Positions 1 through 43,098 of a stretch of 43,098 nt of DNA are shown one piece after another; the stretch's first letter is position 1, and every line of letters begins with the position of its first letter. Source of the DNA: a virus. Taxonomy: Duplodnaviria > Heunggongvirae > Uroviricota > Caudoviricetes. The stretch lies in IMG/VR virus record IMGVR_UViG_2541047775_000007. One strand, 5' to 3'. Below the pieces are notes generated by a model that saw only the letters and a list, made by a program, of their open reading frames with translations, had not been told where the DNA came from and did not search any database. The position numbers and the translations under genes are program-made.

Positions 1-1127
<1,127 letters not shown>

Positions 1128-1607
1128 TTAGCGTCATTCACTCTGGCAGGATGCCAGTCAAATGCTGATGATCATGCCGCCGATGTTTATCAAACCGATC
1201 AACTGAATACCAAACAAGAAACTAAAACCGTTAATATTATTTCCATTCTTCCCGCAAAAGTTGCCGTAGACAACTCCCAAAATAAACGAAACGCACAAGC
1301 CTTCGGCGCGCTTATTGGTGCAGTCGCTGGCGGTGTTATTGGCCACAACGTCGGGTCTGGCAGCAATTCCGGAACGACGGCAGGTGCAGTTGGCGGCGGA
1401 GCTGTTGGCGCGGCAGCGGGTTCTATGGTGAATGATAAAACCTTAGTGGAAGGTGTTTCTTTAACGTATAAGGAAGGCACCAAAGTGTATACCTCCACCC
1501 AGGTGGGTAAAGAGTGCCAGTTTACGACAGGTTTAGCCGTTGTTATTACCACGACGTATAACGAAACGCGTATTCAGCCAAATACGAAATGTCCTGAAAA
1601 GAGCTAA
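1128..1607 (+). pseudogene. SlyB-like glycine-zipper outer-membrane lipoprotein, 5' end separated by the IS5 insertion
   Basis: Frame is open from inside the IS5 end with no in-frame start; lipobox LAGC at 1143-1154; glycine-zipper GAVAGGVIGHNVG...GAVGGGAVGAAAG resembles SlyB/Pcp lipoproteins; native start and signal peptide must lie upstream of IS5. Confidence 0.5.
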
Positions 1608-1622
1608 TGATCAGGAGGAGTC

Positions 1623-2162
1623 ATGAAGAAAGTTTTTCTTTGCGCCATCTTAGCCTCCTTAAGCTATCCGGCTATCGCCTCATCATTGCAGGATCAACTC
1701 TCTGCTGTCGCAGAAGCGGAACAGCAAGGTAAAAATGAAGAGCAAAGGCAGCATGACGAATGGATCGCGGAGCGCAACAGGGAAATCCAGCAAGAGAAGC
1801 AACGTCGCGCAAACGCCCAGGCCGCCGCTAACAAAAGAGCGGCAACGGCAGCGGCAAATAAGAAAGCTCGTCAGGATAAACTGGATGCCGAAGCCACTGC
1901 GGACAAAAAACGCGATCAAAGTTATGAAGATGAGCTACGCAGCTTAGAGATTCAGAAACAAAAACTGGCGCTGGCGAAAGAAGAAGCCCGCGTTAAGCGC
2001 GAAAACGAATTTATCGATCAGGAACTGAAGCACAAAGCTGCGCAAACCGATGTGGTGCAATCTGAAGCTGACGCAAACAGGAATATGACTGAGGGCGGTC
2101 GCGATCTGATGAAAAGCGTGGGCAAAGCAGAAGAGAACAAATCGGACAGCTGGTTTAACTAA
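1623..2162 (+). CDS. hypothetical secreted protein (signal peptide plus charged coiled-coil, 179 aa)
   Basis: Strong RBS caggaggagtc before ATG; N-terminal MKKVFLCAILASLSYPAIA signal peptide; K/E/A/Q-rich heptad-like body; terminator follows. Confidence 0.75.
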   Translation: MKKVFLCAILASLSYPAIASSLQDQLSAVAEAEQQGKNEEQRQHDEWIAERNREIQQEKQRRANAQAAANKRAATAAANKKARQDKLDAEATADKKRDQSYEDELRSLEIQKQKLALAKEEARVKRENEFIDQELKHKAAQTDVVQSEADANRNMTEGGRDLMKSVGKAEENKSDSWFN

Positions 2163-2209
2163 GCGATGTCAGTAACTTCAAGCCTATGATTCGTGAGTAT
2201 AATAAATAT

Positions 2210-2233
2210 CCTCCGGCATAGCCGGAGGTTTTT
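2210..2233 (+). terminator. rho-independent terminator (cctccggc-ata-gccggagg plus T5)
   Basis: Perfect 8-bp GC-rich stem followed by TTTTT directly after the 1623..2162 gene. Confidence 0.65.
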
Positions 2234-2239
2234 CAAATG

Positions 2240-2950
2240 CGCCTATAAGGCTCTCTTACCAGCCGCGCCCTAACAGGCGCACACGATCTGACATTTGCAT
2301 CCAACTTCGTTACTTACGGCCCGTAAACGGGCTGCCCGGATAGGGAATCGATAACTGCTCTCCCATTTTATCCTCTTCAAGCTGGTGCTTTATGTAATCC
2401 TGTATCTTCGCCGTGTTCTTACCCACTGTATCGACGTAGTACCCTCTGCACCAGAACTCCCTGTTCCTGTATTTGAATTTCAAATCACCAAACTGCTCGT
2501 AAAGCATCAGACTGCTTTTCCCTTTCAGATATCCCATAAACCCGGATACGCTCATTTTAGGCGGGATCTCCACAAGCATATGGATATGATCTGCACAGCA
2601 TTCAGCTTCCAGAATCCGTACGCTTTTCCACTCACACAGCTTTCTCAAAATACTGCCTATTGCTCTACGCTTCTCTCTGTAGAACACCTGTCTTCGGTAT
2701 TTTGGCGCAAAAACTATGTGATATTTACAGTTCCATCGGGTGTGCGCTAAGCTCTTTTCGTTCCCCATTGGGACCCCCTTTTGATTTCTTGTTTGACACT
2801 TGCAGTTGCCAGACCGCAAGGTGTTTTAACAAATCAAAAGGGGTTTTAATAACTGGCTCAAAGCTGAAAGCTTTCCGGAACCCCCAGCCTAGCTGGGGGT
2901 TTTCTGTGCACAAAAAACCCTCTGTAGTAACAGAGGGTTTTGTTCATTCA
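2240..2950 (-). mobile_element. IS200-like insertion sequence (boundaries approximate)
   Basis: Y1/HUH transposase ORF plus two strong hairpins upstream of it (acccccagc/gctgggggt near 2886-2908 and aaaccctctg/cagagggttt near 2908-2938), typical of the IS200 left-end structured region; ends not mapped precisely. Confidence 0.6.
2310..2768 (-). CDS. tnpA: IS200/IS605 family Y1 transposase TnpA (about 152 aa)
   Basis: Translation MGNEKSLAHTRWNCKYHIVFAPKYRR...HIHMLVEIPP...YIKHQLEEDK is recognisable as IS200 TnpA; ORF-track start at 2819 is probably an upstream extension. Confidence 0.88.
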   Translation of the reverse strand: MGNEKSLAHTRWNCKYHIVFAPKYRRQVFYREKRRAIGSILRKLCEWKSVRILEAECCADHIHMLVEIPPKMSVSGFMGYLKGKSSLMLYEQFGDLKFKYRNREFWCRGYYVDTVGKNTAKIQDYIKHQLEEDKMGEQLSIPYPGSPFTGRK

Positions 2951-3090
2951 TAGTGCAGGGTCAAATCATTCCCACTCAATTATTTACGATAACCATAACC
3001 AATTGAGTGATAACATTTTTCCAAATCTCAATTTTTATCGTACCGTTTTATATACCGTCACCGGAAATCAGTACCATGAAAAATGCCATG

Positions 3091-3573
3091 CTATCTGGTC
3101 AGGGTGTCGTACTGTTTTTCACAGACTCTTCCGGCTTCGGCTGCCCGGTCAGCATACTCTGCCAGTTGTCTGTTTCTCTCGAGAGATTTACTGAGCACGT
3201 CGGCAAGCAAAACTCCGGTGTCTGCGGCTGACGTCCCAGCGCCGACAATGGCGTTATACTGCCTGAGCTGCTCACGGATGGCAACGAGCTGTTGCTGCAA
3301 CCGGCCAGCGCGAGCGGCAGCATCAAGAGCATCATTGCGCGCCTGGTCGATCCTCTGCTGCGCTTCACGTTCATTGATCGCTTTCTCCTGTTCGTAGTGC
3401 TGACGAATTCTCTCATCTTCGGTTTTGCGGTCTTCTTTCGCCTGCGCATACCCGGCGTCGTACTGACGACTGCCGTGTACACTCCAGGCAACAACTCCTG
3501 ATATGACCAGAACAGCAAGCACCGCCATGATAATCAACTGTTTCCGGTATGCTTTTACGAATGCCCAGATCAT
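3091..3573 (-). CDS. Rz-like i-spanin (160 aa)
   Basis: N-terminal TM helix, then charged coiled-coil; directly downstream of and overlapping the endolysin gene (ATGA overlap). Confidence 0.7.
3099..3335 (-). CDS. Rz1-like o-spanin lipoprotein embedded in the +1 frame of Rz
   Basis: Inside the 3099..3518 [16 protein letters not shown] gives a signal peptide with lipobox followed by a Pro-rich short mature peptide; fully embedded in Rz in a different frame. Confidence 0.5.
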   Translation of the reverse strand: MMLLMLPLALAGCSNSSLPSVSSSGSITPLSALGRQPQTPEFCLPTCSVNLSRETDNWQSMLTGQPKPEESVKNSTTP

Positions 3574-4199
3574 ACCGCCAGCACCTTACTGGCATTGATG
3601 TATCGCGCGCGCCGGTCGTCGATGCCGTTCCGGCCACCATTGATAATCAGAGTTACACGTGCAATATCGCCGGTATACTTCATGCATCCTTTGCTGGCAA
3701 AGAACCACGCCGCGCTACGAGCCGCGTATTCGTCCTGCGCCAGCAGTTCAGGACTCTCCAGCAGGTCAACCTTAAGACCGTTTCCACAGTCACGATAGTT
3801 ATTCAAACCGGTAACCTGGATAAGCCCGCGCCCACGGTAGTTCCAGCCATCACCAGGGGCATTGTTCCCCATGCGTTTGCTGTACACCAGATTGGCAATC
3901 GCTCTCTGGCGCTCAAGTGGCAATGGTGGTTCGCCTGCACGTCGCCCCAATGCGTTGGCCTGTCCCTGAGTGAGACGCCCAGCCCGAACAAAGTTAGCCA
4001 GTCCGCTGACGCTGTAGTTGAAATTCTCCTGCAACCGGGTGAAGCCTCCAGACTCATGCCCGACCTGAGCAATAAACATAGCCTGATCTTCTGGTTTGCT
4101 GATACCAAACTCTTTCATCGCAGAAGTTATATGCGAGAACCAGCGTGCGGCCAGTGCCTCGCTGATACCAGCAGCTCGCTGGAATTGTTTAATCTCCAT
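3570..4199 (-). CDS. endolysin, glycoside hydrolase family 19 (chitinase-like) type
   Basis: Motifs [20 protein letters not shown] are characteristic of GH19 phage endolysins; no N-terminal hydrophobic SAR segment. Confidence 0.88.
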
Positions 4200-4497
4200 G
4201 TTTAGACCTCGATACTTTGAAAATTTGAACGACGTTACCGCGCGTTTTAATAACCGCAGCTAGCATGACAGCGTTGATAATGACCTCAGATAAATCCACA
4301 GCCATTGGCGTACGTAACCAGATTGCATAGGCGACACGAACAGGAATACTGGCCGCAGCAACAATCAGGAAATAAGCAAGCCATCCTCCCCACCTTCGGT
4401 GTTGAGAGCCGTTACGCCGGAATGTGACAACGCGAATTGCTATGCCAGTGCAAATAACTGCATTGGTGATAAGCAAAAAAAACTCATGCGTTACCAT
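4189..4497 (-). CDS. holin-like membrane protein (3 predicted TM helices, charged C-terminus)
   Basis: Hydrophobic segments and C-terminal [19 protein letters not shown] tail; overlaps endolysin start. Confidence 0.5.
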
Positions 4498-4897
4498 CGT
4501 CTTTTCTCCCCGGAATTAACTCGCGTGGATTATCGGAACGGTGATAGAGCCATATACCAATACGCACAGCGACAATTGCTGACACGAATGCGCCTGCAGA
4601 GAAAACAATCCCTTTTTCAAAAGAGTCCTGCGTGATGGTAGGGATCAGGCTGGCTATGCCGATAAGAATTGATGCTGCTGGTTTGTAAAAGAGAAGGCCG
4701 CAAAGAAAGCTGAGCATCGACAGGAGCACCCGGCGACGGATGGGGTACTCTACTGCAGAGGTAACAAAAATTACCGCTCCAGCCAAAGCACCCAAAGCAA
4801 CCTCAGGAGGAACTCCTGCTATCACCGCCGCCAGAGAACTCATGCTAAGCCACTGATTTAAAGTTTCACTGGTTAGTTGAGCTGACATGTTTTCCAC
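4484..4897 (-). CDS. holin/antiholin-like membrane protein (3-4 TM helices)
   Basis: RBS ggtgga before ATG; multiple hydrophobic helices and charged C-terminal tail; sits upstream of the holin-like gene and endolysin. Confidence 0.5.
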   Translation of the reverse strand: MENMSAQLTSETLNQWLSMSSLAAVIAGVPPEVALGALAGAVIFVTSAVEYPIRRRVLLSMLSFLCGLLFYKPAASILIGIASLIPTITQDSFEKGIVFSAGAFVSAIVAVRIGIWLYHRSDNPRELIPGRKDDGNA

Positions 4898-5090
4898 CGT
4901 TTATATGCATAACAACCTCCTGAACAGTAAAGCATTACGCATAATAAACCATTTATGGTTTTTTGTTACTTTAACATCGTCAATTCCCTGTTTTTCATGC
5001 CGAGAATAAAGCTCACCTTTTACATGACTCTGAAGAAACAAACAGTGAAGAGCAGGTTGAATACCGCACCATTTAATGGCGCGGTAGCAG

Positions 5091-5387
5091 TCAAATAGAG
5101 AAATAAACACAAAAACAAAAAACAACAGGAACAGCAAAATCCAACAGACTTCCCACATCCCACACGCGTGGATCAAAACCTCCCCACCACGGCATGTTGA
5201 TACGTTTCCCTTTCCCAAACTTTTCTATCCAGCGATATTCTGCCTGGGTGTGTTCACGCGCAATGAAGAACGTACAACCGGCTATCGCACCGTAAGCCCA
5301 GTTTCCGGTAAAAATACCAACCAGTACCTGAGCCACAAAAGCGCAAAGCGAGTGAAGAAATGGAGTGACATCAATGCTCTTAATCAT
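5091..5387 (-). CDS. small membrane protein (98 aa), translationally coupled to the tailspike gene
   Basis: Start codon overlaps tailspike stop (ATGA); 2-3 hydrophobic segments. Confidence 0.5.
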   Translation of the reverse strand: MIKSIDVTPFLHSLCAFVAQVLVGIFTGNWAYGAIAGCTFFIAREHTQAEYRWIEKFGKGKRINMPWWGGFDPRVWDVGSLLDFAVPVVFCFCVYFSI

Positions 5388-7573
5388 GAAACTTCCCCAT
5401 TGGTTGAAAATATGGCTCCTCCAACGCCAAGTGTATTTCGTGTTGTGCTCAACCTCAGAGGGCTGGAGTCAGAATTAGAATATCCTGTAGCAGAAATAAA
5501 AGATCCTCCACTAATAGTCAACTGCGGAACATCGGCTATATCTGAATAAGTTCTGTCAGCAACAGTATTATTTATAGCCACATATGATCCAAAAAAACTT
5601 CTTATTGTTTGGTTTTTAACTTTACTTCCTTCAATGGTTATCCTACTACCACAGTCGGCAATAAATCCTGAATCTGCATCCAGCGTTGCATTCATAAAAG
5701 AAGCTTCAGATCTCTCTACATCAATCCATCTAATATCTTTTGTGGGATTTGCACCAAATACATGACAAATATTAGAGTTAAACCTTACACCATCTTGGAG
5801 GTGCATTAATTTTTTTATATCTGTACCCCATAGCCTTGGAAAATTAACAGATGCTCCTGCATGGCAATCAAATCCCAGCTCAGCCCCTGAGATATCTACA
5901 GCCTTTCCTGAAATAACAGCACCAGTGTCTGCATTAACGGCTGTTCCACAATTGCGCATATCATTACCAGCAACATCAACGCAACCCGCACCATCAATAC
6001 GCACACCAAGTGCACATCCATAAAAACCTTTTTCAATATTTGGTTCAAGGACTTTACCACTTGTTTCTGCATCACTTTCTTCAACGTCATGTCGTCTTGC
6101 ATCAACATATGCTGTATGAATGCAGGTTAATCCACGATATGAGCAATGTATAGTTTTATGGTCGCGTATATTAACATTTGAACCATCTCTTACATTCCAT
6201 CCTATATAACAATAGCTTGCACTTGACCCCTGAAAATCTGCTTTAACATTATAAATACAATTAACTGACGCAACCGTACTCTCTGTGCACCGTTCAAACT
6301 TGCTTACAGGCATTGATGCCTTGACATTATTTACCAGTTGCAGGGAAGAGTATCTGCTATAAGAAAAATCACATACGTAATACCCTTCTGGCATATATGC
6401 AGCAACACTTTCCTCATCAGGAGCACATCCGGTATGATATGCACTAATTTTTGCACCAAAACTACCATGAATTCCAACGTAGAACTTTCGAGCACCTGAA
6501 TACGGATAGAAATTAAGTTCAGCTTTTTGAGTTACAATAAATGCACAAACATCGCTATCATCTCTATTTTCTTCGATCTGAATAGCAAATACAGGACTTT
6601 TTGCTGCATCGCAAATGTAAAATAAATACTTGTATTCGTAATACGTTCTAACGATTTTAGTAAACAAACGAGTGTCAGAGAAAACCACTGAGTCTTCTGA
6701 TGTTATTTTAATCCAAGACAAATCAACACCTGAACTGAATTCAATTTGATAGTTGATAATATGCCCGGTCTTAATTCTTATTTCGCAGAAAGCATTACCA
6801 CCATCCCACATAGGTCTCATTGACTGGGCTGCAATGATTGCATCTTTGAGTGTAGGGTAATCACCCCATTCGCCAACAGTAATAACAAAAGTATAATATG
6901 AGTTAAAAACAGCGGCATTTTTGCCTTTGGATATCAACTCCTTAATCATAAAAATATTATCTTCGTAATCACAAGGAGAAATTATATCCCTCATTTTGCT
7001 TTGAAATGTTCGTTGTCTTGCCCCGCTTCCTGACGGTATAAACCAACCAAAACCACCAACAACCCCGGCGATTGCAGCATCGACATAATTACGCATTGAG
7101 CGATTATTTACAGCATCCTGCTCAAGTGATGGATCTGCAAGGTTAGAAATTCTGTTTTGCTTTGCATCGTAATATTTTGCAAGCAGAGAGGGCTTCATCA
7201 ATGCACGTCTGAACCACCCAAAACATTGCTGGATCAGCATCGTCAGGTAGTCAAAGGCATCTTCATGCACTTCGGGGAAAAATTTTCCCTGATTGCGAAG
7301 GTCTGTCTCCTGCACTACATCAAGCACACGATCTATCGTAATTCGCCATCCAGTAGCAAGCGGAGACGGAAGAACCACAGAACCGCCACTATAAGTGCCC
7401 GCCCCAGTTACCGTATAACCGGTATCCAGGACCAATTCTGTTACGTTCCCGTTCAGGTCAGACACCTGAACAACCAGGTCTGATTTTCTGAAAATTCGAA
7501 AAGTATACGGAAACGATGTCGTAACGCCGTTACCGGTGTATTCGTTGTGGTCAACTTCGGTTGAGACCGTCAT
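5384..7573 (-). CDS. tailspike / tail fibre with conserved N-terminal virion-attachment domain and probable beta-helix receptor-binding/depolymerase body (729 aa)
   Basis: N-terminus MTVSTEVDHNEYTGNGVTTSFPYTFRIFRKSDLVV matches the conserved podovirus tail-fibre/tailspike N-domain motif; AT-rich body with many Cys and Asn/Gly repeats; RBS ggag before ATG. Confidence 0.8.
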   Translation of the reverse strand: MTVSTEVDHNEYTGNGVTTSFPYTFRIFRKSDLVVQVSDLNGNVTELVLDTGYTVTGAGTYSGGSVVLPSPLATGWRITIDRVLDVVQETDLRNQGKFFPEVHEDAFDYLTMLIQQCFGWFRRALMKPSLLAKYYDAKQNRISNLADPSLEQDAVNNRSMRNYVDAAIAGVVGGFGWFIPSGSGARQRTFQSKMRDIISPCDYEDNIFMIKELISKGKNAAVFNSYYTFVITVGEWGDYPTLKDAIIAAQSMRPMWDGGNAFCEIRIKTGHIINYQIEFSSGVDLSWIKITSEDSVVFSDTRLFTKIVRTYYEYKYLFYICDAAKSPVFAIQIEENRDDSDVCAFIVTQKAELNFYPYSGARKFYVGIHGSFGAKISAYHTGCAPDEESVAAYMPEGYYVCDFSYSRYSSLQLVNNVKASMPVSKFERCTESTVASVNCIYNVKADFQGSSASYCYIGWNVRDGSNVNIRDHKTIHCSYRGLTCIHTAYVDARRHDVEESDAETSGKVLEPNIEKGFYGCALGVRIDGAGCVDVAGNDMRNCGTAVNADTGAVISGKAVDISGAELGFDCHAGASVNFPRLWGTDIKKLMHLQDGVRFNSNICHVFGANPTKDIRWIDVERSEASFMNATLDADSGFIADCGSRITIEGSKVKNQTIRSFFGSYVAINNTVADRTYSDIADVPQLTISGGSFISATGYSNSDSSPLRLSTTRNTLGVGGAIFSTNGEVS

Positions 7574-7677
7574 GTTAAATCTCCAGATAGTCGCAGCACC
7601 CGTTGCGCCGCATATCTGGTTATTCTATTACCTGAAAAACCACATATGGATAAAAAGGCTGTAAATACGAATAGATA

Positions 7678-7692
7678 TTACCTTTCAGGTAA
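7678..7692. promoter_or_regulatory. operator-like palindrome TTACCTTTCAGGTAA (motif A)
   Basis: Perfect 5-bp inverted repeat with 5-bp spacer; one member of a family of at least 13 near-identical sites. Confidence 0.6.
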
Positions 7693-7729
7693 TTTGCAAA
7701 ACGTGCTGGATAGCAAACAAATTATTTGC

Positions 7730-7749
7730 TACTGTATAAATATACAGTT
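7730..7749. promoter_or_regulatory. LexA (SOS) box TACTGTATAAATATACAGTT
   Basis: CTGT-N8-ACAG core at 7732-7747 with AT-rich spacer, 18/20 match to the E. coli LexA consensus; 20 bp upstream of the start codon at 7769. Confidence 0.75.
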
Positions 7750-7768
7750 ATTGCATGGAGAAGATAAG

Positions 7769-8026
7769 ATGCAGCGGTATCACTATCCACTGGAAGACGG
7801 ATTTACCGAAAGGATTCACACGCCGGGAGGCGTCAGGTCACTGGTGGAGGGATCGCACTTGATGAAATTACTCCGGGATCTCGATAAGGATGGATTTAAT
7901 GTCGATGGCCCACTTGCCGAACTGACTGCACTGATTAACTACGTTACCAGCTCACAGATGTCTATGCGGGATCTGCAAACACATCTCGACTATTGTGCCG
8001 AACAATTACGAAAACAAACCCGGTAA
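7769..8026 (+). CDS. small antirepressor-like protein (85 aa), paralog of the C-terminal domain of the 9177..9833 antirepressor
   Basis: RBS ggag 8 nt before ATG; sequence aligns with the Ant C-terminus (shared GV..L.E.S.LM.LL..L..DG..V.G..AELT....Y......RD.QTH..Y); LexA box immediately upstream. Confidence 0.65.
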   Translation: MQRYHYPLEDGFTERIHTPGGVRSLVEGSHLMKLLRDLDKDGFNVDGPLAELTALINYVTSSQMSMRDLQTHLDYCAEQLRKQTR

Positions 8027-8030
8027 ATTT

Positions 8031-8052
8031 AAAGGCCGCAAGAGCGGCCTAT
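8031..8052. terminator. bidirectional intrinsic terminator (aggccgc-aaga-gcggcct) between convergent genes
   Basis: 7-bp GC stem flanked by T/A-rich runs on both sides; nearly identical hairpin recurs at 11282-11299. Confidence 0.55.
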
Positions 8053-8777
8053 CGTTTCGCTTTGTGCTCGTCCCAGCACGTTTTGCACCATGCCATTAAG
8101 CCATCCGCATTTTGATTATTAGGGTAAAAGCTTGTTCGTTTTCTGCGGACATTACAAATTGGGCACCACTTCATATGGCGTGTATTCTTTGGGCCATCGA
8201 GACACCTTGCACACCACTTAGTCAATCCATCTGGATTTTTTGACGATTTCCTGAATTTTTCATATGGTAGGTTTATTCTGCATCGCAAGCACTGCTTGCT
8301 ACCACTTGAAACTCTGTTAGCTGATTCTTCTTTTGGCGGCGATACAGAAGGTATTCTTGCTGGCTCTGATACTGCCTGAGGTGCTTTTTTAGATGACTGA
8401 GACGATATGTCATCACCAGGGAATCTTCCATGATATGCCGGACGCATTGACACTCCAGGTGGAAGCTCAGCTGTAAACGGCTTTGGCTGAATCAGTTGCC
8501 TCTCTTTTGCTAACTCCTGCTGTTTATAATATGTCTGGATTACCGCACTATCATAAGCAGGAGGTGCGGAAATATTAGGCGCATTACCTCCAGTTTTTTG
8601 AAACTGAGTAGAGGTGTGTTCTATCACCTGTGTACGATTAATCGTTATCTCCCCATCTTCGGTCTTTATCGTTTTGTTATGATTAACGACCGTACGATCA
8701 GAGATCTTAGTCTTGTTCTGGTTGATAACGTAAATAATCACCGCAACCACACCAACAACTATCCAGAAAACTTCCAT
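8049..8777 (-). CDS. membrane-anchored protein with C-terminal tandem CxxC zinc-ribbon-like motifs (242 aa)
   Basis: RBS gaggaaaag before ATG; N-terminal TM helix; long low-complexity linker; C-terminus CLRC...NPDGLTKWCARC...WCPIC...NADGLMAWCKTC (duplicated DGL..WC..C unit). Confidence 0.7.
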   Translation of the reverse strand: MEVFWIVVGVVAVIIYVINQNKTKISDRTVVNHNKTIKTEDGEITINRTQVIEHTSTQFQKTGGNAPNISAPPAYDSAVIQTYYKQQELAKERQLIQPKPFTAELPPGVSMRPAYHGRFPGDDISSQSSKKAPQAVSEPARIPSVSPPKEESANRVSSGSKQCLRCRINLPYEKFRKSSKNPDGLTKWCARCLDGPKNTRHMKWCPICNVRRKRTSFYPNNQNADGLMAWCKTCWDEHKAKR

Positions 8778-8797
8778 TGCTTTTCCTCACAATAACA

Positions 8798-8812
8798 TTA
8801 CCTTAAAGGTAA
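8798..8812. promoter_or_regulatory. operator-like palindrome TTACCTTAAAGGTAA (motif A)
   Basis: Perfect palindrome 21 bp upstream of the minus-strand start at 8777. Confidence 0.6.
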
Positions 8813-8861
8813 TATCTTGCTTTCAGGTGATCAAGCGTTAAACGCAATCAACCAAATACGG

Positions 8862-8905
8862 TTGATTTTAATATTTCTTCGCGTTTATCATTACCTTTGC
8901 GGTAA
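8862..8905 (+). promoter_or_regulatory. candidate promoter (TTGATT -35) with overlapping operator TTACCTTTGCGGTAA (8891-8905)
   Basis: -35-like hexamer followed by a motif A palindrome; lies about 270 bp upstream of the antirepressor gene. Confidence 0.45.
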
Positions 8906-8942
8906 ATTTACATTGCACTCCTCTTGTGCCATAGTAATCGGG

Positions 8943-9018
8943 CACTGGCAAAATCCAGTGCCGGGATTGGTCTCCCGGATTACTAAGTGGCGCATACCAC
9001 GCCAGACGTGGTTTTTTT
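8943..9018 (+). promoter_or_regulatory. structured leader: three consecutive hairpins ending in an intrinsic terminator (ccacg-ccaga-cgtgg plus T7)
   Basis: Hairpins cactgg/ccagtg (8943-8960), ccggga/tcccgg (8961-8978), and terminator 8996-9018; no credible ORF. Confidence 0.45.
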
Positions 9019-9176
9019 ATGCGTATAGCACAGTCATGCCAGAATTATGGTGGGCTGAATGGGGGTCCGAAAGGACGCCGGTACCACTTAGGCCGGTAAG
9101 ACCAACTCCGTTCAGTTCACCACCATCTGATTGGTCTCAGCGGTGGTGATGTAATTCGCTAAGTGGAGACGCCATC

Positions 9177-9833
9177 ATGAACGCTCAACTCATCCCCGTA
9201 TTCAACGGCACTATATCTAACGAAACAGCCCTACTTTGTAATGCCCGCGATCTGCACACTTTTTTAGGTGTTAAAAAGGTGTTTGCAGCATGGATTACAA
9301 ATCGCATATCAGAATACGAATTCATTGAAAATCAAGACTATATTTTGCTTTCCAATTTGGGAAAGCAAACATCTGGTAGAGGCGGCCACAACCGCAAAGA
9401 GTACCACCTCACCCTTGATACAGCCAAAGAGCTGGCGATGGTCGAGCGTAACGAAAAAGGTCGCCAGGTGCGACGCTACTTCATTGAATGCGAGAAACGT
9501 TTAAGACAACAAGAAACAAAAGTGGAGAAGGTCTTGTCAGGCTTCATGCCCGCCATTATGGAGGCGATCAAGCTGGAAGACAAAAAAGAATACAGCGCCC
9601 CACTGAAGCCCGGCTACCGCAGCCTGATTCATTCTCCGTCTGGTGTTCTCGGACTGACGGAGAACTCACTGCTGATGAATCTGCTGAACCAGTTACAGGA
9701 AGACGGGCACGACGTATCGGGCGCGGCGGCGGAGCTGACCACCATGTTCTGCTACATCGTCGGTGTGAGCAAATGCCTGCGTGATATCCAGACGCACGCG
9801 GAGTACATCAACGACAAGGCAGGGTTCTTCTGA
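9177..9833 (+). CDS. phage antirepressor, AntA/AntB-type N-terminal domain plus C-terminal domain shared with the 7769..8026 protein (218 aa)
   Basis: N-terminus MNAQLIPVFNG...KVFAAWITNRISEYEFIENQDYIL...RYFIECEKRL resembles AntA/AntB antirepressor family; intrinsic terminator at 9843-9865 follows. Confidence 0.7.
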   Translation: MNAQLIPVFNGTISNETALLCNARDLHTFLGVKKVFAAWITNRISEYEFIENQDYILLSNLGKQTSGRGGHNRKEYHLTLDTAKELAMVERNEKGRQVRRYFIECEKRLRQQETKVEKVLSGFMPAIMEAIKLEDKKEYSAPLKPGYRSLIHSPSGVLGLTENSLLMNLLNQLQEDGHDVSGAAAELTTMFCYIVGVSKCLRDIQTHAEYINDKAGFF

Positions 9834-9906
9834 CAGAACGGCGGCACAGGGATGTGCCTTTAAATAATTCTGTACAGATTGCAGACCGGGGGTGAATAGC
9901 GTACTA

Positions 9907-9921
9907 TTACCTTAAAGGTAA
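9907..9921. promoter_or_regulatory. operator-like palindrome TTACCTTAAAGGTAA (motif A)
   Basis: Identical to the 8798 site; 27 bp upstream of the start at 9948. Confidence 0.6.
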
Positions 9922-9947
9922 ACCATGTGTTTACATGAGGAGGAGAT

Positions 9948-10157
9948 ATGGGATTTTGGTTCGCTCGTACAAAAACGAGGGATAATGCACCCAGCCCTCA
10001 GGCAAAAAATGCAGAAGTTCCGGCGTCAGCGCAGGTTAACAAGCGTGGTGGTGTGTATATCTCATCACAGCAAATTTCTGAGCTTCCTGAGGTTAAGGAG
10101 ATGCGTCGTCTCGCTGCTGCAATCGTTAAACAGGATCTTGCCACTGTAAGGAAATAG
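9948..10157 (+). CDS. small hydrophilic protein (69 aa), first gene of a two-gene cassette
   Basis: Very strong RBS gaggaggagat before ATG; stop overlaps start of downstream gene. Confidence 0.6.
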   Translation: MGFWFARTKTRDNAPSPQAKNAEVPASAQVNKRGGVYISSQQISELPEVKEMRRLAAAIVKQDLATVRK

Positions 10158-11023
10158 TGTTGTTAGCTCTTCTAATTATCCCCATTCTGGTTAGTGGTTA
10201 TATTATGATAACCGCTAACCAGTATCATTATTTCCGTTTATACCGACATGAAGGCCAGCTTCTTTATATGAAAGTAGCTGCATTAGGTACATATTGCCTT
10301 GTTGCTTCGGTAATAATTGCCGCATTTATAAAATATAAATATCCTGATTTTCACCTAGTTCACGATATGGTGGAAACTTTTAATGTAACGTCAAAACCAG
10401 AAACAGATAGAATTTACATGTGGCTGCTTCTTCTCTCAGCCACATCCATTTGCTTCTCTTTGTGTTATGTGTCTGTTGTGTGGGTGAAAGATTTTCTTCT
10501 TGGTTGTTTTTATAAACGTGATATTTACGAGCAAAAAACAGAGGCAATGAAGGCCAGAGTACTGCGAAAAACTTACTCGCAAGGTTCTTTAGACTTACTA
10601 TTGCTTGATGCTATTGAATCGGATCCTAAACGACCAATGCTGATTACTTTATCATCAAACAAAGTGTATGTTGGAATAATAAATGGTTCTGGTGAACCAA
10701 CGGAAAATCAGGGTCCGCATCAGCACATATCTTTTGTTCCTTTAATGTCAGGATACAGGAACAAAGACAACTTATCTGTCACATTCACTAATGCTTATCC
10801 AGGAGAAATACAGGTCAAGCGGACTGCAGCAATAAGAGGAATTAGCAGAAAGAAAGTGCCAGGACTTGAGATCATGGTGTCTATTGACGAAATAAGTTAT
10901 ATATCATGGTTTGATTTTGAAGTATATAAAGCAACAAATAACAAAGTAGAATCCAGGGGGCACGTTATTCGTGTTACCAAAAATGGAAGAAATATATATC
11001 AAAGAAATAGCAAAAAAGAATAG
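10157..11023 (+). CDS. AT-rich membrane protein (288 aa; about 3 N-terminal TM helices plus about 170-aa C-terminal domain), candidate superinfection-exclusion/defence protein
   Basis: GTG start with RBS aaggaaa, overlapping upstream stop; markedly lower GC than flanking phage genes; strong terminator downstream. Confidence 0.6.
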   Translation: MLLALLIIPILVSGYIMITANQYHYFRLYRHEGQLLYMKVAALGTYCLVASVIIAAFIKYKYPDFHLVHDMVETFNVTSKPETDRIYMWLLLLSATSICFSLCYVSVVWVKDFLLGCFYKRDIYEQKTEAMKARVLRKTYSQGSLDLLLLDAIESDPKRPMLITLSSNKVYVGIINGSGEPTENQGPHQHISFVPLMSGYRNKDNLSVTFTNAYPGEIQVKRTAAIRGISRKKVPGLEIMVSIDEISYISWFDFEVYKATNNKVESRGHVIRVTKNGRNIYQRNSKKE

Positions 11024-11043
11024 CCCGCGCTGCGGGCTTTTTT
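11023..11043 (+). terminator. rho-independent terminator (gcccgc-gct-gcgggc plus T6)
   Basis: GC stem followed by TTTTTT immediately after the 10157..11023 stop. Confidence 0.7.
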
Positions 11044-11115
11044 GTGGACGAAACAAAAGCCAGTGCTACACTCATTGACGCCACATTGAGGTGGCTTATA
11101 GATGGAAATTTCACA

Positions 11116-11277
11116 ATGAAAAAAGCATTTGCTGCACTGTTCGTTTTGTTGTCTCTGGTAGCTTCAACTCAGGCCTTTGCCGGTCGTTGTCAGCACGACA
11201 GCGATACTGCCGCTGACGGCTCCCGCTGCGGTGGGCGTTCTGCGGATTCCCGCCCGGGTGGCGGTGGCATTCGTTAA
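11116..11277 (+). CDS. small secreted Gly/Cys-containing peptide (53 aa precursor, about 31 aa mature)
   Basis: MKKAFAALFVLLSLVASTQAFA signal peptide, then GRCQHDSDTAADGSRCGGRSADSRPGGGGIR; candidate promoter TTGACG-N17-ATAGAT upstream; weak RBS. Confidence 0.45.
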   Translation: MKKAFAALFVLLSLVASTQAFAGRCQHDSDTAADGSRCGGRSADSRPGGGGIR

Positions 11278-11299
11278 AAACAAGGCCGCGAAAGCGGCC
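11274..11299 (-). terminator. intrinsic terminator (aggccgc-gaaa-gcggcct) ending the minus-strand late operon
   Basis: 7-bp GC stem; T-run on the minus strand; separates convergent transcription units. Confidence 0.6.
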
Positions 11300-11300
11300 T

Positions 11301-11312
11301 GTGACATGTCAC
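11301..11312. other. perfect 12-bp palindrome GTGACATGTCAC (motif C copy 1)
   Basis: Overlaps the stop codon of 11309..11605 and abuts the terminator; same palindrome at 31123-31134 and near-identical at 28858-28869. Confidence 0.6.
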
Positions 11313-11605
11313 GTCCCTTTTCTGAATGATAGCCATTCGAAAAATGATGACATTCCACCGCAGACAATAGCAAAGATGATCCCACCAAAGAAGAGAAGGC
11401 CAGCCTGCCACCACTCCCACCGCCATACATCCACAGCGCCAACCATACCAACAATCGCTCCAACAAATGGAATATAGCTCACGATGAAAGCAATGGGGGC
11501 TGCAATTATCCAGTGCAATCCCCACCATGATTCAAGCCCAGCCATAATTGCTGCCAACTGAAAAAGACCAACGACGATATAAACAATGAATCCTATAGCT
11601 TGCAT
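11309..11605 (-). CDS. small integral membrane protein (98 aa, about 3 TM helices, Trp-rich)
   Basis: RBS aggtga before ATG; highly hydrophobic; last gene of the late operon. Confidence 0.6.
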   Translation of the reverse strand: MQAIGFIVYIVVGLFQLAAIMAGLESWWGLHWIIAAPIAFIVSYIPFVGAIVGMVGAVDVWRWEWWQAGLLFFGGIIFAIVCGGMSSFFEWLSFRKGT

Positions 11606-11617
11606 GTAGTCACCTAT

Positions 11618-11791
11618 TTACCCAGTAAAAATAAGAGGCCTCCCCTCAATAAGGCTTGCAACAAGAACTACTCCCTGCACAACAAAGATGAACCAGCAAA
11701 TAGCTTGAGTCTGAGGGTTAAGAAAATATTTGTAGCGGTCAATAAATAACAATACACCAGAAATTATCACACTCAAAATAATTAAAAACAC
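11618..11791 (-). CDS. candidate small membrane protein (about 57 aa), below the ORF-track size cut-off
   Basis: GTG start 4 nt after RBS aaggaag, directly after the stop of 11801..14275; two hydrophobic segments. Confidence 0.35.
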   Translation of the reverse strand: MFLIILSVIISGVLLFIDRYKYFLNPQTQAICWFIFVVQGVVLVASLIEGRPLIFTG

Positions 11792-11800
11792 AACACTTCC

Positions 11801-14275
11801 TTATTGCGGAGTGACATCCTGAGGTCGCCACCAGTATGTCTGGTTAAACTCTTTCTTCGAACGTTGCTCCATTTTACGCAAATAGCCTGGTGAAAAATAC
11901 TCCTGCATCTGGTTAAAGATCATGTGATCGAGAGCCGCCTTCAAGTACCAGAGATTCGCACCAGGCATCAAACCTTTCCCCAGCTTCACCAGATCACCAC
12001 CAGTCTGCTCACTCTTCCCTTCCACAGCATTTAACGGTATGCCCTGAGCAATCTTCACTACGTCATCAACTAGACCAGCTACCGGGCCAAGCATCGACGC
12101 CAGCGCGCCGCTTCCGTACCTAGTGTGATCTGACAATAAAAAGTCACCGTAAAGGCCAAGACCACCACCTTTCAGTAGAGCACCAAGCCAGAATTTTGCG
12201 GCATCTTCTCCTGTCATCTCTCGAGGATTACGACCAGACGCAAGGTCGTTAAGTTGTTGCGACAAAGCGCCAAGAATGGTCGTACTGGCAATAAACGTCG
12301 CAATATATGCCGCACGCCCACCAGCAGACGGCATACCCATAGCGCGTGACCAGTGACGCATAACAACCGAGATAGGGAACGATTTAAACAGGAAAACACT
12401 TCTCGTTAATTCACCTTTCCATGTTCCACGCTGAATACCAGAACCGGTTATCAGTTGCTCACGTGCTCCCGGTGTAATAACAGCCATATCAACTTCTTCA
12501 GTTACGGCACCGAGCAGTTTACGCATTGCCTCAAATTTCACGCGTTCAGGCTCACCAAGATGTTTAACTGCTGAATCAGGGATACGCATAATGCTTTCCG
12601 GTGTCAGCATCGTATTATTACCGTTCCCCCAGTCCTCCTGTTGCGCCAACTTCCATACGCTCCAGTCTGTGTCAGTAATCCCTTTGCTTTTCAGGATACG
12701 AAAATCAGAGTCATCGAGGCGACGAAGGTCTGGTGTCCGTGACACTACTTCTCCCAGGCTTCCCATCATGGTTACGCCATAGGCGCGCTTGTGCGCATCT
12801 GACCATGCTGTAAGCCCACTGGCACGCATTACCGCCGTTGCAGCCCAACGAGACACAGACGGCCCCATATTATCCATCGCCCAGCGGTTAACGCTGCCAA
12901 GTAGAGATTCCATCGCCAGACCAGCGCGGCGCGCCCGCGCAAGTTCTGTACGGTTCGTTGGGTCCATAGCTTCAAGCTGGTTGCGGAATAACTGGTTCAT
13001 TGGAAGGTTGGTAACCTTCGCAGACAGATACATGGTTCCAAGATCAGAGAACGATGACAGCAACGCGGATCCGAGTCTGCTGGCAACCAGCCAGTTGCGG
13101 ATATTGTCAGACCATCGCGCGATGTGCGGATTCGCTACAGGCTGTGTCTTTCCGGAAATAAAGTTGTACAGATTCTCTGTGTTGTTCGCCAGCCGCTCGA
13201 CTTTACCGGTTTTACTCGGGTTAGCTGTTGCCGTTTCTGCCTTCACCTGATCAAGAAGAGAGCGGAAAACATGATCGGGGTTTGGACCATATGTTTCCAC
13301 CAGTGCAATATCTTTACTGATACCTTCCAGGTGACCGACCATGATTTCCCATAGAGAGCGATCGCCATAAAGTTGCTGATATTGCAGATAGGAATCTGCA
13401 TCTTTGAAATGTATCTGTCGTGATGCATTACCACGGTTAGCACGTGCGCCGGAAATTCGCATTCCGGTATCAGTAAGCTTATTCAGCCCACCAGTAGCGA
13501 TCGTGTTATAAGCCTCTCCAAGAAATGCAGACAACTCGGCATCGTTCATCAGTTGTCCATCGGCTCGGGTATAATATTTGCGATCCAGCTTACCTATAAC
13601 ATCGCTAACCCATTTATCTTTTGATACCGCCCCAACCTTTTCCATAGAATGATGTTGAGGGATCCCCCAGTTTTCGAGATAGCCAATGTCCCCACCAGCA
13701 TCATTAAACCGGCGGCGCAGTAGCTCTGTCACTTCTCTCCACGCCTTAGCACCTTTTCTTGCTTTAGCATTGCCAGTATTTTGCCCCAGCATTTCATATA
13801 CCAGGTCACGTACGCCCGCTTCATCTTCAAACAGACCAAAAAAGCGAGGATCAACTGCTTCGAATGCCTCCTGCAATTGACTCAATGCATAATCACGGGT
13901 GGCTTTTGTTCTGGATTCAACAGAGAGGAAATTCGATTTACCGTCTGCATTAAAAGCAATAGTACGGTTAAGAGCGCCAAGTTTCCCATCAGCCCCTTGA
14001 TAGCTATTGATAAATTTATCCAATCTCTGACGTGCGGCTATAGTGAGGGCCACACGACGTTTCTTTAATGCCGCTTCTCGCTGTAATTCTTCAGATGCCA
14101 ATTGTGCTGCACGATACAGCCGCTCTGATTCGGAAAGTTGTCGCCACGACATCGGGTCATCACGAGCAATGGAGCGCATATTTCGATAAATGCGGTCTTC
14201 AATGTTCTGTATTTCTCGCGCCGTTAACGTGCGCTGCGCCGCCTGCTGGACCGCTTGTATACATTCCTGTCTCAT
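11801..14275 (-). CDS. large internal virion / ejection protein (824 aa)
   Basis: Position at the end of a T7-like structural gene order; size and composition fit internal core proteins. Confidence 0.55.
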   Translation of the reverse strand: MRQECIQAVQQAAQRTLTAREIQNIEDRIYRNMRSIARDDPMSWRQLSESERLYRAAQLASEELQREAALKKRRVALTIAARQRLDKFINSYQGADGKLGALNRTIAFNADGKSNFLSVESRTKATRDYALSQLQEAFEAVDPRFFGLFEDEAGVRDLVYEMLGQNTGNAKARKGAKAWREVTELLRRRFNDAGGDIGYLENWGIPQHHSMEKVGAVSKDKWVSDVIGKLDRKYYTRADGQLMNDAELSAFLGEAYNTIATGGLNKLTDTGMRISGARANRGNASRQIHFKDADSYLQYQQLYGDRSLWEIMVGHLEGISKDIALVETYGPNPDHVFRSLLDQVKAETATANPSKTGKVERLANNTENLYNFISGKTQPVANPHIARWSDNIRNWLVASRLGSALLSSFSDLGTMYLSAKVTNLPMNQLFRNQLEAMDPTNRTELARARRAGLAMESLLGSVNRWAMDNMGPSVSRWAATAVMRASGLTAWSDAHKRAYGVTMMGSLGEVVSRTPDLRRLDDSDFRILKSKGITDTDWSVWKLAQQEDWGNGNNTMLTPESIMRIPDSAVKHLGEPERVKFEAMRKLLGAVTEEVDMAVITPGAREQLITGSGIQRGTWKGELTRSVFLFKSFPISVVMRHWSRAMGMPSAGGRAAYIATFIASTTILGALSQQLNDLASGRNPREMTGEDAAKFWLGALLKGGGLGLYGDFLLSDHTRYGSGALASMLGPVAGLVDDVVKIAQGIPLNAVEGKSEQTGGDLVKLGKGLMPGANLWYLKAALDHMIFNQMQEYFSPGYLRKMEQRSKKEFNQTYWWRPQDVTPQ

Positions 14276-14280
14276 TTAAT

Positions 14281-16083
14281 TTAACCTCTCAAGAAACACG
14301 CCACAGCAACATCAAACAGGCTGGAATCCTGTATTGCCTGCTCACTTTCCCTGTTCGCTTCATCCAGTACTTCACGCGCACTGCGCGATTGTGGATTACC
14401 ATCATCATCCAGCACGGTGATTATCATGTCAGGTGATTCAAGCAGCGAGTCTTCAGCTATACGCAGATCAATATCTCCTGCCGGATCTGCCATCATTTTT
14501 TGTTCTGTCTGTTGCAATATCTTACCGGGCTCAAAAGGAGCTACTTCTTCTGGCGTCCTGACCTCTGCTGTTTTATAGAATGAAACAGCCTGAGCATTAA
14601 GTTCACTTTCTGCCTGCTGTCGTCGTGCCAGTTCTGCTCGAGCTTCAAAAAACTGACCTCCAGGCTCGTGCGGCGCCAACGCGTTACGAGAAAATTCCAG
14701 GCGTTCTTGTGCCTGCCGGATTCGTTGGTCAATATCGCGAAGTCTGGCCTGTTTATCTGATCGAGCACGAGATAAAGCCTTACCGCTACCGGTTGGCTCT
14801 TCTGCAAGAATTTGTGCGCGCTGTTCAGTGAGATTTTCAATAATTCGTTGGCTATTAGCGATTTCAGACTGGTAAACCTTTCTATCGCCACGCGACAAAA
14901 GCTGCGCGGCCTGTTCTTCAAGCAACCGATTTTCTATAGCGCGCGCCGTTACTCCATCATCTACAGATGACAGAGCCTCATTAACTGCCTGAGACAGCAG
15001 ACTCTTGCGACCAGGAATTTCACTGAAAGATGCAGACTCAACAATGCTGGCAACGTCTACAGGTCTCCCCTGGCTAACATCAGACATGGCTTTTCGCAGA
15101 GCCTGAATGTGCGAATTACGCGAAAGCACGTTGATCGGAACGCCGGGAGCAATATCAATTTCAGCATGATGAGCGGCATTCGCCGCCAGTGCAGCATCAA
15201 TATCAACTGGTGAAAAATTTGGTGCGCTTGTAGACTCGCCGCGAGAGTTAATAAATCTGCCGACACCACCAAACGCCACCCCAAGAACAGCATCAATAGC
15301 AATTGCCTGTCGATCCAACACATCATACTGGTTAGCCATTTCGCTATAGCCACCATCACGAAGCGTTTTTGCAGTAAGCCCACGCTGTGCCATACCGAAC
15401 GCAATATTTGTACCTGCGGCATAGGCAATATCTGGCGTTGCACGTACTGCTGTTGCTGCGGCGCGTCGCACTGAACTCTCACCCGTCCGCGCAAGCTGAG
15501 CCGCCACACCTTCCGCCAGCGCACCACCAGCACGTAACCCGAGGCTCATAGGGATCAGTGTTCCGGCACCAGCAGTAATACCCTGCACTAATCCCGCTTC
15601 CTGCGCCGTCCTGAAATCAACACCCTGTGCTGTCAGCCGTTCAAACTCAGAAAAACCCTGTAGCGAAGTTACCGCCGCAGCACCTCCGACCGGACCACCG
15701 AGCGTTGTACCGATAACAGCCTGCCCGCCCATATCGAACAACCCATAAAGAACCTGCCCGGCGGTTCCGGTTGTCGCGGCATCAGGCGTCAGCCGCTTAA
15801 CCTGCTGCTCTGCTAGTTTTCTCTGCTCGGCAATGTATGAAACTGAAGTGTCATTGAGCGAGGTGTTTTCGTTAACAAACTGAGCAATCGGGGATACGAT
15901 TTTATCCATCCCTGCCCAGAGCAACTGATCTGGCTTTGCCACCAGCCCGGAGTACAAACCAGACAATGCCGCTCCTACAGCATTGTCGAAAAAACCAACA
16001 TCGCTGTTAAAGCCAGCTGGATTTGATGCTGCTTCGTCAAGCTGCTGATTCTGGTTTACTGGATTAAGGCCAAAGTAACTCAT
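14281..16083 (-). CDS. internal virion / ejection protein (600 aa), Gly/Ala-rich
   Basis: Within the run of internal-core genes; start overlaps upstream stop. Confidence 0.5.
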   Translation of the reverse strand: MSYFGLNPVNQNQQLDEAASNPAGFNSDVGFFDNAVGAALSGLYSGLVAKPDQLLWAGMDKIVSPIAQFVNENTSLNDTSVSYIAEQRKLAEQQVKRLTPDAATTGTAGQVLYGLFDMGGQAVIGTTLGGPVGGAAAVTSLQGFSEFERLTAQGVDFRTAQEAGLVQGITAGAGTLIPMSLGLRAGGALAEGVAAQLARTGESSVRRAAATAVRATPDIAYAAGTNIAFGMAQRGLTAKTLRDGGYSEMANQYDVLDRQAIAIDAVLGVAFGGVGRFINSRGESTSAPNFSPVDIDAALAANAAHHAEIDIAPGVPINVLSRNSHIQALRKAMSDVSQGRPVDVASIVESASFSEIPGRKSLLSQAVNEALSSVDDGVTARAIENRLLEEQAAQLLSRGDRKVYQSEIANSQRIIENLTEQRAQILAEEPTGSGKALSRARSDKQARLRDIDQRIRQAQERLEFSRNALAPHEPGGQFFEARAELARRQQAESELNAQAVSFYKTAEVRTPEEVAPFEPGKILQQTEQKMMADPAGDIDLRIAEDSLLESPDMIITVLDDDGNPQSRSAREVLDEANRESEQAIQDSSLFDVAVACFLRG

Positions 16084-18593
16084 TGCGGAATATCTCCGGA
16101 GAATCTCTGACGCTTCTGTGTCAGATCAAGAACAACGGGAGAACCATCATCTTTTAGCAGATAACCAGTACCAAGTTTCACCAGGTACTGACTATCGCCG
16201 TAACTTTGCAAACCATACTGACCATGCGGTGTTTTTATCCCTGTGCCAACAACTTGTTCATTCCAAGCCTGATTAACCTGCTTATCGAATTGCTCTGCAG
16301 ACATTCCCCACGGCAAAAGAACATTCCCCATTCCGTTATAGTCATGCACGCCACCTGTAGCTACGTTAACAGCCTGTTTCCAGATATCATTGTCAATTTC
16401 GCCTGATACCACGCCTTTTTTCGCCATCACACCAGCGTAATAGTCCTTTGCGATCTCGTATGCCATTGATGCCCCCTGAGCATCACCAGCAAATGCATCC
16501 TTCACCATGTCAGAAAACTCAAGGCGGAGATCAGCATCTTTAGGCATCGGAATACCTTTCGCGTCATCAGTACCTTTACGAGCCGCCGCGCCAGCAAGAA
16601 TTGTCTGCGCAGCGGTTTCAGGAGACACGGAAACATCCGGATTAAACCAGTTTTTTTCTGCCAAAATACCACCTGGCTTATCCATCAGTATCCCGGCAAC
16701 GGCAGCAGATGGAGCGTTGGCACTGATCTGCTGTAGTGCTGACATATACACCTGCCCACCACCAGTGCTCTGCCTGATGGTATCGAGATATGCTGCCTGT
16801 TGGGAAACGGGCGCATCACGAAAGAAAACACCGATCTGATTGGCCTCGTCTTTGGAAAAGAACGTCAGTGGAGTGCCATATGACTTAGCAAGGTCACTGA
16901 CCTGAGCAGCACGCAAGGCAACGCTCTGTCCAAAGTTATCCTTATTGCTCATGTCGATAGGCTTTGCCTGTCCGGCGGCAAGAGAGAACTGTACAGGATC
17001 AGCCTGTCGCTGCTTTATCACCTGACTTGCAGCCGAAACAACGTTGTCATAAAGAGCGGCTCGTGCCGCATAACCCTCCCCTGTCTCACCAGTATCCGGG
17101 CGTAATTGCTCAACATATGCTGTAATGCTGCTTGTCGGCATGTTGCGGAAAGAGCCTATATACTGTCCGGCGATTTGCGTATTTCTGAACTCGGTATATC
17201 GCAGGTTTCCTTCTCTTACTCCATAAGCTGCAATAAAATCAGCCTCACCAGGTGGGTTAGGAAATTCAACGCCACGCATATACGCAGCTGTCGCATCGCG
17301 AACCTGGCTGTCAATCATCGTTTTATATTCAGCCTGCTGCTGCCGACGCAGTTGATCCGCCTGTCGCATAAAACTTGCCTGCGCCTCAGGAGATGCCGCA
17401 TCGAATGCTGCATTACCGGTATAGCGTTTGGTGTTGGTTGGAATTGTTGATAAACCAAGTGCTGCACTGACACCAGCAGTTAACTGCTGATCACTGTATG
17501 GCTGGCTACCGTTCTCATGATGGATAATGGCTGCACAAAGCGCCTTCAGGGTATCAGGATTAGATGCATCGAGAGGCTCATCAGCAGAAACGCCAAGTTG
17601 TTCGCACACTGCTTTGATATACGACATAGTGTCATTTTTATCAGTAGGCGGTGCCCAGCGATTAATTATCTCGCTGACGGTATCAATACCCTGCCTCTGA
17701 TACGACATCAGGTTCCGCCCTAATGCACGAATCCCGTGTTCAGGTGTTTCGAATTTAGCAAATCGACCATCATCACCGGTCTGGCCTACCCACGGATTAG
17801 TTTTGCTGTATTCGAGATTTCCTGGGTTATTGTTGCGTATGCCACGGGCACGCTCGGAAGAGTCACTATCTGCTACAGCACGGCGAGCTCCAGCAGCAGT
17901 ATCACTTAACTCGCCATTACTTTGGATGAATGCGGTCGCATTGTTTGCCGACCACTGGGACAATGCAGCATCAGCAACCTTCTCTTTAAACTCGATTTTC
18001 TTGGCCTGGATTTGCTCGTCACTCCAGCCATGTGCAATGCCGTAATCCTCAATTTGCTGGAAAGTTTGCTTATTAGCCAATACGTATGCGGCGTTGTCGC
18101 CATACAATGCTGCGGCATTTTTACCATTGTTCAGCAGCGTAGCCTGAAACTGGCCTTCTTCGTAGGCATTTATTTGCCCTATCTCGTGCCGCCCTGCCTG
18201 CGTAGTGAACTGAATGCGCTGCTGCTGCGCCTGCTGCATGAAAGCATTACGAGCCTGTTCATCCGGCAGCGACATAGCCAGTTGTTCGACCTGAGCATCA
18301 AACTGCTGCGTATACTCCTGACCTTTTCCAATAGCATTTTTCCCTTTCAGGTTAAGCAATCCTGTTTCAGGATTATTCAGCAGATCACTGCTTATCTGAC
18401 TGAGGTTAAGAGATGCCTCCTGAGCCAGAGCGATATTGGCACGCTGTTTTGCCTGACCAAAAACATCAATTGCCTCTGTCCCTGCCCGAACAAAAGCATC
18501 ACCAATACCTGGCTGAGAAAACGTCTGCAAGCCTGCTGACTGAACTCCACGGCTCTGAACCTGACGGCCGGATACTGTTGGTACGACTGGCAT
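16080..18593 (-). CDS. large internal virion protein (about 838 aa) with conserved RNNNPGN-containing central domain
   Basis: Preferred start ATG at 18593 (RBS ggagga, overlaps upstream stop); ORF-track extension to 18668 overlaps the preceding gene. Confidence 0.55.
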   Translation of the reverse strand: MPVVPTVSGRQVQSRGVQSAGLQTFSQPGIGDAFVRAGTEAIDVFGQAKQRANIALAQEASLNLSQISSDLLNNPETGLLNLKGKNAIGKGQEYTQQFDAQVEQLAMSLPDEQARNAFMQQAQQQRIQFTTQAGRHEIGQINAYEEGQFQATLLNNGKNAAALYGDNAAYVLANKQTFQQIEDYGIAHGWSDEQIQAKKIEFKEKVADAALSQWSANNATAFIQSNGELSDTAAGARRAVADSDSSERARGIRNNNPGNLEYSKTNPWVGQTGDDGRFAKFETPEHGIRALGRNLMSYQRQGIDTVSEIINRWAPPTDKNDTMSYIKAVCEQLGVSADEPLDASNPDTLKALCAAIIHHENGSQPYSDQQLTAGVSAALGLSTIPTNTKRYTGNAAFDAASPEAQASFMRQADQLRRQQQAEYKTMIDSQVRDATAAYMRGVEFPNPPGEADFIAAYGVREGNLRYTEFRNTQIAGQYIGSFRNMPTSSITAYVEQLRPDTGETGEGYAARAALYDNVVSAASQVIKQRQADPVQFSLAAGQAKPIDMSNKDNFGQSVALRAAQVSDLAKSYGTPLTFFSKDEANQIGVFFRDAPVSQQAAYLDTIRQSTGGGQVYMSALQQISANAPSAAVAGILMDKPGGILAEKNWFNPDVSVSPETAAQTILAGAAARKGTDDAKGIPMPKDADLRLEFSDMVKDAFAGDAQGASMAYEIAKDYYAGVMAKKGVVSGEIDNDIWKQAVNVATGGVHDYNGMGNVLLPWGMSAEQFDKQVNQAWNEQVVGTGIKTPHGQYGLQSYGDSQYLVKLGTGYLLKDDGSPVVLDLTQKRQRFSGDIPQ

Positions 18594-19138
18594 TATAATC
18601 CTCCGGGTAATCTGGTTCCTGCTGCTGCCCCGATTGGCGCAGGGGTGCTTTGAGTAAACGGACTCCACGTCCCACCAAACATCTGGTACGCACCGTATGC
18701 CTTCAGAGGCGCAGTGAGCAATGTTGTTGCTGCTCCCACATTCCCCTGTTTACGGGCTGAACTGGCTTCTGCTTTATAGTTGGCAGCCTGAACCTGATAA
18801 CCGTAAGCCTCGCGTTGCGCGTTATTCACCGTCGTCAGAGAATCAAGAGCGCCAAACTGGGCAGTGTCGCCAAATATATCCAGCGCGTTACCTGTAGATA
18901 AATCAGCGCCGGTAGCCCCCATTGTCGCCGCCTGTGTACCAAGCCGCTGTCGGGTCTCTCTGCGTCGTTGCTCAGCTTCAGCGTTACCTCTGTTTATTGC
19001 ATCATTTGCCTGAGCTGTGGCTATATCTGCGTTCGCTTCTGCAACCTTCGAGGCATACTTTCCCTGTTGGTACTGGGTGTATGCCTGAATGCCACTCATG
19101 GCGAGCATTGCGCCACCAGCAATAACCGGATCGCACAT
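18593..19138 (-). CDS. internal virion protein (181 aa), T7 gp14-like position
   Basis: Gene order; Ala/Gly/Gln-rich. Confidence 0.45.
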   Translation of the reverse strand: MCDPVIAGGAMLAMSGIQAYTQYQQGKYASKVAEANADIATAQANDAINRGNAEAEQRRRETRQRLGTQAATMGATGADLSTGNALDIFGDTAQFGALDSLTTVNNAQREAYGYQVQAANYKAEASSARKQGNVGAATTLLTAPLKAYGAYQMFGGTWSPFTQSTPAPIGAAAGTRLPGGL

Positions 19139-19602
19139 TATTTTCTCTCCATGTGAAATCTGTGGAAATTAAGACCAAGAGCACCATAAGGCGCGGCTTC
19201 TTCAAGCCTGAACCCAAGCCAGTGCAGCCATGCTTTGGCAACATGGTTTCGCTCGTCGACGTAGTTTTCCAGGCGCGGATAAACTGCCAGCATCTGCTGC
19301 AATACAGGGCGGCAGTGGCGCAGAAATGTCTTCTGATATTTTTCAATACGGCTGGTTCCTACCAGCCAGGGCGTACCATTGCCACCGATCATTGACGCCG
19401 GAGATACACCAAACATGGTTACCAGTTCTCCGTTCGCGAACCCTGACCAGGCCATAGTCGCAGTGCGAAGACCAACGCGCAGCGCATCTTCGGTAGTCAT
19501 CAGCGATACCGCATACAGTTCGTCAATATCAGCCTGACGAACATCCGGCAAAATCATCTGAAGATGCTCTTCGGTAGCGGGAATAATTTGAACATCGATC
19601 AT
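19138..19602 (-). CDS. virion protein (154 aa), T7 gp13-like position
   Basis: Gene order; overlapping start/stop with neighbours. Confidence 0.45.
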   Translation of the reverse strand: MIDVQIIPATEEHLQMILPDVRQADIDELYAVSLMTTEDALRVGLRTATMAWSGFANGELVTMFGVSPASMIGGNGTPWLVGTSRIEKYQKTFLRHCRPVLQQMLAVYPRLENYVDERNHVAKAWLHWLGFRLEEAAPYGALGLNFHRFHMERK

Positions 19603-22073
19603 CAGAATCCCCCAACAGTAAGGCGAGGAATAACGGCAAGAACAGACAGCGGCAACGGGTCAAGCTGACGGATTTTTACACGCCCGTTTTTGCCCCAGTT
19701 ACTGTCCAGTTTCACTTCTACTTTTCCGGTAGCATCATCAACAGGATCATCGTAGAACTCGAATTCACGCTGTGGATATTCGTACCATTTACCGCCGGGC
19801 GTAGTCGCCCAGATGCCGCGACTGGCATTCACAACCAGAGTAACGGACGGGATCACCTGTTTTTTGTCCAGCAGCGTTTCCTGTCCGTTAATGTTGATAT
19901 CCAGTGTTTCGAATTCAGCAGTTATTGGCAGGCCGATGTGCACAACAGCCCCCGGTGATTCCAGCGTGACGGCACCTCCGGAAACCACTTTTTGTGGTTC
20001 CACGTTCGCATCAGAGAGGATGTTTACGGTCTGGCCTTCAAGATGAGACAAGCCGCCAAATGTCCGGCGCGCCATCTGCCAGTTCGTGGTGGCCACATTC
20101 CTGAGGGATGGCGGGACGTTCCTGTTAGCACGAACCACTACTGCGGTATTGCTGGTTACAGAAATAATGTCGCAACGTAATTCTTTTGACACTTCATCGC
20201 CAGTATCAGGATCAGCTCCGGTATAAGGGAACTGTAGTTGCGCACCAACATCACTACTGGTGAAGTACGCACCACCAGAAACACTGATTGTATATTCCGC
20301 GTGGTAATCCCATTCACCAGAACCACCAGTGATGGTCATCGTTCTGTCAGACGTATTTCTTCCATCATAGCTAAGGCCAGAATCAACAAAGAAAGCATCT
20401 TCATCGCTGGTAAATAAACGGCTGGACAGTCGCTCTATGTATCTCACTGTTTGCCCGTTAACGGTTCGGTTAACGACGAAATACACCGCATCTTCATTGC
20501 CTTCGCTGATACTGCATGTGCTTTCATATTTTCCGGTACTGGATTGTGGTGCCCATGCAAAAACCTGCTGATCACGCAAATAGGTCATCACCAGTAATTT
20601 ACCGTCATCACGAATGCAGAAGGCGCTGGAGTAAGGGACAATAGAGAAGCACCAGTCAACAATGCTGTGCTTCTGAAAAAGATGATTGGCAAGGATGGTC
20701 AGGTCGTTCCCCTGATAGCCGTCAACATCGAATGAGTAGGCCAGATCACGGACAACACTGCCTTTCTCCTGGACGAACAGAGCAATATTCGCCACGGCAA
20801 TTGGTGGGACGTTGCTTGAGCCATTTGATCCCTGAGAGCTGAATGCAAATGATGATGGGGTTAACACTTTGTTCTGGTCGCCGGTGATGACGTACTCACC
20901 TCCGGAAGTCAGCGCCACCAGCGAACCAACATCAATCAGGTGGCGGATCTCATTAACCTGACGCCCGGCATAGGTGTAGATAATTCTGTCGTCATCCTGC
21001 GTAGGATTGCTTTTGCCAAAATCCTTATAATCCCCGGTACGGCTGGCCCAGATAGTCTGAGGGAACGCAGTCGATGCGGCGAAGTAAAGACGTTGTTGAT
21101 AATAAACAACAGTGCCAGGATAACCATTAACACTGTTCCAGGCATATTTAGCCCATTTATAGCTGGCATTATCCTCGCCAACGACCTGCGAAGGGATATA
21201 GGAAATCACCTCGGCAGTTGCAGTAGTGCCGTTTACAGCAGTGATACGGGCAATGCCAAACCCACTGTGCAGATACTCCCACTCAATGCCAGTATCATCA
21301 TCACCGGATCCGCCCCAGCCATCCCATGATGTGCCTTCTGTATGCGAAGGGCGCAAAGTGCCTGTTTTGCCTGCTGTAACGGCGCGATAGTAATTACTGT
21401 CTGCACGGCGAATATCGCCAATCGACGTACTCTTACTGGTTTCCCATACCGGCACTGAATCCACTGCAGGCTGTTCCAGATAGAACAATTTGCCTACCTG
21501 CTCCGCGCCAAAAATAGAGGCGCTTGCCGTTAACGTAATTGTCCCGGTGCTGGCGCTGGCATAAACCGTCACTGACTCGTCAATATTGATATCTTCAAAT
21601 GGCCCGTTCTTCGTTACCACATCAACCAGTTGCCAGTTGTCATGCGCGTAGCGGCGCAACTCTTTCGGCGGGTATGCCGGGTGAACCAGCGTAAGCACGT
21701 CGGCGCTTTGCGTGAATTTAATTCGGAACAGATCGGCTTCAGTATATGGCGTGGCAATTTCATAAATAACATTGCTGCTGTTCAGCACCAACGCACCATC
21801 TTTGATAACGCGCATGTACTGGTGCCCGAACTCCAGAGCATAGGTCTGAACCGTCGAGAACTGGAACGGGATCAGGCGGCATTTCCGATTTGGGTATTTG
21901 GCGGCACCGACAAAACGCGTACCAGGTCGATTCTCAACGCCGCCATACTGCCGCACGATAAAGTTATCGCACTTGCGCAATGCCACCTGGTACTTCGCCA
22001 TGTCGATACGTCCGTACAACGACGGTCCAATCTCACCACCGGCAAAGCTGGGCTGGATCCAACTGATAGCCAT
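19602..22073 (-). CDS. tail tube/nozzle protein (823 aa), T7 gp12-like position
   Basis: Size and position after a 201-aa gene fit the tubular protein A/B pair of podoviruses; no motif-level confirmation. Confidence 0.45.
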   Translation of the reverse strand: MAISWIQPSFAGGEIGPSLYGRIDMAKYQVALRKCDNFIVRQYGGVENRPGTRFVGAAKYPNRKCRLIPFQFSTVQTYALEFGHQYMRVIKDGALVLNSSNVIYEIATPYTEADLFRIKFTQSADVLTLVHPAYPPKELRRYAHDNWQLVDVVTKNGPFEDINIDESVTVYASASTGTITLTASASIFGAEQVGKLFYLEQPAVDSVPVWETSKSTSIGDIRRADSNYYRAVTAGKTGTLRPSHTEGTSWDGWGGSGDDDTGIEWEYLHSGFGIARITAVNGTTATAEVISYIPSQVVGEDNASYKWAKYAWNSVNGYPGTVVYYQQRLYFAASTAFPQTIWASRTGDYKDFGKSNPTQDDDRIIYTYAGRQVNEIRHLIDVGSLVALTSGGEYVITGDQNKVLTPSSFAFSSQGSNGSSNVPPIAVANIALFVQEKGSVVRDLAYSFDVDGYQGNDLTILANHLFQKHSIVDWCFSIVPYSSAFCIRDDGKLLVMTYLRDQQVFAWAPQSSTGKYESTCSISEGNEDAVYFVVNRTVNGQTVRYIERLSSRLFTSDEDAFFVDSGLSYDGRNTSDRTMTITGGSGEWDYHAEYTISVSGGAYFTSSDVGAQLQFPYTGADPDTGDEVSKELRCDIISVTSNTAVVVRANRNVPPSLRNVATTNWQMARRTFGGLSHLEGQTVNILSDANVEPQKVVSGGAVTLESPGAVVHIGLPITAEFETLDININGQETLLDKKQVIPSVTLVVNASRGIWATTPGGKWYEYPQREFEFYDDPVDDATGKVEVKLDSNWGKNGRVKIRQLDPLPLSVLAVIPRLTVGGF

Positions 22074-22678
22074 CAGGACAACCTCGCAATGGTAAACTCG
22101 TCAACCGGTGGCTGTGGTTCCTGTGATTCATTCTGGCTATGCGAGCCAGCACTAAGAATCACGCGATTGTACATATTGAGGGCAAACGTACCGAGGTCTG
22201 CATTCCCAGTCAGCGCCATGTTAATAGCTGCCGCAAGACGCCAGGCCAACGCCTCCATAAAAATGGCATCAAACATGTTCACATCTGAAACGCGAGAGAC
22301 ATACTTGAGCCATGCCTGCGGCTGGTCTGTGTAGATCAACTTTCCTGTTCCGTTGGTGTCTGCACCAACTTCGTACTGAATGCGCATTGCTGCTGTTGGA
22401 TTGCGTACACCAGGAAGCATAATTTCAGTAATGCGCAGACAATCGGACGGGTACTGATACGCATATTCCCAGTCAGGCGGTGGATTGCTCGTATTTGCAA
22501 GCGCCACGCGTTTGGTAGCAAAGTTCCAGTCAAAATCAGAAAGCACAGCATCACGGCAGGCCTCAAAGTGCAGCGAACATTCCCCCGCTTCCTTGCTGGC
22601 TTCCGTCAGGCTGTTAATGCTGCGGCTGTTGCCAATATTGGACAGCGCACGATTGCAGATCTCTACTACAGAGGCCAT
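22073..22678 (-). CDS. tail tubular protein A / adaptor-like (201 aa)
   Basis: Size and position; weak resemblance to T7 gp11. Confidence 0.4.
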   Translation of the reverse strand: MASVVEICNRALSNIGNSRSINSLTEASKEAGECSLHFEACRDAVLSDFDWNFATKRVALANTSNPPPDWEYAYQYPSDCLRITEIMLPGVRNPTAAMRIQYEVGADTNGTGKLIYTDQPQAWLKYVSRVSDVNMFDAIFMEALAWRLAAAINMALTGNADLGTFALNMYNRVILSAGSHSQNESQEPQPPVDEFTIARLS

Positions 22679-23007
22679 TACTCACCCCCATTGCCGTACA
22701 GGGTTTCAGCCGCTGATTTTTCTACATCACCGGAAACAGGAGCGATTGCCATATCAGTGATCTGCAGATCGGCGCTGCGATTAACACCATCGTCAGTTTC
22801 TCTGGCATACAGGCCTCGAATAACAGCCTTTGCAGTTATCATCACTTCTGTTCCGACGCCCTGAGGTTGCGCCTTCAGCTTATTCAATGTGTCGTTATTA
22901 AGAGTGATGCACAGCCCCCACGGGTATTCATCGCGAGTTCTGGTTTCTCCGCTCTCATCCTGGTAGCTGTCAGTGCCGGTTTTGAGGTTTACGAGTTCCA
23001 TATACAC
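22678..23007 (-). CDS. hypothetical virion protein (109 aa)
   Basis: ORF in late operon; hairpin terminator/attenuator upstream at about 23018-23040. Confidence 0.45.
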   Translation of the reverse strand: MYMELVNLKTGTDSYQDESGETRTRDEYPWGLCITLNNDTLNKLKAQPQGVGTEVMITAKAVIRGLYARETDDGVNRSADLQITDMAIAPVSGDVEKSAAETLYGNGGE

Positions 23008-23051
23008 TCCTGCAATAAAGGGGCCGAAGCCCCTTGTCTGATCCGCGAGGC

Positions 23052-23396
23052 TTACACGCCCAGTTCTTTACGCTTATCTGCGATCTTCTCGCGGAGCGTT
23101 TCAGCTTTGGCGTTATGGTGTGGCTTCTCGTTAAAGAGCAATTCGTACTCTTCACGGAGCTTATCCAGTTCACCATCATCTGACACATCGTTGATGATTT
23201 TGGTGCTGGTTGCTGCCATTGACACCTTTACTGCAACTTTTGCTTTTGCCTGTCTGGCTGCATCGTTAACAGGTTCCAGTGCGCTACCAGGCTCACCTTC
23301 GTATTCGATTTCTGCCCCCTCCGGCCACAGTGTGTTATGGATATGAGAGAGGCGCAGAACGCGGTATCTTGGTTTCTCACCTGACATCGATATCAC
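23052..23396 (-). CDS. hypothetical head protein (114 aa)
   Basis: ORF in late operon between capsid-associated genes. Confidence 0.45.
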   Translation of the reverse strand: MISMSGEKPRYRVLRLSHIHNTLWPEGAEIEYEGEPGSALEPVNDAARQAKAKVAVKVSMAATSTKIINDVSDDGELDKLREEYELLFNEKPHHNAKAETLREKIADKRKELGV

Positions 23397-23397
23397 C

Positions 23398-23835
23398 TTA
23401 ACCAGTTACTTTTGAGCGGATCGGGTACGGCGTATTGGCATCAACATCCAGACTGATACCCGCAGTGAATTTGCCGGCCGTTAGTGGGCCAGTTGCGACG
23501 GAGTAGTTAACACGCAGATATCGCTGAACACCGGCTGGCACCTTTGCAGAAACAACTCGCTTACCTGCTGTCAGGGTGGCCTTTGCCAACGCACCACTAT
23601 CATAAATAGTGGTCCAAGAGCTGTTATTCTCACTCGTCTGCAACTGGATGTTTACAGTTGCCTCACCACTTGCCGTGGCGGCTTCGTTAACCAGCCCCCA
23701 AAACTCAAGCGGGTAACCCACACCGATATCGCGACGGTTTCCATCAATTGGACCGAGATCGATTACGTCAGTAGAAGCCGCGGTATCAGTTACCGCCTGT
23801 GCTTCGGAGAACATCAACAGTTTGTCGGTGATCAT
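23398..23835 (-). CDS. putative capsid decoration/accessory protein (145 aa)
   Basis: Immediately downstream of the major capsid gene; RBS ggagaaag. Confidence 0.4.
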   Translation of the reverse strand: MITDKLLMFSEAQAVTDTAASTDVIDLGPIDGNRRDIGVGYPLEFWGLVNEAATASGEATVNIQLQTSENNSSWTTIYDSGALAKATLTAGKRVVSAKVPAGVQRYLRVNYSVATGPLTAGKFTAGISLDVDANTPYPIRSKVTG

Positions 23836-23886
23836 CTTCTTTCTCCATTAGTGGGTCTGTTACGACCCACAGGTTAATAACAGGCG

Positions 23887-24879
23887 TTACACCACGCGGG
23901 CTTCTGTTTCCAGAAGCGCATCAGTTTCACGGATTGGTACACCACGGAATGACGTCCACCACTCGCCTTCAGTCTCTTTTACGCTAATCGCCAGAGATGT
24001 TTTCTCCAGAGACTGCAGATCAAGAGCCTGGCCTACAGTGCGGTTCATGTAGAACACCGGGCGACCCATGCCACGGTTTGGAATGCGATGCAGTGCTTTA
24101 ACCATCAACTTCGCAATATTTGCGGCAGAGGAAGGTTCTGAAAGATTGCTGACATCGATGTTTGCAATGCGAACAACATAACGCCAGTCACGCAGAGCAA
24201 GTCCGTTATCCCATTTGTAATGGGTGCGATAGCCTTCGTACTTGCCGCCATTAGCATCTTCCAGTGTCACCTGGCCTTTATCTTCCATCTGGATGCCAGC
24301 CTTCTGCCCTTTCGGGAAGATGCCATGCACGGTGTTTTCGCCCCACACTACTAACCAGATTGAGGTGTTATCTGTACCCGTGCCACCAGCATCAATGATG
24401 TTCTGAGCATTACCCGCAGACAGGCTGGAATAGCGGGAGGACAGTCCCATAAACTGCTGAGGGTTAACGCTGGAATCACCATAAAACAGTGTCTGCGCCA
24501 TCTGCTGATTCATCGCTTCAATAAATGCGCGGTCTTCAGACAGGCGGAATTCGGCGGTATTACCGTTCAGATCAGCCAGTGACTTATCGACTTCAGCATA
24601 GGTTTCCAGCATTCCAACGGAATCGGTGACCTGCACTGTGGTTGATTTGCTTGGCTGTACGCCATAGTTCAGCAAACGCCAGGTGGCTGAAGGTAAACCA
24701 GAACGAATGGTGGTTCGGTGTCCGGTAGGAAGGTTCCCTTCGACAAAAGGCATATCCTGAAGGATCGGGTTAGTTTGACCGAGAAGCTCGATAATCTTAT
24801 CGACTTTCCCGTTTGGATCGACGCGCTTACCCCAGTCAGCCAGCGTTAGCGCAGTTAAGCCTTTAACAGCCATTGTCAT
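23887..24879 (-). CDS. major capsid protein (330 aa)
   Basis: Size and position after the scaffold gene; resembles about 330-aa podovirus (epsilon15-like) coat proteins. Confidence 0.7.
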   Translation of the reverse strand: MTMAVKGLTALTLADWGKRVDPNGKVDKIIELLGQTNPILQDMPFVEGNLPTGHRTTIRSGLPSATWRLLNYGVQPSKSTTVQVTDSVGMLETYAEVDKSLADLNGNTAEFRLSEDRAFIEAMNQQMAQTLFYGDSSVNPQQFMGLSSRYSSLSAGNAQNIIDAGGTGTDNTSIWLVVWGENTVHGIFPKGQKAGIQMEDKGQVTLEDANGGKYEGYRTHYKWDNGLALRDWRYVVRIANIDVSNLSEPSSAANIAKLMVKALHRIPNRGMGRPVFYMNRTVGQALDLQSLEKTSLAISVKETEGEWWTSFRGVPIRETDALLETEARVV

Positions 24880-24887
24880 TTCCTCTC

Positions 24888-25589
24888 TTATTTGCCATAG
24901 AGCACTTCGGCCGCACTACGCTGGCCTTCATTACCACCGGTGACCATGCCATCTTCAGACATCGCCTTTCCGATTTTCACGAACGTTTTGACCAGATCAG
25001 GGTGATTACCCAGTCCGGTGGTGTTCAGATATTCTTTGAGTTCAGGTGTCCCGAACTGGTCAAGCGCACGCTGTGCGGCGCTAAGGTTAGAAATCAACTT
25101 GTCGCCACCGATTTCTTTGTCAGCTTTTACATCCGCAGCCCACTGCTCGGTTGTTTTCTGCCAGGCTTCTGCCTGGCGCTGCTGAACACCTGCCAGAATC
25201 TTCGGATAAGCATCAACCAGCTTTTGCGCTTGCTCGTTGGTCAGGTTTAGTTCTCGCGCCACCGGCTCGAATTCCTTCAACGCTTCTGTATCCAGCTCTA
25301 CGCCTTCGGCAGCCTGAAACTCGTACTTCTCAGGCGCACCCTCTGGTTTATCGCCGCCCTTTTTTTCATCCTGCTTATCGTTTTCAGGCTTTTTGTCATC
25401 AGCAGGTTTATCGCCATCAGCAACAGGTTGTGGCTTATCACCTTCCGGTTGTGATGGATCACCAACTGGAGCAGGGTTATCACCTGCAGGCGCTGACGGT
25501 TCTGACGCAGCCGGAGCTGCTCCACCATCGACTGGTTGCTCATTGCAAAGACGGCGATACAGCAAACGCTCAAATAAATTCATGATCAC
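24888..25589 (-). CDS. scaffolding protein (acidic, low-complexity Pro/Asp/Lys-rich N-half)
   Basis: Position between portal and capsid; composition typical of scaffold proteins. Confidence 0.6.
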   Translation of the reverse strand: MIMNLFERLLYRRLCNEQPVDGGAAPAASEPSAPAGDNPAPVGDPSQPEGDKPQPVADGDKPADDKKPENDKQDEKKGGDKPEGAPEKYEFQAAEGVELDTEALKEFEPVARELNLTNEQAQKLVDAYPKILAGVQQRQAEAWQKTTEQWAADVKADKEIGGDKLISNLSAAQRALDQFGTPELKEYLNTTGLGNHPDLVKTFVKIGKAMSEDGMVTGGNEGQRSAAEVLYGK

Positions 25590-25882
25590 TCCTGTTCACT
25601 GGCCTCTTTGGCCATCTTCAAATACTGTTCAGGGCAATGCGCCATAACGCGCTGAAACAGTTCCAGCGCCAGATTGCGTTGCCCCTCATTAAATGCCATT
25701 GCCATAGAGTCCATCGGTGAGATAGCGGAAAACACACGGCCTTTCTCCAGCACCGACCAGACAACGCGACGCCCCTGTTCACTGCTCATGACAAAGCGAA
25801 TGTCATCAATTTCACGCTGTGCCATGTCACATTGCTTACGGGCGTTTTCTTCTTTCAGTTGATCATCTTCGTAATCTGTCAT
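25586..25882 (-). CDS. hypothetical head-assembly protein (98 aa)
   Basis: ORF overlapping portal stop and scaffold start. Confidence 0.45.
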   Translation of the reverse strand: MTDYEDDQLKEENARKQCDMAQREIDDIRFVMSSEQGRRVVWSVLEKGRVFSAISPMDSMAMAFNEGQRNLALELFQRVMAHCPEQYLKMAKEASEQE

Positions 25883-27558
25883 TGTGATTGCCCACCCTGA
25901 CCACTAACTGCATTCGCCATAGCTGACAAAACACTCGGATCCGAAGTTTTAGCTTCGCTTAGCGTCTTGGCACCCTGTGCCGCCGCCATCCCCATCGCCA
26001 TCATTTGTTGCTGCTGTTGTTGCTGTGCCCGTTGCTGGCGAGCCTGCTCAACCTGTTCCTGCGGAACAATGACGGTTGGAGACACTCCAGACATATCAGC
26101 GAATGCATCGATCGCCTGATCAACGTTGAGTTTGTCGAGAGCTTCTGGTTTCGCTTGCGCAAGTTGACCAATGAAGTTAACCGTGGATGCCAGACTGGAC
26201 AGGCCGATAGACTTCTGCGCCTGAGCCATGACGGAAATGTATTCGACCTTCAGGGGCATGCCTTCCATCGCGTCAGGCGGTGGCGGCAACATGTTTTTAC
26301 GCACCATCATCGAGAAAGCGCGGTCAATGAGAGGATTAAGACATTCGTCGTTCAGACGCTCCAGAACCGGCCCCAACATCAGAAGTTTTTCTTCTTTCAT
26401 TTCGATCACCGCTTCAACAGGCATCGAGCGGGTATTGATGTTCTGCAACATCATGAACAGATCGACAAAGTAGGCGCTGTTAATGATTTGACGAGTGTCC
26501 TGAATGTCTGCCACCAAATCTGCTGTACTGGGGTTAACCAGATAAGCAGGCCTGAAGCCATCCTGACCAGTAATCTGATCGATATACGTGATGTCGCCAG
26601 GAAGAAGGGAGGCGCGCTGATTCTTGAGGGAAGTCGGAGCAACCATCGGAGGATTGGTGGCTTTATCAATCAACTGCGACTTGCGCTTCTGGAGAAGCTG
26701 CAATGCCTTAACAGGTCCAAGCGCCAGCATACCCGGGCATGATGATCCATAAACATCTTCGCCGTTAACTTCCCAGCGCGGAGCCATAATTGGAAACTCA
26801 TCGAATCCGGACTCACGCAACAACTTGTCGTTATCGCCACCAACCTCGTAATAAACCGATTTGAATGGCTTGTTCTTGCTATCCAGCTTCGATGTATCGC
26901 GGTCAATGTTCGGGTAAACCGAATGCATCACTTCAATCCACTTCTCGTAGGTGCCGCTTTCCCACATGCTTTTTACGGATTCGCTGACGTTATTTAGTCC
27001 GAATTCCTGAACAAGCTGACGAACAGTCATAGAGAACTTGCGAAAACAGGTGTCCACACTGCCACGAGGTGAGTTAGCCAGGTAGTAACTTCCTATCGGG
27101 AATGGCATTGTACGAATGATGTCCTCGTCATCCTCCAGCACCGCCATTGCACCGGTGCTGTATGTGCCGAGGCTTCCGTATAACTGCGGCAGCGACTGAT
27201 AGAGATTCGACTTATTGAACATATCGTTCATGCGGTTCTGCACTGCCTCAAGCCACAACTTAACAGGGCCATAATCCATCATTTCAGGATCTGGCGTAGC
27301 CAGGCGAAACCACGGACGCGCGGGGCTTGTGATGCCCGACATCATGCCGCTGGCGAGAGTGCGCGCCGCCATAGTCCCAGTCGAATCAATAATGCGTGTA
27401 TTGCGTCGATCGTTACGGTTGACCTCAGAAGTCAGAAAGCGGGAACCACGCGGGTTGATGTAATCACTCAACTCGCGCCAGTGCGGCTCGAACGACTGAC
27501 GCTCGCTTTCAAGTTGTGCGAACTGTTTGTTCAATCGCTCTTTAGTTGTTTCCGCCAT
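25879..27558 (-). CDS. portal protein (559 aa)
   Basis: Size, position after the terminase genes, Gln/Ala-rich C-terminus typical of podovirus portals; RBS ggag. Confidence 0.8.
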   Translation of the reverse strand: MAETTKERLNKQFAQLESERQSFEPHWRELSDYINPRGSRFLTSEVNRNDRRNTRIIDSTGTMAARTLASGMMSGITSPARPWFRLATPDPEMMDYGPVKLWLEAVQNRMNDMFNKSNLYQSLPQLYGSLGTYSTGAMAVLEDDEDIIRTMPFPIGSYYLANSPRGSVDTCFRKFSMTVRQLVQEFGLNNVSESVKSMWESGTYEKWIEVMHSVYPNIDRDTSKLDSKNKPFKSVYYEVGGDNDKLLRESGFDEFPIMAPRWEVNGEDVYGSSCPGMLALGPVKALQLLQKRKSQLIDKATNPPMVAPTSLKNQRASLLPGDITYIDQITGQDGFRPAYLVNPSTADLVADIQDTRQIINSAYFVDLFMMLQNINTRSMPVEAVIEMKEEKLLMLGPVLERLNDECLNPLIDRAFSMMVRKNMLPPPPDAMEGMPLKVEYISVMAQAQKSIGLSSLASTVNFIGQLAQAKPEALDKLNVDQAIDAFADMSGVSPTVIVPQEQVEQARQQRAQQQQQQQMMAMGMAAAQGAKTLSEAKTSDPSVLSAMANAVSGQGGQSQ

Positions 27559-27572
27559 TTCAATGACTCCGG

Positions 27573-27779
27573 TTACTGACCAAGCAGCGTTTTACCGCTG
27601 GTATTAGCGGTTGATGTGTCGCCCTGAGAACCGGTAAGCAGCGTAGAACTACGACCAGCAGCAACGCGACGGCGACGAGTTTCTTCGTCGCGGGCATCAA
27701 CAACGGCGGCATCCTGCTCCTGTGGTGCTGCCTGAACTTCTGGTGTTGCAGGCACTGATGGTGAGCTACCCATGCACAT
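27573..27779 (-). CDS. small hydrophilic protein (68 aa) upstream of portal
   Basis: RBS context ggagtcattgatATG is nearly identical to the portal RBS context ggagtcattgaaATG. Confidence 0.45.
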   Translation of the reverse strand: MCMGSSPSVPATPEVQAAPQEQDAAVVDARDEETRRRRVAAGRSSTLLTGSQGDTSTANTSGKTLLGQ

Positions 27780-27847
27780 ATCAATGACTCCGTACGCAAT
27801 TAAATTATTACCAATTTAACCACATATGATTTATTTATCGTAGATAG

Positions 27848-27884
27848 TTGACATTTAACGCACAAATTATTACCTTTAAGGTAA
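27848..27884 (+). promoter_or_regulatory. promoter-like TTGACA (27848-27853) with operator TTACCTTTAAGGTAA (27870-27884)
   Basis: Consensus -35 hexamer followed by a motif A palindrome, pointing toward the tRNA island. Confidence 0.5.
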
Positions 27885-28206
27885 CCAAAGAGTTCATTCC
27901 GGTTACTAACCTGACTGGCTTGTCGTTAAATTGAACAGGTGGAGTGAGCTTTTATTTTGAGCAGTACGGCGTATGGCACATGCGCCGATAGCGGTCTGGA
28001 TACGTTTAAGGGGCACCCTCCCTTGCTCGGGCAAACGAACCAGGTAGCCGGAATGTGCAAGTCGAGCGGTTTTATTCCGCGCACGGGGATTCACCATCCC
28101 GGCGATTCGGTGTGACGCCTCGGAAGAGACGAGGGTACAACGATGAGAGCATTTATGGAGCCGCGACAAAGTGTGGCGCCTTAACAGGCTAAGTGCTCTC
28201 AGCGTT

Positions 28207-28283
28207 GTGGCATTAGCTCAGTTGGACAGAGCAACCGCCTTCTAAGCGGTTGGTCGCAGGTTCGAATCCTGCATGCCACGCCA
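28207..28283 (+). tRNA. tRNA-Arg (anticodon TCT), phage-encoded
   Basis: Manual cloverleaf: acceptor gtggcat/atgccac, D-arm gctc...gagc, anticodon stem accgc/gcggt with loop CTTCTAA, T-arm gcagg-ttcgaat-cctgc, discriminator G plus encoded CCA. Confidence 0.85.
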
Positions 28284-28326
28284 GAATCACGCCTAAGGAC
28301 CGTGATGCCAGAAGTTCCAGGGGCTT

Positions 28327-28369
28327 GGCGGTGATGGTTTCCCTTGAATGACTATCACCGCCCTTTTTA
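28327..28369 (+). terminator. intrinsic terminator after the tRNA (ggcggtgat...atcaccgcc plus T5)
   Basis: 9-bp stem with large loop followed by CTTTTT. Confidence 0.55.
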
Positions 28370-28446
28370 CAGCAGGACGCCATTGCGATGACTTCATGCT
28401 GTAAACCAGTACAGCCACGGAAGGCATAACTCATTGCTTCCAGTTC

Positions 28447-28470
28447 GCCCGGTTCGCCGGGCATTTTTTT
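28447..28470 (+). terminator. hairpin plus T7 immediately upstream of the 28482 RBS (attenuator-like)
   Basis: gcccgg-ttcg-ccgggc followed by TTTTTTT, 11 bp before aaggtgag RBS. Confidence 0.5.
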
Positions 28471-28481
28471 AAGGTGAGATT

Positions 28482-28853
28482 ATGAACGACCAGCAAATCG
28501 AAAAAGAAATCGTTGAGAAAGGCAAAACTGCTCCGCGCGTTACGCCAGACCATATCGAAAGCATTATTGCTCAGGAGGCATATTTCACAGCAGAGGATGG
28601 TGCCTTTGGCAAAGCCATAAAAGCGAAACATACTGGCGGAGAGGTAAACTACCAGCCGCACGAATCACTTTCTCTGCTGACGTTCTGCGTCCTGGTGCTG
28701 CGCAACGGCTTCACCGTCACCGGAGAGAGCGCCTGTGCAAGCCCGGAAAACTTTGATGCAGAAATTGGTCGGAAGATTGCCCGGCAGAATGCTGTAAACA
28801 AAATCTGGATGCTTGAAGGTTACTTGCTGAAGCAGAAGTTAAGCGAGCAATAA
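28482..28853 (+). CDS. conserved phage protein, possibly Gp49-like family (123 aa)
   Basis: RBS aaggtgag; motif LRNGFTVTGESACASPENFDAEIGRKIARQNA recalled as the N4 gp49 / Sf6 gp66-like family (from memory, not verified). Confidence 0.5.
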   Translation: MNDQQIEKEIVEKGKTAPRVTPDHIESIIAQEAYFTAEDGAFGKAIKAKHTGGEVNYQPHESLSLLTFCVLVLRNGFTVTGESACASPENFDAEIGRKIARQNAVNKIWMLEGYLLKQKLSEQ

Positions 28854-28857
28854 CACC

Positions 28858-28869
28858 GTGACATGTCAT
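28858..28869. other. palindrome GTGACATGTCAT (motif C copy 2)
   Basis: Sits between the stop of 28482..28853 and the terminator at 28874-28901. Confidence 0.55.
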
Positions 28870-28873
28870 AAAC

Positions 28874-28901
28874 AGCCAGCCTATGAGCTGGCTTTGTTTT
28901 A
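28874..28901 (+). terminator. rho-independent terminator (agccagc-ctatg-gctggct plus TTGTTTT)
   Basis: 7-bp stem and T-run; convergent with terL. Confidence 0.7.
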
Positions 28902-28943
28902 TCCTCACCAGAGGATATCAATGACATTATCCCCACCAGCGGA

Positions 28944-30419
28944 TTAAGCATAGGGATCGTAATCTGTAATGGCCTTGCCTTGCTGGTTCTGCTGCCCGGG
29001 AAGTCGCAGGCGCTTTGACACCGGGAAAGCAAACGTCAGCAGTAGCGCATCGCCTTTACCAGGAGAACGCCCAAGACGCTCTTTGATATCTTCCTTCGGT
29101 TCGATAACGATTTTACCGTCCACACGAACTTTGTACTCTGCCGCCGACAGGTCGTCTGCAGTTTCCTGGTCATCCAGCATGCCGCCCAGCCTCAGCCATG
29201 TCTTACATGAGTTGAACATCTCCCCACGCTTGTTAAGCATCTGCGGGTCAGTGGACGCACCGCCGAACGGAACAAGTTGCCATGTACGCCCCCAGCCATC
29301 ACCGATTGACTTCAAACCGGTTCCGTAACCGAAGTCGATGAACACCGCGTCAGCCTGATACTGGTCTTCAAAGTCAGCGATACGCTTCGCCATTATCAGA
29401 TCGTCAGTGGTCTTGTTGCCAGTCCACAGCACCTTACTGTGCAGCCCCTGCCGCAGGTATATCACAGCGTCATCAACTCCGGAGTATGCCGGGTCAACGC
29501 CGATTATCACCGGAGCATGTGCAACCTGCGCAGCGGTTACCACCCGTTTCATTGCCTCATCAGTAAGACCGGTAGGGATAAACTGCAATTCAGATGCATC
29601 AGGGAATATGCCGCGCACACGGATTTTAACGAAGTCGCTGTCTTCCCCGTAGTCATCAACCCATTTCTGCAACTGCTGTTTGTTAGTGCCTTCCACCGTC
29701 CGGCTGTCAATCTGCGCAGTTTTCCAGCGGTGTTTGTATTTGCGGAAACATTCGCGAAAACGCCCGGTGTTACGTGTAGGGTTTCCGAACGCCACCCAGA
29801 TAATCTCAGTGTCTTCGTCCGTTAGCGCACCCTCGGCAACTTCCCACACCAGATCCGCAATGTTCGACGCTTCATCGAATACCACGATGATGCGTTTGCG
29901 CTCGTTGTGTAGTCCGGCGAATGCCTCAGTGTTGTGCTCAGACCAGGGGATTGCGTCAGCTCGCCACCGTTTGTCGTGCCCAGGATCATTGCTGTACATC
30001 GCGGTAGCGGTACAGGTAAACCAGTCTTTCGTGATAGCAAGGTTCGACCACTTGATAATTTCCGGCCAGGTCTTCGTTCGTAGCTGGTTGTCGGTGTTGG
30101 CGGTCACCACGACCTTACAATCCTCGCAAGTGGACATGCCCCAGTTGATCAGCATTGAGATGAATGCGGATTTACCAATACCGTGACCAGAAGCGCGTGC
30201 CAGCATAAGCGGCTGATAGCGCGTCTCTGGATTCTGCAGGTGATCACGTATCTCTCTGAACGCATCGGCCTGCCACTGACGTGGACCGGTGGCATGTGCC
30301 AGTTCAGTACCCTCTTCCCCCCACGGGAACGCATAGAGGGCATAGCCAAGCGGATCGTGAGTGAACCCTGCAATATCCTCGATTAACTGCTCTTCAGGAG
30401 ATAACGCTGTATCTGTCAC
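28944..30419 (-). CDS. terminase large subunit (491 aa)
   Basis: Walker A-like GHGIGKS, acidic nuclease-domain residues, position after terS. Confidence 0.85.
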   Translation of the reverse strand: MTDTALSPEEQLIEDIAGFTHDPLGYALYAFPWGEEGTELAHATGPRQWQADAFREIRDHLQNPETRYQPLMLARASGHGIGKSAFISMLINWGMSTCEDCKVVVTANTDNQLRTKTWPEIIKWSNLAITKDWFTCTATAMYSNDPGHDKRWRADAIPWSEHNTEAFAGLHNERKRIIVVFDEASNIADLVWEVAEGALTDEDTEIIWVAFGNPTRNTGRFRECFRKYKHRWKTAQIDSRTVEGTNKQQLQKWVDDYGEDSDFVKIRVRGIFPDASELQFIPTGLTDEAMKRVVTAAQVAHAPVIIGVDPAYSGVDDAVIYLRQGLHSKVLWTGNKTTDDLIMAKRIADFEDQYQADAVFIDFGYGTGLKSIGDGWGRTWQLVPFGGASTDPQMLNKRGEMFNSCKTWLRLGGMLDDQETADDLSAAEYKVRVDGKIVIEPKEDIKERLGRSPGKGDALLLTFAFPVSKRLRLPGQQNQQGKAITDYDPYA

Positions 30420-31012
30420 TGATTGCCATCCTGACGTTCTTTCAGTCTCTTCCTGGCTGCCGCTATGCGATCAGCAATTGTCACATTCACATTAACATCC
30501 AGGCGTTCTTTGAACGCGTTGACGTCGACGTGCTTACCAATCAGTTCGAGGTTCTTCACCTTGTCAGGCCATTTAATTTTTTTGAGGATTGTCTCTATCG
30601 AATCCTCGTCCATGTTCATGATGGTAGATGACAGATCAAAGCCACTAAGCGTAGTGCGCCAGATTTTCGGCCACTCGCGGATTGGCTTAAGGCTTCCATC
30701 GTCGTTGAGGATATCAATCACGTCCATCTGGTCGATCTCCACCAGGCGCATGAGAACGTAATCAGCACTGACGCGCATTCGTTTGTTGCGCTCCTCCATC
30801 AACTCGGCAATCCGTTTTTGAATGCGTTCATCGCGCATCATGACACTGGCTTTAACTGCCGCTGTATTTGGGGAGAATCCTGCGTTAATCGCAGCCTGAC
30901 TCTGGTTTTCAGGCGTTTTGATGTATGACTGGCAATAAGCCTCCTGCATTGCTGTGAGCGGCTTAAATTGCGTTGATTTGCGTTTATAGGTTTTAGGTTC
31001 AGCAGGCATCAT
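30416..31012 (-). CDS. terminase small subunit (about 198 aa; ORF-track start at 31090 probably over-extended)
   Basis: Overlaps terL start; basic N-terminus MMPAEPKTYKRK; motifs recalled from small terminase families. Confidence 0.6.
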   Translation of the reverse strand: MMPAEPKTYKRKSTQFKPLTAMQEAYCQSYIKTPENQSQAAINAGFSPNTAAVKASVMMRDERIQKRIAELMEERNKRMRVSADYVLMRLVEIDQMDVIDILNDDGSLKPIREWPKIWRTTLSGFDLSSTIMNMDEDSIETILKKIKWPDKVKNLELIGKHVDVNAFKERLDVNVNVTIADRIAAARKRLKERQDGNQ

Positions 31013-31054
31013 AACCACCCTGGTAATTGTTACCGTCGTGGTAATAGTAACATG

Positions 31055-31081
31055 CAAAATAAAGCCGCCATAGTTGGCGGC
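31055..31081 (-). terminator. intrinsic terminator (gccgcc-atagtt-ggcggc, T-run on minus strand) upstream of the terminase/late operon
   Basis: 6-bp GC stem followed on the minus strand by ctttatttt; lies between the zinc-finger gene and terS. Confidence 0.5.
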
Positions 31082-31122
31082 AGTATTCAAAACCCATCAA
31101 ATTCATCATGCATAATCTACTC

Positions 31123-31134
31123 GTGACATGTCAC
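31123..31134. other. perfect palindrome GTGACATGTCAC (motif C copy 3)
   Basis: Overlaps the stop codon of 31131..31469, 38 bp upstream of the terminator. Confidence 0.6.
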
Positions 31135-31469
31135 ACTATTAATTTCGTTTCATGCCAGCCTTTAGTCACCCAGCATTGCGAGTCACCATTGCACGGGCAT
31201 GAATTAACTGGAACTCTCTCGCCGCACTTACCGCAACGTTTTCTGCTGATCGATTTTATACGCCCGCGCACGCGTGCATCATCCTGGCGGATCAGTAACG
31301 CTATATACTCACCAAATTCGTAAGGCGCACGCCCGGGGCGACGCGTGGCACAGTTACGCTCCAGCATTTCAATTTCCTGAGCATCAAGCACAATCTCCAG
31401 CTTACGTACACCGGATGCAGCTTGTCTGGCTCTCTGAGCGGCTTTGCGCTCTGCTGCTGATTTAGCCAT
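31131..31469 (-). CDS. zinc-finger protein (112 aa), candidate late-gene regulator/antiterminator
   Basis: C-terminal CGKCG...CPC...C cluster; basic N-terminus; last early gene before the terminator and terS. Confidence 0.45.
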   Translation of the reverse strand: MAKSAAERKAAQRARQAASGVRKLEIVLDAQEIEMLERNCATRRPGRAPYEFGEYIALLIRQDDARVRGRIKSISRKRCGKCGERVPVNSCPCNGDSQCWVTKGWHETKLIV

Positions 31470-31833
31470 TCTGATTTTCCTGCATCATGAGAAAGACAAT
31501 CATGGCGGCGCGGAGTGGGTTGTTGTCTATGGTAATAAATTTACAAAATCTATCCGCCTCCCACCAATATTCATTCTTCATTCCAGGATTATTTCTTTCG
31601 TATGCACATATGCTGATCTGATGTTTTGCGATTACAGGCCATGCAGCTCTCGGATCATTGCAGTAGTCAGGTAAAGGGTTTAATGGCTCAAAAGTTGTAT
31701 CAGTATTTCCGTAATACCATTTGTTGGTGTTATTCCCTGATGTTTCCGGTTTACACGCCCAAAGGCCTTTAAAAATTATGTCTCCTACCATTCTGTTAAT
31801 TTCAAAATCACTTAACTGTGAATAGTCCATCAT
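31462..31833 (-). CDS. NinX-like (DUF2591-type) phage protein
   Basis: Sequence pattern recalled from lambdoid nin-region proteins. Confidence 0.45.
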   Translation of the reverse strand: MMDYSQLSDFEINRMVGDIIFKGLWACKPETSGNNTNKWYYGNTDTTFEPLNPLPDYCNDPRAAWPVIAKHQISICAYERNNPGMKNEYWWEADRFCKFITIDNNPLRAAMIVFLMMQENQNG

Positions 31834-32462
31834 TTCACCTCCTGCGGCGGTTCTGGTAGAGGCATCCAGTGGGTTACGTCATCCAAGATATATCCTGATA
31901 AATACGTGAAAGCTCTATATTTTTTGTAATCAATTGGATTTACAACCCAGTTCCAATATGCGGCCACGATTTCACCTTGACTAAATGCCAGTAACATTTT
32001 GGTGTCTTCCGGCATTCGCTCACTACAGCTTATCCAACCATCCGGAGTTACCGGAGAGTTGCCCGATAGCTTGTTCAACTTGTAATTCTGGCTTACAGGT
32101 TGGCTACCATGAAGCATGGCAGCACGGCAGGCATTCCAGCCTCTCACCTCTGCAATAGCGGCAACAGCATCGACCGCGTACATTTTAAGAGGGTTGGGCA
32201 TTGGTTTTTCTTCAGGTACTACTGGCATTGGAGGGGCGGCGTATACTTCAATAATCCCATTATCAATAGGCCATTCTCCATCCTTGAGGTAGTCACTTGT
32301 GCCGTCAACTTGCTGTTCTGCAATGTGGAATGCACCTATTGGTTTTGCTTCCAGCGATGCCAGAGCAATTCGTGCCAGTTCCATTTGTTCACCACGGGTA
32401 AGCCCGTTTTCAAGCGGATTTTTAATGAACAATTCAATACGTTCTTTGGTAATAGTGGTCAT
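31830..32462 (-). CDS. DUF551-domain phage protein (210 aa)
   Basis: C-terminal WISCSERMPE...THWMPLPEPP pattern typical of DUF551. Confidence 0.5.
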   Translation of the reverse strand: MTTITKERIELFIKNPLENGLTRGEQMELARIALASLEAKPIGAFHIAEQQVDGTSDYLKDGEWPIDNGIIEVYAAPPMPVVPEEKPMPNPLKMYAVDAVAAIAEVRGWNACRAAMLHGSQPVSQNYKLNKLSGNSPVTPDGWISCSERMPEDTKMLLAFSQGEIVAAYWNWVVNPIDYKKYRAFTYLSGYILDDVTHWMPLPEPPQEVK

Positions 32463-32472
32463 GTGTTACTCC

Positions 32473-32736
32473 TTAACCCGCAGTGCTTTCAACTGATGAG
32501 GGGAATAAAATCTTTTCATCAAATCCGGCATTCATATCATGGACAGCAACACACCAATCCATCGACGAACGATTATCAAGAGCCTCCATGATTTCATCCA
32601 TGCGGCGCAGGTCATACAGGTAAATGCTTTTATCGCCAATGGTGTAAAAACCAATTTTTTTCGGTGATGGGCAGCGATCAAGAACGTCCTGTAATTCGTT
32701 CAACCATGCCCGTTCTTTTTTTGTTAAAGTTGCCAT
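32473..32736 (-). CDS. hypothetical protein (about 88 aa)
   Basis: Start chosen at ATG 32736 with strong RBS aaggagag and ATGA-type coupling to upstream stop. Confidence 0.45.
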   Translation of the reverse strand: MATLTKKERAWLNELQDVLDRCPSPKKIGFYTIGDKSIYLYDLRRMDEIMEALDNRSSMDWCVAVHDMNAGFDEKILFPSSVESTAG

Positions 32737-32737
32737 A

Positions 32738-33424
32738 TCACTCTCCTTTGATGCGAATGCCAGCGGCACGGGAATCATTCCATCGCTTTACTTCTTCACG
32801 AATTACGTCAATGCATTCTTTCGAATCCATTAGGTAATCTTCATCAAAAAGCCTTTCCTGTTCGTTTTCTATCGCAACAATGATTGCTTCAACTAACTTT
32901 TGTGCCTGAGAACCACTTTCTAACTCTGCAATGCGCTTCTCTGCGGCTTCCAGCTTCTCGCGCATATCGTCAACGTACTCGACCAGAGATCCGCCAGCAG
33001 GAATTTCGCACTCCTCGACCAGTTGGAAGTAGATATCAGCTGCGGCCCGTGTGTTGCTATGCCTAGCGTCGCCCATCTCACCTTCACGAAGAGCATCGCG
33101 TTCGGCGGTAAGATTGGCTATTTTGCTGTCTTTGCCTTCCAGCTCAACGCGAAGCCTCCCTACCGTTAGCGCAATATCCTCGTTCTCCTGGTCGCGGCGT
33201 TTTATGTATTGCTGGTTTCTTTCCCGTTCATCCAGCAGTGCCAGCACGGTTTCTGGTCCGGCCAGAAATTTGAAGGCGTTGAGCGCATCAATATCCACAC
33301 CGTAATCTTTAAGTTCCTGTTCGCTTATCAGATCATCATCAACTGGCAACATTAACAGGCGTTCCATTGCCGGAATTGCACGTTCTGCCGCCTCACGCAG
33401 TGCCTGATAGTTAATTTTGGTCAT
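32738..33424 (-). CDS. Ea22-like coiled-coil protein (228 aa)
   Basis: Charged coiled-coil composition and position in the nin-like region. Confidence 0.4.
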   Translation of the reverse strand: MTKINYQALREAAERAIPAMERLLMLPVDDDLISEQELKDYGVDIDALNAFKFLAGPETVLALLDERERNQQYIKRRDQENEDIALTVGRLRVELEGKDSKIANLTAERDALREGEMGDARHSNTRAAADIYFQLVEECEIPAGGSLVEYVDDMREKLEAAEKRIAELESGSQAQKLVEAIIVAIENEQERLFDEDYLMDSKECIDVIREEVKRWNDSRAAGIRIKGE

Positions 33425-33425
33425 A

Positions 33426-33725
33426 TCACATCACCCTGAAGCCGTTGCATTTACGTAAAAAATCGCAGATATAGCCCTTCATTTTTTCGTGCCAATCTCG
33501 ATCATTCCCATTGCACCAACCATCAGGTGGAGTCCAGTTTTCTATCAGAGCAGCCATTTTCTTTGCTTTCGCCGGAGTAGCTGTTGCGGTATCGCAGTAA
33601 TGACGAGTGTCAACCAACGTATCCATACCATCGATATCAAGTACGCAAAACCATGTGTGATTCGGCATTTCAACAGATGGTATTTGTTGCCCGCGTCGAC
33701 GTTTATCAATAAGACATACAGTCAC
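33426..33725 (-). CDS. hypothetical protein (99 aa)
   Basis: ORF with start/stop overlaps to neighbours. Confidence 0.4.
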   Translation of the reverse strand: MTVCLIDKRRRGQQIPSVEMPNHTWFCVLDIDGMDTLVDTRHYCDTATATPAKAKKMAALIENWTPPDGWCNGNDRDWHEKMKGYICDFLRKCNGFRVM

Positions 33726-34339
33726 TGGTTGCCTCCTTTGCGAAGCTGGGCAGCAAAGTCAACTAACCACTCAGTCATTTCAACCTTCCCTACCAGGTCT
33801 GAACCAGGGTGCATACAGCAATCACTCTGCGCCGCTTTGAAATCCTTATACTCATATTCTTGGGCCACCAGATTTTTTGCAGCTTCTATAGCAGCATCCA
33901 CCCCCTGCGCCCGCACTTCAGCCAGGCATTTGCGAAACTCGGAAACGTACTGTTCGACGCTCATTCCCCAGCTAAGTGGACATTCATTGAATGTTTCGCC
34001 TTCGTGCTCTTCATCAGGTAGCTCTTTGGTAAAGAACTCACGTTCAATGGCGTGGAGTGTGTCAGCAAAACGACGTAAGTTACTCAAACCTGTCGTAATG
34101 GAGAATTCAGGAGCATCACATCCGACGCCCATCTGCTGATAAACGGCGGTTTTGAAGGCCTTAAGCCCCGCATTCTCCGCCGCAAGCGCATTAGCACGCA
34201 CCAGTTGCACTTCCAGTTGCGTTGCCAAATCGCTGATCAGCTTTGCCACACTGCGCATATCAACGGCACCACATTCTGCTTTCAGTTCCGAAGCCATCTC
34301 ATGCCCGGCGGCAACTAACCCTTTGATATTACTTTCCAT
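33722..34339 (-). CDS. Ea22-like protein (205 aa)
   Basis: Coiled-coil N-terminus, acidic segment; overlaps downstream start. Confidence 0.4.
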   Translation of the reverse strand: MESNIKGLVAAGHEMASELKAECGAVDMRSVAKLISDLATQLEVQLVRANALAAENAGLKAFKTAVYQQMGVGCDAPEFSITTGLSNLRRFADTLHAIEREFFTKELPDEEHEGETFNECPLSWGMSVEQYVSEFRKCLAEVRAQGVDAAIEAAKNLVAQEYEYKDFKAAQSDCCMHPGSDLVGKVEMTEWLVDFAAQLRKGGNQ

Positions 34340-34400
34340 CTTTACCCTCGCTTATCCACATAACTTATTGATTACATTGATAACTAAAAAGATCGTCGAT

Positions 34401-34745
34401 TCAGAACTCTTCGATGTTCCAGCCACCACCTGCTTTCTTTGGTTTAACCGTTACCCCGATGATTCGGAACGGATACTGATCTGCGGCGACTTTGGTTTTC
34501 ACCCTGGCGTCGTCGGTCCAGAAACCTTTCACTTCGTGCAGTTCCATCTCGCCGGTGGCGAGCATCACAGCAAAATCGGGCGTATAGAACGTGTTGTCAG
34601 CTAACCGCAACTTGATACCCTCAAATCGATACCAGACGATTTCCCCTGCACGTTTACGCTGCTCAAGGTGCTGGCAATACGCAGATTCTGTTTTGTTCAT
34701 CTGGCCTGTTTTGAGTCGACCAAGAGCCTGTATCTGTTTTCTCAT
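34401..34745 (-). CDS. DUF1064-like phage protein (114 aa)
   Basis: Pattern recalled from lambdoid early-region proteins; operator palindrome overlaps its RBS. Confidence 0.45.
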   Translation of the reverse strand: MRKQIQALGRLKTGQMNKTESAYCQHLEQRKRAGEIVWYRFEGIKLRLADNTFYTPDFAVMLATGEMELHEVKGFWTDDARVKTKVAADQYPFRIIGVTVKPKKAGGGWNIEEF

Positions 34746-34748
34746 GAT

Positions 34749-34825
34749 TTACCTCTAAGGTAATTAAAAACCACATAAGACACGAAATCAATAGAGTTTA
34801 GAATATTTTGTTACCCAACAGGTAA
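34749..34825. promoter_or_regulatory. two operator palindromes TTACCTCTAAGGTAA (34749-34763) and TTACCCAACAGGTAA (34811-34825)
   Basis: Motif A sites in the intergenic region between the P-like gene and the DUF1064 gene; first site overlaps the RBS. Confidence 0.55.
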
Positions 34826-34862
34826 TTGTCGAGGCGTAAAAAAATGCGCTATCGCGCTGGTA

Positions 34863-35663
34863 TTACTTGATAAATCCTGCCGCCTTTCCCCGCCTGTATT
34901 CCTCCATCAGCCACTGCGCCGGTGTTATTCCCCCAAGGGTGGCGGCGTTAGGCATGCACCCGAAACTTCTCCCTGGTGGATGGTAAACGTCTCTCCCTGT
35001 GCCCGGAGGTGTACTCATGGGCTCTGGCTTTGCCTGTATGCTGATCACCGGATCGGGTATCTGCTGTCCGGAAGCCACCTTTTTCGCCCAATCATCGAGC
35101 AGCCTGCGCGCGTGTTTCTCAACCTCAATCTCGCTAAGCTGGCGCTGATACATTGCACGGCGGGTATCACATACGACCCAGTACATAACCGGATGTCGCC
35201 ACGGGAATCTTTCGGGACCACCAGGATATAAACTTTTTTCCTTGCTGTACCGGTGAAACTCCGCCATCACATCGTCAATGGTGACGCCAAGAACCATCTT
35301 GCTGTCTTTACACCACTTGATGAATTGCCCTGGCGACGGCCAGAACGGAGACTCACTGGCGCGGGCGTGGCGCATACCAGCAGAAACCTGTTCACGGGTT
35401 CGGATCCCCCCTTCGGCAAACGCAGCAATCCACTGCTGTTTTGCAGCAACTTCCTGCTCTGGCGTCTTCAGGTTGGTTACCACTGCCGCCGGAAACAGTT
35501 GTTTCAGCTGTTTGAAAAGGGCATCAACAAGCCTCTCTGCTGACATGTTCACCACATTGTCATTGTTGACGTACTGATGCTCATAACCTGACATGCGAGA
35601 AAGGGCTTCTCCGTCACGGTTTTGTATCGCGGTAAAAACGTTGTTCACAAGAAATCCTCCCAT
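34863..35663 (-). CDS. replication protein P-like (helicase loader), 266 aa
   Basis: Motif SPFWPSPGQFIKWC matches lambda P RPFLPSPGQFVAWC; position after the O-like gene. Confidence 0.75.
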   Translation of the reverse strand: MGGFLVNNVFTAIQNRDGEALSRMSGYEHQYVNNDNVVNMSAERLVDALFKQLKQLFPAAVVTNLKTPEQEVAAKQQWIAAFAEGGIRTREQVSAGMRHARASESPFWPSPGQFIKWCKDSKMVLGVTIDDVMAEFHRYSKEKSLYPGGPERFPWRHPVMYWVVCDTRRAMYQRQLSEIEVEKHARRLLDDWAKKVASGQQIPDPVISIQAKPEPMSTPPGTGRDVYHPPGRSFGCMPNAATLGGITPAQWLMEEYRRGKAAGFIK

Positions 35664-36460
35664 GCTTCAGGGCTGTTCCAGTGCGGAACGTTGTTATCAG
35701 GTAATGTTGATTGCTTCTGTCTGCTAATCTGCAGCCGCCTTGCCAGCTTCTGCTCCCACTGTGCCTGATGGTATGCCTTACCCTCAGCCATCCAGTAAAT
35801 TCTGAACTCTGCAAGTTCCTGTGCCGTTGGCAGACTGTCCAGGTAGATCCCCTGCAATGAGCTTTTCCGAAGAAAGTCATCTGATGGCTGCCATTGTTCA
35901 TGCATGACAAATTTGCCTAATTGCCCTGGCCCACCAGGAGGAACAAAGTTATTCATCACGGCGTTGTTTGCGTTGGGGTCATGATGCACAGAATCCCCGT
36001 TTTTTGTCCTGCTCTCCCTCTCTTGGTTAAATGACTGGTTATATGACTGGTTCTGGATCCCGTTTTTGGGATCATTCAACATCCCGTTTTTGGGATCATT
36101 CAACATCCCGTTTTTGGGTATATTCCCGCTTTCGGTAACATTACCGTTTTCGGGTTCATTACCCCCTTCCCGGTTGCCTTTAATGTTCCCTTTTTTGGTT
36201 ATATTAAGAGAGAAAACCCGTACTCTTTTCGTCGCCCCCTTTCTCTCTCCGGTATCTGAAATAAGCCCCATTTTCATGAGCGATATAAGCCCGGCCTGCA
36301 CGGTTTTTTTATTCAGGCAAGTGTCTTTAACGAGGCGTTCTATGCTGGGGTAGCAGAGGTTATATTCATCGGCTCTGTCAGCCATCGAGAGCAGTATGAG
36401 CTTTAATGATGAGCTACCTGGATCTGTCTCCCAGGCCCAATCTGTTGCATGTCTGCTCAT
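35645..36460 (-). CDS. replication initiator, lambda O-like (271 aa)
   Basis: N-terminal winged-helix region resembling the lambda O DNA-binding domain; repetitive central linker encoded by iterons; followed by the P-like gene. Confidence 0.65.
   Translation of the reverse strand: MSRHATDWAWETDPGSSSLKLILLSMADRADEYNLCYPSIERLVKDTCLNKKTVQAGLISLMKMGLISDTGERKGATKRVRVFSLNITKKGNIKGNREGGNEPENGNVTESGNIPKNGMLNDPKNGMLNDPKNGIQNQSYNQSFNQERESRTKNGDSVHHDPNANNAVMNNFVPPGGPGQLGKFVMHEQWQPSDDFLRKSSLQGIYLDSLPTAQELAEFRIYWMAEGKAYHQAQWEQKLARRLQISRQKQSTLPDNNVPHWNSPEAWEDFL
36057..36200. repeat. iteron array (candidate ori) inside the O-like gene: 24-bp unit atcccgtttttgggatcattcaac x2 exact, then degenerate copies
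   Basis: Exact tandem units at 36057-36080 and 36081-36104; further ccgttttcgg-like copies to about 36200. Confidence 0.65.
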
Positions 36461-36475
36461 GATTAATCTCCGCTA

Positions 36476-36676
36476 TCAGCCTGAGTGTTGTGGGGAGGAA
36501 TTAATCATGATCTGCTTAATCTCTGCCCTGATGCGACGGTTTGATTCCATGGTGCACTCAACACAGTGTCCGTTGTAAACCCAGCGTTCACTGTCATGTC
36601 CGTGCTTACATGTTTTTCCGGTGTAGTAGCGTTTAAGTCCGCGCTTTGCGGCATCAATACGTGTAATGATTTCCAT
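36476..36676 (-). CDS. small zinc-ribbon protein (66 aa)
   Basis: CKHGH...CVEC motif; ATG start preferred over the TTG-initiated 87-aa extension. Confidence 0.45.
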   Translation of the reverse strand: MEIITRIDAAKRGLKRYYTGKTCKHGHDSERWVYNGHCVECTMESNRRIRAEIKQIMINSSPQHSG

Positions 36677-36756
36677 GGTAAGCCCTGTTATTGGTATTGG
36701 GATTACGGTTATTTTGTGCTGACACAAAAAAAAGATCAACCATATTTGGTTTTTTA

Positions 36757-36771
36757 TTACCTTTGAGGTAC
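36757..36771. promoter_or_regulatory. operator-like site TTACCTTTGAGGTAC (motif A, one mismatch)
   Basis: Palindrome next to the motif B palindrome aaccatatttggtt (36738-36751). Confidence 0.5.
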
Positions 36772-36777
36772 GAATAG

Positions 36778-36805
36778 ATATGAAAAGACCGCCGGATGGC
36801 GGTCT
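36778..36805 (-). terminator. hairpin (agaccgcc-ggat-ggcggtct) downstream of the Cro-like gene, tR1-like position
   Basis: 8-bp GC stem; weak T-tract on the minus strand. Confidence 0.4.
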
Positions 36806-36826
36806 ACAGAGGGTTGTGGCTGGATA

Positions 36827-37057
36827 TCATGAGTAGAAGAAGTATGCCAGTTCTGCTTTTGAGCGCAGCCATTGTCTTGATTTACAGGCTTTAAAAAGCC
36901 CATTCATCAATACCTTACCTGGCATTTTGCGCTTACCTGTTAAGTGAGTCTGGATATAGTGACTCGTCGTTCCGGCTTCCTGTGCGAAGGCTTCACGCTC
37001 ATCCGGAGTAAGTGCAAGCCAGTGCTTTTTGAAATCGAAATGTCCGTTATCGCTCAT
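36827..37057 (-). CDS. Cro/YdaS-like small DNA-binding regulator (76 aa)
   Basis: Divergent from the repressor across an operator cluster; size and HTH-like segment. Confidence 0.55.
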   Translation of the reverse strand: MSDNGHFDFKKHWLALTPDEREAFAQEAGTTSHYIQTHLTGKRKMPGKVLMNGLFKACKSRQWLRSKAELAYFFYS

Positions 37058-37093
37058 AGCTATTGCCTGATATTTATTTCAGATAATAAATAT

Positions 37094-37156
37094 TCACCTA
37101 TAAGGTAACAAAAATCAAGGATAGTTACCCATGAGGTGCATTTACCTGTTGGGTAA
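37094..37156. promoter_or_regulatory. immunity-region operator cluster: TCACCTATAAGGTAA (37094-37108), TTACCCATGAGGTGC (37125-37139), TTACCTGTTGGGTAA (37142-37156)
   Basis: Three motif A sites between divergent Cro-like and repressor genes (OR1-3-like arrangement). Confidence 0.65.
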
Positions 37157-37211
37157 TATTGCTTTAAATTGAATCATCTTCTGATTCAGATATGAGGCGA
37201 TTTTCCAGAAA

Positions 37212-37796
37212 ATGAAAAGTATCCAGGACGTCCGCAGGCAAAATCTCAACGACTTGATCGACCGTGAATTCAATGGTGTTCAGACGCGGATGGCTGAAAA
37301 ACTTGGAACTCAGGCAAATCTGGTAAACCGCTGGGCTCTTGGCAAGAAGGTTATCGGCGACCAGGTTGCGCGAAAAATTGAAGCTGCCGCCAATAAACCC
37401 CGTAACTGGCTTGATATCGATCGCTCGCTTTCTCAGGAAGGTTTTCAGCCTGTCGGACCAAGCGACATTGGTCAACTGGCGGCTCACAACCTGAAACGCT
37501 GGATGAGCGAAAGCCGCGACCTTTCAACGCAGGGAAAACTTCACCGCGCATCCGGCGTCGCCCAGGTAACAATCAGTCGCCTGTTAAACAATGAGGTCAG
37601 CGTTTCCATTTCCACCCTGGAGAATGTTGCATCCGCATTCGGGCGTCACGGCTATGAATTACTGATTCACCCGCACGACCCTGCGACCATCAACTATGAC
37701 CGCTCGCGCTACGCATTGTTACCCGAAACCGAGAAAGCAAAGATCGAAAGTTACATTGAATTTGTCATCAACCAGAACGAAAAAAACAAACAATAA
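37212..37796 (+). CDS. phage repressor with two tandem HTH (XRE-type) domains and no recognisable LexA-like autocleavage domain (194 aa)
   Basis: Two segments matching the Q..LA...G.....VSR HTH pattern; no S24 peptidase motif seen by eye; divergent from Cro-like gene. Confidence 0.65.
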   Translation: MKSIQDVRRQNLNDLIDREFNGVQTRMAEKLGTQANLVNRWALGKKVIGDQVARKIEAAANKPRNWLDIDRSLSQEGFQPVGPSDIGQLAAHNLKRWMSESRDLSTQGKLHRASGVAQVTISRLLNNEVSVSISTLENVASAFGRHGYELLIHPHDPATINYDRSRYALLPETEKAKIESYIEFVINQNEKNKQ

Positions 37797-37816
37797 AATC
37801 ATACTCTTCAGTAAGT

Positions 37817-37841
37817 AAGCCGCCTTCTGGCGGCTTTTTTA
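37817..37841 (+). terminator. rho-independent terminator (aagccgcc-ttct-ggcggctt plus T6) after the repressor gene
   Basis: 8-bp GC stem and TTTTTT. Confidence 0.75.
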
Positions 37842-37853
37842 TTGCCTATTTGA

Positions 37854-37930
37854 TTACCTAACGGGTAATTTTTTTAACTCATATCTATTGACATCAAACC
37901 AGATACGCATAATTATTACCTCAACGGTAA
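37854..37930 (+). promoter_or_regulatory. PL-like promoter region: operator TTACCTAACGGGTAA (37854-37868), TTGACA (37888-37893), operator TTACCTCAACGGTAA (37916-37930)
   Basis: Consensus -35 flanked by two motif A palindromes upstream of the plus-strand early operon. Confidence 0.55.
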
Positions 37931-37949
37931 CAGACCGAGGTAACAAGTT

Positions 37950-38102
37950 ATGCAGTGGAAAATCATCAACGGTTGGTACTGCGTTACTGCATGCGGATTC
38001 ATGAGCTGGAAGTTCCGCACCTTACAGGAAGGCATTAAGTGGGCTTTCGTCAGCAAAGAAGCTCGCGATGTGGCCAACGATAACGAGATATGGGAGGGCT
38101 GA
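37950..38102 (+). CDS. small protein (50 aa), first gene of the plus-strand early operon
   Basis: RBS gaggt; below ORF-track size cut-off. Confidence 0.35.
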   Translation: MQWKIINGWYCVTACGFMSWKFRTLQEGIKWAFVSKEARDVANDNEIWEG

Positions 38103-38104
38103 TA

Positions 38105-38404
38105 ATGAACGTTAATCAGCAGAAAAATCTTCAAAAAATCATGCTGGCATTCGACAAGGACTACCGCCTGTCAGAACAGCTATATGACCGACAAGTTGAA
38201 CTGATTGAGAGTATCCGGCTTCATCAACTGGCATCAACTTTCGACGTTGTAACAGTTAAAGGCGTTCGCCAGGAAGTACTGGAGGCCGCTAAAGACAGTC
38301 CAGAGTTCGAAGAACTGATGGATTCCTACCGGCGCGAGGCAATGGCAATTATCGCCCGCTGGGATCTGGCTGATCAGCTTGATGGGCAGAGGGACGCGGC
38401 ATGA
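38105..38404 (+). CDS. hypothetical protein (99 aa)
   Basis: RBS ggaggg before ATG at 38105. Confidence 0.5.
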   Translation: MNVNQQKNLQKIMLAFDKDYRLSEQLYDRQVELIESIRLHQLASTFDVVTVKGVRQEVLEAAKDSPEFEELMDSYRREAMAIIARWDLADQLDGQRDAA

Positions 38405-38607
38405 AACCAACACTCCTCTCATTGCTGCGAGGTGGAAAACACAGCATCCGAGATATGGCAAAGATTCTTGGTATCTCAAGATCGAAGGTTTCTTGGTTCA
38501 TCGCTGAGCTTGAACGTCGCAAATGGGTAGAGGTAACCAGGAGCGCAATATATTTCCACGATGGAACCAGATCCAACAAGCAGAACGAATACAAGGTTAA
38601 GTTATGA
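38401..38607 (+). CDS. small winged-helix/HTH DNA-binding protein (68 aa)
   Basis: Segment SIRDMAKILGISRSKVSWFIAELERR resembles a winged HTH. Confidence 0.5.
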   Translation: MKPTLLSLLRGGKHSIRDMAKILGISRSKVSWFIAELERRKWVEVTRSAIYFHDGTRSNKQNEYKVKL

Positions 38608-39425
38608 ATACTGGCATCTATTTCGACATCAGCAATGAGGACTACCACGCCGGTGACGGCGTGAGTAAGTCGCAACTAGACATGGTTGCCAAGAATCCGG
38701 CGCTTCTTAAATGGGTTCAGGCAGCACCAGAAGACGAAGAGAAAAAGTCTGCACTGGATATGGGAACCGCATTGCACTGTCTGCTTCTGGAGCCTGGAGA
38801 GTTCGACAAACGCTTCATTGTTTCACCGAAATTCGATCGTCGGACAAAACAAGGTAAAGCTGACGAAGAAGCATTTCTTCGTGATGTGGCGGATATGGGT
38901 ATTACGGTACTTGATGTCGAGCAGTGGCGAAAACTGGAGCTGATGCGTGATAGCGCAATGGCTCACCCGGCTGCACGCTGGATGCTGGAAGCACCTGGTT
39001 ACTGCGAAGCATCAATGTACTGGAACGATGAAGAGACTGGTGAGTTGTGCCGCATTCGTCCAGACAAATGGCTGAACGAGCACAACGTGATCGTCGACGT
39101 GAAAAAGGTTGCAGATATGGATCGTTTTGCACGCCACATCGAGGAATTCCGCTACCACGTGCAGGACGCAATGTACCGCGAAGGAGCAATGAGGGTTACT
39201 GGTCAGTCGCATGGTTTTTTCTTTCTTGCCGTGAGCGAAAGCATTGATTGTGGTCGGTATCCGGTACGCGTGTTCGAGCTGGATGCGCCGGATGTCGATG
39301 CCGGGCACGCTCTGTTCCGCCGGGATCTGAATACCTATCACGAATGCCGCATCAACGATGAATGGGGCGGAGTGGAAATTATTAAACGCCCTGACTGGGC
39401 ACGTAAACAGGATATGTACGTATGA
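38604..39425 (+). CDS. PD-(D/E)xK exonuclease (RecE C-terminal-domain / exonuclease VIII-like), 273 aa
   Basis: Recognised family pattern; partnered with the downstream Bet-like annealing protein. Confidence 0.6.
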   Translation: MNTGIYFDISNEDYHAGDGVSKSQLDMVAKNPALLKWVQAAPEDEEKKSALDMGTALHCLLLEPGEFDKRFIVSPKFDRRTKQGKADEEAFLRDVADMGITVLDVEQWRKLELMRDSAMAHPAARWMLEAPGYCEASMYWNDEETGELCRIRPDKWLNEHNVIVDVKKVADMDRFARHIEEFRYHVQDAMYREGAMRVTGQSHGFFFLAVSESIDCGRYPVRVFELDAPDVDAGHALFRRDLNTYHECRINDEWGGVEIIKRPDWARKQDMYV

Positions 39426-40303
39426 GCAATGATATCGCAATCACATCACAACCAGGCGCAACTGTAGGCACTGCTGCGGCAATCTTCAGCCCCGAGGGCA
39501 TGAATCAACTGGTGCGTTTCGCGGAGTTGATGTCACAAAGCAAAGCGACTGTACCGAGACATCTTGAAGGCAAACCTGCCGATTGCCTGGCGGTGACCAT
39601 GCAGGCGGCACAGTGGGGAATGAACCCTTTCGCCGTGGCGCAGAAAACGCATGTGGTAAACGGAACGTTAGGCTACGAAGCACAGTTGGTAAACGCGGTC
39701 GTATCCTCTTCCAGCCTGCTGGCGACACGCCTGAATTATCGCTGGAGCGGTGACTGGTCGAATGTTAACGGCAAAACAGATAAATCACCGAATCTGACGG
39801 TAACTGTGTCAGCAGTTCTTAAAGGAGAAGCAGAACCCCGTGAGCTTACCATCAGTATGGCGCAAGCCGGAGTGCGTAACTCTCCATTGTGGGAACAGGA
39901 TCCGCGCCAGCAGCTTGCCTATCTTTGCACGAAACGATGGGCTCGCCTGCACGCTCCTGATGTACTTCTCGGTGTTTACACCCCTGACGAATTACAGGAA
40001 ACGGCACCGCGCGTTGAGCGAGACATTACTCCGCAAACGACTACTGCTGCGGGAATGAACAGTCTGATCAACGCTAAACCAGTGAAAAAGCCTGATGAGC
40101 AAACGCGTAAAGCGGATAGCCGTGATCCAGAAGAAATGCTGATGGCCTTTACCAGCGCAGCGATGAATTACAGCACTGTCTCCGAACTGGATAAGGCTTA
40201 CAAATACATTGCACAAAAACTTTCAGATGATGACGAACTGCTGGCAAAAGCCACCGACGTTTACAGCGTTCGTCGGGAAGAATTAAACGAAACATCTATG
40301 TAA
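39422..40303 (+). CDS. single-strand annealing recombinase, Bet/RecT-like (293 aa)
   Basis: Segment ...APRVERDITPQ... resembles lambda Bet ...ERQPERDITPV...; gene order exonuclease then annealase. Confidence 0.55.
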   Translation: MSNDIAITSQPGATVGTAAAIFSPEGMNQLVRFAELMSQSKATVPRHLEGKPADCLAVTMQAAQWGMNPFAVAQKTHVVNGTLGYEAQLVNAVVSSSSLLATRLNYRWSGDWSNVNGKTDKSPNLTVTVSAVLKGEAEPRELTISMAQAGVRNSPLWEQDPRQQLAYLCTKRWARLHAPDVLLGVYTPDELQETAPRVERDITPQTTTAAGMNSLINAKPVKKPDEQTRKADSRDPEEMLMAFTSAAMNYSTVSELDKAYKYIAQKLSDDDELLAKATDVYSVRREELNETSM

Positions 40304-40352
40304 CCACCACCGCGGCGCCACGCGCGCCGCACTGCAACCAAGAGAGGTATTT

Positions 40353-40601
40353 ATGAAAGGTGCATTAGGTAAGAAGGAACTCCTGGCGGTGGTGCCACTG
40401 TCATGGAGCACTATCGACCGTATGGAGCGCGCAGGGGAATTTCCTAAACGCTGGTATATCACTGACAAACGCTGCGCATGGAACCGTGACGAAGTTGAGC
40501 GTTGGCTTGATGAACGTCAGGCAGCAAGCCCGGCAGAGTTCCAGGGTAAAAAGCCTCCTGTTCAGCAACGTGTATATCGTCCTGTGAGCAACGCTGCATG
40601 A
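40353..40601 (+). CDS. AlpA-family excisionase/regulator-like protein (82 aa)
   Basis: Pattern LSWSTIDRMERAGEFPKRWYIT...WNRDEVERWL typical of AlpA-type HTH proteins. Confidence 0.6.
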   Translation: MKGALGKKELLAVVPLSWSTIDRMERAGEFPKRWYITDKRCAWNRDEVERWLDERQAASPAEFQGKKPPVQQRVYRPVSNAA

Positions 40602-40743
40602 GTGCGCTGCTAAGGCACTGGAGCAAATGGTCAGGATGGTACTTATTCCTGGCCTCTGTTTCAGCATGGCTTTATCTGCTGGCATTAATTTTCAGAGAGG
40701 GTTGGATTAAGTGAGAAAGTTAAGCCGACTTGAAAAATATCAC

Positions 40744-41010
40744 ATGAACAAGGTTTCAATGCGCCGTCCTTCAAAGGTTATCGCCGTTACTCCTGCGGCG
40801 ATAGAGTTCGAAAAACGCGCGATTGAAAGAGAGAAAAAAGGGCAGTTCCGCATTGCCGCCCACCTTTGGCTTCAGTGTATGGATGTTGCTTCTGGTGATG
40901 TTGAGCGTGCAAGGATCGCGGTTCGCAGGGACCAATGTATCACAAAAGGTAACGGCCTTCGCCGTGGCGACTATAGCGGCATAGGATGTTGCGGGGTGGT
41001 TTATGACTAA
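40744..41010 (+). CDS. hypothetical protein (about 88 aa; start uncertain, GTG at 40711 also possible)
   Basis: ORF overlapping methyltransferase start. Confidence 0.4.
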   Translation: MNKVSMRRPSKVIAVTPAAIEFEKRAIEREKKGQFRIAAHLWLQCMDVASGDVERARIAVRRDQCITKGNGLRRGDYSGIGCCGVVYD

Positions 41011-41653
41011 GAAATACACGCTAATCTATGCAGATCCACCATGGGTATACCGGGACAAAGCCGCAGATGGTAATCGCGGTGCCGGTTTTAAATATCCAGT
41101 TATGAGTGTGCTGGATATCTGCCGCCTTCCTGTGTGGGATTTGACCGCTGAAAACTGTCTGTTGGCCATGTGGTGGGTGCCAACACAACCACTCGAAGCA
41201 CTAAAAGTTGTTGAAGCCTGGGGATTTCGTCTGATGACCATGAAGGGCTTCACGTGGATAAAATGTGGTAGTCGACAACCAGATAAACTGGTTATGGGTA
41301 TGGGACACATGACTCGCGCCAATAGTGAAGATTGCCTGTTTGCAGTAAAGGGAAAACTACCTACGCGCATTAATGCAGGGATCGTTCAGTCATTTACCGC
41401 ACCGCGGCTTGAGCATTCAAGAAAACCAGATATTGTTCGTGAAAAACTTGTGCAATTGTTAGGCGATGTTTCTCGCATTGAACTATTCGCCCGCCAGACG
41501 TCTCATGGCTTCGATGTTTGGGGTAATCAGTGCGAAGACCCGGCAGTGCAACTACACCCTGGATACGCGTTGGATATTGCCGGATTAACAAATGCATTCA
41601 GCAATGCTCCGCTGTCACCAACAGACAACCAGGGGCGGGAGCGTGCAGCATGA
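41003..41653 (+). CDS. MT-A70 family DNA N6-adenine methyltransferase (216 aa), orphan
   Basis: Catalytic signature IYADPPW near N-terminus; no adjacent restriction endonuclease. Confidence 0.8.
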   Translation: MTKKYTLIYADPPWVYRDKAADGNRGAGFKYPVMSVLDICRLPVWDLTAENCLLAMWWVPTQPLEALKVVEAWGFRLMTMKGFTWIKCGSRQPDKLVMGMGHMTRANSEDCLFAVKGKLPTRINAGIVQSFTAPRLEHSRKPDIVREKLVQLLGDVSRIELFARQTSHGFDVWGNQCEDPAVQLHPGYALDIAGLTNAFSNAPLSPTDNQGRERAA

Positions 41654-41844
41654 ACAGGGCATCACCAGCAGATTTAAGGAAATGCCTTGAAACTGCAAAC
41701 ATGCTTGCACACAGCGGGATCAGGTTTGTTCCAATTCCCGCTGTCACTGATGCTGAATTTGCAACGCTGTCAGCAATATTCGCAGACAAAATTGAATCAC
41801 TGGCAGCAGAAGCCGAGATGGAAGAAAATCAGCAGAACTATTAA
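41650..41844 (+). CDS. small hypothetical protein (64 aa)
   Basis: ATG at 41650 overlapping methyltransferase stop. Confidence 0.4.
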   Translation: MNRASPADLRKCLETANMLAHSGIRFVPIPAVTDAEFATLSAIFADKIESLAAEAEMEENQQNY

Positions 41845-41850
41845 ACGTTA

Positions 41851-43098
41851 TTATCCCGCCATCCACTTCTCAAACTTCGACGGGGAGAACGGAATCAGAT
41901 CCGTATGCTCCCCGTCAATCCAGGAATCAATCATATCGGCCCACTGCTGCAACATGTAGGCGCGCTGTCTGGCGTATTCCGCTTTGTTATATACGGCGCG
42001 CACACCTTTCTGCTCATGTGCCAGAGCCTTTTCAATCCAGTCTGAAGGATAACCAGCCTCATGCAACAACGTACTTGCTGTACGGCGCATATCGTGTACG
42101 GTGAAGCCCTGAATATGCTCACCATCTTCATTTATTATTTTCACCGTTCTGTCGATCAGAGAGTTCAGCGCGGCATTAGATAATGGCTTCCGGAAATTGT
42201 AACGACCAGGAACCAGATATTCACTTCCACCAGCGCACATCTGCAACCCGACCAATATATCCTGAGCCTGTTTAGGCAGGTAAATAACGTGCGCCCGGCT
42301 TCCCTTCATGCGGTCTGAAGGAATTGTCCATGTCCATTTTTTAAAATCTATTTCATCCCACGTTGCGTTGGTGAATTCGCCTTTACGAACCATAGTGATA
42401 AGCACCAGCTTTAAAGCCATTTTCATAGTGCCCATAGCACCAATGGCATCCAGCGTGCGGAAGAACAGGCCAATTTCTTCTGGTGTCAGTGTTCGCTCTC
42501 GTGGTTTAAATATGGCGATAGACGAAGGTTTAATGTCAGCCGCAGGATTAAACAAACCATGACCACGGTCATTGGCGTGACGGTATACGCTGCTGATGAT
42601 CTCCCTGGCCTGTACTGCTGTTGCCCGACCACCGCGTTCGACAATCCGGTCACACAAATCACGAACCATCGATGTGGTAATTTCAGCCATCATTTTGTTG
42701 CCAAGAACCGGAAGTATGTCACGGTCGATCACCGCCTGCTTCATTGCGCGGGTACTGTCAGCCAGGATGACGTGTTTCATATAACTGTCGGTATGTACCG
42801 CAAACGTCTCAGCACCACGAATCTTTTTGATACCGTCACGTTTAGCCGCAGCCGGTGACTGGCCTGCTTTAAGCAGCTTCTTTGCAGCAATCAGTTCTTC
42901 CCGCGCTTCTGCCAGGCTGATACCGTCACGCCCATACTGCCCGATTACCAGTGTTTCGCGGCGACCGTTGATACGGTAGTCATAGCGAAACGAGACCGTG
43001 CCTGACGTAAGCACAGCTACATACAGCCCGTCACGATCGGAGACCTTGTACAGTTTGTCCTGCGGCTTGAGGTTTTTTAATTTTGTATCGGTAAGCAC
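41851..43098 (-). CDS. int: tyrosine integrase, P4-type (N-terminus at or 1-2 codons beyond window end)
   Basis: N-terminal LTDTKLKNLKP...LYVAV arm-binding pattern and C-terminal catalytic region with R...H..R...Y spacing typical of P4-like integrases. Confidence 0.85.
   Translation of the reverse strand: MLTDTKLKNLKPQDKLYKVSDRDGLYVAVLTSGTVSFRYDYRINGRRETLVIGQYGRDGISLAEAREELIAAKKLLKAGQSPAAAKRDGIKKIRGAETFAVHTDSYMKHVILADSTRAMKQAVIDRDILPVLGNKMMAEITTSMVRDLCDRIVERGGRATAVQAREIISSVYRHANDRGHGLFNPAADIKPSSIAIFKPRERTLTPEEIGLFFRTLDAIGAMGTMKMALKLVLITMVRKGEFTNATWDEIDFKKWTWTIPSDRMKGSRAHVIYLPKQAQDILVGLQMCAGGSEYLVPGRYNFRKPLSNAALNSLIDRTVKIINEDGEHIQGFTVHDMRRTASTLLHEAGYPSDWIEKALAHEQKGVRAVYNKAEYARQRAYMLQQWADMIDSWIDGEHTDLIPFSPSKFEKWMAG

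Follow-up and report, generated by a model that had tools for sequence, protein, structure and literature searches.

How do the epsilon15/phiV10-like phages switch to their late genes? Serotype-converting prophages of Salmonella and E. coli O157 belong to this group. Late control is not addressed in the paper on vB_EcoP_ZX5. The stretch of DNA analyzed here, 43,098 nucleotides in length and called the window below, is by sequence comparison an epsilon15/phiV10-like (Uetakevirus) prophage; its nearest records, HEMP4, vB_EcoP_ZX5, TL-2011b, and phiV10, share 96-98% DNA identity with it over the region. A sequence-only reading had proposed that the last early gene before the terminase genes, encoding 112 amino acids with a basic N-terminus and a cysteine cluster, specifies a zinc-finger antiterminator or activator of late transcription. 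All of the features listed in that reading were confirmed in the sequence. The protein is a credible candidate for the late-gene switch of epsilon15-like phages. The main new result is a palindrome, GTGAC-N2-GTCAC, which I infer to be the partner site of this protein. What had been a vague "zinc-finger" gene is now a defined pair, a small ribbon-helix-helix (RHH)-zinc protein and a 12-bp site, and the pair is conserved jointly in E. coli podophages, Vibrio siphophages, and N15.

The 112-aa protein and its place in the early operon

The landmarks of the prophage are as follows.

41851-43098: integrase
37212-37796, plus strand: HTH prophage repressor gene (194 aa), with ATTACC-N5-GGTAA operators on either side
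36827-37057, minus strand: Cro-like gene, facing the HTH repressor gene
31131-31469, minus strand: gene of the 112-aa RHH and Cys4 zinc-knuckle protein (epsilon15 gp49/phiV10 p55/N15 gp46 family, PHROG 536)
30416-31012, minus strand: terS, the terminase small subunit gene and first late gene (Pfam Terminase_2, E 3.3e-29; PHROG 51)
28944-30419, minus strand: terL, after terS (PHROG 2)
5384-7573: tailspike
3091-4497: lysis cassette

On the minus strand, the early-right operon includes replication genes of the O/P type, a gene for a RusA-like resolvase, and DUF551 and NinX-like genes. It was found that the 112-aa gene closes this operon and that its start overlaps a NinX-like gene by 8 nt. Next comes terS, with start candidates at 31012 and 31009, and downstream of terS and terL lie the portal, capsid, and tail genes. 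All of the Uetakeviruses examined have this gene as their final early gene, ahead of terS. The lysis genes do lie far from the early region, as had been stated. A PHROGs scan of 15 early-region ORFs of the window turned up neither a Q-like nor an N-like protein, the early-left exo/RecT genes and short ORFs being judged from the TL-2011b annotation only.

The basic N-terminus (MAKSAAERKAAQRARQ) and the cysteines (residues 79, 82, 91, 93, and 99) are present as described. The label of zinc-finger protein needs correction: this is an RHH DNA binder whose C-terminus carries a Cys4 knuckle, and it belongs to no known zinc-finger activator family. The monomer AlphaFold2 model (pLDDT 91.3) has a helix at residues 5-19, an extended segment at 20-29, helices at 30-42 and 52-75, the knuckle at 76-99, and a last helix at 100-108, and it contains the succession of beta-strand, helix, and helix that defines the RHH fold. 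In the alignment of 58 family members, C79 and C82 are invariant and C99 is nearly so, while R8 and R13, both in the basic N-terminal helix, are nearly invariant. The family motif is C-x-K-C-G-x-x-L-P-x-G-C-...-G-D-x-x-C-W, with the cysteine pattern CxxC-N8/10-C-N5/7-C. With 154 clusters at 50% identity in a set of 1.84 billion representatives, this is a small family, and its hosts according to the phage records are Escherichia, Salmonella, Klebsiella, Yersinia, Pectobacterium, Vibrio, and Aeromonas only. A related-locus search seeded with the Aeromonas homologue found nothing.

PHROG 536, to which the protein belongs, is labelled "transcriptional regulator". Sequence searches assigned no Pfam or NCBIfam family to the protein. 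For the family, weak RHH matches were obtained in Pfam and NCBIfam, and no match was significant in Pfam, NCBIfam, or PDB sequence searches; the same was true of a Foldseek search of the protein against PDB. Marginal matches of the family profile to TraR (E 0.02) and YbiI (E 0.03) in PDB are a hint only. As in DksA/TraR proteins, a long helix precedes a zinc motif of the form CxxCG..(I/L)P..C. In contrast to DksA/TraR (CxxC-N17-CxxC), single cysteines take the place of the second CxxC, the helix that aligns belongs to the RHH core, and there is no acidic tip; PF01258 was not among the best 25 of the 49 Pfam families listed for the 58 members. The protein does not belong to Pfam Phage_antiter_Q or the Q82/Q21 families, and no Pfam, NCBIfam, or PHROG match to Ogr/Delta or RinA was obtained. 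By these comparisons it is outside all known antiterminator and late-activator families.

The palindrome at the end of the gene

A palindrome had been noticed after the 112-aa gene, and it proved to be a perfect one.

31123-31134: site A, perfect 12-bp palindrome GTGACATGTCAC, overlapping the TGA stop codon of the 112-aa gene

Exact GTGAC-NN-GTCAC occurs twice in the window (31123 and 11301), against 0.04 copies expected, and a third copy at 28858 has one mismatch. Genomes with the family gene carry two to four copies, always with the 2-nt spacer, where chance would give about 0.04. The exact copies number two in TL-2011b, four in BUCT554, and three in phiKO2; they lie at 2142, 19517, and 39612 in epsilon15, at 5125, 7622, and 14944 in ZF40, at 28550, 33237, and 39269 in N15, and at 21342, 33227, and 35942 in Vibrio phage K233. 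When all 5+N+5 palindromes of a genome were counted without bias, GTGAC-N2-GTCAC was among the commonest in K233, ZF40, N15, and epsilon15, with three copies each. The only palindromes that recur more often are the SopB centromere in N15 and the repressor operator in epsilon15. Other palindromes likewise reach three copies in K233 and ZF40, and those in ZF40 are register-shifted readings of the same sites. Across 131 loci (1.3 Mb), the 2-nt spacer was found in 235 copies, as against 0-3 copies for spacers of 0, 1, or 3-6 nt or for swapped arms.

In unrelated phages, the palindrome lies at the stop codon of the family gene or up to about 230 nt downstream of it. It is on the stop codon or within about 15 nt of it in the Uetakeviruses, ZF40, N15, phiKO2, and the contigs L156, L160, and L162. 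Every Uetakevirus keeps the stop-codon palindrome, including those that differ in their last codons. In ZF40, an unrelated myophage, it follows the stop codon of a 67%-identical homologue by 2 nt. It overlaps the TGA of N15 gene 46, whose product is 35% identical, and stands at -3 of the stop codon in all 49 N15-like loci; in phiKO2, L156, L160, and L162, it is on the stop codon or just past it. A variant, GTGACCGGACAC, is present three times in an Aeromonas relative; every copy sits immediately 5' of a Shine-Dalgarno sequence, and one of these sequences belongs to the family gene itself. The gene and the palindrome thus appear to travel between phages as one module, and their co-occurrence points to binding of the palindrome by the protein. 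I consider it highly probable that the 112-aa ORF encodes an RHH/zinc DNA-binding protein with GTGAC-N2-GTCAC as its cognate site; with its RHH fold and C-terminal Cys4 zinc knuckle, the protein would act as a dimer. The palindrome was not found in the literature searched, and the protein-site module appears to be undescribed in the searchable literature. Whichever role holds, the palindrome can be used for annotating the module in prophages.

Several known elements were considered as the identity of the palindrome. A CRP site presumably has a different spacing. A generic promoter was rejected, the -10 elements not being kept at the other copies, and so was an RNA hairpin or nut-like element, for which a 2-nt loop is not feasible. 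The SopB centromere of N15 and phiKO2 has another sequence, GTGCGACCACGGTCGCAC. The asymmetric centre of the palindrome in N15 follows the orientation of the genome and not that of transcription, which favors recognition of duplex DNA.

Among the closest known systems is that of MatP, which organizes the Ter macrodomain of E. coli. MatP is an RHH protein, and its site is matS, GTGAC-RNY-GTCAC (PMC6907758). The half-sites are equal and both proteins are RHH. However, matS is 13 bp long with a 3-nt spacer, whereas the palindrome has 12 bp and a 2-nt spacer; no site with the 3-nt spacer was found in the window at one mismatch or fewer or in the 1.3 Mb of loci. The 112-aa protein lacks the four-helix bundle and coiled coil of MatP and has a zinc knuckle instead. 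Homology to MatP was rejected (hhalign probability 1%, absence from the PDB profile matches, no PF06303 or PF17414), and a MatP-seeded homologue search retrieved near-identical E. coli sequences only.

Another reading is that the protein is an accessory regulator or an architectural protein without any role in late timing, acting as a repressor of the next gene or bridging its sites as MatP does. The sites are dispersed at two to four per genome, and some of them are intragenic, as in ZF40 gp08 and gp12 and in N15 repA. In N15, the Aeromonas phage, K233, and E. coli variants, the site adjoins the Shine-Dalgarno sequence of the next gene. The family is also present in P2-like and Mu-like phages, which use other late activators. 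Against this stand the lack of MatP sequence homology and the spacer, which is 2 nt and never 3, while the strong adjacency to terminators in Uetakeviruses and the recurrent position as the last early gene would be unexplained. On balance, an accessory or architectural role is rather unlikely.

Terminators, putative operators, and a probable promoter before terS

The other signals around terS and the two further sites are listed here.

31087-31107, minus strand: 3'-end relic of a 70-codon gene (...DEFDGL-stop), of which the last 21 bases are kept
31056-31081, minus strand: terminator of the early-right operon (GCCGCCAACTATGGCGGC + TTTATTTT), after site A
31044-31052, minus strand: P_terS, a probable promoter with the extended -10 TGT-TACTAT, overlapping O1 and past the terminator
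31029-31045: operator O1, ATTACCACGACGGTAAC; the epsilon15 equivalent is annotated 'protein_bind: repressor'
31011-31027: operator O2, ATTACCAGGGTGGTTAT, one mismatch, overlapping the terS Shine-Dalgarno sequence and first ATG
28858-28893, plus strand: site B, GTGACATGTCAT, and terminator; one mismatch, perfect in relatives
11270-11312, minus strand: site C, GTGACATGTCAC (11301-11312), and abutting terminator; the site overlaps the TGA of a 98-aa membrane-protein ORF

The intrinsic terminator that had been reported before the terminase genes was located on the transcribed strand. It consists of a GC-rich stem-loop at 31064-31081 (7 bp, of which 6 are GC, and a 4-nt loop; -16.2 kcal/mol) and a T-tract at 31056-31063, and the same terminator is annotated as rho-independent in the epsilon15 and phiV10 GenBank records. 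Site A is 39 nt away from it. In 23 of 80 near-identical relatives, an intact 70-codon gene starting 2 nt past site A lies between the site and the terminator. At site B, the terminator (28874-28893) begins 4 nt past the site, between a plus-strand 123-aa moron gene and the converging end of terL, and equivalents exist in epsilon15 (2142) and BUCT554 (5660). The terminator next to site C closes the long late operon; its stem is 0 nt from the site according to the terminator finder and one base away when the sequence is read. Equivalents of site C and its terminator were found in epsilon15 (19517), TL-2011b (32282), and BUCT554 (27924).

In summary, all three sites of the window show the order of stop codon, site, and intrinsic terminator. 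A terminator begins 0-39 nt downstream at 8 of 12 sites in four Uetakeviruses, against a background of 2-3%, and the positions of A, B, and C are kept even in BUCT554, the most divergent member. The adjacency is loose in N15 and K233 (112-134 nt) and was not seen in ZF40. Some sites in N15, phiKO2, ZF40, and L152 are in coding regions with no terminator near.

The repeat reported before terS, ggtaattgttacc / ggtaatagtaac, is present in the sequence. It is better read, however, as two tandem 17-bp ATTACC-N5-GGTAA(T/C) inverted-repeat operators of the repressor type, O1 and O2, which overlap P_terS. The repeat lies downstream of the terminator and not upstream of it: the transcript order is 112-aa gene, palindrome, terminator, repeat, and terS. 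At two mismatches or fewer, ATTACC-N5-GGTAA was found 40 times in the window against 7.1 +/- 3.0 expected, and the operator motif itself occurs about 14 times. Copies surround the HTH repressor gene (37093 and 37141 on one side, 37853 and 37915 on the other), and further copies were found ahead of moron units and at an internal promoter of the early region. The epsilon15 record annotates the equivalent sites, including one before terS, as repressor-binding. O1 and O2 share with epsilon15-type operators a 17-bp palindrome that also flanks the repressor gene and an overlap with a promoter, and the HTH repressor (37212-37796) presumably binds them.

P_terS has no -35 element; the terminator stem occupies that position. 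An operator arm adjoins the -10 hexamer both in a PL-like promoter (TTGACA-17-AATTAT|TACC) and in the internal one (TTGATT-17-TTTAAT|TACC), and terS shares this arrangement of hexamer and TACC (TGT-TACTAT|TACC). The sequence TG-N-TA(C/T/G)TAT is kept in epsilon15, PAT1, TL-2011b, a Klebsiella phage, BUCT554, and all variants among 80 IMG/VR loci. Only the base after TG and hexamer position 3 are free, while TG, hexamer bases 1-2, and the last three bases are invariant, as expected of a real extended -10 promoter. Very probably, therefore, the late operon is served by a repressor-controlled promoter of its own that lies past the terminator. Thus, terS can probably be transcribed without antitermination, and read-through would not be required for late transcription.

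The terminators and P_terS bear on a reading in which the protein, bound at the 3' ends of transcription units, reinforces termination or insulates neighbors: early from late genes, the moron from antisense terL, and the late operon from the immI-moron region. The late genes would then be transcribed from their own repressor-controlled promoters only. All three window sites are at unit ends right before terminators, P_terS is present past the terminator, and the coexistence with Q in N15 and ZF40 is compatible with such a role. In this window, read-through past B or C enters opposite-strand genes and would be unproductive or antisense, so that a boundary or roadblock role fits better there. 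RHH proteins are mostly repressors, which also speaks for a boundary and counts against a positive regulator. The Arc/Mnt/CopG repressors resemble the 112-aa protein in fold class, small size, basic N-terminal arm, and palindromic sites; they differ from it in that the 112-aa protein adds a C-terminal Cys4 knuckle and helix and its palindromes lie at gene 3' ends before terminators and not over promoters. On the other hand, a roadblock ahead of an intrinsic terminator would be redundant, and at site A the polymerase would stall within the 3' end of the very gene that encodes the protein. Expression of this gene comes only with the end of the early operon, and the 70-codon gene found 2 nt past site A in some relatives would be silenced. 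The Q-like position and the cassette of the Vibrio-type phages described below would also be unaccounted for. I regard a boundary role as unlikely. If the pair does mark operon boundaries or bridge DNA, it would be a new genome-organizing phage element with matS-like half-sites.

Late control and the comparison with Q

Is the 112-aa protein linked to the early-to-late transition? I hold the evidence to be evenly balanced on this general point. More specifically, and tentatively, the protein may be a positive late regulator that works at the adjacent terminator, most simply by read-through. Made last in the early-right operon, it would bind site A and let RNA polymerase coming from the early operon pass the terminator into terS-terL, which would supplement transcription from the repressor-controlled extended -10 promoter P_terS. 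I infer read-through rather than blockage as the effect on the polymerase. Such a mechanism would follow Q-like logic by an unrelated fold; should the pair indeed control read-through, Q-like regulation would have arisen independently once more. The antiterminator or activator proposed by the sequence-only reading is partly supported: the Q-like position holds up, but the protein is of no known antiterminator or activator family, P_terS would bypass the terminator, and Q coexists with homologues in N15 and ZF40. It is possible, though doubtful, that the RHH and zinc-knuckle proteins of PHROG 536 are a further, structurally unrelated class of antitermination factors, analogous to Q in function and dependent on a DNA site, the GTGAC-N2-GTCAC palindrome, and that they supply the late switch still missing from epsilon15-like podophages and from a group of Vibrio and Aeromonas siphophages without Q.

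In a Q-dependent cassette, a promoter that contains a Q-binding element and a sigma-dependent pause element is followed by a terminator and the late genes; Q-lambda carries a zinc ribbon beside its DNA-binding module, and the structures of Q-lambda and Q21 are unrelated (PMC9388147). Like the genes of the lambdoid Q proteins (Q-lambda, Q21, and Q82), the 112-aa gene closes the early operon immediately ahead of the late genes, with a DNA site beside it and a terminator before the first late gene. Like Q-lambda, its product joins a DNA-binding module to a zinc element. In contrast, the protein is RHH and not HTH and has no sequence or fold relation to the Q families, and its site is a perfect palindrome present in two to four copies per genome. 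In the window, where the terminator and the late genes are present, the sole promoter match between the 112-aa gene and the terminator, at 9/12, overlaps site A and is not convincing.

A classical late-promoter activator was also considered, in which the protein at site A recruits RNA polymerase to P_terS in the manner of RinA or Ogr. Small regulators of the RinA/LtrC type, such as RinA in staphylococcal phages, are encoded immediately upstream of terS and control the packaging/late operon (PMC3152322). The 112-aa gene is also small and directly upstream of terS, activation being an analogy here, and the sequences are unrelated. P_terS lacks a -35 but shows an extended -10, and the centre of site A is at about -91.5 from the predicted start. 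However, the terminator hairpin and variable inserts cut site A off from P_terS. The distance is about -73.5 in epsilon15 and grows by about 210 bp (the 70-aa gene) or about 400 bp (a umuD-like gene) in other relatives; in the Vibrio-type cassettes, the palindrome is 51-103 bp upstream of the -35. Since the site-promoter distance is not conserved, the geometry of a class I activator is rejected, and a classical activator at P_terS is quite improbable. The umuD-like gene, which has a LexA box, lies between the family gene and terS in BUCT554 and Klebsiella ST11-OXA245phi3.2. No terminator was found in this interval by a terminator scan in BUCT554 or by eye in the Klebsiella sequence, which, like the 70-codon gene inserted in 23 of 80 near-identical relatives, speaks against a late role by read-through.

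The tentative reading of the protein as a positive regulator by read-through is favored by at least five Vibrio-type siphophage contigs (K233, L155, L156, L160, and L162). A homologue with 28-38% identity fills the Q position there, and no Q is annotated or called. It stands last or next to last ahead of a 230-280 bp cassette with a layout like that of lambda PR'-tR' and of Q-dependent cassettes: palindrome, strong promoter, conserved initial-transcribed motif, one or two strong terminators, and lysis/late genes. A Pfam-identified holin follows the cassette in L155, L156, and L162. The L156 promoter, TTGACA-17-TATCTT, is a 10/12 match where 0.1 is expected. In three of the contigs, the initial-transcribed motif CAACGTGGTG lies exactly 36 nt past the -35; this leader was not found in the window. 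In N15, phiKO2, ZF40, and L152, in contrast, the homologue coexists with a Q-like gene and is away from the late genes. In the Vibrio-type cassettes, ACCACRAAA repeats lie nearer the promoter than the palindrome does, and these may bind a different factor.

Operator-like sites across the prophage

The 17-bp sequence ATTACC-N5-GGTAAT, the putative prophage-repressor operator, occurs in the window at 7677, 8797, 8890, 9906, 27869, 31011, 31029, 34748, 34810, 36756, 37093, 37141, 37853, and 37915. These operator-like palindromes are spread through the entire prophage, preceding early, late, and moron units, and the immunity region is not their sole location. This scatter is reminiscent of multi-site repressor control, and it was found that the epsilon15 equivalents are annotated as repressor sites in the GenBank record. 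Features of the early operon and of a moron unit are listed below.

34748-34830, minus strand: predicted internal promoter (TTGATT-17-TTTAAT) within the early-right operon
36476-36739, minus strand: gene at the cII position, coding for a protein of 87 aa (PHROG 1081, function unknown)
27850-28900, plus strand: antisense moron unit embedded between terL and the portal gene
28207-28283, plus strand: tRNA-Arg(TCT) of the moron unit
28447-28462, plus strand: terminator of the moron unit
28482-28853, plus strand: 123-aa gene of the moron unit (N4 gp49/Sf6 gp66 family)

Two operators bracket the internal early-right promoter. A RusA-like resolvase gene lies directly after this promoter, and its Shine-Dalgarno sequence is found within an operator. 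The 87-aa protein of the same operon has a C-x-H-G-H ... C-x-x-C motif and is putatively another small zinc protein. The moron unit has a predicted promoter (TTGACA-17-TACCTT), which is overlapped by an operator.

Small RNAs and the anti-repressor locus

Rfam matches to three small RNAs were found in the window, two of them next to an anti-repressor gene.

2778-2901: match to the Hfq-binding sRNA STnc490, near the lysis end
8942-9018: match to the isrK sRNA
9043-9127: match to the C4 antisense RNA
9177-9833: Ant anti-repressor gene

The isrK and C4 matches lie directly upstream of the Ant gene, and the three elements make up a putative immI module of the P1/P7/N15 type. In N15 itself (28490-28561, minus strand), one copy of the palindrome GTGAC-N2-GTCAC, a putative protein site, precedes a TTGACG-18-TAGAGT promoter by 24 bp, and a terminator then follows at 28413-28435. 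This region is probably the immA (anti-repressor) operon, in which Pa is the promoter and Ta the terminator.

The variable stretch before terS and the window ends

In 23 of 80 near-identical relatives (L022, L026-L029, and others), an intact gene of 70 codons (MPKIRYDLEDM...) is located between the palindrome and the terminator, while only its final 21 bases remain in the window, at 31087-31107. The junction lies exactly at the palindrome, and the palindrome is thus a mosaic boundary. In Klebsiella and Enterobacter relatives (L009, 2783-3245; L010/L151, 7800-8270), a umuD-like gene lies between terS and the RHH gene, the last early gene. Its promoter has the sequence TTGACT, and it also has a LexA box that matches perfectly (TACTGT-N8-ACAGTA); no terminator is present between the RHH gene and terS in these relatives. 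As for the ends of the window, position 1 falls exactly on an ATG and position 43098 exactly on the integrase start codon. Thus, the window was cut at gene boundaries, not at att sites.

Palindrome variant and late promoters in distant relatives

Aeromonas phage 85AhydR10PP has an asymmetric variant of the palindrome, GTGACCGGACAC, in three identical copies (at 19904, 44302, and 46954). With respect to the gene that follows, all three point the same way, and each is followed after 0-2 nt by a Shine-Dalgarno sequence. One copy precedes the RHH gene itself.

Vibrio-type late promoters were located in the following regions.

L155, 7600-7660
L156, 7450-7500
L160, 6467-6520
L162, 6460-6520
L098, 33300-33400

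These promoters have in common a motif in the leader, CAACGTGGTG, which lies 36 nt downstream of the -35 element and resembles the sigma-dependent pause element of lambda PR'. They also share ACCAC(A/G)AAA direct repeats immediately upstream of the -35 element; a different factor may act on these repeats, or they may be a second type of site.

Follow-up and report, generated by a model that had tools for sequence, protein, structure and literature searches.

The Initiator Gene and Its Surroundings

The stretch of DNA analyzed, referred to here as the window (43,098 bases), belongs to a temperate, phiV10-like E. coli phage of the epsilon15-like podoviruses (Uetakevirus). It contains a gene for a replication initiator, which is followed by a gene for a helicase loader and carries an array of short repeats in its middle. 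The genes and signals that surround this array are listed below.

34863-35663, minus strand: helicase loader gene of the lambda P family, overlapping the end of the initiator gene (Pfam Phage_lambda_P, 1.5e-56; PHROG "P-like helicase loader," 5e-92)
35645-36460, minus strand: replication initiator gene (271 amino acids), encoding an HTH_36 winged-helix N-domain, a repeat-encoded linker, and a DnaT-C-terminal-like domain
35705-35911, minus strand: coding region of the DnaT-C-terminal-like domain (amino acids 184-252), from Pfam PF17948 and the NCBIfam alignment
36260-36409, minus strand: coding region of the HTH_36 domain (amino acids 18-67), the presumed iteron-binding module
36786-36805, minus strand: hairpin resembling a terminator, on the upstream side within that transcription unit and annotated as a putative terminator in phiV10
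37083-37111, minus strand: promoter-like site upstream of a cro-like gene, matching the consensus; transcription from it would cross the array

The initiator matches PHROG phrog_1032, "replication initiation protein" (3e-108), and in Pfam it matches HTH_36 at amino acids 18-67 (1.8e-10) and PF17948, the DnaT DNA-binding domain, at amino acids 184-252 (1.1e-15). The first-pass annotation had described the gene as O-like, which holds for its architecture but not for its protein family, defined as that is by HTH_36 and the DnaT-C-terminal-like domain. PF04492 (Phage_rep_O) gave no match to the initiator even at E ≤ 1, as against 6e-25 to 7e-38 for lambda O, phi80 gp15, and P22 gp18; weak matches appeared in 5 of 32 relatives, the best at 0.0074. 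No similarity between lambda O and the window initiator was found. When a profile of 32 N-domains was aligned with one of three O N-domains by hhalign, the N-domain matched lambda O residues 72-119 with 82% probability (E 1e-5), over 48 columns only. A search of PDB sequences with the N-domain profile gave marginal matches to winged-helix regulators only (best E 0.11), and a single-sequence AlphaFold2 model of the initiator was unusable (mean pLDDT 34.5).

Residues 181-264 of the initiator align with residues 86-169 of E. coli DnaT, its C-terminal domain. This domain alone is common to the two proteins, the N-terminal two thirds of the window initiator being unrelated to DnaT, and the score against the DnaT equivalog model NF002770 (85.4 bits) lies well under its 201-bit cut-off. 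The database names "primosomal protein I" and "DnaT" are therefore misleading. On single-stranded DNA the C-terminal domain of DnaT forms filaments, and in replication restart it designates where the helicase is loaded (PMC13377028). It is proposed that the corresponding domain of the initiator binds the unwound strand, couples to the loader, or does both.

The best 120 matches of a homologue search were relatives at 86-97% identity only. Among 51 equal-length genes of close relatives, the N-domain contained 21 variable sites, 18 of them at third codon positions. Site variability past about gene nt 318 was discarded because equal-length genes differ there in unit arrangement or C-terminal allele.

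Scans for promoters and terminators gave counts in the window not above those of shuffles, Rfam yielded no relevant match, and scans for DnaA boxes and IHF sites found none at the array. The nearest DnaA box, accompanied by IHF-like sites, lies 1.7 kb from the array at 34316-34373; it was rejected as part of a conserved origin, being lineage-specific and present at 2 of 80 family loci in unrelated positions. The cumulative GC-skew minimum falls at about 36-38 kb, where it coincides with a switch in transcription direction, and it was not retained as independent evidence for an origin.

A Putative Iteron Array in the Linker-coding Middle of the Gene

The array occupies nt 260-404 of the initiator gene. 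Tandem Repeats Finder reported a period of 24 over 36057-36118 (2.6 copies, 100% matches, score 124), which is the top tandem repeat of the window, followed by a period of 18 over 36108-36163 (3.1 copies, 73%) and a period of 12 over 36024-36052 (2.4 copies, 94%). A repeat search found 36057-36080 to be identical to 36081-36104, with further copies of the 24-bp unit at 36105-36128 (75%) and 36141-36164 (71%). The two exact tandem units that had been noted at 36057-36104 are thus present as described. The individual units, in the order in which the gene is read, are as follows.

About 36186-36201, minus strand: iteron U1, TAACCAAAAAAGGGAA, weak (5 mismatches)
36160-36175, minus strand: "U2," AACCGGGAAGGGGGTA, doubtful unit (8 mismatches)
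36141-36156, minus strand: iteron U3, AACCCGAAAACGGTAA, degenerate (4 mismatches), with the same core as the phi80 gp15 sites
36123-36138, minus strand: iteron U4, TTACCGAAAGCGGGAA, degenerate (5 mismatches)
36105-36120, minus strand: iteron U5, TACCCAAAAACGGGAT (2 mismatches)
36081-36096, minus strand: iteron U6, ATCCCAAAAACGGGAT, exact
36057-36072, minus strand: iteron U7, ATCCCAAAAACGGGAT, exact consensus; last unit, adjoining the 12-mer repeats
36017-36053, minus strand: tandem 12-bp repeats, (G)AACCAGTCATAT / AACCAGTCATTT / AACCAAGAGAGG, adjoining the last iteron (Tandem Repeats Finder, 36024-36052)
35993-36009, minus strand: possible degenerate unit or right half-site, ACAAAAAACGGGGAT, past the 12-mers and compared among close relatives

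Most relatives have GAAAACGGG at U4, which indicates a point change in the window copy, and AACCAAAAACGGGAA at U1 (4 mismatches). "U2" is hypervariable among near-identical relatives and is probably spacer. Four or five degenerate copies had been noted beyond the two exact 24-bp units; four more core copies do lie within 36105-36201, and the unconserved "U2" is the one that probably falls away. The number of credible 16-bp units in the window array is five or six.

With up to 3 mismatches allowed, ATCCCAAAAACGGGAT occurs three times in the window, all inside 64 bp of the array, against a chance mean of 0.47 per window. A blind search for clusters of 10-mers ranked the array first in the 43,098 bases, with 8 units compared with 5 in the next-best cluster. 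The same cluster finder, when run on lambda, did not rank the four iterons first but returned a chance cluster of four instead; it is conservative, and this control failed. Translation over the array gives ...NEPENGNVTESGNIPKNGMLNDPKNGMLNDPKNGIQNQSYNQSFNQ..., in agreement with the earlier statement that the repeats sit in the linker-coding middle of the gene and encode the PKNGMLND linker.

The Tract Following the Last Iteron

Beyond the last unit the family has another conserved element, comprising two to three tandem GAAYC repeats of 10-13 bp within an A-rich tract. The arrangement GAAYC-N5-8-GAAYC was found after the last iteron at 64 of 80 distant loci, where chance would give 0.005 per 300 nt, and the AT maximum of the family falls within the 40 nt that come after the last iteron (0.63-0.74 versus 0.57). 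The 12-bp repeats at 36017-36053 are the local form of this element and a candidate DNA unwinding element. In the window, 36020-36055 is 61% AT against a background of 51% and ranks in the lowest 7% of 36-mers for stability; the stretch of lowest stability in the gene, 36176-36217, lies on the opposite flank of the array. The array had been placed at 36031-36200. It is indeed located there, but the functional unit would reach the 12-bp repeats, which lie partly outside that range.

Copy Number among Close Relatives

As the first-pass annotation had proposed, iteron number was compared among relatives, and it was found to vary by whole units in near-identical phages. Copies of the 24-bp unit number 2-8, those of the 18-bp unit 1-4, and those of the 12-bp unit 2-3; phiV10 carries one 12-bp unit more than the window. 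Arrays of relatives reach 11 units. A difference of this kind is known from Stx phages, which have 6 iterons as compared with 4 in lambda (PMC7466680).

Position and Reading Frame of the Array in Distant Relatives

Of 80 diverse N-domain loci, each of ~5.2 kb, 58 had their densest 10-mer cluster at gene nt 230-520, where a share of about 6% was expected (binomial P 4e-51). The position of the array also holds in phages GF-2, H20, AP22, and PPompW, and it fails in SPN1S, which has only the C-domain in common. The hosts of phages and prophages with N-domain and array span four proteobacterial classes, and at protein identities of 40-60% both the array position and a CC-N6-GG core persist from Acinetobacter to Desulfovibrionaceae. 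The array and the GAAYC repeats accompany the N-domain whatever the C-domain or the loader. In GF-2, for instance, the part that follows the N-domain and array is the C-domain of lambda O (62% identity, 2e-67), joined on just past the array, and a lambda P gene comes next.

One explanation of the repeats is that selection acts on the protein, which would need a flexible PKNG-type linker of which the DNA repeat is a shadow. In the lineage of the window this would fit, since all units are in frame, the peptide repeat is clear, and indels preserve the frame, although frame-preserving indels are needed in any coding region and so do not discriminate. Relatives, by contrast, repeat the motif at spacings of 17, 22, 23, and 25 nt, in three frames, sometimes inverted (as in arrays L141 and L162), and with unrelated peptides. 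Units lie in more than one reading frame in 52 of the 58 arrays, where spacings of 17 (62 cases), 22 (45), and 24 (40) dominate and 113 of 294 are multiples of 3; a single motif encodes both TQKRD and DPKIG inside single arrays. Amino acids also differ where the dyad symmetry stays in place, as when AAAACGGG becomes AAATTGGG, turning N into I. Because units are read in all three frames in relatives, the comparison shows the constraint to act on the DNA rather than on the peptide, a distinction that rests on the relatives, given that every unit is in frame in the window lineage. The PKNGMLND repeat of that lineage is a side effect of its spacings, 18 and 24 bp, which by chance are divisible by three. 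Selection for the linker is already contradicted by this analysis of frames and has a very small probability.

Equally improbable is that the repeats are functionless products of slippage or recombination at a mosaic junction, or that they form RNA or DNA hairpins such as antisense terminators. The unstable copy number would be expected of the former, and a module junction does adjoin the array, but slippage would leave unexplained why the CC-N6-GG core and the array position are kept over the host range given above. As to hairpins, 36067-36086 and 36091-36110 on the plus strand were flagged as terminator-like. These calls are weak (6-bp stems, 3 GC), arise as by-products of the repeat from adjacent half-sites and the T5 of the next unit, and have no match in Rfam; they were rejected as terminators.

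Dyad Symmetry and Covariation with the Initiator

The CC-N6-GG core of the iterons is nearly invariant (30 of 32). Distinct terminal iterons have a mean of 4.9 complementary pairs out of 8, compared with 2.0 in random 16-mers, and the exact units of the window have 5 of 8. The outer pairs change symmetrically from lineage to lineage, and these changes follow the residue after a conserved KT[VIL] motif of the N-domain. In the window initiator this residue is Q55, which comes directly after KTV, where the presumed recognition helix starts. A "GT" outer half-site was found with L, M, V, F, or C at this position in 40 of 40 distinct N-domains and with Q and G in 0 of 20. Between N-domains of less than 45% identity, the outer dinucleotide agreed in 66% of pairs that had this residue in common, as against 22% of pairs that differed in it, in a set of 71 distinct N-domains stratified by divergence with no phylogenetic correction.

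These observations bear on whether the sites could serve another protein, either a host factor or a different phage protein, in place of the encoded initiator. Binding of the initiator to the iterons is itself a prediction, and the GAAYC repeats are without an assigned partner, both of which leave room for such a protein. Against it stand the association of the array with the N-domain regardless of C-domain, loader, and host, the spread of those hosts over four proteobacterial classes, and the covariation of the outer bases with the presumed recognition-helix residue, which is seen also in separate clades. A different binding partner is accordingly judged very unlikely.

Likeness to Known Origins

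In lambda, phi80, and P22, the experimentally defined origins have the same offset within the initiator gene as the array. The annotated iterons of lambda are at nt 349-433 of the O gene, and the corresponding sites are at nt 365-441 in phi80 and 353-497 in P22, as compared with nt 260-404 in the window. Lambdoid origins and the window both have direct repeats, internally dyad-symmetric, that lie mid-gene in the initiator, and a P-type loader gene downstream of them. In lambdoid origins and across the family of the window, short direct repeats in an A-rich tract come after the iterons, and the window segment, like the lambdoid ones, probably belongs to an early operon adjoining the immunity region. 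The N-domain and iterons exchange as one module in both, iteron number differs between relatives, and the iteron layout TCCC..AAAAC..GGGA is common to the two. The likeness extends to phi80 gp15 sites, TTCCCGAAAACGGGAA, the core of which is nearly that of the window iterons.

Lambda O has a Phage_rep_O N-domain and its own, P-interacting C-domain, whereas the window initiator has an HTH_36 N-domain and a DnaT-C-terminal-like C-domain. The lambda iteron is 18-19 bp in 4 units, as compared with 16 bp in the five or six credible units of the window; the AT tract is weaker in the window phage than in lambdoid origins; and the array of the window is carried by an epsilon15-like podovirus (Uetakevirus) as opposed to a lambdoid siphovirus.

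Iteron plasmids (RK2 oriV/TrfA and F oriS/RepE) offer a second comparison, in that their repeat arrays adjoin an unwinding element with short repeats of ~13 nt. Rep proteins of the RK2 and F type attach to a single strand of this element (PMC4081077), and the GAAYC 10-13-mers could work by analogy with it. These plasmids differ from the window in having iterons beside the rep gene and DnaA boxes at the origin, where the window has intragenic iterons and no DnaA boxes at the array; helicase loading in the window phage would also use a phage P-like protein. No match to a Rep_3-type domain was found in the window initiator.

The Array as a Candidate Replication Origin

The comparison supports the earlier reading of the array as a candidate origin, through its position, its independence of frame, its dyads, the covariation, the copy number, the A-rich tract, and the P-like loader. 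Most likely, this temperate phiV10-like phage has its replication origin in the array, with an organization like that of ori-lambda. Dimers of the winged-helix N-domain of the initiator would bind the five or six dyad-symmetric 16-bp iterons in their own gene. By analogy with lambda, the A-tract-containing sites and the bound protein would form a bent nucleoprotein complex like the O-some, and this complex would destabilize the neighboring 12-bp repeats (36017-36053), which would serve as the unwinding element. More speculatively, the DnaT-C-terminal-like domains, concentrated by binding to the array, might interact with the opened strand or flag where the helicase is to be loaded. The lambda-P-like protein, as its family membership suggests, would then deliver the host DnaB helicase.

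Initiator sites may alternatively act in autoregulation or copy control only, by titration or handcuffing, with opening and helicase loading elsewhere in the genome. Plasmid iterons also serve control, the tract in the window is only weakly AT-rich, and the lineage-specific DnaA box with IHF-like sites lies 1.7 kb off at 34316-34373. That DnaA box, however, is missing from the wider family (2 of 80 loci), no second copy of the motif occurs elsewhere in the window, the conserved GAAYC repeats and A-rich tract, at the local AT maximum of the family, come directly after the array, and the architecture is that of mapped lambdoid origins. A role confined to control is for these reasons considered unlikely.

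Relation to Described Origins and Wider Occurrence

Within the largely open-access literature covered, no origin was described for phages of the phiV10/epsilon15 type or for HTH_36 initiators, and no origin was found in the record annotations. HTH_36 proteins are listed in the replication units of Stx phages, with iterons unmentioned (PMC8951638). The most likely standing of the present finding is that the textbook lambda design is extended to a different initiator family, a solid but unsurprising result.

A broader view, put forward tentatively and with less than even confidence, is that the array represents a large undescribed class of in-gene origins served by HTH_36 proteins and spread over Gamma-, Beta-, Alpha-, and Deltaproteobacteria, in their phages and prophages and perhaps in mini-plasmids. 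Members of this class would have dyad CC-N6-GG iterons, followed at a fixed distance by two to three GAAYC 10-13-mers in an A-rich tract, and would obey a readable rule whereby the outer iteron bases are dictated by the residue directly after KT[VIL]. A subclass with the DnaT domain would join duplex recognition of the lambda O kind to a filament on single-stranded DNA, like that of DnaT or DnaA, by which the GAAYC repeats are designated as the place of helicase loading.

Uetakevirus phages serve as typing and biocontrol agents for E. coli O157 and Salmonella. If the array is the origin, phiV10/epsilon15-type phages of this group and many prophages would gain a defined origin in place of the misleading "primosomal protein" and "DnaT" labels. 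The solution found in lambda, with sites in the linker-coding part and with N-domain and sites as a module, would reach a second initiator family and four proteobacterial classes. Origins of the HTH_36 initiator family could become predictable from sequence, the apparent protein-DNA recognition rule could be put to the test, and mini-replicons of novel incompatibility types could be constructed. The DnaT-like C-domain would, in addition, provide a tractable system for the DnaT-type single-strand-binding module in origin-dependent initiation.

The small-plasmid records of the family come from one sequencing project, include a sibling record, and could be excised circles or assembly artifacts. 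One of them, the 8,461-bp circular E. coli plasmid record pZ1323HEC0067-2, would hint at autonomous replication of the lambda dv type, since a distant family member with its array and a P-like gene are the only replication functions recognized in it.

An Iteron-like Array within the Initiator Gene

The region flagged by the first-pass annotation shares 96-99% identity with phiV10 and with further epsilon15-like podophages of E. coli (genus Uetakevirus) and contains the following features.

35645-36460, minus strand: initiator ORF of 271 aa, containing the flagged repeats
about 36201-36186, minus strand: U1, the first unit in gene orientation
36108-36163: period-18 tandem repeat, 3.1 copies (Tandem Repeats Finder)
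36057-36118: period-24 tandem repeat, 2.6 copies, 100% matches, score 124 (Tandem Repeats Finder, top score in the window)
36024-36052: period-12 tandem repeat, 2.4 copies (Tandem Repeats Finder)
36053-36017, minus strand: GAAYC-type tract, (G)AACCAGTCATAT / AACCAGTCATTT / AACCAAGAGAGG
36009-35993, minus strand: degenerate copy past the 12-bp units

Along the gene, the units run in the order U1, a non-conserved "U2", U3, U4, U5, U6, U7, the 12-bp units and the degenerate copy; U6 and U7 are two exact copies of ATCCCAAAAACGGGAT, and past U7 the 12-bp unit AACCAGTCATAT is repeated two and a half times. The repeat array was confirmed by Tandem Repeats Finder, by a blind search for similar 10-mers, which ranked it first in all 43 kb (eight units vs five in the runner-up), and by a search for the 16-mer ATCCCAAAAACGGGAT, which does not occur elsewhere in the window at ≤3 mismatches. 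The PKNGMLND-type peptide repeat attributed to it was seen in translation. The degenerate copies were recovered as U1, U3, U4, and U5, but "U2" is hypervariable among relatives and is probably spacer.

Core point changes are present in window U4 (36123-36138; GAAAGCGGG vs GAAAACGGG in most relatives) and U1 (36186-36201; AAAAAAGGG vs AAAAACGGG in most relatives), reflecting either weakened sites or drift tolerated in promoter-proximal units. Two terminator-like hairpins flagged antisense within the array (36067-36086 and 36091-36110, plus strand) result from adjacent half-sites (GGGAT..ATCCC) followed by T5 of the unit after them and probably have no meaning.

The array encodes the linker joining an HTH_36 helix-turn-helix domain (aa 18-67; the N-domain) to a DnaT DNA-binding domain (aa 184-252; the C-domain). 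The protein matched a replication initiation protein in PHROGs (3e-108). Its NCBIfam match was limited to the DnaT C-terminal domain (DnaT residues 86-169) and scored 85 bits vs a cut-off of 201 bits; the public names "primosomal protein I" and "DnaT" therefore overstate the kinship. Directly downstream, overlapping the end of the initiator gene, is a gene that matched the lambda P family (1.5e-56) and, in PHROGs, "P-like helicase loader". The same strand carries, upstream of the initiator gene, a small ORF, a terminator-like hairpin, a cro-like gene, and a promoter-like site, followed by a divergent repressor gene, a gene order that, judged from sequence, is the lambdoid early-right operon layout. 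Origin annotation was absent from the related phage records examined. The small ORF (36476-36739, minus strand; 87 aa as listed, 66 aa as annotated in phiV10) immediately precedes the initiator gene, at the position of cII in lambda, belongs to PHROG 1081 (unknown function), and has cysteine/histidine pairs as well as a weak endonuclease VII-like match.

The Array Travels with the N-domain

Searches with tblastn matched the N-half of the initiator to Edwardsiella phage GF-2, Vibrio H20-type phages, Acinetobacter AP22-type phages, and E. coli PPompW prophages, and the C-half to different phages, e.g. SPN1S and Tyrion, indicating a modular protein. Arrays of the CCCAAAA(AC/TT)GGG type directly follow the N-domain in GF-2, H20, AP22, and PPompW, and no array of that type was found in SPN1S, which has only the DnaT-like domain in common. 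The partners of the N-domain differ: in GF-2 a lambda O C-domain comes with lambda P, in AP22 a DnaB-like helicase gene lies downstream, H20 lacks both arrangements, and PPompW pairs a DnaT-like domain with a short P-like gene. The GF-2 initiator is arranged as follows.

1501-2343 of the GF-2 locus (L004): HTH_36 N-domain, its own array, and lambda O C-domain, followed by the lambda P gene

The last 144 residues of this protein share 62% identity with lambda O residues 156-299 (2e-67), and the N-half does not resemble lambda O, making the protein a natural chimera with its junction just past the array. Because arrays are kept with the N-domain despite differing C-domains and partners, N-domain and array travel together, much as the O N-domain and ori move as one in lambdoid phages.

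Scanning the N-domain alignment against one genome per species yielded 80 loci with 40-87% identity, distributed over Gamma-, Beta-, Alpha-, and Deltaproteobacteria. In each ∼5.2-kb locus, the densest cluster of similar 10-mers was located anywhere, irrespective of motif; it fell at gene nt 230-520 in 58 of the 80, where chance alone would give ∼6% (binomial P about 4e-51). When applied to lambda, the cluster finder did not rank the four iterons first, and it is therefore conservative and not validated on lambda. Slippage products or hairpins without function do not account for a core and a position that are kept at 40-60% protein identity.

The Conserved Object Is a DNA Motif

Spacings in the lineage of the window are 18 and 24 bp, which puts every unit in a single frame; from the window alone, a peptide-level linker repeat is thus indistinguishable from a DNA motif. 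Among relatives, the commonest spacings were 17 (62 cases), 22 (45), and 24 (40), with only 113 of 294 being multiples of three, and units occupied more than one frame in 52 of 58 arrays. A single DNA motif in the GF-2 array is read in one place as T-Q-K-R-D and in another as D-P-K-I-G, PPompW and H20 offer comparable cases, and some arrays (those of loci L141 and L162) include inverted units. These mixed frames, unrelated peptides, and inversions identify the DNA motif as the conserved object and contradict a linker selected as peptide; by this comparison, the peptide repeat in the window phage is a by-product.

Comparison of iteron number among relatives, as proposed in the first pass, revealed whole-unit differences in copy number. 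In 80 IMG/VR relatives whose N-domains are all but identical, the span that begins with the first unit and ends with the 12-bp repeats was 147-243 bp long; the 24-bp unit was present 2-6 times, the 18-bp unit 1-4 times, and the 12-bp unit 2-3 times. BP9 has exactly one 24-bp unit fewer and phiV10 one 12-bp unit more; database proteins of 279, 287, and 311 aa have 4, 5, and 8 copies of the 24-bp unit, respectively. Iteron number also differs between lambda, with four, and Stx phages, with six (PMC7466680).

Site Symmetry and Covariation with the N-domain

A CC-N6-GG core was present in 30 of 32 distinct terminal units, which had a mean of 4.9 self-complementary pairs out of 8 (vs 2.0 for random 16-mers) and included some perfect 16-bp palindromes. 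Positions 1/16 and 2/15 switch symmetrically across lineages (G-C, A-T, or C-G), as would be expected for a dimer with drifting specificity.

The outer bases co-vary with the residue after a conserved KT[VIL] (Q55 in the window), which winged-helix alignments place where the presumed recognition helix begins. A "GT" half-site accompanied all 40 distinct N-domains with L, M, V, F, or C at this position and none of the 20 with Q or G. Stratified by N-domain identity, the outer dinucleotide agreed in 66% of pairs with the same residue vs 22% with a different residue below 45% identity, and in 78 vs 26% at 45-60% identity, figures that carry no phylogenetic correction. The Q/"AT" pairing is found in two places, the window clade and a distant PPompW-type clade. 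Such covariation with the N-domain disfavors the units being sites for some other protein.

A GAAYC Element beyond the Last Iteron

GAAYC-N5-8-GAAYC was found at a fixed distance past the last iteron in 64 of the 80 diverse loci (background 0.005 per 300 nt), usually as three GAAYC units followed by an A-run. The 10-13-nt period shifts the GAAYC frame within one element, so conservation is again at the DNA level, and the tract, being kept with the N-domain across C-domains, is not particular to the DnaT-like subclass. In 59 dereplicated loci, mean AT content peaked in the 40 nt past the last iteron (0.63 then 0.74 vs 0.57), and this stretch is A-rich on the coding strand. The window tract is 61% AT and among the least stable 7% of window 36-mers; a less stable stretch, 36176-36217, lies on the opposite array flank. 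Lambda, P22, and phi80 likewise have A-rich tracts with short direct repeats past their iterons, and in the RK2 and F plasmids, the unwinding element has 13-mer repeats bound single-stranded by Rep (PMC4081077). The GAAYC tract is a candidate unwinding element. That a conserved A-rich repeat tract adjoins the array, together with the lack of further motif copies in the window, disfavors binding sites serving control only.

Comparison with Mapped Origins

The window array occupies initiator-gene nt 260-404; O-binding iterons are annotated at nt 349-433 of lambda O, gp15 sites at nt 365-441 of phi80 gene 15, and the P22 origin at nt 353-497 of gene 18. The lambda iteron ATCCCTCAAAACGAGGGA and window ATCCCAAAAACGGGAT have a common TCCC..AAAAC..GGGA layout, and the core of the phi80 gp15 site TTCCCGAAAACGGGAA (L170, JX871397, 6664-6740) is almost that of the window upstream units and of units in its relatives; GTTCCCGAAAACGGGAATA is present in several close relatives of the window. 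On this matching architecture, the system is proposed to work like ori-lambda, and the array probably constitutes the binding sites of the initiator and forms the origin.

The description of the gene as "O-like" holds for this architecture but not for family membership: Phage_rep_O (PF04492) matched lambda O, phi80 gp15, and P22 gp18 at 6e-25 to 7e-38 but gave no match to the window protein even at E ≤ 1. HTH_36 matched 32 of 32 sampled N-domains, with weaker matches to DnaD_N (26), the RepC N-domain (13), and Phage_rep_O (5; best 0.0074). Profile-profile comparison aligned recognition helix and wing to lambda O residues 72-119 (82% probability), making remote homology of the DNA-binding core plausible. 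The near-identical cores under Phage_rep_O gp15 and the HTH_36 window protein suggest an ancient shared recognition mode or convergence.

Proposed Mechanism

N-domain dimers would bind the iterons, and the A-tract sites with bound protein would fold into a bent complex; lambda iterons are intrinsically bent (PMC7466680). The adjacent 12-mer tract would then open and, more speculatively, DnaT-like C-domains concentrated by array binding might engage the exposed strand, as the C-terminal domain of E. coli DnaT forms filaments on single-stranded DNA and marks the helicase-loading site (PMC13377028). The P-like protein would then deliver DnaB. The sequence architecture and comparative signatures are the observed part of this scheme, from which we infer binding, opening, and loading.

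A perfect consensus DnaA box, TTATCCACA (34352-34360, plus strand), is flanked by IHF-consensus matches (34316-34328 and 34361-34373, both minus strand). The cluster lies in and beside the 61-bp gap between a DUF1064 gene and an eae-like gene, just upstream of the ribosome-binding site of the latter. The box was present in 74 of 83 close relatives vs only 2 of 80 distant loci, which places the cluster outside the conserved architecture and rules it out as part of a conserved origin; it may serve as a regulatory site or as an auxiliary site for a host factor.

In the literature searched, which included few subscription journals, no origin was found described for phiV10/epsilon15-type phages or for HTH_36 initiators, although this is not proof of novelty; Stx-phage replication units include HTH_36 proteins, with iterons unmentioned (PMC8951638). 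The in-gene origin design itself is textbook knowledge. New are the initiator family and its spread over four proteobacterial classes, the DnaT-like C-domain, the conserved GAAYC element, and an apparent rule of recognition.

Circular Records and Variant Loci

Among the circular entries in PLSDB are "plasmids" of 41,027 bp that correspond to complete phiV10-like genomes and an E. coli record of 8,461 bp, pZ1323HEC0067-2 (L173, NZ_CP148379), comprising an immunity region, a PPompW-type family initiator with array, and a P-like gene, with no ColE1-type RNA or other recognizable replicon. We take this layout to resemble that of lambda dv plasmids. Its other large ORFs encode an AbiEii-like ATPase, an HNH nuclease, and a DUF5677 protein. 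A sibling from the same sequencing project (L175, NZ_CP148543, 15,643 bp) is another prophage fragment; both are lambdoid, with immunity region, HTH_36-type initiator, P-like gene, hok/sok, and defense-like genes. They may be dv-like mini-replicons, excised circles, or assembly artifacts, and these small circular records therefore lend weak support to autonomous replication.

Segments of phiV10-like immunity and replication genes (96-99% identity) are also present in a 138-kb Vequintavirus record (PP488543, Escherichia phage BP9; L002, 1-5897) and in a 115-kb unannotated record (PP350014, phage PH444), which may be chimeric assemblies or temperate-phage contamination.

In 9 of 76 relatives with essentially identical N-domains (L015, L018, L028, L032, L052, L058, L068, L086, and L087), the last ∼30 initiator residues differ, and the terminal 375 nt of the gene show 84-85% nucleotide identity. 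These variant 3′ ends (window 35645-35740) coincide with the overlap of the initiator and P-like genes and may mark a second recombination junction or co-adapted initiator-loader alleles.

Follow-up and report, generated by a model that had tools for sequence, protein, structure and literature searches.

The immunity region of a phiV10-like prophage as a probable lysis-lysogeny switch of the SPC32H Rep/Ant type

The region described here, positions 36,476 to 37,796 of a 43,098-nucleotide stretch of DNA (the window), is the immunity region of a phiV10-like prophage of the genus Uetakevirus. It is very probably the lysis-lysogeny switch of a phiV10/epsilon15-type prophage that works like the Rep/Ant system of Salmonella phage SPC32H, in which a repressor without a self-cleavage domain is displaced by a small antirepressor. 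A reading of the same DNA made from the letters alone (hereafter the sequence-only reading) had listed features that were all found where it placed them, and had proposed antirepressor-based induction. That proposal, although already known, is supported by three lines of evidence: the full-length homology of the repressor to SPC32H Rep, which has been crystallised with its antirepressor (PDB 5D50), the presence in the window of an orthologous Ant behind a perfect LexA box, and the shutdown of lytic genes upon overexpression of a 99.5%-identical repressor from phage vB_EcoP_ZX5 (ZX5).

The immunity region shares 98.3% DNA identity with gp40-gp42 of phiV10 (DQ126339) and is carried by 540 of 5426 complete E. 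coli genomes, where its copies are labelled only 'helix-turn-helix protein' or 'hypothetical protein'. It is already known: it is annotated in phiV10, the SPC32H mechanism has been solved both genetically and structurally, and the ZX5 repressor has been tested. The analysis carries little weight as a discovery and is of practical use in annotation, as names can now be given to Rep, Ant, the Cro-like protein, the operators and the LexA box in about 10% of complete E. coli genomes. Comparisons were made across 12 related loci with Rep proteins 42-99% identical to that of the window, which fall into a phiV10/Tyrion clade of eight members and an SPC32H clade. The coordinates of the features are collected in Table 1.

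Table 1. Features of the immunity region and of the ant locus, in window coordinates
Feature	Position	Strand	Remarks
Perfect Rep-type palindrome	7678..7692		tailspike-ant intergenic region
LexA box CTGTATAAATATACAG, perfect	7732..7747		22 bp upstream of the ant start codon
ant, 85-aa small antirepressor	7769..8026	+	PDB 5D50_E, E 3.5e-46
66-aa Cys/His protein (phiV10 gp42)	36476..36676	-	first gene of the replication operon
Promoter-like block TTGATC-N17-CAAAAT, conserved	36739..36711	-	downstream of the 36757-36771 site
Operator-like site TTACCTTTGAGGTAC, 1 mismatch	36757..36771		just past the Cro-like terminator
Intrinsic terminator after the Cro-like gene	36786..36805	-	annotated in phiV10; hairpin conserved in relatives
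Cro-like gene, 76 aa (phiV10 gp41)	36827..37057	-	predicted five-helix HTH protein
CTGA-N8-TCAG element	37067..37082		in the Cro-like leader; left arm overlaps the likely RBS at its AGG
Candidate Cro-like promoter TTGATT-N18-AATATT	37083..37118	-	consensus match
Operator O1, TCACCTATAAGGTAA, 1 mismatch	37094..37108		between -35 and -10 of the candidate Cro-like promoter
Operator O2, TTACCCATGAGGTGC, 2 mismatches	37125..37139		position kept in 12 of 12 related loci
Candidate rep promoter TTTACC-N17/18-TTAAAT/TAAATT	37141..37170	+	consensus match
Operator O3, TTACCTGTTGGGTAA, perfect palindrome	37142..37156		in the spacer of the candidate rep promoter
rep, 194-aa prophage repressor	37212..37796	+	ORF list; PDB, Pfam and family comparison
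Intrinsic terminator after rep	37817..37836	+	annotated in phiV10
Leftward-operon control region (PL/OL-like)	37854..37930	+	operators flank promoter

The repressor

Rep is 99.5% identical to gp40 of phiV10 and to ORF21 of ZX5, and 42% identical overall to SPC32H Rep, whose structure (PDB 5D50_A) matches residues 1-190 with an E-value of 3.9e-42; the C-terminal half in addition matches the solved structure of Rep(92-198), 5D4Z, with an E-value of 3.9e-20. With domain names taken from PMC9986798, the protein consists of an N-terminal HTH DNA-binding domain (DBD, residues ~1-70) followed by a variable linker, a middle HTH-like dimerisation domain (MDD, ~89-155) and a C-terminal tail for tetramerisation and Ant binding (CAD, ~158-190). 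Pfam identifies a YdaS-type HTH at 21-61 and HTH_3 with two matched stretches, the best at 106-147. The designation of the repressor as a tandem-HTH protein in the sequence-only reading thus holds at the level of sequence. For SPC32H Rep, however, the second HTH-like unit has been described as the middle dimerisation domain, and the C-terminal tail, which is p53-like, as the tetramerisation and Ant-binding domain (PMC9986798). The aromatic residues F187 and F190 of the SPC32H tetramer interface align with Y181 and the invariant F184 of Rep. The N-terminus, MKSI, is invariant in all homologues of the family alignment, and an upstream start at the ATG at 37192 was rejected as out of frame.

Rep gave no Pfam match to Peptidase_S24 up to E=1, in agreement with the earlier remark that no cleavage domain is visible. 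It therefore falls outside the self-cleaving class of LexA and lambda CI, which is defined by an S24 domain with a Ser-Lys dyad, and shows instead the combination typical of SPC32H, namely Rep homology over DBD, MDD and CAD without a peptidase domain. When ZX5 ORF21 was overexpressed, the transcripts of endolysin and holin fell by more than 99.9% and free phage disappeared.

Operators, promoters and terminators

The three operators that the sequence-only reading had placed between rep and the Cro-like gene (its motif A) were recovered, with the centre of O2 lying 17 bp from that of O3 and 31 bp from that of O1, and the positions of all three are conserved in the 12 related loci. The window contains 11 perfect copies of TTACC-N5-GGTAA compared to 0.04 expected, with at most one in any of 500 shuffles, and every copy is intergenic and found at the same position in relatives. 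Sites with two mismatches number 40 in the window compared to 12 expected, a single such site not being significant. The half-sites are invariant across both clades. Present, over-represented and conserved, the palindromes are proposed here from sequence alone as candidate binding sites of Rep.

A promoter scan returned four matches compared to 2.8 expected from shuffles, which is about the background frequency, and the candidate promoters are proposed solely from cross-clade conservation. The Cro-like promoter may also be read as TTGATT-N17-GAATAT (by eye) or alternatively as TTGTTA-N17-TATTAT; its TTGATT box is conserved in nine of 12 aligned loci, with TTGCTT in the other three, and the conserved block reads AAAAATCAA, or AAAAAGCAA in three of the loci. 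The two clades share both hexamers of the candidate rep promoter. Past the rep terminator, perfect operators at 37854-37868 and 37916-37930, with centres 62 bp apart, flank the sequence TTGACA-N17-AATTAT (37888-37916), and the same arrangement is found in phiV10, Tyrion, SPC32H and BUCT711.

The stem of the terminator downstream of the Cro-like gene (36805..36786, minus strand) is composed of eight pairs, six of them G-C, and is followed by a T-rich tail. This is the hairpin that had been called 'tR1-like'; it is present as a terminator, whereas the name describes position only. It is followed by the conserved operator-like site and the promoter-like block listed in Table 1. An N-like antiterminator was not seen. 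A 9-bp A/T inverted repeat in the Cro-like leader, ATATTTATT-N6-AATAAATAT (37070-37093), was considered as a hairpin and discarded, the changes in relatives not being compensatory.

The Cys/His ORF and the replication operon

The replication operon encodes a zinc protein, a DnaT-like initiator and a P-like loader. In the ORF list the first of these has 87 aa and starts at a TTG at 36739; its homologues, however, are all 64-69 aa long and begin with MEIITR, which places the real start at the ATG at 36676. The ligand pattern is C23-x3-H27 ... C38-x2-C41, in which C23, H27 and C38 are invariant and C41 nearly so. The protein belongs to PHROG 1081, of unknown function (E 8e-42), and a search with its AF2 model (pLDDT 78) yielded no fold neighbour. 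The small zinc ORF of the sequence-only reading is therefore present, but as a protein of 66 rather than 87 aa and without a structural neighbour, and its 'cII-like' label is positional only.

The Cro-like protein, the leader element and alternative readings

The Cro-like gene opens the rightward operon and is divergent from rep across the three operators in all 12 loci, which together with a small HTH product is the hallmark of a Cro-type gene. The AF2 model is a five-helix HTH fold (pLDDT 87) whose top Foldseek matches are the N-domain of the 434 repressor, YdaS and 434 Cro, with weak statistics (TM 0.55-0.64, E 0.5-2), and PHROG 35, 'transcriptional repressor', is matched with an E-value of 8.7e-13. 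The name given in the sequence-only reading is thus backed by gene position and a confident model. It is unlikely that the 76-aa protein is another small Xre-type regulator such as a CII-like lysogeny activator or an excisionase-like factor. The protein has no sequence match in Pfam, NCBIfam or PDB, all its homologues are named 'hypothetical protein', the Foldseek E-values are poor, and its recognition helix, TSHYIQTHL, differs from the ANLVNRWA of Rep, so that binding to the same operators is not evident. Set against this are the position of the gene opposite rep in every locus, the phage repressor and Cro domains among the best model matches, the PHROG label and the invariance of its HTH in both clades, like that of the operator half-sites. 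For the 194-aa protein the corresponding doubt, that it is an antitoxin-type or general Xre regulator and not the prophage master repressor, is extremely improbable: it draws on NCBIfam matches to HigA, HipB and RstR, all weak and below cut-offs, and on phage BP9, where a homologue is annotated as an antidote protein ('VapI antidote'), and it is countered by the full-length homology to SPC32H Rep, the ZX5 overexpression data and the divergent Cro-like gene and operators beside rep, while no toxin gene adjoining rep was found.

The CTGA-N8-TCAG element overlaps the probable ribosome-binding site of the Cro-like gene, as first noted from the sequence. If it were a weak LexA box, LexA would act on the Cro-like leader and the SOS response directly on the rightward promoter, and it does have a CTG-N10-CAG frame in which the spacer is entirely A/T, follows closely on the candidate -10 and carries arms that are invariant in all eight members of the phiV10/Tyrion clade around a variable centre. 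The entire leader is conserved in this clade, however, and not the arms alone, and SPC32H, BUCT711 and two other loci lack the element. By an approximate LexA matrix it scores 0.5 bits, compared to 12.7-26.6 bits for the known boxes from which the matrix was made, and its heterology-like index is 20.3, compared to at most 11.8 for those boxes. Its rank in the window is 82, and a shuffled window holds about 49 sites that score at least as well. The element thus does not reach, against the CTGT-N8-ACAG consensus, the scores of known boxes, and on the matrix score and the absence from the SPC32H clade the LexA reading was rejected as very improbable.

The antirepressor and its LexA box

The product of ant is the orthologue of SPC32H Ant, to which it is about 86% identical, and ant is syntenic with SPC32H_020, being divergent from the tailspike gene. 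It lies 29 kb from the immunity region within the same window, which accordingly holds the small antirepressor of ~86 aa that characterises the SPC32H type. With the approximate matrix the LexA box upstream of ant scores 28 bits and ranks first in the window, by far the best LexA-like site, and SPC32H, phiV10 and Tyrion also have this box at the ant promoter, its geometry in the window matching that in SPC32H. In SPC32H, Ant is LexA-controlled (PMC7380047), and Rep binds palindromic DNA as a tetramer that Ant breaks (PMC9638917). A microcin that damages DNA induced prophages of the phiV10 species 21- to 47-fold. In ZX5, the antirepressor put to the test was a Bro-N protein and not the small Ant.

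The window also contains a second, larger antirepressor, an AntA-domain protein at 9177-9833. Upstream of it Rfam identifies C4 at 9043-9127 (61 bits, gathering score 45) and isrK at 8942-9018 (68 bits, gathering score 50); a C4-type antisense RNA upstream of an ant gene is the arrangement of the P1/P7 immI-type module.

A model of the switch

In the lysogen, Rep would occupy the 15-bp palindromes TTACC-N5-GGTAA. O1 would lie inside the Cro-like promoter and O3 inside the rep promoter, where Rep may regulate its own gene. O2 lies between them, ~44 bp ahead of the inferred start point of rep transcription, and from there could assist transcription of rep. Beyond the rep terminator, the leftward early promoter would be flanked by two further sites. 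Lacking a peptidase domain, Rep should not be cleaved by RecA. Upon DNA damage, self-cleavage of LexA would instead free the ant promoter at its LexA box, and Ant is predicted to bind the C-terminal domains of Rep, take the tetramer apart and so remove Rep from the DNA. The derepressed rightward promoter would then express the Cro-like protein, which would probably keep rep off after induction. The Cro-like gene appears to be isolated by its terminator, and the replication operon probably starts from its own operator-linked promoter.

A possible wider Rep regulon

The palindrome occurs at nearly every transcription-unit boundary of the prophage. Copies precede the terminase gene and the genes of the portal region, the tailspike/ant pair and the second antirepressor, as well as the replication operon and the genes that come next. 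Fourteen sites have at most one mismatch; all of them are intergenic, and their synteny extends to phages in which Rep identity is down to 42%. Several pairs are exactly 62 bp apart and bracket a promoter, and this spacing, like the 31 bp between O1 and O2, would fit a tetramer with two far-apart DNA-binding pairs. It is possible, if somewhat doubtful, that Rep, unlike lambda CI, acts at more than two operator regions and directly silences the whole prophage, with one tetramer bridging two sites per promoter. Ant varies far less across the genus than Rep does, and both clades have the operator half-sites in common, from which cross-induction and possibly cross-immunity are predicted among Uetakevirus prophages.

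Comparison with known systems

SPC32H belongs to the same genus and has the same gene order (Kim and Ryu 2013; Kim et al. 2016; PDB 5D4Z, 5D50). Like the window it encodes a Rep of ~195 aa with DBD, MDD and CAD and no S24 domain, and an Ant of ~85 aa whose gene is divergent from that of the tailspike and starts 22 bp after a LexA box; it also has three TTACC-N5-GGTAA sites in the interval that separates rep from the Cro-like gene, and paired sites around the leftward promoter. The two differ in that the Rep proteins are only 42% identical, compared to ~86% for Ant, that the SPC32H clade lacks the CTGA-N8-TCAG leader element, that the leftward control region has three sites in SPC32H and two in the window, and that the window, unlike SPC32H, carries the second, larger antirepressor with its C4/isrK RNA module. 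In 2016 Kim and co-workers are said to have found that Ant binds the C-terminal domain of the repressor and does not compete for the DNA-binding surface, and in their 2013 abstract the SPC32H authors reportedly set Ant apart in structure from Tum and the other antirepressors of siphoviruses and myoviruses. In the phiV10 record, 'two helix-turn-helix motifs' are already mentioned and the two terminators annotated; phiV10 differs from the window by a few base changes in the operator spacers and by a Bro-N antirepressor with a truncated Ant-like C-terminus where the window has the AntA-type gene.

The region is reminiscent of lambda cI-OR-cro in the three-part operator that separates divergently transcribed repressor and Cro-type genes, in the order of Cro-type gene, terminator, small gene and O/P-type replication genes, and in a second operator set at a leftward promoter just past the repressor gene. 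Unlike in lambda, Rep lacks an S24 autocleavage domain and by analogy with SPC32H would be a tetramer with a p53-like tail (PMC9986798), an N-type antiterminator is not seen in the window, the palindrome recurs at many other intergenic sites, and induction would proceed, again by analogy, through a LexA-controlled antirepressor. The same logic, an uncleavable repressor that is inactivated by a small SOS-induced protein, is found with the LexA-controlled antirepressors of coliphage 186 (Tum) and of Gifsy prophages (PMC7380047).

Identity of the immunity region

The window is a phiV10/epsilon15-like prophage of the genus Uetakevirus, and its immunity system is of an already known kind at an already annotated locus. 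phiV10 aligns with the entire stretch 36400-38000 at 98.3% identity, about a dozen further E. coli phages cover 79-100% of it at 96-98% identity, and the same 1.5 kb is carried by 540 of 5426 complete E. coli genomes (at least 95% identity). The three ORFs named in the sequence-only reading, encoding the repressor Rep, a divergent Cro-like protein and a small Cys/His protein, are real. The phiV10 record labels gp40 'putative transcriptional repressor, two helix-turn-helix motifs', lists gp41 and gp42 as hypothetical proteins and annotates a rho-independent terminator downstream of each of gp40 and gp41. Overall, that reading is confirmed in what it observed and supported in its interpretation, with corrections to the second HTH, the tR1 label and a CTGA element.

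Features of the immunity region and of the antirepressor loci (motif A, TTACC-N5-GGTAA; single coordinates are those of motif A copies)
Feature	Position	Strand	Remarks
rep, 194 aa	37212-37796	+	ORF listing; phiV10 gp40
Cro-like gene, 76 aa	36827-37057	-	ORF listing; phiV10 gp41
Small Cys/His (zinc) ORF	ends 36476	-	ORF listing; phiV10 gp42
O1	37094-37108		between rep and Cro-like gene; one mismatch to motif A
O2	37125-37139		between rep and Cro-like gene; two mismatches
O3	37142-37156		between rep and Cro-like gene; perfect
Operator pair	37854-37868, 37916-37930		perfect; just past rep terminator; centres 62 bp apart
Terminator after rep	37817..37836	+	own scan: 8 pairs, 6 G-C; annotated in phiV10
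Terminator after Cro-like gene	stem 36805..36786	-	own scan: 8 pairs, 6 G-C; annotated in phiV10
Operator-like site	36757-36771		past Cro-like terminator; one mismatch
ant, 85 aa	7769-8026	+	SPC32H Ant 5D50_E, E 3.5e-46, ~86% identity
LexA box CTGTATAAATATACAG	7732-7747		perfect; 22 bp before ant start codon
Second antirepressor, 218 aa	9177-9833	+	N-terminal AntA domain, PF08346, E 6e-26
isrK and C4 antisense-RNA matches (Rfam)	8942-9018, 9043-9127		just upstream of second antirepressor; both above gathering score
Motif A, tailspike/ant region	7678
Motif A, upstream of second antirepressor	8798, 8891
Motif A, just after second antirepressor	9907
Motif A, upstream of portal-region genes	27870
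Motif A pair, just before likely terminase start	31012, 31030
Motif A pair, after replication genes	34749, 34811		62 bp apart
Motif A, after Cro-like terminator	36757
Motif A, two immunity operator regions	37094, 37142, 37854, 37916

The repressor

A Pfam search of Rep returns two HTH_3 stretches (the better at 106-147), a YdaS-type HTH at residues 21-61 and no Peptidase_S24, which agrees with the claim that the protein lacks a self-cleavage domain. Residues 1-190 align with Rep of SPC32H, a Salmonella phage with a characterised Rep/Ant switch (5D50_A, the full-length protein crystallised with antirepressor; E 3.9e-42), and the structure of Rep(92-198) alone is also matched (5D4Z, E 3.9e-20). 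SPC32H Rep comprises an N-terminal DNA-binding domain, a middle dimerisation domain and a C-terminal domain of p53-like fold for tetramerisation and Ant binding, and its tetramer interface includes Phe187 and Phe190 (PMC9986798). The tetramer binds palindromic DNA and is broken by tetrameric Ant (PMC9638917). In an alignment of 11 members of the family, conservation is highest in the N-terminal domain and the C-terminal tail; SPC32H F190 corresponds to the invariant F184 of the window Rep and F187 to Y181. At sequence level 'tandem HTH' is therefore correct, but the second unit corresponds to the dimerisation module of the solved homologue and not to a demonstrated second DNA reader. ORF21 of phage ZX5 is 99.5% identical to the window Rep, and its overexpression removes free phage and lowers endolysin and holin transcripts by more than 99.9% (PMC9782041).

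Operators across the prophage

The three predicted motif A sites between rep and the Cro-like gene are present, with centre spacings of 31 bp (O1-O2) and 17 bp (O2-O3), and keep their positions in all 11 relatives compared (42-99% identity to the window Rep). A TTGATT box on the Cro-like strand is position-conserved in the compared loci (TTGCTT in three), as is TTTACC...TTAAAT on the rep strand. On the most economical reading O1 would lie between the -35 and -10 of a candidate rightward promoter, O3 within the spacer of a candidate rep promoter and O2 about 44 bp upstream of where rep transcription is inferred to begin; the promoter scan is near background, and both promoters are consensus matches backed by conservation only. 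The pair past the rep terminator brackets a strong TTGACA-N17-AATTAT match for the leftward early operon, a layout likewise conserved in relatives. This operon also holds a 68-aa winged-helix (MarR/HTH_24-like) ORF (38401-38607, +), of which no counterpart was seen in the phiV10 annotation.

Perfect motif A occurs 11 times in the window against 0.04 expected, and all 14 copies (11 perfect, three with one mismatch) are intergenic, at positions syntenic in phiV10, Tyrion and SPC32H. Judging by this distribution, Rep or the Cro-like protein may act at most prophage promoters. The leftward early promoter is bracketed by a pair exactly 62 bp apart, as is the promoter that follows the replication genes, and a single Rep tetramer perhaps bridges two sites.

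Two palindromes (31007-31044) directly precede the likely terminase small-subunit start, ATG 31009 (-), which agrees with the start in Tyrion and SPC32H. Both the longer window ORF (TTG 31090) and the annotated phiV10 start would place them inside the gene, so these starts are probably too far upstream. The terminase and portal regions are separated by a tRNA-Arg (anticodon TCT; 28207-28283, +), SPC32H and ZX5 also encode a tRNA, and a full-length Rfam match to the Hfq-binding sRNA STnc490 (2778-2901, -; 146 bits, gathering score 56) lies near the lysis end.

The Cro-like gene

The 76-aa protein has no match in Pfam, NCBIfam or PDB sequence searches and matches PHROG 35, labelled 'transcriptional repressor'. 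Its AlphaFold model (23 homologues) is confident (pLDDT 87) with five helices, and the closest PDB folds are the 434 repressor N-domain, YdaS and 434 Cro (TM-scores 0.55-0.64, weak E-values of 0.5-2). With the conserved gene position, these neighbours make the name 'Cro-like' reasonable but unproven.

The downstream hairpin is a real terminator, 'tR1-like' in position only. Since an operator-like site and a conserved promoter-like block follow it, and no N-type antiterminator was seen, Rep probably controls a separate promoter for the replication operon. At 36020-36140, within the gene for the DnaT-like replication initiator (35645-36460), CATCCCGTTTTTGGGATCATTCAA recurs with variants as direct repeats that resemble origin iterons such as those in lambda O.

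The CTGA-N8-TCAG element is at 37067-37082 and overlaps the probable ribosome-binding site, as described, and is conserved, like the entire leader, in eight loci of the phiV10/Tyrion clade and absent from the four of the SPC32H clade. As a LexA box it is rejected: on an approximate matrix built from published E. coli boxes it scores 0.5 bits (rank 82 in the window), and about 49 sites per shuffled window score equally.

Antirepressors and induction

The small antirepressor gene ant is divergent from the tailspike gene, as in SPC32H. Its LexA box aligns base for base with those of SPC32H, phiV10 and Tyrion and scores 28 bits on the same matrix, far above all other sites in the window. In Salmonella phages of this kind LexA self-cleavage permits synthesis of Ant, which inactivates the repressor by protein-protein contact (review, PMC7380047), and a DNA-damaging microcin induced prophages of the phiV10 species 21- to 47-fold (2026 preprint). 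Together these support the predicted antirepressor-based induction, which is already known. Identity to the SPC32H counterpart is about 86% for Ant yet only 42% for Rep, and the operator half-sites are common to the whole genus; Uetakevirus prophages are accordingly predicted to cross-induce and possibly to show cross-immunity.

The second, larger antirepressor is homologous to small Ant in its C-terminal residues 137-213 (5D50_E, E 4.7e-14), with 43% identity to the Ant encoded in the window. Tyrion gp20 shares this Ant-like C-terminus, which in phiV10 gp23 (Bro-N) is reduced to a truncated piece. Rep-type palindromes lie further upstream of the antisense-RNA matches, and the layout of antisense RNA upstream of an antirepressor is that of the P1/P7 immI module.

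Follow-up and report, generated by a model that had tools for sequence, protein, structure and literature searches.

The question raised by this locus is what an adenine methyltransferase with no restriction endonuclease at its side does in the early operon of a prophage, and on which nucleic acid it acts. The window, i.e. the whole stretch of 43,098 nucleotides that was analysed (IMG/VR virus record IMGVR_UViG_2541047775_000007), had been described before from its letters alone. This sequence-only reading proposed, at 38604-41844, a plus-strand early operon next to an integrase, encoding a PD-(D/E)xK exonuclease, a Bet-like annealase and an MT-A70 methyltransferase of likely anti-restriction or epigenetic function. 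The joint interpretation which we consider moderately probable is that of a repressed PL-like early operon with a RecET-type recombinase and a Dam-like GATC methyltransferase, in a Uetakevirus prophage at guaA. Gene identities and context are direct results of the comparisons given below, while we infer repression, joint transcription and, above all, the methylation target.

The early operon and its prophage

Judged by sequence comparison, the window is a Uetakevirus (phiV10/ε15-like temperate podovirus) prophage beside guaA in E. coli. Its DNA is 95-98% identical to that of phiV10, TL-2011b and phiv142-3, and guaA is found directly beyond the integrase in the annotation of E. coli E47. The prophage looks complete, and a match to the prophage region is present in 568 of 5426 complete E. 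coli genomes. As the operon region is kept at 95-99% identity in 523 E. coli genome records and 17 phage records, its ORFs are real genes rather than chance readings. All ORFs named in the sequence-only reading are present in the ORF list where it had placed them, and the integrase does adjoin the operon; four genes in 38604-41844 had gone unnamed, those for the AlpA-like, 38-aa membrane, PerC-family and DUF1382 proteins. The features of the region are as follows.

37212..37796, plus strand: cI-like repressor gene with two HTH regions (Pfam HTH_3, aa 106-147; YdaS/HTH, aa 21-61; PHROG regulator/repressor families; phiV10 p40 homolog)
37817..37846, plus strand: intrinsic terminator-like hairpin and T-run after the repressor gene (8-bp stem with 6 GC pairs, then TTTTTATT)
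37888-37916 (element 37854..37930), plus strand: PL-like early promoter TTGACA-17-AATTAT (promoter scan, 10/12 matches)
37854-37868 and 37916-37930: two TTACC-N5-GGTAA operator-like palindromes flanking the promoter (sequence read directly)
37950..38102, plus strand: small ORF of 50 aa, first operon gene (ORF list; ε15 p37 / phiV10 p39 homolog; annotated in phiV10 and E. coli E47)
38090..38404, plus strand: conserved hypothetical protein phrog_856 (PHROG E=7.4e-55; the start annotated in relatives is at ~38105)
38401..38607, plus strand: MarR-like winged-HTH (wHTH) protein of 68 aa (Pfam MarR_2/HTH_24 E~5e-6; MarR family in the E47 annotation)
38604..39425, plus strand: RecE-type 5'-3' dsDNA exonuclease, short form with the catalytic domain only, 273 aa (Pfam DUF3799, PDDEXK-like, E=9.6e-22)
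39422..40303, plus strand: RecT/Redβ-family single-strand annealing protein, 293 aa (Pfam PF03837 E=1.7e-31; phrog_561 E=4e-145)
40353..40601, plus strand: AlpA-family excisionase/transcriptional regulator (Pfam Phage_AlpA E=3.1e-5; phrog_66 'excisionase and transcriptional regulator' E=2e-16)
40598..40714, plus strand: 38-aa hydrophobic peptide, sharing 4 bases with each neighbour (translation; ε15 gp32 / phiV10 p35 homolog, annotated as membrane protein in both)
40711..41010, plus strand: PerC-family transcriptional activator (Pfam PerC E=5.6e-7; phrog_868 E=4.8e-61), starting here at GTG 40711, where RefSeq takes ATG 40759
41003..41653, plus strand: orphan MT-A70 (class β) N6-adenine methyltransferase, 216 aa, M.EcoGV / M.EcoPA8orf6770P subfamily (Pfam PF05063 E=3.9e-22)
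41650..41844, plus strand: DUF1382 protein, λ orf63 homolog, last operon gene (Pfam DUF1382 E=5e-30)
41851..43098, minus strand: P4-type tyrosine integrase (Pfam Arm-DNA-bind_3, Phage_int_M, Phage_integrase), convergent with the operon, its start codon forming the end of the window

The idea of a plus-strand early operon is borne out by the cI-like gene upstream of it, the terminator, the promoter-like site with its operator-like palindromes and the overlapping ORFs, and this arrangement suggests an operon of the leftward (PL-like) type. Palindromes of the form TTACC-N5-GGTAA occur 14 times in the window against 0.69 expected, and the sites are kept in phiV10, whose record also has a putative terminator annotated at the equivalent place. 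No further plus-strand promoter-like site was found by the promoter scan downstream of 37916. The promoter, operator and terminator were called from consensus matches only, and their functions are putative. In a lysogen, the two-HTH repressor probably binds the palindromes around the promoter, and this binding would keep the operon off. The cI-like gene, the terminator and the PL-like promoter between operator-like palindromes, all of which precede the operon, make it probable that its genes are silent in lysogens. Upon induction or infection, a single transcript spanning about 37930-41844 would carry nine or ten translationally coupled ORFs. From their families, the AlpA-like protein is likely to be an excisionase or directionality factor for the convergent integrase, and the PerC-family protein might act as a small activator.

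The same gene order is found in phiV10 (genes p39-p32), TL-2011b, phiv142-3 and ε15. Common to the phiV10 group are, in this order, the repressor, the terminator, small ORFs, the RecE-like and RecT-like genes, AlpA, the membrane peptide, PerC, MT-A70, DUF1382 and the convergent P4-type integrase; phiV10, however, lacks the 68-aa MarR-like ORF present here. Identical protein sequences are already deposited in NCBI. The operon is an ordinary early operon, annotated before, from a phiV10/epsilon15-type prophage that is common in E. coli, and is as such already known, and close MT-A70 relatives in Shiga-toxin phages have been studied before. In itself it has little discovery value, being a textbook early operon in the lambdoid style whose phage genus has been described and which the annotations of hundreds of genomes include.

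The exonuclease and annealase pair

The exonuclease proposed by the sequence-only reading withstands a closer look, and its type can be specified. The protein is 48% identical to residues 595-862 of Rac RecE, and its residues H58, D154, D165 and K167 align with RecE residues 652, 748, 759 and 761, which we take to be the catalytic ones described with the RecE structure. Against PDB 3H4R (the RecE 606-866 catalytic domain) the match reaches E=2.6e-77. DUF3799 is its sole Pfam match and the N-terminal Exonuc_VIII domain PF06630, which Rac RecE has, is absent; similarly, with the NCBIfam model of full-length ExoVIII the protein reaches 306 bits where the cut-off is 1269, the match being confined to model positions 606-873. 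In other words, the part of about 590 aa which precedes the catalytic domain in Rac RecE is missing here. The possibility of a λ Exo/YqaJ-type nuclease was rejected, as sequence comparison places the protein with RecE and finds it unrelated to λ Exo/YqaJ.

The annealase had been called Bet-like. This holds at the level of the family, since λ Bet also belongs to PF03837 (109.8 bits for the window protein and 115.6 bits for Bet, with a cut-off of 24), but not in the pairwise comparison, where Bet aligns poorly (E=0.001, 71 aa). Rac RecT is no closer by BLASTP (E=0.68), so that the protein shares PF03837 with RecT and Bet, yet is remote from both; a search by sequence returned no solved structure. 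Even in phiV10, the N-terminal half of the counterpart is only ~74% identical.

The start of the annealase gene overlaps the stop of the nuclease gene by 4 bases (ATGA, seen directly), whereas the phiV10 record has the two as a single in-frame fusion of 586 aa. This overlap and the phiV10 fusion are what points to a partnership of the two proteins. RecE/RecT of Rac and Exo/Bet of λ are likewise two-gene modules of an exonuclease and an annealing protein with overlapping genes in an early operon; the operon studied here showed no Gam homolog. By homology, resection of dsDNA ends in the 5'-3' direction would fall to the short RecE-type nuclease and annealing of the single strand thus uncovered to the RecT/Redβ-family protein, the two forming a RecET-type two-component recombinase for phage recombination and replication.

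The orphan methyltransferase

Assignment of the methyltransferase to MT-A70 with a DPPW motif was confirmed by a match covering positions 1-172 of the 172-position PF05063 profile (79.4 bits, gathering score 23.9). DPPW occupies residues 11-14 and lies N-terminal to the SAM-binding motif, which is the permuted β order. Across 8 phage homologs, D11, P12, W14, E160-L-F-x-R164 and W173-G-N175 do not vary, and the PADLOC model MTase_II matches with E=1.6e-78. Among solved structures (PDB), the closest by sequence are Tetrahymena MTA1 (E=5.8e-13) and human METTL3 (E=3e-5), which share with the window enzyme both DPPW and the C-terminal SAM-binding motifs (E160-L-F-A-R164 and W173-G-N-Q176 align with them). 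They are obligate heteromers, with MTA9/p1/p2 or METTL14, whereas the phage protein is a bare domain of 216 aa. At the level of sequence, this evidence is decisive for the family assignment.

No restriction endonuclease was found beside the methyltransferase gene or elsewhere in the window, either in the E47 annotation of the prophage or by Pfam, PADLOC and PHROGs on window-specific ORFs; these are profile searches, which divergent nucleases could escape. The neighbours are the PerC-family and DUF1382 genes, and not the adjacent endonuclease of Type II restriction-modification, which agrees with the earlier statement that there is no cognate endonuclease. The one candidate for a hidden endonuclease was a zinc-ribbon protein (8049-8777) whose endonuclease VII/Lar-like matches are weak; it is encoded ~32 kb away and was rejected. 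The gene product is thus an intact class β N6-adenine enzyme without a nuclease partner, of predicted activity.

It could be argued that the gene is a decaying or functionless passenger of a cryptic prophage, and many prophage methyltransferases are indeed inactive in lysogen methylomes (PMC6602927, PMC7544214). We find this barely credible. The reading frame is not truncated, every catalytic and SAM-binding motif is invariant, the 90%-identity cluster of the protein has 2905 members, the exact sequence is found on 254 contigs, the gene is kept in the viable phages phiV10, TL-2011b and Tyrion, and the prophage itself looks complete.

The closest studied relative is M.EcoPA8orf6770P of φPA8, which has the same DPPW and ELFAR...WGNQ motifs and MT-A70 fold, and is 83% identical to the window enzyme over aa 1-187 (E=1e-124); the alignment ends at residue 187, and the tails (188-216) are unrelated. 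The variable loop W85-G101 is of the same type in both, unlike in ε15 and Tyrion. In φPA8, too, the methyltransferase gene lies near the integrase end with a DUF1382 gene directly downstream (the DUF1382 protein of the window is 49% identical to that one and 50% to λ orf63), but the gene upstream is PNB-2 there and PerC-family here. φPA8 is an Stx2a phage, while the window phage is a podovirus of another genus. Within that genus, the phiV10 methyltransferase is 97% identical to the window enzyme, and ε15 has a shorter tail and no DUF1382 match downstream.

GATC, other DNA or rRNA as the target

The sequence-only reading held the target specificity to be unknown, which is outdated in view of the published work on the 83%-identical enzyme (PMC6602927, PMC10810198). 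For M.EcoGV, a relative of the φPA8 enzyme from E. coli O104:H4, Table 3 of PMC6602927 lists GATC as the specificity, and PMC10810198 also gives GATC for the subfamily, citing Fang 2012 and REBASE; the M.EcoGV result is reported to come from plasmid overproduction in vivo. Most likely, the enzyme would therefore act like Dam and place m6A in the GATC sites of phage DNA during replication. The selective benefit of such a role is unclear, since GATC methylation is largely redundant in dam+ hosts. Moreover, 17% divergence from the φPA8 enzyme and a different C-terminal tail could shift the specificity. The prophage has 148 GATC sites, none of them in the operator regions, and the observed/expected ratio is 0.76-0.95; the counts are unremarkable, and avoidance or enrichment of GATC was rejected as a clue to specificity.

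The anti-restriction function suggested earlier is a conjecture that corresponds to a DNA adenine methyltransferase of non-GATC or relaxed specificity, which would give phage DNA broad protection from host restriction. On one hand, orphan status and a place in the early operon suit a counter-restriction role, the protein barely exceeds the catalytic domain and has no separate target-recognition domain, the W85-G101 loop differs among homologs, and non-specific prophage enzymes of class β do exist, e.g. M.EcoGII (PMC7544214). On the other hand, the nearest enzymes with a reported DNA specificity are those listed as GATC, the loop is of the type found in the Stx-phage enzyme, and nothing was found that ties M.EcoGII, considered by its description, to the MT-A70 Pfam family. 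Overall, we think such a specificity unlikely. By literature descriptions, the window protein stands much nearer to the M.EcoGV/φPA8 type than to M.EcoGII and other non-specific prophage enzymes, and M.EcoGIX, described as plasmid-borne on pESBL and single-strand specific, was likewise rejected as a relative.

Comparison of the methylomes of a lysogen and a cured strain, proposed with the sequence-only reading, is the wrong experiment for this class of genes, and the refuting outcome named with it is equally unsound. Repression probably keeps the operon off in the lysogen; a dam+ host would show no extra motif from a GATC enzyme, and DNA would bear no trace at all of an enzyme directed to RNA.

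DNA, or GATC, as the native target of the subfamily is contested, because purified M.EcoPA8orf6770P alone showed no significant methylation of GATC or other DNA in vitro, and together with PNB-2 it prefers 16S rRNA (PMC10810198). The window enzyme might then chiefly be a 16S rRNA m6A methyltransferase like that of φPA8, requiring a small nucleic-acid-binding partner other than PNB-2 (e.g. the PerC-family, MarR-like wHTH or DUF1382 protein) and tuning prophage induction. This would fit the 83% identity to an enzyme which is nearly inactive alone, the heteromeric nature of eukaryotic MT-A70 enzymes (PMC7544214) and the 8-base overlap of the PerC-family ORF with the methyltransferase start, which parallels the gp6/gp5 overlap in φPA8. 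In Tyrion, a small wHTH gene stands directly upstream of an 81%-identical enzyme with a C-terminal tail as here. However, homologs of PNB-2 and PNB-1 were not found in the whole window (tblastn best E=8.3 and E=3.0), and the φPA8 tail, suggested as perhaps required for PNB-2 binding (PMC10810198), is replaced in the window enzyme. We consider this alternative quite improbable.

The PerC-family protein gives no alignment to PNB-2, any similarity being undetectable, and was rejected as a conserved partner, as the upstream genes differ in ε15, Tyrion, Hafnia, Klebsiella and Pasteurella phages. The 38401-38607 protein, Tyrion gp30 and PNB-2 have no detectable mutual relation, and their grouping as one wHTH family was rejected. 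A DUF1382 gene adjoins the methyltransferase gene in the window and in φPA8, whereas none follows it in Tyrion, ε15 or the Hafnia phage; λ carries DUF1382 without a methyltransferase, and the adjacency is best read as synteny inherited with λ exo-orf60a-orf63.

By analogy with φPA8, one may still imagine that the Uetakevirus MT-A70 enzyme is a partner-dependent RNA (rRNA) methyltransferase which modulates prophage induction, with an unrecognised operon-encoded partner (PerC-family, MarR-like wHTH or DUF1382) and the swapped C-terminal tail as its docking element. Although we regard this as very doubtful, it would mean that an MT-A70 enzyme found in about one tenth of complete E. coli genomes is not a DNA anti-restriction methylase. 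The DNA-versus-rRNA question asked about the Stx-phage enzyme extends to a far more widespread family of non-Stx prophages without PNB-2, and this Uetakevirus family is a naturally occurring system in which to learn whether the enzyme acts by itself.

Gene content and phage context of the early operon

All ORFs that a sequence-only reading had described in the plus-strand early operon are present, with exact coordinates, as is the integrase it placed next to them. Four further genes inside those coordinates had been left unnamed there: the AlpA-type, 38-aa peptide, PerC-family and DUF1382 genes.

Genes of the early operon and the adjoining integrase
38604-39425, plus strand, RecE-type nuclease (273 aa; Pfam DUF3799, PDDEXK-like, E=9.6e-22)
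39422-40303, plus strand, RecT-family annealase (293 aa; PF03837, E=1.7e-31; phrog_561, E=4e-145)
40353-40601, plus strand, AlpA-type excisionase/regulator
40598-40714, plus strand, hydrophobic peptide (38 aa)
40711-41010, plus strand, PerC-family activator
41003-41653, plus strand, MT-A70 methyltransferase (216 aa; E=3.9e-22, full 172-position profile)
41650-41844, plus strand, DUF1382 protein (50% identical to λ orf63)
41851-43098, minus strand, integrase (start codon at the end of the window)

The gene at 38604-39425 had been taken for a PD-(D/E)xK exonuclease, which its DUF3799 match and its homology to RecE bear out. The protein shares 48% identity with RecE of the Rac prophage (residues 595-862) and matches the RecE catalytic-domain structure (3H4R, E=2.6e-77). 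In the alignment its H58, D154, D165 and K167 correspond to RecE positions 652, 748, 759 and 761, which we take to be active-site residues. It belongs to the RecE type, unlike λ Exo/YqaJ, and it is naturally shorter than Rac RecE, whose N-terminal Exonuc_VIII domain it lacks, scoring 306 bits against the NCBIfam full-length model, whose cut-off is 1269. The start of the annealase gene overlaps the nuclease stop by 4 bases. The description of the annealase as "Bet-like" is correct at the family level only, as λ Bet also falls in PF03837 with a similar score; in pairwise comparison the window protein is remote both from λ Bet (E=0.001, 71 residues) and from Rac RecT (E=0.68).

In the phiV10 record (3402-5162) the RecE-like and RecT-like genes form one in-frame 586-aa fusion (…RKTGYVHMSNDIA…), whereas the window and RefSeq E. 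coli genomes have two separate ORFs with an ATGA overlap; the 586-aa protein reflects either an exonuclease-annealase fusion that occurs naturally or a one-base sequencing difference. The two annealases agree at 74% overall, with a 20-residue indel. Over the C-terminal ~100 residues they do not differ; divergence is much higher in the N-terminal and central part, and this mosaic pattern suggests recombination inside the gene.

At the other end of the operon, the DUF1382 and integrase genes are convergent, with 6 bases between their stop codons (41844-41851). The scan found no terminator-like site between them, and early transcription would run antisense into int.

Escherichia phages phiV10, TL-2011b, phiv142-3 and their relatives match the operon region at 95-98% identity, and by its sequence the prophage is a member of the genus Uetakevirus, the ε15-like temperate podoviruses. 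The same prophage is located between guaA and yfgI in E. coli E47. Host flank occupies window bases 1 to ~2960, and the match to phage records starts at 2964; an Rfam STnc490 Hfq-binding sRNA (2778-2901, minus strand, 146 bits) lies at about this host/prophage junction, on the integrase-distal side. Of 5426 complete E. coli genomes, 568 contain the 3.9-kb stretch, 421 of them with a coverage of at least 80%. NCBI already lists identical sequences of the nuclease, the annealase and the methyltransferase, under names that include "MT-A70 family methyltransferase" and "RecT family recombinase"; each has been found on 168-254 contigs. The early-operon DNA is annotated and well sampled already, and the feature is an ordinary one, known before this analysis. 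We consider the gene identities and the phage context highly probable. A tRNA-Arg gene (anticodon TCT; 28207-28283, plus strand) was also seen in the portal-terminase gap, on the strand opposite the late genes, and it occurs in the E47 prophage as well.

Control region upstream of the operon

Features of the control region, and copies of its palindrome across the window
37212-37796, cI-like gene with two HTH regions, upstream of the operon genes
37817-37836 and a T-run, strong intrinsic terminator downstream of the cI-like gene
37888-37916, promoter-like site TTGACA-17-AATTAT (consensus match)
7678, 8798, 8891, 9907, 27870, 31012, 31030, 34749, 34811, 36757, 37094, 37142, 37854 and 37916, 15-bp sites TTACC-N5-GGTAA

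Between ~37950 and 41844 neighbouring ORFs overlap or adjoin each other, with the sole exception of a 49-base gap 3' of the annealase gene, and the promoter scan gave no additional plus-strand promoter-like site within the operon. Perfect 15-bp palindromes TTACC-N5-GGTAA, at 37854 and 37916, stand on either side of the upstream promoter-like site, and two more copies (37094 and 37142) are in the divergent promoter region. The window holds 14 copies with at most one mismatch, against 0.69 expected. Four are at immunity-region promoters, and most of the others fall within or close to intergenic stretches or gene starts, among them the ant/immI region, the stretch upstream of terS and that separating the P and DUF1064 genes. 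Conservation of the sites extends to E. coli E47 and, at equivalent positions, to phiV10; they may serve the two-HTH repressor as its operator throughout the genome. From these consensus-level features we infer a λ-PL-like early operon under repressor control, which would be off in the lysogen. When derepressed, it would supply a RecET-type recombinase, an excision and regulatory factor, a PerC-type activator and an m6A methyltransferase.

The MT-A70 methyltransferase and its target

The assignment of 41003-41653 to MT-A70 enzymes with a DPPW motif agrees with the full-profile match and with the motif at residues 11-14; among solved structures, ciliate MTA1 and human METTL3 come closest. The gene had also been said to lack a cognate endonuclease. 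No restriction endonuclease adjoins it, none is in the E47 prophage annotation and none was detected among window-specific ORFs with Pfam, PADLOC and PHROGs, so the label "orphan" holds. In eight phage homologs D11, P12, W14, E160-L-F-x-R164 and W173-G-N175 are invariant; the enzyme therefore looks active, and it is most improbable that the gene is dead. The W85-G101 loop varies among homologs, the window having the φPA8 type, and ε15 and Tyrion another.

In tblastn, residues 1-187 are 83-84% identical to the MT-A70 gene found in over 100 Stx2a phages, and direct comparison with φPA8 gp5 (M.EcoPA8orf6770P) gave 83% identity (E=1e-124). Gong, Chakraborty and Koudelka (PMC10810198) reported that M.EcoPA8orf6770P alone has no significant in vitro activity on GATC or other DNA. 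It binds PNB-2, which the overlapping gene upstream encodes, in a 1:1 complex, and this holoenzyme acts preferentially on 16S rRNA within 30S subunits and increases spontaneous induction (PMC10810198). A very similar enzyme, M.EcoGV from E. coli O104:H4, is described as methylating GATC in vivo when overproduced (PMC10810198) and as having GATC specificity (PMC6602927). Since a relative this close has published target data, the earlier statement that target specificity is unknown falls; the observation itself stands, with its interpretation supported in part.

The φPA8 enzyme is preceded by the PNB-2 gene, whereas the window has in this place the unrelated PerC-family gene, and no PNB-2 or PNB-1 homolog was found within the window. 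The gene upstream of the methyltransferase varies among the phages that bear homologs.

Upstream neighbour of the methyltransferase or its homolog
Window and phiV10: PerC
ε15: 35-aa ORF
Tyrion: small wHTH protein
Hafnia phage: DUF4060
Klebsiella phage: DUF1317
Pasteurella phage: replication protein P

The C-terminal tail (188-216) is unrelated to that of φPA8 but is shared by the enzyme of Enterobacter phage Tyrion, which is 81% identical. Downstream, window and φPA8 alike have a DUF1382 gene; as λ carries the same small gene after exo with no methyltransferase, this adjacency is best explained as inherited synteny. By these comparisons the window enzyme is a widespread PNB-2-less version of the Stx-phage enzyme.

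Because the RNA-directing partner is missing, the activity we rank first is methylation of GATC on replicating phage DNA, in the manner of Dam, an assignment whose chances we would put at slightly below even at best. A partner-dependent role on RNA, like that of the φPA8 holoenzyme, is quite unlikely here. A different or relaxed DNA specificity seems unlikely. The prophage has 148 GATC sites (observed/expected 0.76-0.95), which are neither avoided nor enriched.

It had been proposed to compare the methylomes of the lysogen and a cured strain. This comparison would be indecisive for the methyltransferase, as the lysogen probably keeps the operon repressed, a GATC enzyme gives no new motif in a dam+ host and an RNA enzyme leaves no DNA mark. 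Given these three limits, taking "no additional motif" as refutation would wrongly reject a functional enzyme.

The antirepressor region

Rfam matches to IsrK (67.7 bits) and C4 antisense RNA (61.2 bits), at 8942-9018 and 9043-9127 on the plus strand, stand directly 5' of an AntA/AntB antirepressor gene (9177-9833). This putative IsrK/C4-antirepressor locus resembles a P1/P7-type immI (c4-ant) module within a podovirus prophage, and in view of the RNA matches the mechanical ORF 8817-9149 is probably RNA rather than protein. In the variable ant region, absent from E47, 8049-8777 (minus strand) encodes a 242-aa protein (phrog_6762) with C-terminal zinc-ribbon-like segments that have weak matches to endonuclease VII and Lar-like restriction-alleviation families.
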